From positions 496,001 to 530,450 of the forward strand of contig JBEWZL010000238.1 of assembly GCA_045837725.1 (NCBI GenBank): a stretch of DNA of 34,450 nucleotides, given 5' to 3'. Position numbers and translations under genes: made by a program. Each line of letters starts with the position of its first letter. Within the stretch, counting starts at the first letter, position 1. This document shows, piece after piece, positions 1 through 34,450 of the stretch. The notes under the pieces were generated by a model that worked only from the letters and a program-made list of their open reading frames with translations, did no database searches and was not told the DNA's origin. This DNA comes from Vermamoeba vermiformis. Lineage: Eukaryota.

Positions 1-1454
1 ACAATGTTGGGATGGAAGATCTTGCTGTAAAATTGCGAGTTAAAAATGGACTAAATTATAATATATAATTTATATGTCGTTGACCATCTAGATCACACTG
101 AATAATTACTCGTGAAGTGAAAACAAGTGCGATCTAGATCAAAAAAAAAGCCAAAAAAAGGGCAAATTACCTCATCACAGCGACTTCGTGTCTGAATTGC
201 TCCATCTGACGTGGGTTCAATTTCTTTTTCGGGACTTTAATGGCCACTTTCTTTCCTCGGCAAATTCCTAAATAAGAAAAAAGTGTCAATGGTTAGTGTC
301 CATTAAATTAGAATCAATCGTGTAAATTATATAATGGCACGCATATTCAATCATTTTCTAGTATTCGTAATAGAAACAAAAATTTTGTTTGGTGCAGCAC
401 GCGCCGAAAATATCGGTCTATCAAGGCTACAAAGTGACAATAGTATTATTTTGCACACGAGTTACTGTGACAAGTTATTAAGAGCAAAAGGTTACCTCGG
501 TAGACCATGCCATAAGAACCTTCACCAATAAAATCTTTCTCTTCATCGTAAGTAATTTCATTATCGCCAATGTCGGGAGGACCGCTTTGATGCTTGCTAG
601 ATTGCTGTAAAATCAAGAGTTAATTGATTTAGTTGAACTAGATCGCACTAAATTTAGAAAACTTTTTAAAATGCGCTATTCGCTAATTAAGCTTGTAAAT
701 AATGCGGAATCGAGTCCAAATAGCATGAATAAATTAATTGACAACAGAAAAAGTAATATCTCGATTTTTGAAGGGATGAAGTGAACGCCGGATTTGATCG
801 TTCCAGAAAACTAGTCGAAAATAAGCAGAAAAATCAAATTTATGTAACTATTTAATTCTATTATAATAGGGAAAGTAAATGATTCTAGAAGAACAGGTTT
901 TGCGTCCGGTAAATTGACGTGCAATCGTTCACTAGAAATTAATAAATCCGAAAAAATCAATTCATTCACTAATTTAAATTCTGTACAACAGCGATATAAA
1001 CGATTGCAAGATATAAATAATTACTTACAGCACCAGCAGATGTGCTTGGAATTTCTTTTTGGTTGAAAGGCAAAGGTGCATAACCATTGGGTGCGGGTGA
1101 GCCTTCGTCCTCACGTCCCTTATCTTTGTGTCTGTCACTTCCGTGATTTTTGCTGCTTGCTTCTTCTCGAATCAGCGCATTCACGTAGTTCTTCACTTTT
1201 TGTTTGTATTTTCTAACTTTCTCCAATATAGCTTGCAATTGTTCCAACGAAGTTCCGTATTCTTCAGGTTTTAATTCATCGTGTTGTACACAATCAATAG
1301 CTTCTACGAGGATTCGTTCTTGTTCACGCAGCGTATCTAGTGCATCAATGGCACCTTCGGCGTTATTGCTTTCGTGTAAAATAACATCGACTGCCTCGAG
1401 GACGCGGAGTACTTCCACGAGGTTCAGTTCGACACGTTCTTCAGAACCAGACAT
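1..1454 (-). CDS. TKL-like protein kinase with N-terminal helical (MIT-like?) domain; 3' part outside window
   Basis: Exons 1454-1029, 604-496, 267-171 and 24-<1 join in frame across GT-AG introns. They give ...FIGEGSYGMVYRGICRGKKVAIKVPKKKLNPRQMEQFRHEVAVMSKIFHPNIV: Gly-rich loop, VAIK lysine, alphaC Glu and HPNIV. The kinase exons are absent from the ORF track. Confidence 0.9.
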
Positions 1455-2291
1455 CTGTTGTATTGTTTGCAAAAGTTTGTTGAAATAAAAAGTTTTATGA
1501 GCGACAAAAACCCCGCACAAAATTTAATTTCGGCTTCCACAATATAACCGCGTGATTGTATACCTCAACAGCGCATGTGCCTTGGCACGCGTCGCAAACT
1601 GTAAAAAGCGCACCACTACTGGATCCCGCACTACGAGTTATTCGTACTTTACCTTTAATACCAGTGGTTACTGCTTGTTAGAGCATGTAAATATTTATGC
1701 ATATTTTTAATTATATGCTCTTCCGTATTCTTGGATTGTTGCAGTCAGGTAAGATCAACACGCTTGGATGCACTTACTTTATTTGTTGTGCCTTGAGCGA
1801 ATTTCAATTCTTTGTTAATGTATTCAGTAGAAATTAAACTATATTATGCCTATACTAGCAATTTTTTTCGTAATTTTGGAGAGGAAATAAATAATGGCAG
1901 ATACACCAACGACTGAATGCTTTTTCGAACCCGTGACAGGCTTTACGAAACGACACGAGGTGAATTGTACCATACTACCATACACTCTATCGGCACGTTC
2001 ACGTGAACGCTTCTGCCTCTAAGCCAATATCCAACGAAAAACCTTCGATATTCACTCGTCTCTTCCGAAAATAGTAATTTGTTCGTGCCTCTCATTCAAT
2101 TTATTATACCCCCGAGCATTCTGAATCGCAATGTAATTCAACTGGCCAAAGCGGGCATTTTTTGGTTTGTGGTTGTCAGAAAATTTAATAATTAAAGAGT
2201 CTTGATTACAACAACTCACTTCATCTATGTCTGCAAAATAAAGGCAATGCCGCTTTATTAGTCTGCGAAGAGCTGTTGAAGGTCATCCGAG

Positions 2292-3641
2292 ATGAACATT
2301 CCAAACGGACATAACAACGGCTTGAGCACGAGCGCAACGAGCAGCCCTTACACAGGCACACCTACTAGTTTATTTATTGGAAATAATCCTTTACACACTG
2401 TCAATGACGCATCTCACGGACTGATCAAATTAAATATTGGAGGACGACTTTATACAACGACAAAACAGACTTTATTATCAAAAGGAGAAAATTTCTTTTC
2501 TCCGCTGCTAAGTGGTGATATTCCAACGGTTAAAGACGATAATGGTAAGTCACTAATGAAATACTATAAAATATTTAATTAAAAATTAGTTTTGAATTTA
2601 CTCGCGTATTTACAATGTTTTATAACGTACATTATGAAGTATACTCGTGCAAAGGCCTTATATTTCGTCGTAGGTGCATATTTTATTGATAGAAACGGAC
2701 GATTTTTTGAACCGATCTTGGATTTCCTCCGCAATGGTACTCTGATATTGCCGCCACAAATGTCCCTTGAATCAGTCTTGGTAGAGGCCAATTTTTATGG
2801 TATTGACGTAATGGAGGGTCTTGGAAATATACAAGAGGGTAGGAAGAATTTCCGATCCGACATCCCGATTAACTCTATTTAATTTAGGCCTGTACACCAG
2901 CACAAATTGGATTTTATTTATAGAACGCGATAAAAAACATCCGTGGATCTTTGGGATCACAGGCACGTTGAGAATTTAACGATGTGCACTATGACTGATC
3001 TAATAACGGTTTCTCGCGCAGGTGTCGAAGAACGCACCAAGCACGTATTCTGTAAGCAAGCGTGCCACGTTAAAGATGGTGTTATACATTGGAATGGCTA
3101 TGAGCTATACACACACGACGACAAGTTTTATATTTGGGACCCAAGTGTCTTTAACAGTGAGGCGCAGTTGTTCCCGAGATGTTCGATGAATCCAAAGTTC
3201 CCTCTTAGTCTCAATCAAATACTAGTGTCTGATCGAAGGTAACCATTACATTAATCCCTGTACATTGTACTTCGATATTAACTTTGCATTTAGTTTCGAA
3301 AACGATTTCATTACAATCAGCTTTCAGAGCACGCCGAAGGGTATTCAAGTAAGTGAATGATAGCAGTAGCAATTTTGAAGATGATAATTAAACGGAATAA
3401 GCAATTTAATGGTGCTAACTTGTTCTGTCAGGCTAAAACAGCGCTGCTTAGTTCTACGCCCAGTGCCGAGTCCAAGTATCAGCCCATGTTGTTCAGCATT
3501 GAGGTGTTATGCAAATGTTTGCTTTTAGCAACTGACAAGAGCTCGAGCTGGTTGTTGTATCTGCCGTCGGATGTAGCGTTCTTCGTCTTTCATCATCCTT
3601 ATTTGGAATTTGGCGAGCCGTTTCACAAACCAACATCGTAA
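2292..3641 (+). CDS. KCTD-type BTB/POZ (T1) domain protein, multi-exon
   Basis: IKLNIGGRLYTTTKQTLL...FFSPLLSG...GAYFIDRNGRFFEPILDFLRNG...EANFYGI is the typical T1/BTB signature. Later exons and the stop at 3641 are approximate. Confidence 0.85.
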
Positions 3642-3765
3642 TACTAATGTGTTATTAATACTAAATGTAAATATTGTACATAAAAACGAAAGTTTCTGTT
3701 TAGTGCTGTCTTTCCGAAGCGGACACTTCAATTAGTATCGGTTATTTATTTACATTGGAGATGAA

Positions 3766-4475
3766 TTAATCTTGATAGAGGTGCAGTACTTCGGCCTCTT
3801 CGTATTTGATTTCTTCGAGTTTTTCGTTTACAGCTTCAATCGTCTCTGTTAGTTTCTCTTGTTCAGTGCGAATTTTTTCTTGCCAAGCAGGTATTTCAAA
3901 ATCTACGTCTTCTCCTTCGTGGTCTTCTACATTCTTGCGCAGCACTTGAAGTTCATTCGTCTGTAAATAGGTTAGGCCTCATCAAACCTAACGAAAATGT
4001 CTATTCTTACTGAAATAAGCTTATCGCGCTCGAGTAATTGAATCTCTCGGATTAAATCTGCCAAAGTAGTAAAATTAAGCTCGCGCAGTTTCGCTTCGAC
4101 CTCTCTGATCTCCCCAGAAATTTTGGCAAACTCTTGTGTTATTGATTGGACCATTTGTTGATATTGTTTATAATCTTCGTCTTCTAATAGTGTTTTAAAC
4201 CCTCTAAATAAGTGTAAGAATGAGATCTACATCGTAGTCTGACAAATAATTATTCAAAAAATAAAGAAAAATTAAAATTGCATTATTCCTCGTTGCCACG
4301 CTATGCTCAACAATGGTGGCATAGATTTTCGACTGTGCAATTTTTTGGTGGGTACTTACGCTTCAAATTTTTTGTAAACAGGCGGTCGCTTGGCCTGAGA
4401 ATCTCTGAATTGCTTCATAAGAGCCACACCTTGCTCTATTAACGATTTGCTCGTGTTTGAATTTGAAGCTTCCAT
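3766..4475 (-). CDS. REX1-B (required for excision 1-B/C19orf60-like) coiled-coil protein, 3 exons
   Basis: Spliced product: ...SQAKRPPVYKKFEEGFKTLL...YQQMVQSITQEFAKISGEIREVE...LADLIREIQLLERDKL...LTETIEAVNEKLEEIKYE. This matches my recollection of the DNA_repr_REX1B family pattern. Confidence 0.75.
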
Positions 4476-4615
4476 GGTGGTGATCGTGGTTGGTTTGAGA
4501 ATGACAAACAAAATCTTTTTATTTGATTGTTGTGCATTACCTTCGCACCTCACTGCAATTTTAACTGGAATCTAGTATATGATGTGATTGACGATTTCTT
4601 CTTGGGATTCGAGCA

Positions 4616-6528
4616 ATGATCTACGCGAGCTGCGATACTTTTATTGCACAAGCTGCAGATGGAGGCCAGTTGTTTGCCAAAAATTCTGACCGTGACCCAA
4701 ATGAAGCACACCATATAATTTACGTTCCCAAACAAGGTTTCAAAGAGGTAAAATTACGGATGTCACTTTTGCGATGATGATTTTTGGCTCACTATTGCAT
4801 AATTATTTTAAACACCAAAGTTTTATTAGACACGTATTAATAATTTTATTTTTTTTATGATGCAAGATAATTTTGCTTTTCGTAACAACATTTTGTGCGC
4901 AGGGTTCTTTTGTCGATTGCACTTACATTTCAATACCACAAGTAGCGGCTACGAACGCAGTATTACTATGTAAACCCGTATGGATATGGTACGCAAGATT
5001 CAGTTGTGTATATGATAGTAACCCAATTCCAGGGGTGCTGAGATGGGTGTCAACGAGCACGGTGTGGTTATTGGCAACGAAGCTTTATTTTCGAAGTTTG
5101 CAGCAAGCAAAACGCCTTCTTTGATAGGGTAAGCTTCGTGACTGCGTGCCATTGGACTGCGTACTTACTCCTTCATTCAGCATGGACTACGTGCGCCTGG
5201 GGCTCGAGCGGGGCAGCACTGCACGAGAGGCACTACAAGTAATTACCAAGCTGTTAGAACAGCATGGACAAGGAGGCAACTGCGGCTTTGATCACAAAGT
5301 CTACTATCATAATGCATTCATGATTGTAGATAGCCGCGAGGCATGGGTACTCGGTATGTCGGAGTGCACTCACGGCAAGTCGTTGCAATTCTAAAAACAT
5401 AACTAGAGACCATTCACAAGCACTGGATAGCCAGAAAGGCATCACGTAATGGAGATTCGATCAGCAATTATCCTTCGATCACGACGCACTGGTAAGTGCC
5501 ACCGCTCAGTAGCCTGCGTACACTTTTGTAACAGGTATACAGGGACATGATATCTGATAGCTTGAAAGTAGTCGTTGAATTGGAACGTAAGTGCATTTGT
5601 TGTGCTTGTCCGAATTAACCTTCTCAGCAGAGAGTCAAAATAGACAATTTAACTTCAGTGCTTACTGTGCTGATAAGCTATACAGTTACTTTGGTGAAGG
5701 AAAAGCGCGAATGTGCAGAAGTCGAGAATGCCTCGCGCTTGCAAATCATCTTGATGTTGCCTCGATGATTTCAGTATGTCAAGATCATGGCCCGAGTTTC
5801 CTTGGTACGAAATAATCACCTGGTAGTGGGTTACTGACAAATATATAGACGAGAGAGGGATAACATCAAAGCTTACTGGACAATCTCTCTGTATGCACGC
5901 AGGCTTCGGGCCAGTCCGCTGCAATCAAACGACGGGCTCGTTGATTGTACATCTACGAGATGACGGATTTACGACATGGGTGACGGGTACGGCAGCGCCA
6001 TGCCTATCGGTGTTCAAACCTCTGCTGCACATCAGTCATTTACCCGGTGAGATCAGCCACGTTGATCCGAAAACGGCGGACGATTCTTTGTGGTGGCGAC
6101 ATGGTAAGAAGAACTAGTTATCAGTGCACGAGATAATTTATCTGTTAGAATTATTGCATCGATTAGTGCTGCAAAACTACAGCACGAGAGCTACGGGCGT
6201 AAAGGATGCCGCAAATTTACTTCAAAAAGAATTTTTGAAGCAAGAGCAAGAGATGAGGAGCCAAGTACATACCGTTCAACAGCAGTGGACGCGAAAATGC
6301 TTCGAGCAAAGTATGACTCTCGATAAAAATTTAGCCGATCAACTTCGTCGAAACCAAACTCCAAGCACTCGCCCACTATGGTTCTCGCTTCATTGGGTGG
6401 CATGGAATTGGCTTAACAAGCGAGCCAAGGTAAATATCGAGTCTAAGACTTCGAGCAAACCGATCTTGATTGGCACAACATTAGCAGTTTCTGGACTTGC
6501 ATTTTTAATTGCTAAATCATTTCAATAA
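4616..6528 (+). CDS. Secernin-like peptidase family C69 (Ntn hydrolase) with C-terminal hydrophobic tail
   Basis: First exon MIYASCDTFIAQ...LFAKNSDRDPNEAH. Later motifs: [41 protein letters not shown]...HGQGG...YHNAFMIVD, CMHAG...QTTGS, GTAAPCLSVFKP. Confidence 0.9.
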
Positions 6529-6681
6529 TCAAATTGACGTATTAAATTCGCGTATATCTGTTCAACTTGGCGAAAGTTCATAATAAATTTTATTCAATTC
6601 AAAAAGCCGTTTTTTTCGCAACGGTTATTTTTGGCCTCCAGCGAGATTTTCCTTTCATTTTCTAATTTAGATTAACGAATA

Positions 6682-7898
6682 ATGGGCCACGCTTGCACGA
6701 AAGCCGAGAAAGATCAGAAGCCGACAGTTACTATCGCTGCCCCGAAGAAGGATCCCAAGATCAACACGCCACGAGAGGTGGTTCGGGACTACTCCAACAT
6801 GACGATTCGTAACAAATACCATTTCCGTCTTGGTCTTGTTGGAACTAGCCACAGTGGCAAGAGCACAATCGGAAAGCAAATGAGAATCGGCCACGGGGCT
6901 AATTTATCAGAAGGGACCAACGAAGATGCGAGAAAGATTATAGTGACCAATTTAGTAACGACCTTCAAAGAGCTCGTGCACCAAGCAAAGCGAATGAACA
7001 TCGAAATTGAGAATGAAACAATTGGAGAGAAAATTTCTCAGTTAGATCCAGCGAAAACCAGTATGACCGCCGATCTTGCCGACCATATCAAGACTCTTTG
7101 GGCAGATGAAGGTACTAAAAATACTTTAAAAAATAGTGCTCTAATTTAGTACAGGTATCCAGCAAGTGTTCGCTCGACGTAACGAGTTTGAAATCCCACC
7201 GAACACCGAGTACGGGGTTGATATGGTGGACAAGCTTGCAGATCCTAAAACATTGTTTAACTACGAAGACGTACATATCTACCTTCGAGGGCGCGAGAAG
7301 ACAATGCAGGTTTCCGAAACCGAGTTCAAAGTGGGAATTTTCAGTTGGCATCTTGTTGAATCTGGTCCAGAACACGAGAATTCAAAAATGTGGCCAACCG
7401 TATTTAAGGGAGTTATTGCTATGGTTTTTGTAGCTGCTCTTGACGATTGGGACATCATCAATTCCGAAGATCCAAAAATGCGCACAAGGTACGATCTAAA
7501 CACTCAACATCGAATCGTCTATTGGTTACCACGAAAAAATTATTGCGTCTGTTATTAACTATTATTTTAGAATGCAAATTAGCTTGGATCTGTTCGAAGG
7601 AATGGTCAATCACGATTTGTTTAAAGAACGCCCGTGGGTCTTGCTACTAAATAAGCGTGACTTGTTTAAAGAAAAGTTACAAGAGCACGATTTGGCTAAG
7701 ACGTTCCCCGATTACAAAGGCGGGGACGATTTTGATGCTGCAGTAGATTTCATCAAGGGCCAGTATTTGGCACGCATTCACAGAGAGCCGAAAGACCTCG
7801 ATTCTCGCGTGTTGTGTGCACTCGACACTGAAGAGACGAACAGCGTGTTTGAAGAGGCTTTAGAATACGTATTCAAGAAGTGCAGCGACCTTATGTAA
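6682..7898 (+). CDS. Divergent heterotrimeric G-protein alpha subunit (3 exons)
   Basis: N-terminus MGHAC (Gly2 myristoylation, Cys5 palmitoylation candidates). P-loop GTSHSGKSTIGKQMRI, helical domain IKTLWADEGIQQVFARRNEF, switch I LRGREKT, G4 LLLNKRDLF, G5 CALDT. Confidence 0.9.
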
Positions 7899-8115
7899 TT
7901 GTAAGGATAACTTTTATGTAAATAAATATTAAATATAGTTTAACATTTATGGAGATTCAAATCATAAGCACACTCTATAACGGGTGTTCGGGAAGAAGAT
8001 TGTTATGGCTGCGGGTATGCGGAGGAAATTTAAGGCTGGTCATTTGTTCACGAACAATCGTTTTTTTTGATTCGATCATTTGGAACTTGTTGAACAGAAG
8101 AACAATAGTGTACAA

Positions 8116-9114
8116 ATGGCTGCTAATCTAGCAAAAGTAGCCAAAGTGCTTGGCATTATTTTCAGCATCTTGCTCGTCGGTCTTGGTGTGTTGGCATGTT
8201 TTAGGTAATTATTGGACCTAAAAAATTAAATAATATCGGCAGAAAATTATCAAATAATTAATGGTGGATATAAGAAATAACTTCGTTAGTGCAGATCGGA
8301 TTTGTTCGGAAAATCAAAAATAGTAAACTAATAATTAATTTCTTAATGTAAGACAATCAACAAAGATGACTTTCCAATTGGCACAAGGCACATTTGATGA
8401 AAGGACGTCAAACGTAAATGGATCGATCGCAGTTTTTGTGCTAGGTATCCTTGTTATGTAAGTCAATGACTACTAATCACTGACAATAATATTATAATTA
8501 TTATGATGTTTTACGTAATCAGAAGGATTACAGCCGCTTTACTAACGTTGTCGATCACTAGTGCTTTTGGCTTGATTGCTATCCTTGGTGAATTTGGCTT
8601 GAAGTTTGTCCTACGAAGATTTGGTTTGTTCAAATATTTCTGGAGCAAGAGTATTTGGTATTTATTGTAAGTACTGGCGAGATGCGATCGGTTACTTCAG
8701 GAACACTCTTCTTATTTGCTCTTTCATTTTGTTTATTTTCGGTTAATATTATTGTAATAGTCGTAAGTTTTGAACGGACACGTTGTTAAGGTTCAAATGA
8801 AATTCATCGTGGATCTTCTTTTGCTATTTGGCCTCGGTCTCGTTCACCCTTACTTTAATTTCTTTGTCGGTTGCAGACACAAACTTTTATTACACGTGAA
8901 AACACCGGCTAATTCGGTTTTTATTAGCATGGCCATGTGCGCTTTTGGTTTGGCTGGCGATGTTGGATTTGCCGTTGCTTTGGTGCTCGGCATGCACGCC
9001 CTCTTCTTGTTGTTGCTGACCTTCATTGTTGGCATTCGCGCACGATCTACAGCAAAGGATGGCGATTTGGAAGACAACTATCAACCTCCCGAGCAACCTG
9101 TAGCTCTCGATTAA
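8116..9114 (+). CDS. Small multi-pass membrane protein, COPI-associated/Tvp15-like
   Basis: Four exons inferred: MAANLAKVAKVLGIIFSILLVGLGVLACF...VFVLGILVIAFGLIAILGEFGLKFVLRRFGLFKYFWSKSIWYLFMAMCAFG...VALVLGMHALFLLLLTF. About four hydrophobic segments, with a FGL..I..E...F.....W.LF pattern. Confidence 0.6.
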
Positions 9115-9518
9115 GTTACACGCGGATAAGTCTGTTTTATATTCTTAAACTAAAAGTTTTTATGCAATTTGGGAGCTAAATTGGCTATAGAAGGGCGAAC
9201 AATCCTTAGATATTCTCTGGCGTAATTACAACCAGATAATTTCGCAAAGTTCACACCGAAATTCTTTATTTACATTCTGCACACGACGTTTCACATGTCT
9301 TTTGTCAGCCTGTCATCGGTAAAATCATACAAAGAACTCGCTAAAAACGCGATGAAAAAACAATTTTTTTCGAGTTTTCTCCGTAAGTGATAGAAATTCC
9401 AAAGAAAACTTCGGGATATCGATCGTCTCACAGGTCAACAAGCAGCCTTTTTATTTGGCGGAGCAAAGCAGAGGTTATTTTTATTGTTTTATCGAAGTGA
9501 CAACAAAGCAAAAAAAAC

Positions 9519-11176
9519 ATGAACTGTTTCAGATCAGATCTCGTTCAGCCCGAGAGAGAGAAAGTCGAGGGCATGATTGAACGATTAAAATCTACTAAAG
9601 GAGCAGAGCTAGTGAAAACTTGCGAGCTACTGGCTTATGAGGTATTCTTGCCTTGGTTGAACAAACAGAACGGTACGTTTATCTCAAATAATATTAATTG
9701 GCCAGTCATTATTATATTCGCCGATGTTTGCCATTTACAATTTGTGTCTCGAAGTAGCTGACTTTGCTTTTACAGCCGTGAACAAAAGTTACTTCAATGA
9801 GTGTGGCGGTATTCAGTTATTAGTAAAACTGATGGAGCACGTAAGTAATAGACGAGTGGCTTAATTAACAAGCGACGAAGATATTAGCGCATTATGCCTA
9901 ATGTGGAAGCAATTTCGGTTTATTACATTTCACAAAATTTCACGTTACATAATTTGCACGTCTTGGGATCGACCCGAATATTAACGTTAGTATTTTAGGG
10001 TGAAGGAAGCAATGACGTGAAACGCGCTGCCGGTTATGCGTGCTGGAGTTTCGGTGAAAACTGTACGTGTTCTATTTTTATAATCGGCTGTCCCTTGCAG
10101 TAAAACTAACTTGAAACTGAACTAGATGACAACATTTTGATGCTATATCGTGCTGGAGCTTTGGATGCCATCAGAAACTTCTTGAAATCACCTGACGCAG
10201 ATCTTCAACTCGTTGGTTGTGGATGCATCTGGGGCCTCATGAAGTTCGGTAAGCACGTCGACTTCGGTTAATAGAGTCTTGGCGCTAATGCTTCTTGCAG
10301 AGGATGTCGTTCTTGAGCAACAATTGATTCCTACACTGATTGACTTGATCTCTCTGTGGTCGAGCACCCAGCCTTTCGAGTTATTCCGCCCTCTCGCTTG
10401 CTTACAATGCAGCTCAATGAACAGTAAGTGATTCGTATGACTTATACTTTCAATTAGCAATATTAACCTAAATTTCCTTTCCAGAACGATGCCGCGAAGT
10501 AATTGTAAACCATCCAAAGGGTCTCGAAACACTGTTGAATGCCGCACGAAGTAAGTAACGGGCACTGGGCATTGCAGACAAGAATCGCTTATTAAATTTA
10601 CATTTTAGGTGGTAAATGGGACTTATGTAGCTATTTCGCTCTCATCACACTTGCTAATTTGGCTTGCGATGGTAAGTTTTACCGTTTAATATCCGTAAAT
10701 GCAATGTCTAATCCATTATTTTAGCTGATTATCGTGACCGCATGATTTCAATTGGAGTTCTCGATATTATCGGCCAATTTATTAAAGAACGATCGCCAAC
10801 ACAAGTACGCGAGATGGAGCGTCAAAAAGGCATCATTTGGAACTTGGTCCGACCCTTTGTCACTCTTTTGGACAGCGACATTCCCGTAGTTCAAGCGCTC
10901 GGTACTTTTATCTTTGCTAGCTTGTCACACCTCGAGCACAACCGCGAACAGATCAAAAAAGAAGGTCTGCTCGACTACATGCTTTGTGTGCAATGGCATC
11001 ACAATCCTCACCCTCAATACCAAGAGTTTGTTCAAACAATTTTGCAGAACTTCTCTCCCCGAGATCCTCCCAGTTTGTTCAATCTCAGCACATTCCAATT
11101 GAAACACAATTCGTTAGGTGACGCTAACAAATCGCACGAGGCTCATATGGTCATCGAGCGATTGCGATTGGCGTAA
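9519..11176 (+). CDS. Armadillo-repeat protein (ZER1/ZYG11 C-terminal-like) with possible C-terminal BC-box
   Basis: Spliced ARM-like segments: FNECGGIQLLVKLM, AAGYACWSFGEN, GALDAIRNFL...GCGCIWGL, ALITLANLA, ALGTFIFASLSH...NREQIKKEGLLDYM. C-terminal PPSLFNLS. Confidence 0.7.
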
Positions 11177-11443
11177 AAAACACAAAAACAAAATGTAAAT
11201 AACTTGTAAATAATGTACATAAAATTGCGGCGAAAGTAATTAATTATAAAGTCTTACGAATATTACTCGTTGCTGCACAGTGCAAACACTACAAGCATTT
11301 AATTTGTTTTGACAGCTCGATGACACGTCAAAAATGTCGTTAGTTTTGAAGCTATTCAATTAAAGGATTAATACGTCCAATACGCAACTGTATTAATATA
11401 TTCGTTTAAATATTCGCTGAGTACTCCCTGAAGTTGCAAAACG

Positions 11444-16531
<5,088 letters not shown>

Positions 16532-16577
16532 TTATTCTTGTACATTATTTCAAAGTTATTTATTAAACAAATTTATT

Positions 16578-17801
16578 TTATTTCCAGTTATCCTCATTTT
16601 TTAACCATACGTCAATTCTCTTGTGAAGTTGTTCTTTCTGTGCAGAGTCAATAAATGCTGCGTCAACCGCATTTTTAACGAATAAAATTACGTCCTCGAG
16701 CGTTAAATTGAATGTGTTGAACACTTGCAGCATGTTTTCTGTAATGTAAGCACCTAAATAGGCAGGATCATCGGAGTTAATCGTCACTTTCAAGCCACTG
16801 TCGATCATTTTTTTCACAGGATGATTGGGCATGGTTTTGAATGGCCCTATTTTACAATTTGAGATCGGACAGACGGTGAACGGAATTTCAGCCTCTTTTA
16901 GACGTGCGACGAGCGCTGGGTCTTCAACGCACGTAACTCCATGATCGATCCGTTCGACGTTGAGGTGTGTAACCAGTTCAGACACGTACGGATGCGCCGG
17001 TCCATCGTGACCTCCGTGTCCTGTTAAACGAAATCCCACTATTGCAAGTTAAGATTAACAACACAGCGAAGAGTATCATCTCGTACTTACGTTCTCTGGC
17101 TTTAGCGAAAACACTTGAAAACTTCGATGGCGGATGATTAATCTCGTCTGAATCTAGGCCGACAGCCGTGATCATGTCGCGGAATTGTACTGCCTCGTAG
17201 AGTGTCGTCATGCCGCTCTCTGCTGATTCGTCGCGTAGCAAACACATTATTAGACGAAAGGATATTCCTAGAGACTTTTCTCCTTCTTGCAAAGCTCTGA
17301 TAAATCGCTTAACAAGATGCAAAAAATATCGGTATGCATACCTATAAATACCATCGATTACTGTTTTGAATGAAACTCCACGACGAATGTGAGCTTGTGG
17401 ATCGAAGAAAGGTTCGACGTGAATAACATTTTCTTGATGTGCACGCGTTAAATAGGCCATTGTTAGCTCGTAGTAGTCTTGCTCTGTGCGTAGGACGTTC
17501 ATTCCTTGGTAATACAGTTTTAAAAATTGCTCGAGGTCTTCAAGTTGATTATATGCTGATTTTACCTGCTAGATAATTAATACTAACATCGGGGCGACAT
17601 TAAATAACCTAGTCTTACTTCTTCGGTGGATTGGAACGGAATTACAATGTTATTTCTTGCAGCAAATTTGAAGAGCATTTCTGGCTCCAGAGTACCTTGT
17701 ATTTGTGTCAGTATAATATTGTTAAAAATATTTGATATTTATTTACCTTCAAGGTGAACGTGAAGCTCGACTTTTGGGATGTCGCGAATAAATTTGTGCA
17801 T
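16578..17801 (-). CDS. Adenine/adenosine deaminase family (amidohydrolase; AAH1/PA0148-like)
   Basis: MHKFIRDIPKVELHVHLEGTLEPEML, HVEPFFDPQAH, FRLIMCLLRD, VGLDSDE, ERIDHGV, TVCPISN, VTINSDDPAYLG. Confidence 0.93.
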
Positions 17802-18243
17802 TCTCCTTCTTTACTTGCTAAATAGTATAATTTCTGCTATTGAAAATAAATTCAACGTTGAGTGTGTATTCAGTTGACTCGCTCAGTTTTGCTCTATCGC
17901 GTCATTGAAGTTAATTTTCCGTCGAGCGTGACAAAATATTATACTTCTGTAGGTTACCCGCACTCGCATCCCGGGCAATTTAAAGTAAGTGCTATTTAAG
18001 CTCTGAAGTAACATATGGAAAATTCTTTCAACCTCGAAAATCTGCAAGATAGGAAGTTCGAAATAGTTACCACCATAAATACGGTACCAGTTGCCAGTGG
18101 CATTAAATCTGAAGAGAGAGCGTAGCAGATCCATAGTTGCCTTATATAGTAAGTAATTTAGTAAAATCTTGTTTGTATCTCGCCGAATTATGCTCACTTC
18201 GCGATTCTCGTGACAGTTTCAGGTATTTCATCAACGAGAAACA

Positions 18244-20196
18244 ATGGAACAAGAGCTAAAGCAAACTTCGGGCGACTATGGAATGGATATCCATTCTGGG
18301 CAAGTTGCCTTGACGATCAGATGCGCCCGAGATTTGCCTGCTGTCGACGCTGGTGGTACTTCAGACCCATACGTTATCGCGAGATTGGAAACACCTCAGG
18401 GCAAGAGCGGAAAGATGAAAACAAAAGGTAAATAACGCTTTTAGAAGATTTAATTGCTAGATGTAACGAGATTTTTTTTAGTAATTAACAAAAATTTAAA
18501 TCCTGAATGGAACGAAACCTTCATTTTTACTACGTCCGATATTGCCAACTCCACGTTCTATTTTCAAGTTTGGGTAAACAGTTCAACGCGAATCTGTGAC
18601 ACAATTTTTTGACCGTCTAATTAGGACTGGAACCGTGTTCGAGATGAAGAAGTGAGTATTTTAGCATGGTTTAATGGTACCAAATTAACTGGATGCAGCT
18701 TGGTAAAGCAACGCTCGATCTGCGCGGATTGACGCAATACAACGCGTGCATCGAATTTCCTATTAATTTGCAAAACGGAGGCAAGTATTTAGCTTGTTTA
18801 AATTTGCTTAGTTAATAACATTGGCTCTTCAGTAACGCCACAAGGTACGTTGGTCGTTCAAGTTACATTCACGCCGCAAGCAACGGTAGACGATAATCGC
18901 AAACCAAAGGGAAAGTACGTGCGCTATCTAAATGCCAAATTATGGTGTCTAATACCCAATTTTAACTCAGAAAAATTCCAAACTTCCGTTTTGAGTTAAC
19001 CAAACAAGATTTCTTGCCCGGCGAGCCTGTGACTGGCTTTCTGGTGTACAACGCCACTAAAGAGCGAAAGATTCGCAATATCAGATTGGATTTTGTCGGA
19101 AAGGTAACCGTTGCGGCATGTCATTTTTTTGAACTTGAATTGATCCGCTTTTACAATAGGAACACGTCTACTGGACCGAGACACATGGCAAGACTACTTA
19201 TGTCTATTCTCAGACGATTTATCATATCGATCAACGTATCATCATGATTGGTAAAGAAAAAGAGAAGGTGCGTACCGTAACTGGATCCAATATCAGTTTA
19301 ACTAACCGTAAATAGATGTCGCTTCAAGCGCAGTTCTATCGCTTCCCGTTCACCTTCCATTTGCCTGCGACGGCACCACCAACTCGTAAGTCCCTTATTG
19401 AATGTAAGCCCAGACTAACAGATCTCAAATCCACAGTGCACAAGACCGTTGGTAACATTTGGTACACTTTGAAGGGCACAGTCGACATTCCTATGGCTAT
19501 CGATAAGACAACGAGTAAGTTAATGCAAAGCAAAAGTTGTTCAATTACTCACCACTTTCCGGATCAGGCTTCGAGATTGCCGTTCACAGACCCGTGCACA
19601 ACATCCTTCGTTCACTGCAGAGTGTGCGCGACGAGTACGTGAACGAGAAGGTCGATGGGTTGAAGATCAAGGTCTCAGTCAACAAGCGCGTGTACATGCT
19701 CGGCGAGGTCATTCAACTTGAGTTCGTAGTTGACAACAAGTCTTCGCACAAAATCGACGAGATTAACGTCAAGCTGAAGCAAGTCGAAGAATACCAAGCC
19801 ACTACGAAGACTCGTTGGGCCAAACATCAGCCTTTTGCGTCAAAGGTCAACAAGGACGTTCTGCCTATTCGTCCTGGTGCAGTGTAAGTTGCAGTTGTTT
19901 TAGAACTGGCGAAATAACTAATCGTATTGCAGTTGGGACTACGGCTTTTCATTGGCAATTCCTTTGGAGCACATCCAGCCCTCGTTTGATAACACGGTAG
20001 CGCAGATCATTCACATCACACACTTTGTCGCAGTAACTTTCCATTACGGCACATTGAAGGTGAGTTATAATCCTTCTTTGATTAGTCAAAAACTGACCGA
20101 TTTCATCCCATGAAGAAAACAAAAGTCAGAGTGCCTGTTACTTTGCTCGAGCCATTGACAGCGAACTTCCCGCAGTACGCTCAAGGCACAAATTAG
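18244..20196 (+). CDS. C2 domain + arrestin N/C domain protein
   Basis: C2: ARDLPAVDAGGTSDPYV...KTKVINKNLNPEWNETFIF...VWDWNR...LGKATLDL. Arrestin: FLPGEPVTGFL...IRLDFVGKEHVYW, YRFPFTFHLPATAPPT, GNIWYTLKGTVDIP, VYMLGEVIQLEFVVDNKSS. Confidence 0.88.
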
Positions 20197-20333
20197 ACAG
20201 TGTATTGGCCTTTAACCTCATTGTTTGTTTATTTGAAGATAGATTACTTCTCGTTACAGTAATGAAACAAGTAATTATTCTAACGGTCGCCAATTTGTGG
20301 ATTTATCCGTTTCTAGAAAGCGTGCCATGTCAC

Positions 20334-23300
20334 TTAATTCAAGTTGTTGAGGGCGTTGGTCCATGCAGGCAACGTAACTTGAGTGGTAATCCACACCGAT
20401 TGGTTTTGAGGAGTTTTCAAGTATTGAGCAGATGAGGGAACGGAGCCTCCATTATAGCCCTTGCAATAGGGGCAAATCTGTCGTCGTGTTAATATGCTGT
20501 TGCGTGCTTTTAATGTCTACTTACGTTGATTCCTTTGGACACTTCGAAACATTTTGACGATGTGCAGTAGGTTTTCTCGCAATCAAAGCAAAACTGAAAT
20601 TGGACGGTTAATATAAATCTCTTTTGTCTTTTGGTGCTTACCTTCCAGTTGCCTCCGGACGTGTTGCAGGTCTTGCACGTCTTGTTCCACTCAACGCACA
20701 ACTTCGCAAAGTGATTTTGTTTCCAGAGAGTAAGTCGCTGCTTTTCAATGTCTCCCTTGAGTTTGGCTTGCATAACAGGGACACACGAAGCAATGTTGGA
20801 GACAATCACTGCAATCTGTATGGGCACAGAGCCGCTGACATCAGCGTTTACGACGAGATCCCTATGCATCATTAATAATTCATTTCGTTACGGGTAACGA
20901 GGAGGCACTTACTTGGTCTCAAAGACAGTCCAAGATTGAATCGAGCTGTCAACTTGGATGGATTTAAATTGTGCCCACAACAAAGAGCCGTTCCAACGCC
21001 AAGTCAGCATAGGCAAATTTTGGTTGCCTTCATTGAGTCTCAAGCTGATGGTGCCCTCTTCGAGTATGGCTTTGTACGGTCCAGTCCATCCTTTGAGCAA
21101 GCCACTCTCGCAAGTCAATTGACCAGGCGAGTACTTCCAAATCATGCCAGCAGCACCGATCGAGCCACCAGTGAAGCCATCAACTTCGGCTTGGAATTGC
21201 AACTGTAGCTCGAATGGTTAGTTACGTTCATATACTGAACTAGCTACACTTACAGCAGCAGCGTTGCGTTTGTTGGCCTCTTCTTGTTTTTTCATCTCGA
21301 TCTCAGCCATGCGGCGCTCCTCTTCCTGTTTGATGGCGGTCAACTTGTCGGCAATTTTCTTTTCCAACTCGGAAACTTCTTTGGCCGCTGGGTACATCTG
21401 CTTCAATACATTGATCCACGAATTGCTGTGCTTCATCCAATCGGAGTCATCGGAGTGCTTGACCCAGTAATTCACAAACTCTTGGCACTGCGCAATTTCG
21501 CCTTCCATCACTGCCTTCTCCAATGACTTCACGCTGTTCAAACACTCGACAGCTTCAGTACCGTCATCAGGTAAGATCTGAAATTTCGTTAGCGTTGGTT
21601 GTAACTTTTACGATACAACTTACCTTTTGTGCTTGTTTGGCGAAGTCTTCAGCAACACGCAAAAGCTTTTGTACGGTGAGGTACCCTTCGTAAGGGGCTA
21701 TGGCATCAACGTGCACTGTAACAGACATGAGCTCGTGCATTTTTAATGAGCTAATCAACTTACCAAATTTCAAAACATCGAAGGCCACCACTCGACGCGC
21801 CACCTCCCAAGTTGTTTCGCGATTGCCCGGCATTAAGTTCTGCATGTAATCAAGCAACACCATTGCAGACTTCAAGAACAAGTACGCTGTGGAGCTTTTT
21901 TGGATGTATTGGCCCAACACGCCATACTGTGCGTCCCAATCTTGCAAGAGTTGTCGAGCGGCAACAACGCCGTCTTTCACTTCGTTAATGTGAGGACAAT
22001 TAGCATCGGCCTTGACGAGCTCGCCAAGCAGTTGTCTGCCTTCCAACTTGTCCAAGGACAGACGCAGGTTCGTCATGGCTTTTTGGAATTGATCCCAGGG
22101 GTTGGGCATCTCGCCACGATTGAATTGACCCACACCAACCTTGCGGTCAATGTCTTCAAACTTCTGTTGGACTGTAATTGAACGATTAGCGCACGTCGGA
22201 TTGGATTTCTAATGCTTCACTTACTACCAAGCAACTCGGTGTTGATGCTTGCGATGTGCTCGTTGATGTTCTTCAACGGTTTTTGCCAGCTCGATGGAGT
22301 TTTGGACGTGACGTTGTAAGTAGACATGAACTCTTCATCAACGGGAACTTTGCCAACGACTTCCAAGTTCAGTTGATCCACGCGAGATATTAAAGCGTTC
22401 ATTGTGTGGTCAATGAGGAAGGTCTTTTTCAAGGGGGCAACCACACTGTTGAGCTCTTTCAGTGTCGCTAGAACCATTCCCGGATTGGCTCGGTTCGATT
22501 CAATTTGTTGCAAGTCCTTCTCGATCTGGGCTTGCAATCGTTGTGCTTCTTGTTTTTGAAACTGATTCAATTGAGGCTTGATAATGCCGAGCAAATTGTC
22601 AACCGGTGCCAAAGCCTGTTTGACGACATCGAAGTGGCCATACTGAACTCGCACCGGGTGCACCACGCTCAAAAGCTTTTGCAGCACCAACGTAGCCGAA
22701 TCCGTATCACTCGCCTATGAGTCGTGGTTAATTATATAGCGTCAATCTTAGGACAATCCTGCTTTAAACTTACTTGGTTCACCTTCTCGACCAAGTTTGC
22801 AATTTGAGCTGCGATCCTTTTGGCACTTTCAGCGGCACTCAAAGGTGAAATCTCGCGCTCAATGGATTTTAGCAGCGAGTTAACACGCGTCAGGACACCA
22901 ATGGCTTTGGCTTCGTTTGCGTACTTTCGCAGGGGCACCACCACTGATACTACGCGTTCTTGAAGCTTGGCTACACGAGCGAGGTCTTTACGTTGAATAG
23001 CATCTTCAAGTGCACTAGAGTAGAGTTGCTTAGAATTAAAACGAAGGAATGATTAGGTGAACTTACGCCAAGGGCAATAGAAGCACGGCGGATATCTTTT
23101 CGATCTCTTCCGCTGCGATGATGTTGCCAAGGGTGTCTTCAACACGTTGCAACAGTTGCTTGGATTGATTAAGCCATTTCTTGGCCTCGGAATTGGCCTC
23201 GTAACGCTTTAGTTGCACGAGCTGCTCTTCGATTTTAGGCACGTAGATCTGCACTTGCGATGCGTTCTTTTCGTTCAAGTAACGTTCAACAAGTTGCAAT

Positions 23301-24975
23301 AAAGAGTTTAGCTTATCAGCAACCGCCTATTAATTGTTAGACAAATTTGCAAAAGCGATCTGTCCGGACTTACCTTGATCGTTTTTTCCTCGATAATGGC
23401 TCCCAACTCGTTTTCCATGCGTTTCAACAAAGAATCAGCCTGGTCAATGAACTGCTTAGCAGCATCGACCTTGCTAAACTTCGTCTTGAGCTCGCCAAGA
23501 CCCGCCTCAAGAGTGTCACGATGCTTCATTGCCTCGTAATCGTCTTTCTTGCTCAGACTGTTCTCAAGCTGTCGTAAGGGCACTCTCAGCTTTTCGACAG
23601 TGCTCTTGGCTTCCGATTCTAGGAATACAATCGTTAATTAATGCACGGGCAATTAGTTGCGGACTTACCTAGCATCATCGGTTCGATATCAGTTTGATAC
23701 CTTTCCAAGACCTTGTTAGCTTCAGCAATGAGCGCTTGGGCCTTGTCTGTGCAGATATAAGCTTATGCACTATGATTATTATTCGATGGTAATACCTTGG
23801 TTTGCGTGCTTGGAAATTAGCGGCGCGATTCTTTCTTTCAGCTCGGTTGCGTACTTTGTAGCATTCGCAATGTTCTTCGCAGACAAAGCTATCGAAAAAT
23901 GAACGTTAGGTGTGCCTTAGTGCATGATGGGATAAGGCGACTCGAATTACCTTTTTCAAGCTGCGAGACAAGCGTCTTTACAGAGCGGGCGATTTCTTCA
24001 ATCTCCTTATTTGCCACAACCTCTCCAACGGCAGTACCAAACTTAGATGAAAGTTCTTGATAGCGCAGACAGAAGTCCTTTACTTCGGGGAAGATCAACC
24101 AAGATGGATTACCAATCACTTCAGCTGCTTTACTTTTAAGGTCCTCCCTATTGTTTAACGTTATTAAAGTTACGTTTAATAAGTACAACGTACCAGGTTT
24201 TGTTGGCCTTATCGACTTGACCACGCGCCAGCGCATCCTCGACGGTTTTCAGATTCGCAGCGGCGGGATCAGCGACCTTGCTTGCTTCAGCGTGCAAAAC
24301 AGCTTGATCAAGGATCTCATCGATCATTGCCAACAGGCTAGTAGATACGTAATTCGTAAATTCGGCATCTGGAGATCATAAATCAGCCCAAGCTCAATTT
24401 GAAGTCGTAAATTTTAATGTGACTTACCCAGCTTATCGAATTCCGCTTTCTTTGCGTCGAATTGCTTAAAACTCTCGTCTCGATACCTTAAAGTAGATCA
24501 GCCAAACAAACTTACGCGTATCGTGAAATTATGTTTGAAAACTTACTTGCGAAGACTGTTAACATCTTCTCTATCCACAGAGTTGGCGATCCAATGCACG
24601 GCTTTTTGAAGCGGATTGCGCGCAGTGTTAGGGACGGATACAGAGAACTTCTTTTCTTGCTCGCCAGCGGCAGCGTACTTTTTAGCAAAGCCTTCAACGT
24701 GCTCAAAGTACTCTTTGGTTGCTCCATCCTGCCAAAAATGTAAAAACGGAATTCCACTTTTACTGTCGTGCTTATCGAAAATAGCAGTACAGCTTGTCAT
24801 CGAAACTTACATTAAGCTTTTGGCGCTCGGCGTTGAGGACATCCATTAGCGCGCCGTGAGCGGATGCGATTTTTTCGGCATTAGCAACAGTATCCAAGCG
24901 AGCCTTAATGAACGCTTTTAGCTTGTCTTTGACGGGAGCGATAGATTTATCTAGTTCTCGAGCTCTGGCTGCCAT
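20334..24975 (-). CDS. Large (~1,250-1,300 aa) alpha-helical repeat protein with C-terminal 8-Cys zinc-finger-like domain; unknown function
   Basis: A chain of minus-strand ORFs joined by short GT-AG introns, starting MAARARELDK. Repeated amphipathic units (..AKQFIDQADSLLKRMENELGAII.., ..AKKWLNQSKQLLQRVEDTLGNII..). C-terminal CKTC..CFDC..C....C..CPYC. Confidence 0.75.
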
Positions 24976-27127
24976 GGTAGAATTCTGGATGAATTGTACG
25001 GAGGGGTGAGGTAGTTTCGGTAGAATAGAGTTAACTTCGTTCAAGTAGTTTCGGTGTGTAAGTTAGCCACCTGTTAGTATTAAACGAGTTGAAGATTAGA
25101 AAAGGTAAATTAACAATTTTGATTACTTACTCTCGTAAGTACAGGAAAATCGCAGAAAGCCGTTGGCGAGATTATTGGCGAGATTTACTGTACTTTTAGG
25201 AACAAAGCCACGTGGATTAATCGATCGACCCGAAATCTAAAAGTGCAGGTAGGAATCGGTGCACTTTTCTTTGCCTCAAAGCTAAAGTTAGATCGGAGGC
25301 CGCCAAAATTTGACCGTTATTTAATAAATGTGGGACAATTCCGTAGATAAAAATTCAATAATTTAACAACTTGGGACGTTGAGAAATAAAAAATCTAATT
25401 CTACCAAAATTTTAAATTTGGATGCGATCTCGCATAAGTTGTACCCGATCGGATCGCTGTCAGTTCTAGCGACATCCACAACCGTTGGATGGCCAACTCC
25501 AAAGCGAACAGTTTCTAAAAGCAGAAAAATAAACGCTCGCTTACTTATTGCATTTACAATAAATGCTTACCTATTTGCATTGGGTCGAGTCACTTTTGTA
25601 ATGTTATTCACAGGTGAAGATCGCCGGAGATCCGTTCTCAATTGATTGCCACCTAAATAACGCGTTAAAATAGTGTATTATATGATATTTAAGTACCGTG
25701 GATCTCGATTAAAAATAACAATTTAATTTCAACTCGAGCCGACGCTCTATCCGTAACAAAAATTTAACGCTTATCGATATTTGAATCAACGGTACTATGC
25801 CAATTTGAATATTAAAACGACTTACGGGCAATTCACCGTGTCAGGTGCATTCGATCGCGCCATCAAATTGAAGAGGTCGTCCGTGAGTACTGGTGGTGCT
25901 ATCTTGTGCAAGCACGGACGGAGCTGAATACAAATAACGTATTCCGACCATTAGTGGTCGAGATATTGCGAAACGAAAGTGCTATTAACTTGCGATCGCC
26001 AACAATTTGTATCTGGATAATAAAATTAAGCGTTAGTATATGTACTATAATATAATTAGCGAAAAATCCGGTTTAAATTCCGATCTAAGCTCGATCCGGA
26101 TTGATGTTTTGAAACAAATTTTGAAAATCGAATTAACGACATGATTACATTAAAAACTGTGTAAATAAGGTATAAAAAATATTTATATATTTACTCAGTA
26201 CTGTTTGAAGCATTTGTGATCGTCCATTTTCTCCAGATGAGACGCGACGAGGTCTTGAGAATACTCGCGCTGCCGTGAATACGTTGTGCTCGTTAATTGT
26301 TTATAATAGAAAAAAATAAAAAACTTGAGTTGGGTCTATTGTTGCGGTAACAACGACTGATCTCGCAATAACTCGCTCTGTGGCGCTGTGGTTACTACCG
26401 TGTGGGGTAATTAACCATATTGAAACAAACAGTTCGACTCTTGTATAGTCGATTCATGAATACTACAGCCAGGATTTGCACGTTTCCAATTTCGGTCTGG
26501 CTGCTCTTCCACGACGAACCAGAAAATTCATTGCACGAACACCAACGCTTGGGAGGCTACTAATTGAGTCCTAAGCCTTTTGGCATAGTTTAATTTTTCG
26601 TGTTCAGCGATCAGACCGTTTGTGGAACTTCGCAATTTTTGTAAAATGAAAAAATGTCCTTCGTTCAGTCCGAGGTCCAAAGTGAATTGAGCACCACTTC
26701 TTGTTGTAAAATTCATAGCTAGCTTGTAATGGAGTGGGTGGATTAACTTGCACCCCGAGTCCACCGTAGTCCGCGCAGAACACAAGTTCGAATTTCGTGG
26801 TAAAACAATAATTGTATGGAATAATAATTGGTGTTTTACGAGTGACAAACTTTCGATATCGATTTTTGCAAATTTTCTAATTATTATTGCCTCATTTTTG
26901 AAATTGGTTTTTCACGATCGATTTCTTTTTTAACAACCCTTCGTTTAGAACGCGGAGATAAAGCATGCTTAATATTGTAATGCAAGTAGAGTACTGCACT
27001 GATTTACCGCGGGACCGACACATTTTTGATCCGGACAGGACCGGAAAAAATCTACGCTTGCTTGGTGATTTTGTTTGGTAACCTTTATTTAACACAAAGT
27101 GCATACGAATACCACATTAACTTTGCT

Positions 27128-30100
27128 ATGATGAAGGTTTGCCTTGTTTTGGCGTTCGTTACGTACTTCTTGCTGGGATGTATTAGCGCCACTTCCTGCG
27201 ATTTAAAGCATTCACAATCGCTCTCGTATCCTTCTTATGGCATTAAGATCGTCCACATTAAATCTGCATTCTCTTCGCAGGTAACAGGATCGCACATTTC
27301 AGAATAAACGACACATCCGGAATAAAACAAATCAATTTCGCTTTCTAAAAACTTGCCCACCTTTTACATTTACTAAACAATATTTATAGGATGCCATTGT
27401 AGTTAAACAAACAGATTCGCAAGATATTACCGTCGGTGTCAATGTGTTCACTGACGGCTCGTTGGATGACACCCCTGTGCAATTAACTGGCACTCAGAAC
27501 GGAACTCTGCTGCTTGTCGAAGCTAAAGTTAACCTTATTACTCCTCCTACCGCGCCCTCTTCGACTGCAAACGTCAGCGGTACCGACAAACTTCAAGCGT
27601 TCACCTCCACTCTTGTTCTAGGACTATTAGTGCAGCTATTCTCCAATCAACGGTACGTAACGTGCTTATTCTTTTCGCACTTTAATAACCTCCGTCGCCA
27701 GATTCGCGATTTTGATCGTTTCTATTTTTGGACTTGTGTCGCTTTCAATGGAAAACTGTTCTTCGCAAGCACTCTTCACATTGACGGTCCCTGTTGGCGT
27801 GCAATCAGTGTGCTTGAACGATCAATGCTTCACGAACTCGCCCACAGCTAATTTGGGTGTCGCGGCGCACTTCATTTCGCCCAACAACCGCGAGATGGCC
27901 ATGCTTTCTGACGCTTTCGGTGTTGTACGTCGCGACTTGGACTGGGGCTCGTATGTATTGTCGGAAATTACGCGGTGAGGGACTAAATTGTTAACGCACG
28001 AGCAGAGTTGAATACAGCGCACCTCAGAGTTACGACTTCTCGAAGTACACCGCCCTTTCAAACACTTTGCTATCTTTCAACATAACGCCGTACTGGATCT
28101 GGGATTACCGAAACAGTTTTTACGACGGCGGTGTTTCTCCGGTTAGTGATACTGGTAAGCAACGCGATAGGGGATATTACTTTGGTGTCTCTCTGACACG
28201 TGCTGTAGGTATTGCTGGATTCGTTAATTACACAATACGATCGCTCGGGTTACTGAACGGAACCGGTGCTGTGTGGGAGATGTACAACGAGCCCAACGGT
28301 GGATTCTGGACTCCAAAGGCAAACGTTACGCAGTTTGTCAACTTGGCAAGGGCAGTTGGTATCGCTGTCAAAGAAAATTATCCGAAAGAGTATCACATTG
28401 GTCCGGCTGTTTCAGGCATGGATTGGACGTTTCTTGAAGCTTGCTTTGCAAACGGTTTGTTGCAGTACTGGGACGCGGTGTCTGTGCATCCTTACCGCAA
28501 TGCCATTCCCGAGACCACGGTCAATGACTACTTTGCATTGGCACTGATGATCGAGCGCTACAAGCCTGCTAGCAAGCCGTTCATTCCAATCATCTCTGGT
28601 GAATGGGGTTACACAACTACAACTGTTACGCCGCACCAACAAGCGACGTATTTGCCCCGCATGTTCTTGGCAAATATGGCCATGGATGTAGTAATGTCTA
28701 TTTGGTAAGCTAGGCAAAAACCTCGTCGCTAATATGGGTGCTAATTGATATTTGTTGGTAGGTACGACTGGCGCGATGATGGTACCGATCCCAACAACAA
28801 TGAGCATAACTTTGGTACAGTGTACAACGCTTACTTGTCTAGCGGTGATTATCCATTCACTCCAAAGGCAACTTACTACGCCGCTCAAACGTTGAAGAAT
28901 CTGACAACTGGTTTGCGATTCAACAAGCGCATCCACACGGACTCGGCAACTGTTTGGATCGTGATGTTGTCCAACAACGATAATAACGTCGTTCTCGCAA
29001 TTTGGTCGACTACCAACACTACGGAAACAGTTTCGTTGCCGGTTAGCCCTGGATCATTCCGTGTCACAAATTACGTTGGTAACATGACCAACGACGTTAC
29101 TTTGACTAGCGGCCAATCTCTTATGATCGAAGCAACGGAAGAGGTCCAATACGTCGTGCCCTTGACGAGCAATCCGTACTTGAAGGTTATTGCTTCCGTA
29201 ACTAGACCACCGCTCATAATCACGGAAAACCTTGTTGACTTTGTTATGTTCTTCACCAATCCGCTCAACGAAGATGTGACCTTAGACTTCTACGAACAAA
29301 AAGGCGTTACCGTTGCTCCTGGACAAACAGTGGCATTGTGGCATCATGTTGACGTATACTTGGACGTCCCTGCGTTCGATCTGCCAATTTTTGTCAACTT
29401 CTCTACATTTGGACCATTGCGAATGCAGTCACATGTCGCACCAGTATTTCCAATAGTGCCCATTGTTTATCCAACTACAGTTAATGGTTCGGTGCCAGTA
29501 TCCTTCTTAAGTTCCTACGAATTGTAAGAGCTACTCTATGTTATTGTTCTAACTGTTTCCCACAGGTATGCTCACGTTAATGTTGTTCTAAATGGTCAAT
29601 CGACTTCATTTGATGTTTCAACTGTGTCGAGAGCCTCACCAGTCCTGTTGGTAGATGGTCAATTGCATAAAAACCAAACATCCACAGCTGCCCTTGCTAT
29701 ATCAAACGGAGCTACAATCTACACAAAGTATGGCTGCGGAAAGAGTCTAAAACTCGTATAATAATTTCTATTATTATAGAGGCACTCCTTTGATAGTATC
29801 ACAGTACTTTGATTTCTCAACGGTCAACAGTGCATTGTTACAACAAACTTTTGTCGCATGGATCGGGGGTGATACAGCTGTCTCGGCAAGCTTCAAAATT
29901 GCATTAGAGAAACCAACCATTATGCCTATGGGTTTTGACTCATATGGTGTTCTCCACCTCAATAGTACCTCTGCTAACGGCTATCGCTACTATGTAGTGG
30001 ATGCCAAGGTGGACTTGCTTATTGCTGGTACTCCAACCAGGTTTGGCCAATGGGTGTATGGCGATGGATCTGGAGTATCAGGAGGTATTAGAGTTGTTGA

Positions 30101-30377
30101 TAGAACTGGTGAGGTAAGTTAAAGTCTTCATGCAAACCTTTGCTAACGTTTGCACAAGGTATTTCAGTTTCAAACCAAGATAAATTGGTCTGGTTGGAAA
30201 TATGTTGTCTATTCATTGGACAATATCAATGACCATTGGGGAGGAAATAATGATAGAATAGCTGATTACCCTCTAAGCTGGCTGTCCTTATTTGTGTATG
30301 GAAACCCTGGAGGCAACTACACACAGTACCAGGGAAATCTGTACATTTCAACTTTAGTTGCTTACTCATTTGCTTAA
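27128..30377 (+). CDS. Secreted/membrane-anchored clan GH-A glycoside hydrolase (GH39/GH5-like) with C-terminal beta-sandwich domain
   Basis: Signal peptide MMKVCLVLAFVTYFLLGCISA. Catalytic domain: VRRDLDWGSVE, acid/base WEMYNEPN, DAVSVHPYR, nucleophile IISGEWGY, SIWYDWRDDG...EHNFG. C-terminal WVYGDGSG...WSGWKYV...HWGG. Confidence 0.88.
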
Positions 30378-30501
30378 TTGTTTTCAATTAGTGATTATAA
30401 TAAAAATGAGGGGCACCTCTCACTGAAAATTCTACGTCTTGCCTACACTACGGAAAAATAATTTTTATTTATTTACTAACACCGAAATTATTATTCGGCG
30501 A

Positions 30502-30816
30502 TTAACCAAGCTTGAAATTATACACCCCAGATGCTATGTAAAATAGATAGTCCAATTGGCGATCCTCTTCTTGCCAAGGCGTGCGAAGGCTGATCCACAG
30601 GTTCTTTAATTGTGCGAAGGTGTTCTCCATTCGTCCGTGAGAATGGTAAATTGCTTTATTATAGTCTTCTTGATCATCAGTAAGTTTTTTAATAATCCTT
30701 TCATTTAGCTCGTTGAAGGTGGGACGACCAACGTTTGGATTTTGGTGCGGTGTGTAAAACTTACACTCTCGCAAATTCTTCCTGCCCCATGAAAAGTGCA
30801 AATTGCCGATAATTAT
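30502..30816 (-). pseudogene. 5'-truncated DDE transposase fragment, PIF/Harbinger/IS5-like (DDE_Tnp_4-type)
   Basis: IIGNLHF...FYTP...LTDDQEDYNKAIYHSHGRMENTFAQLKNLWISL...IASGVYNF follows the HARBI1-type C-terminal pattern (xxgD..y...tP...lt..e..yN..l...R..vE..Fg.LK..w..L). The second catalytic Asp appears as Asn, and no N-terminal half is recognisable. Confidence 0.75.
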
Positions 30817-30889
30817 ACTATATAGGAGGCTACTACAATTTAGGGTTATGCGTTCTACAGGCTGAGAACACCCTTGCCAGATAAGACTA

Positions 30890-31322
30890 GGGCGTAGTCC
30901 TCAAAACTACACCCTTGCAAACTGGAACGGGGGCGTAGTCCTCAAAACTACGCCCTTGCAAACTGGAACGGGGGTGTAGTCCTAAAAACTACGCCCTTGC
31001 AAACTGGAACAGGGGTGTAGTCCTCAAAACTACGCCCTTGCGAACCAGAACAGGGGTGTAGTCCTCAAAACTACTCCCTTGCAAACTGGAACGGGGGCGT
31101 AGTCCTCAAAACTACGCCCTTGCAAACTGGAACAGGGGTGTAGTCCTAAAAACTACGCCCTTACGAACCAGAACAGGGGCGTAGTCCTCGAAACTACACC
31201 CTCACAAGCCAGAAGGGGGGCGTAGTCCTCAAAACTACGCCTTTGCGAAGCAGAACAGGGGCGTAGTCCTTGAAACTACACCCTCACAAGCCAGAACAGG
31301 GTGTAGTCCTCAAAACTACACT
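30890..31322. repeat. Tandem array, 11 copies of a 41-bp unit with an internal hairpin (GGGCGTAGT-N7-ACTACGCCC)
   Basis: GTAGTCCT core at 30894, 30935, 30976, 31017, 31058, 31099, 31140, 31181, 31222, 31263 and 31303 (period 41, last 40). Confidence 0.97.
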
Positions 31323-31345
31323 CCCTGGGGAGCGTATCTTATTTA

Positions 31346-31372
31346 TCATGCTAATTTGCATGCTAATTTGCA
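31346..31372. repeat. Short tandem 12-bp repeat ATGCTAATTTGC x2 containing two ATTTGCAT octamers
   Basis: Sequence reads catgctaatttgcatgctaatttgcatac. Confidence 0.6.
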
Positions 31373-32317
31373 TACTATTTATCGTGATTTTTTTGGGAAG
31401 CCTAACCAAACACCTGTAAACGCACCAGGGTTTTGTTTGTGCTTACTCTGCGATGCCTGCGTCAGTAACGGCAATGGCTGCACCGGAATAAACAAAACAA
31501 TCATTACGTCAAAGCAGATGCGTAGAAAAGAAGCAGGCAAGGTGAGAACAGGAGAGGGTACGAACTCGGCTTGACAGAGAGGACTAGCAAAGGTGTAATG
31601 ACACTGTAAAATGAAAAAAAATAAATTAACGGGTATTGTTGTCTCATTGTTTTAGTTTGTATGATCTGAAGCATTTTTGGCATTACAAATTTCCTTGTTA
31701 CTCAGCACGTGACAGTCGACCAGGGCTTTCTTATTGCCGACGCGCTAGGCTACGTTCACTAACTCGGTTGGATAAGTGCAGCAACAAGGTGCCATTAAAG
31801 CATGTTGTGCACGAAATTAACCAGGGATTTGAGTACCGGATCGAATCAGGGTTTTGAGTAGCAGATCGAATCCGCTTGCTAAATATTCTTTAACAGCATA
31901 TTGTGTCCCGCGACTAACGTCTAAGATAATTAGACTTTGACTCAATGGAGGCAGTTCCAGATTCACCTCGGATCAACATGGTAGCAACGCCATTATAACA
32001 TGACAAGATAAATTATCCATCACCGAACATTAATTAGCAAGATGCGGAAACGTGGGCTTTAAAAAATAATTGGATCAAGTGGGAAACTGGATGCACAAAT
32101 AATTAGTATCGTGTAAATTGCCGATACTGTTGTATCTCTAGACCGGATGATAAATAAAAAAAACACGTAAAATCTAAATTAGTACTGACGAGACGTCAAT
32201 GATCACGTGCTGTTGTTTATTTTTATACGTCCGTAAAAAATTTATTTCAATCTCCCTAACCCAACATAAACACGACGCCACACGTCGTATTTATTATTAA
32301 TTACACGAGTACTGCCC

Positions 32318-32550
32318 AAAGCTCTACTCGTGTAAACCGAAGATTCAGCGCTTCCCAAAGACGTCGCTGTAATCTAAAAATCCGATCAAATCCAAAAGAT
32401 TTGCTTAATCGCAGATATTATATCTAAAGTATAAGATTAAAGCTCTACTCGTGCAACGCAAAGGTTTCAGCGCTTCCCAAAGACGTCGCTGTAATCTAAA
32501 AATCCGGGCAAATCCAAAAGATTTGCTTTAATCGCATTAATATTATATCT
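32318..32550. repeat. Imperfect direct duplication (~110 bp units, period 121) containing hairpins
   Basis: AAAGCTCTACTCGTG...TTCAGCGCTTCCCAAAGACGTCGCTGTAATCTAAAAATCCG..CAAATCCAAAAGATTTGCTT..ATCGCA..ATATTATATCT occurs at 32318-32425 and 32439-32550. Confidence 0.92.
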
Positions 32551-32650
32551 ATAATATAATATTGAAATTATTACGTACGCTCCACTGGCCTACGTGAATT
32601 AATTTGGCTGTCATTTTCTCGATTCAGATTTGATCGACGGAAATTTACAA

Positions 32651-34450
32651 ATGGTACGAATTTATTTGATTAAATAAATGATAATACACGTATTAATTTA
32701 TTACCGTTATTTTTCAGGATCAGCCGCTTCGTGTCAAAGTAGCAAGCTACATCCAGTTTTTAATGTTCGCGTGCAACCGAACACCAGCACCAAACATCGA
32801 TTCCTACGTGTCGAACGTCTGCAAGATGATTGGGCAGTATATCAGCTCGTTCAATCGGCGTGAAGACTTTATCTTCTTCTTCTGCGTGTTCTGGTTTCAC
32901 CAGATGTTGCCAGAACACGAAGACGGCAAGACGTACTTTCCGGCATGGTACAAGTCGTACCGCGATAAAATTACAGCCGCACTTGGAATCGACATGGGCT
33001 CTCCGGCATGGAAAGAATTCGCCAACTTCTTTCACGGGTTTTACTCGATGTTCACGTGTGCCTTGAACATCGCCCAGTCAACCGTCAACAAGATTATCGT
33101 GCACCGGCCAGGCACCAACTATACTCAGGCTCTGCACACTGAGTACTACAAAATATGGATTGCACTGCGTTATCATTATACTTACTGGCGTTCTGAGACC
33201 GAGCTGCGGTCGCTGCTTGGCTCCGTAGACGTTTCTTTGCTTCAATGTGATTACGACCAACCATTTTTTACAAAGTTCACATCATTCACGGTAGCACCAC
33301 TTCATTTGCCTTCAATAGCACCGCACAGCACCGTTAGCGAGACCCCGCAACAGTACCAAAATACGCCGATGGGCTTCGTTTCTGGTTGCACAGGCTTGGG
33401 CTATGCAGCGTTTCATCGTGCCGACTTTCTCAACACGAGCGCGCAAGCAATCTTTGTTGGGGCGAAGAGAAAGCTTGCCCAGACAGAAGAGACGACCCCG
33501 CAGCCCAAAAAACCACGCTTAGACGTTCCTAACCCGGTGCAAGAAGATGATGAGAATTCACTCGTTATTTTAGAACCAGAACCACCAAGTCCAAGTCCAA
33601 GACCCAATTCTCCAGTGGAGCTGGTAAGATCGGCGTGTAAAAGGTTGAAGGAGTAACTAATTTGTTTCCTTGCAGGACTCTCCTCAAATTCGCGTGTCAT
33701 ATTCTTCGTCATCGTCTCCGTCGTCGCCAGCGTCATCATCATTTATATCCGTAGCCGAATCTGAAGGAATTTCTTTCTTGCCGGATGACTTTCAAGCAAA
33801 GTCTTCAACACTACAGGTTACGCACGACGTGTTTACCTCACTGAAGAAAAATCCAAAGGCTCTTTCCCGGTATGAAAGGGTCAAATTAACGGGTTTTTCT
33901 TGCTCCTTGGCCGATCTCAACATCTTCGAATCTGCTCCTTGTTGGACTTTAGTGCTTGAAGATATGACGCTTGCTGAGCAAACTGAATGCAAATCCATTA
34001 AACGGTATGAATTATTTATTACTTCAATATTAGGGTCTAATCTTGTCGCAGGTTGCCGCAAAAGTGTTTGGTCGTAACACCCGATCTTGACACAAATCTC
34101 GTCCAACCTCTGTTAGCTGCCTGCCCGGACTTGGGAGCGATCCAGTTGCTAGGGATTAAGAGTTCTACTACACGGCTTGGTCTGGCGCTGTATAACATGG
34201 CCCGCCTTCAATTTCTTCATCTAGATACGGATGGCCACGTCACCAACTTTTACAATGCTTTCAAAGCGAAGACCTGCACTCAAGTATTGCAGGCAATATT
34301 CAAACGCGCTCCGAACCTCATTGGCTTGTTCATTCCACTGCCAGACGAATCTGTCAGATTGGATTTGTCGTCCGTCAAATTCCCTAAGTCCCTGCATCTG
34401 TTGGGTCTCAAAAGTCACGGGAGTAATTCAACAGTCGATATTCACGCTGT
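32651..34450 (+). CDS. Orphan protein: aromatic-rich helical N-domain, bipartite NLS, Pro/Ser linker, LRR-like C-terminal region; runs off window
   Basis: Inferred exons 32651-32653 (ATG only), 32718-33623, 33676-34004 and 34052->34450 stay in frame with canonical GT-AG sites. Motifs: KRKLAQTEETTPQPKKPR; LLAACPDLGAIQL, LQFLHLD, APNLIGLFI, FPKSLHLLGL. Confidence 0.75.

What the first reader, a model, noticed from the sequence alone, without database searches (positions are those of the whole stretch)
30890..31322. 41-bp hairpin array whose variation is almost purely CpG deamination: footprint of 5mC/RIP-like repeat silencing
Seen: nearly all differences among the 11 units fall at seven positions, and they alternate as CG/TG/CA: ggCGtag/ggTGtag; cctCGaaa/cctCAaaa/cctTGaaa; ctaCGccc/ctaCAccc; cctTGc/cctCAc; gCGaa/gCAaa; acTGga/acCAga; aaCGgg/aaCAgg. 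Inferred ancestral unit: GGGGCGTAGTCCTCGAAACTACGCCCTCGCGAACCGGAACG (41 bp, 7 CpG). Some sites (acTGga vs acCAga) no longer retain CG in any copy. The surrounding genes are CpG-rich. Established: 5mCpG deaminates to TpG/CpA. Inference: this protist has repeat-targeted CpG methylation or hypermutation.
Basis: partly seen in the sequence, partly recalled or inferred. Interest (0 to 1): 0.8.

Follow-up and report, generated by a model that had tools for sequence, protein, structure and literature searches.

The report
CpG-decayed hairpin minisatellite in an amoeba
A 41-base repeat array in the genome of a Vermamoeba-like amoeba has mutated mostly at CpG sites, the classic scar of cytosine methylation on repeated DNA; this hints at methylation in a little-studied amoeba but does not prove it.

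Summary
Window 30890-31322 is a 41-bp tandem array of 10 full units plus a truncated 11th. Each unit has a 9-bp-stem hairpin. The consensus has seven CG/TG/CA dinucleotides (14 positions). 10 of those 14 positions vary by transition, against 2 of the other 27 (p about 4e-5). Across 70 dinucleotide instances there are 19 CG, 17 TG, 29 CA, 1 TA and 4 others.

The window as a whole is not CpG-depleted (o/e 1.15), while the array is (0.64). A neighbouring 122-bp duplication and an adjacent transposase relic are not depleted. Public DNA contigs show the unit is a dispersed multi-copy family. Some other copies carry G or C at sites that are CA or TG here.

The host is Vermamoeba vermiformis or a close relative (95% identity to a named transcriptome protein). 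The array abuts a truncated DDE_Tnp_4 transposase.

The best reading is ordinary 5-methylcytosine deamination on methylated repeats. 5mC and DNMT genes could not be tested, because no genome is held. RIP-type sequence contexts are not met. I found no report of cytosine methylation in Vermamoeba.

This is a known kind of footprint in a new lineage, of modest interest.

The parts
30890..31322 (.). 41-bp tandem array: 10 full units plus a truncated 11th. Each unit has the 9-bp stem GGGCGTAGT/ACTACGCCC, the 7-nt loop CCTCAAA and a 16-nt linker. CpG o/e is 0.64.
30812..30889. Leader shared with other genomic copies of the family. Its last ~41 bp look by eye like a degenerate unit (no alignment was run). 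This is where multi-copy similarity begins.
   Evidence: contigs of X1, X3 and X4 have loose ends at 30812/30813, and X1 depth in bin 30740-30843 is 1605 against 250-312 in the two bins to its left
30505..30831 (-). Relic of a DDE_Tnp_4 (IS5 / PIF-Harbinger superfamily) transposase. Only the C-terminal ~100 residues remain. Homology breaks off where the array element begins. CpG o/e is 0.89, so it is not depleted.
   Evidence: 20.2 bits, below the 24.8 cut-off; 157 hits at E<=1e-3, 15 at E<=1e-10; 8 of 8 full-length hits carry DDE_Tnp_4 above cut-off; 13 of 13 align only residues ~195-305 to 30831-30478
29566..30377 (+). Three terminal exon-like ORFs of the upstream gene form a CpG desert (o/e 0.54, 0.45, 0.12), with a 288-bp CpG-free gap at 30147-30435. 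It lies next to the array, but a link to the array is not shown.
   Evidence: the exons are real coding sequence (P0391 aligns to both)
32318..32563 (.). Internal control: a 122-bp x 2 tandem duplication 1 kb to the right. It keeps its CpGs. By my reading of the alignment, 6 CpG sites are shared and 1 is private to each copy. CpG o/e is 1.88.

Best explanation
The array is one copy of a dispersed, non-coding 41-bp hairpin minisatellite family. It sits in transposon debris between two genes of a Vermamoeba-like amoeba. Its units differ mainly because CpG cytosines changed to T on one strand or the other, giving TpG or CpA. The most likely cause is CpG methylation aimed at multi-copy repeats, followed by spontaneous deamination of 5-methylcytosine, in a genome that is otherwise unmethylated and CpG-replete.

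Shown: the CpG-specific, two-strand, local decay, and the multi-copy nature of the family.
Inferred: that 5mC is the cause, and that copy number is what attracts it.

The hairpin itself looks like an inherited palindrome, not a selected structure.
For: 1. Site enrichment. 10 of 14 CG/TG/CA positions vary by transition, against 2 of 27 others (p = 4.6e-5). 7 of 200,000 base-stratified permutations reached this. Within each base class the counts are A 3/3 vs 1/9, G 3/4 vs 0/6, T 2/2 vs 0/5 and C 2/5 vs 1/7.
2. Both deamination products occur at the same sites. The tally is 19 CG, 17 TG, 29 CA, 1 TA and 4 others of 70. Against a modelled CG ancestor there are 50 transitions per 140 position-instances, compared with 4 changes per 270 at other positions.
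3. Locality. Window CpG o/e is 1.15. The array's 0.64 is lower than 97% of 341 sliding windows.
4. Controls nearby keep their CpGs: the 122-bp duplication and the single-copy transposase relic (0.89).
5. Multi-copy family. In DNA run X1, 437 contigs were laid and 207 fit two places. Depth over the array bins is 4,730-26,057, against 222-841 for the single contigs laid on the flanks. Runs X3 and X4 show the same shape, and loose ends lead into different flanks.
6. Other copies hold G or C where this array has A or T: 31052 A>G in 39 X1 contigs, 31067 A>G in 11, and 31005 T>C in 2 of 2 X3 contigs.
7. All 5' contexts decayed. The PMC3318451 discussion (passages) attributes that pattern to passive 5mC deamination.
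8. Repressive 5mC on young TEs without gene-body methylation is reported for another amoebozoan, Acanthamoeba (PMC12344493, abstract and passages).
Against: - No methylation data and no DNMT search were possible.
- The 10 units share ancestry, so unit-instance counts overstate the number of events. Only the per-position test is free of this problem.
- The transposase relic touching the array is not CpG-depleted (0.89). A broad methylated domain is therefore not evident.
- The deepest CpG hole in the window is not the array. It is unique coding sequence at 29.4-30.4 kb, which the repeat-targeting idea does not explain.
- Among differences listed, CpG-type transitions are 7 of 15 inside the array and 6 of 25 outside it. 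These numbers are small, significance was not tested, and 22 further rows were not shown. CpG-type change is therefore not exclusive to the array.
- TCG sites kept CG least (1 of 20, against 18 of 50 for other contexts; my split of the tallies). This is a weak hint of context bias.
Confidence: 0.6

Rival explanations
1. Active, homology-dependent hypermutation of repeats (RIP-like). An enzyme deaminates cytosines in duplicated DNA, here with a CpG preference.
For: The decay is seen in the multi-copy family but not in the adjacent single-copy relic or the two-copy 122-bp duplication. TCG sites retained CG in 1 of 20 instances, against 18 of 50 for other contexts (my split). This recalls the TpCpG target of Pucciniomycotina (PMC3318451, abstract).
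Against: There is no CpA-to-TpA signature (TA in 1 of 70; 29 CA persist). All seven 5' contexts decayed, so there is no strict trinucleotide target. 19 of 70 CpGs survive. RIP is known only in fungi (from recall and the PMC3318451 introduction passages).
Confidence: 0.08
2. No methylation is involved. The variants are old subfamily differences carried in by unequal crossing-over or conversion from other copies. The non-CpG positions are held constant by selection or homogenisation, so only a few free positions vary.
For: Units 8 and 10 form a subfamily, 3 differences apart and 7-11 from the rest. 16 of 45 site pairs show all four gametes, which is compatible with recombination among units. The same variants occur in other genomic copies.
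Against: It does not explain why the free positions are exactly the CG/TG/CA dinucleotides. It does not explain why TG and CA alternate at one site, which otherwise needs two simultaneous changes. The stem pair 4:22 is not protected: of 8 units changed there, 1 is compensated and folding weakens to -4.2 to -6.8 kcal/mol.
Confidence: 0.15
3. A CpG-specific mutation bias without 5mC, for example a lesion or repair bias in heterochromatic or hairpin-forming DNA.
For: CpG-type changes also make up 6 of 25 listed differences in the unique flanks. The unique-sequence CpG desert at 29.4-30.4 kb shows CpG loss outside repeats.
Against: Window-wide CpG o/e is 1.15, which argues against a general CpG bias. 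The loop cytosines C10 and C11 never vary, so single-strand exposure alone is not the cause. I know of no established mechanism of this kind (recall).
Confidence: 0.13
4. Assembly artefact: the array is a chimera of reads from different family copies, so the 'unit variation' mixes different loci.
For: No X1 short-read contig spans the array. The listed pieces stop at 30841 and restart at 31272.
Against: An independent run (X3) has a 187-nt contig piece identical to 31193-31379, covering units 8-11 and the unique right flank (table 8). A chimera would still show family-level CpG decay.
Confidence: 0.04

Closest known systems
CpG decay of methylated repeats and transposons (repressive 5mC on young TEs, as reported for Acanthamoeba castellanii, Cyanophora paradoxa and Naegleria gruberi; PMC12344493, abstract and passages)
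   Same: Both TpG and CpA products occur at former CpGs. The decay is confined to multi-copy DNA in a genome whose bulk is not CpG-depleted. The host is an amoebozoan.
   Different: No methylome or DNMT evidence exists here. The target is a 41-bp hairpin minisatellite, not a coding TE. The lineage (Vermamoeba, Tubulinea) has no cytosine-methylation report in the library searched: searches gave co-mentions only, judged from titles and abstract starts, plus one passage.
RIP, and the RIP-like TpCpG hypermutation of Pucciniomycotina fungi (PMC3318451, abstract and passages)
   Same: C-to-T transitions are concentrated in repeated DNA. There is a weak excess of loss at TCG sites.
   Different: There is no strict trinucleotide target and no CpA-to-TpA signature. 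The host is not a fungus.
Minisatellites carried by non-autonomous transposons (MITE- or Helitron-type elements with internal tandem or palindromic repeats; named from recall, not tested)
   Same: The family is dispersed and multi-copy, with units that form hairpins and different flanks at different loci. This copy sits at the broken end of a transposase gene.
   Different: No terminal inverted repeats or target-site duplication were identified. The inverted-repeat scan found only the unit hairpins. The neighbouring transposase relic is single-copy and is not part of the family.

Membership tests
5mC-driven CpG decay of methylated repeats | Transitions enriched at CpG-derived dinucleotides relative to other sites, including other C/G sites | tested here: met
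   10/14 vs 2/27, p = 4.6e-5. For consensus C/G positions only, 5/9 vs 1/13, p = 0.023. 7 of 200,000 base-stratified permutations reached the observed value.
5mC-driven CpG decay of methylated repeats | Both strand products (TpG and CpA) at the same ancestral site | tested here: met
   Sites 13-14, 27-28 and 34-35 carry both TG and CA. Totals are 17 TG, 29 CA and 19 CG of 70.
5mC-driven CpG decay of methylated repeats | Local CpG deficit against the genomic background | tested here: met
   The array's o/e is 0.64, against a window value of 1.15 and a sliding mean of 1.17 (sd 0.28). It is lower than 97% of 341 windows.
5mC-driven CpG decay of methylated repeats | CpG-bearing relatives of the decayed sites elsewhere in the genome | tested here: inconclusive
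   One search lists A>G at position 40 (39 contigs), A>G at position 14 (11 contigs) and T>C at position 34 (2 of 2 X3 contigs, 1 X1 contig). The contigs themselves could not be read, and 22 rows were not shown.
5mC-driven CpG decay of methylated repeats | 5-methylcytosine present at the locus | not testable with these tools
   No bisulfite, EM-seq or nanopore signal data were available.
5mC-driven CpG decay of methylated repeats | A DNMT1/3/5-type methyltransferase encoded by the genome | not testable with these tools
   No genome is held.
RIP (Neurospora type) | CpA-to-TpA preference with TpA enrichment | tested here: not met
   TA in 1 of 70 instances, and 29 CA persist.
RIP-like hypermutation (Pucciniomycotina type) | A strict TpCpG trinucleotide target | tested here: not met
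   The 5' bases of the seven decayed CpGs are G, T, A, T, G, C, A. Only a trend exists: TCG kept CG in 1/20, others in 18/50.
Structured RNA or selected hairpin element | Stem pairs kept by compensatory change, or a match to a curated RNA family | tested here: not met
   For pair 4:22, 8 of 11 units are changed and 1 is compensated. There were 0 Rfam matches and 0 tRNAs.
DDE_Tnp_4 (IS5 / PIF-Harbinger) transposase, for the neighbouring relic | A DDE_Tnp_4 catalytic domain | tested here: inconclusive
   The relic alone scores 20.2 bits, below the 24.8 cut-off, and covers profile positions 99-158 of 158. 8 of 8 full-length homologues score above the cut-off.
DDE_Tnp_4 (IS5 / PIF-Harbinger) transposase, for the neighbouring relic | A complete transposase gene | tested here: not met
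   13 of 13 homologues align only their last ~100 residues. No N-terminal part was found in the window.
Transposon-borne minisatellite (MITE-like) | Dispersed copies with different flanks | tested here: met
   depth, contigs that fit two places, and loose ends.
Transposon-borne minisatellite (MITE-like) | Terminal inverted repeats and a target-site duplication | tested here: inconclusive
   The 25 inverted pairs shown (of 88 found) were all unit-to-unit or within the 122-bp repeat. The element's right edge is uncertain.

The most novel reading that the evidence does not exclude
A tubulinid amoeba has a homology- or copy-number-sensing defence that actively mutates CpG cytosines in repeated DNA. 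This would be a RIP-like system outside fungi. It hits a multi-copy hairpin minisatellite while sparing the single-copy transposase relic that touches it and a two-copy duplication 1 kb away.
Probability: 0.07. Interest if true: 0.75.

Novelty: new member of a known kind. Interest (0 to 1): 0.3.

Why it matters
Vermamoeba is a widespread water amoeba and a host of Legionella and several giant viruses (from titles and abstracts listed). I found no report of cytosine methylation for it in the searchable library. In Acanthamoeba, Naegleria, Cyanophora and Amoebidium, 5mC marks young transposons and endogenised viral DNA (PMC12344493 abstract; PMC11244446, start of abstract in the listing).

A sequence footprint of repeat-targeted CpG methylation would extend that pattern to Tubulinea. 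It also gives two concrete places to look, the 41-bp family and the 29.4-30.4 kb CpG desert. The footprint itself is textbook biology, so the gain is incremental.

Tried and rejected
- Whole-genome search and file: no genome is held. A DNMT search and a census of family copies were therefore impossible.
- Metagenome scan with the unit pattern, N at the CpG sites: 4 loci, each a lone match with no array, so chance.
- Viral-contig scan with the hairpin core: 60 loci, each with a single match. I did not read these loci and treat them as chance.
- Prokaryote genome scan: 0 matches.
- tRNA and Rfam: 0 matches.
- RNA: no RNA holder was listed. The one RNA run laid (X13) put 0 reads on the whole 3.1 kb, which the tool marks as no test.
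- Taxon from ABC-domain homologues: the named hits were only 49-65% identical and spread over animals, fungi, amoebae and plants, so they were uninformative. A named cluster member later resolved the taxon.
- Earlier scan findings: none for this genome; one unrelated word match.
- Terminal inverted repeats around the array: none among the 25 pairs shown.
- Joints in X1 that skip 30832-31484 and 30833-32278 could mean a haplotype or paralogue without the array. Their shorter side is only 21 letters, which the tool warns against, so I do not rely on them.
- Readings considered and dropped:
  - APOBEC-type editing, because there is no TC/CC context bias.
  - Single-strand loop deamination, because loop C10 and C11 are invariant.
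  - GC-biased conversion, because A>G occurs at 3 of 3 CpA adenines but at 1 of 9 other adenines.

Full report
WHAT IS THERE. Tandem Repeats Finder reports one array at 30890-31319: period 41, 10.5 copies, 86% matches and no indels. Cut in 41-bp steps it gives ten full units. An eleventh unit has lost one G and keeps only the hairpin part. Each unit has a 9-bp stem (GGGCGTAGT / ACTACGCCC), a 7-nt loop and a 16-nt linker. An intact unit folds as single-stranded DNA at -9.8 kcal/mol (z -4.06; 0 of 200 shuffles as good). Four of the five changed units folded reach only -4.2 to -5.1; unit 3, with a T-G pair in the stem, reaches -6.8. The hairpin core occurs 11 times in the 34-kb window, all in the array; 0 of 100 shuffles reached 11.

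IS THE VARIATION CpG-TYPE? The majority consensus has seven CG, TG or CA dinucleotides, which is 14 of 41 positions.
- Ten of those 14 positions vary by transition, against 2 of the other 27. Fisher/hypergeometric p = 4.6e-5.
- When variable labels are shuffled within each base class, 7 of 200,000 permutations reach the observed value. Within classes the counts are A 3/3 vs 1/9, G 3/4 vs 0/6, T 2/2 vs 0/5 and C 2/5 vs 1/7.
- Over the 70 dinucleotide instances the states are 19 CG, 17 TG, 29 CA, 1 TA and 4 others. Three sites carry both TG and CA, and two sites (27-28, 34-35) have no CG left.
- Against a modelled all-CG ancestor there are 50 transitions per 140 position-instances, compared with 4 changes per 270 elsewhere. 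Units share ancestry, so only the per-position test is independent of history.

Positions 25 and 32 vary by non-CpG transitions, and positions 13, 22, 33 and 39 carry transversions.

IS IT LOCAL? The window as a whole is CpG-replete (o/e 1.15). In 341 sliding windows of 430 bp the mean is 1.17 (sd 0.28), and the array's 0.64 is lower than 97% of them. Two internal controls keep their CpGs:
- The 122-bp x 2 duplication at 32318-32563 has 6 shared CpG sites and 1 private to each copy, by my reading of the alignment. Its o/e is 1.88.
- The transposase relic that touches the array has o/e 0.89.

Against a simple picture, the deepest CpG hole in the window is not the array. It is 29400-30435, the last three exon-like ORFs of the upstream gene, with o/e 0.54, 0.45 and 0.12. 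All 30 other segments tested outside 29.5-31.4 kb are at 0.91 or above. The hole includes a 288-bp CpG-free gap; the next longest gap in the window is 122 bp. These exons are real coding sequence, because a 212-aa public protein aligns to both at 65% and 55% identity. In run X1 they are covered by a single contig with no extra copies laid over them. I cannot say whether one methylated domain accounts for both patches, since the relic between them is not depleted.

THE UNIT IS A DISPERSED FAMILY. I laid contigs of public runs on 29700-32800.
- DNA run X1 gave 437 laid contigs, of which 207 fit two places.
- Summed depth is 4,730-26,057 over the five array bins. The single contigs laid on the flanks have depths of 222-841.
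- Runs X3 and X4 show the same peak.
- Loose ends show other flanks, and similarity to other copies starts at 30812/30813.
- A 187-nt X3 contig piece is identical to 31193-31379, which independently confirms the last units and the right flank.
- Other copies carry G at position 40 of the unit (31052 A>G, 39 X1 contigs), G at position 14 (31067 A>G, 11 contigs), C at position 34 (31005 T>C, 2 of 2 X3 contigs) and CA for TG at 34-35 (6 contigs).
- Of the 15 differences listed inside the array, 7 are CpG-type transitions. Of the 25 listed outside, 6 are. A further 22 rows were not shown, so this comparison is weak.
- Scans of metagenome, viral and prokaryote collections found no arrays.

CONTEXT. 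The window is nuclear eukaryotic DNA. It has split ORFs and G-alpha, ABC-transporter and adenosine-deaminase domains, and no tRNA or Rfam match.

The ABC domain is 95% identical (247 of 260 residues) to a EukProt protein named Vermamoeba vermiformis. The host is therefore that amoeba or a close relative.

The array lies in a 2.3-kb spacer between two + strand genes. On the minus strand at 30831-30505 is the C-terminal third of a DDE_Tnp_4 transposase.
- The relic alone scores below the Pfam cut-off.
- It has 157 homologues at E<=1e-3.
- 8 of 8 full-length homologues scanned carry the domain.
- 13 of 13 homologues align only their last ~100 residues.
- Homology breaks at 30813-30831, exactly where the multi-copy element starts. 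The array element therefore sits at the broken end of an old, single-copy transposon.

MECHANISM. The pattern is specific to CpG, gives both strand products, is local, and affects multi-copy DNA. This is what spontaneous deamination of 5-methylcytosine produces where methylation is aimed at repeats.

I put this reading at 0.6. The steps from decay to 5mC, and from 5mC to copy-number targeting, are inferred.

The hairpin does not look selected. At stem pair 4:22, eight of eleven units are changed and only one is compensated.

A RIP-like process (0.08) fails the CpA-to-TpA test and the strict TpCpG test. The paper that defines the fungal TpCpG pattern treats plain CpG excess as passive 5mC deamination (PMC3318451, passages). 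Other rivals are inherited subfamily variation without methylation (0.15), an unknown CpG bias without 5mC (0.13) and an assembly chimera (0.04).

COMPARISON AND NOVELTY. Repressive 5mC on young transposons, without gene-body methylation, is reported for the amoebozoan Acanthamoeba and for Naegleria and Cyanophora (PMC12344493, abstract and passages).

Three searches for Vermamoeba with methylation, DNMT or 5-methylcytosine returned only co-mentions in papers on other subjects. One of those passages, which I read, concerns adenine methyltransferases.

This is therefore a known kind of footprint in a lineage where it has not been described: a new member of a known kind, of modest interest (0.3).

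LIMITS. No genome, methylome or DNMT search was available. The contigs of other copies could not be read, only summarised. Paper supplements were closed.

Noticed in passing
window 29400-30435: This is the strongest CpG desert in the window, and it lies in unique coding sequence. Three terminal exon-like ORFs have CpG o/e 0.54, 0.45 and 0.12, with TpG and CpA o/e 1.2-1.6. There is a 288-bp CpG-free gap; the next longest in the window is 122 bp. It is separated from the array by a stretch that is not depleted.
   Followed up: partly
window 30505-30831 (- strand): A truncated DDE_Tnp_4 (IS5 / PIF-Harbinger superfamily) transposase relic. The frame is open for 132 codons, but only the C-terminal ~100 residues have homologues. 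It breaks off exactly at the left edge of the multi-copy array element.
   Followed up: yes
window 30832-31484 and 30833-32278: X1 contigs join across these spans (depth 182 and 146, shorter side only 21 letters). The same minor-depth sequence shows 31-bp and 124-bp skips inside the relic and a cluster of differences at 30449-30547. This may be a second haplotype or a paralogue without the array.
   Followed up: no
window 32318-32563: A 122-bp x 2 tandem duplication (88% matches) is unusually CpG-rich (o/e 1.88) and keeps most of its CpGs. This is the opposite of the 41-bp array.
   Followed up: partly
window 31347-31377 and 7567-7586: A 12-bp unit (CATGCTAATTTG) is repeated 2.6 times directly right of the array. 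It has a 20-nt, 90% complementary match 24 kb away.
   Followed up: no
window 20400-22700 (- strand ORFs): ORFs with no Pfam match show CpA o/e 1.43-1.58 and CpG o/e 0.91-0.97. These are the lowest CpG values outside the 29.5-31.4 kb region.
   Followed up: no
window 15737-16531: An ABCC-type transporter exon is 95% identical to a Vermamoeba vermiformis transcriptome protein. This names the likely host genus. Contigs identical or nearly identical to the array's flanks occur in a water metagenome run (X4).
   Followed up: yes
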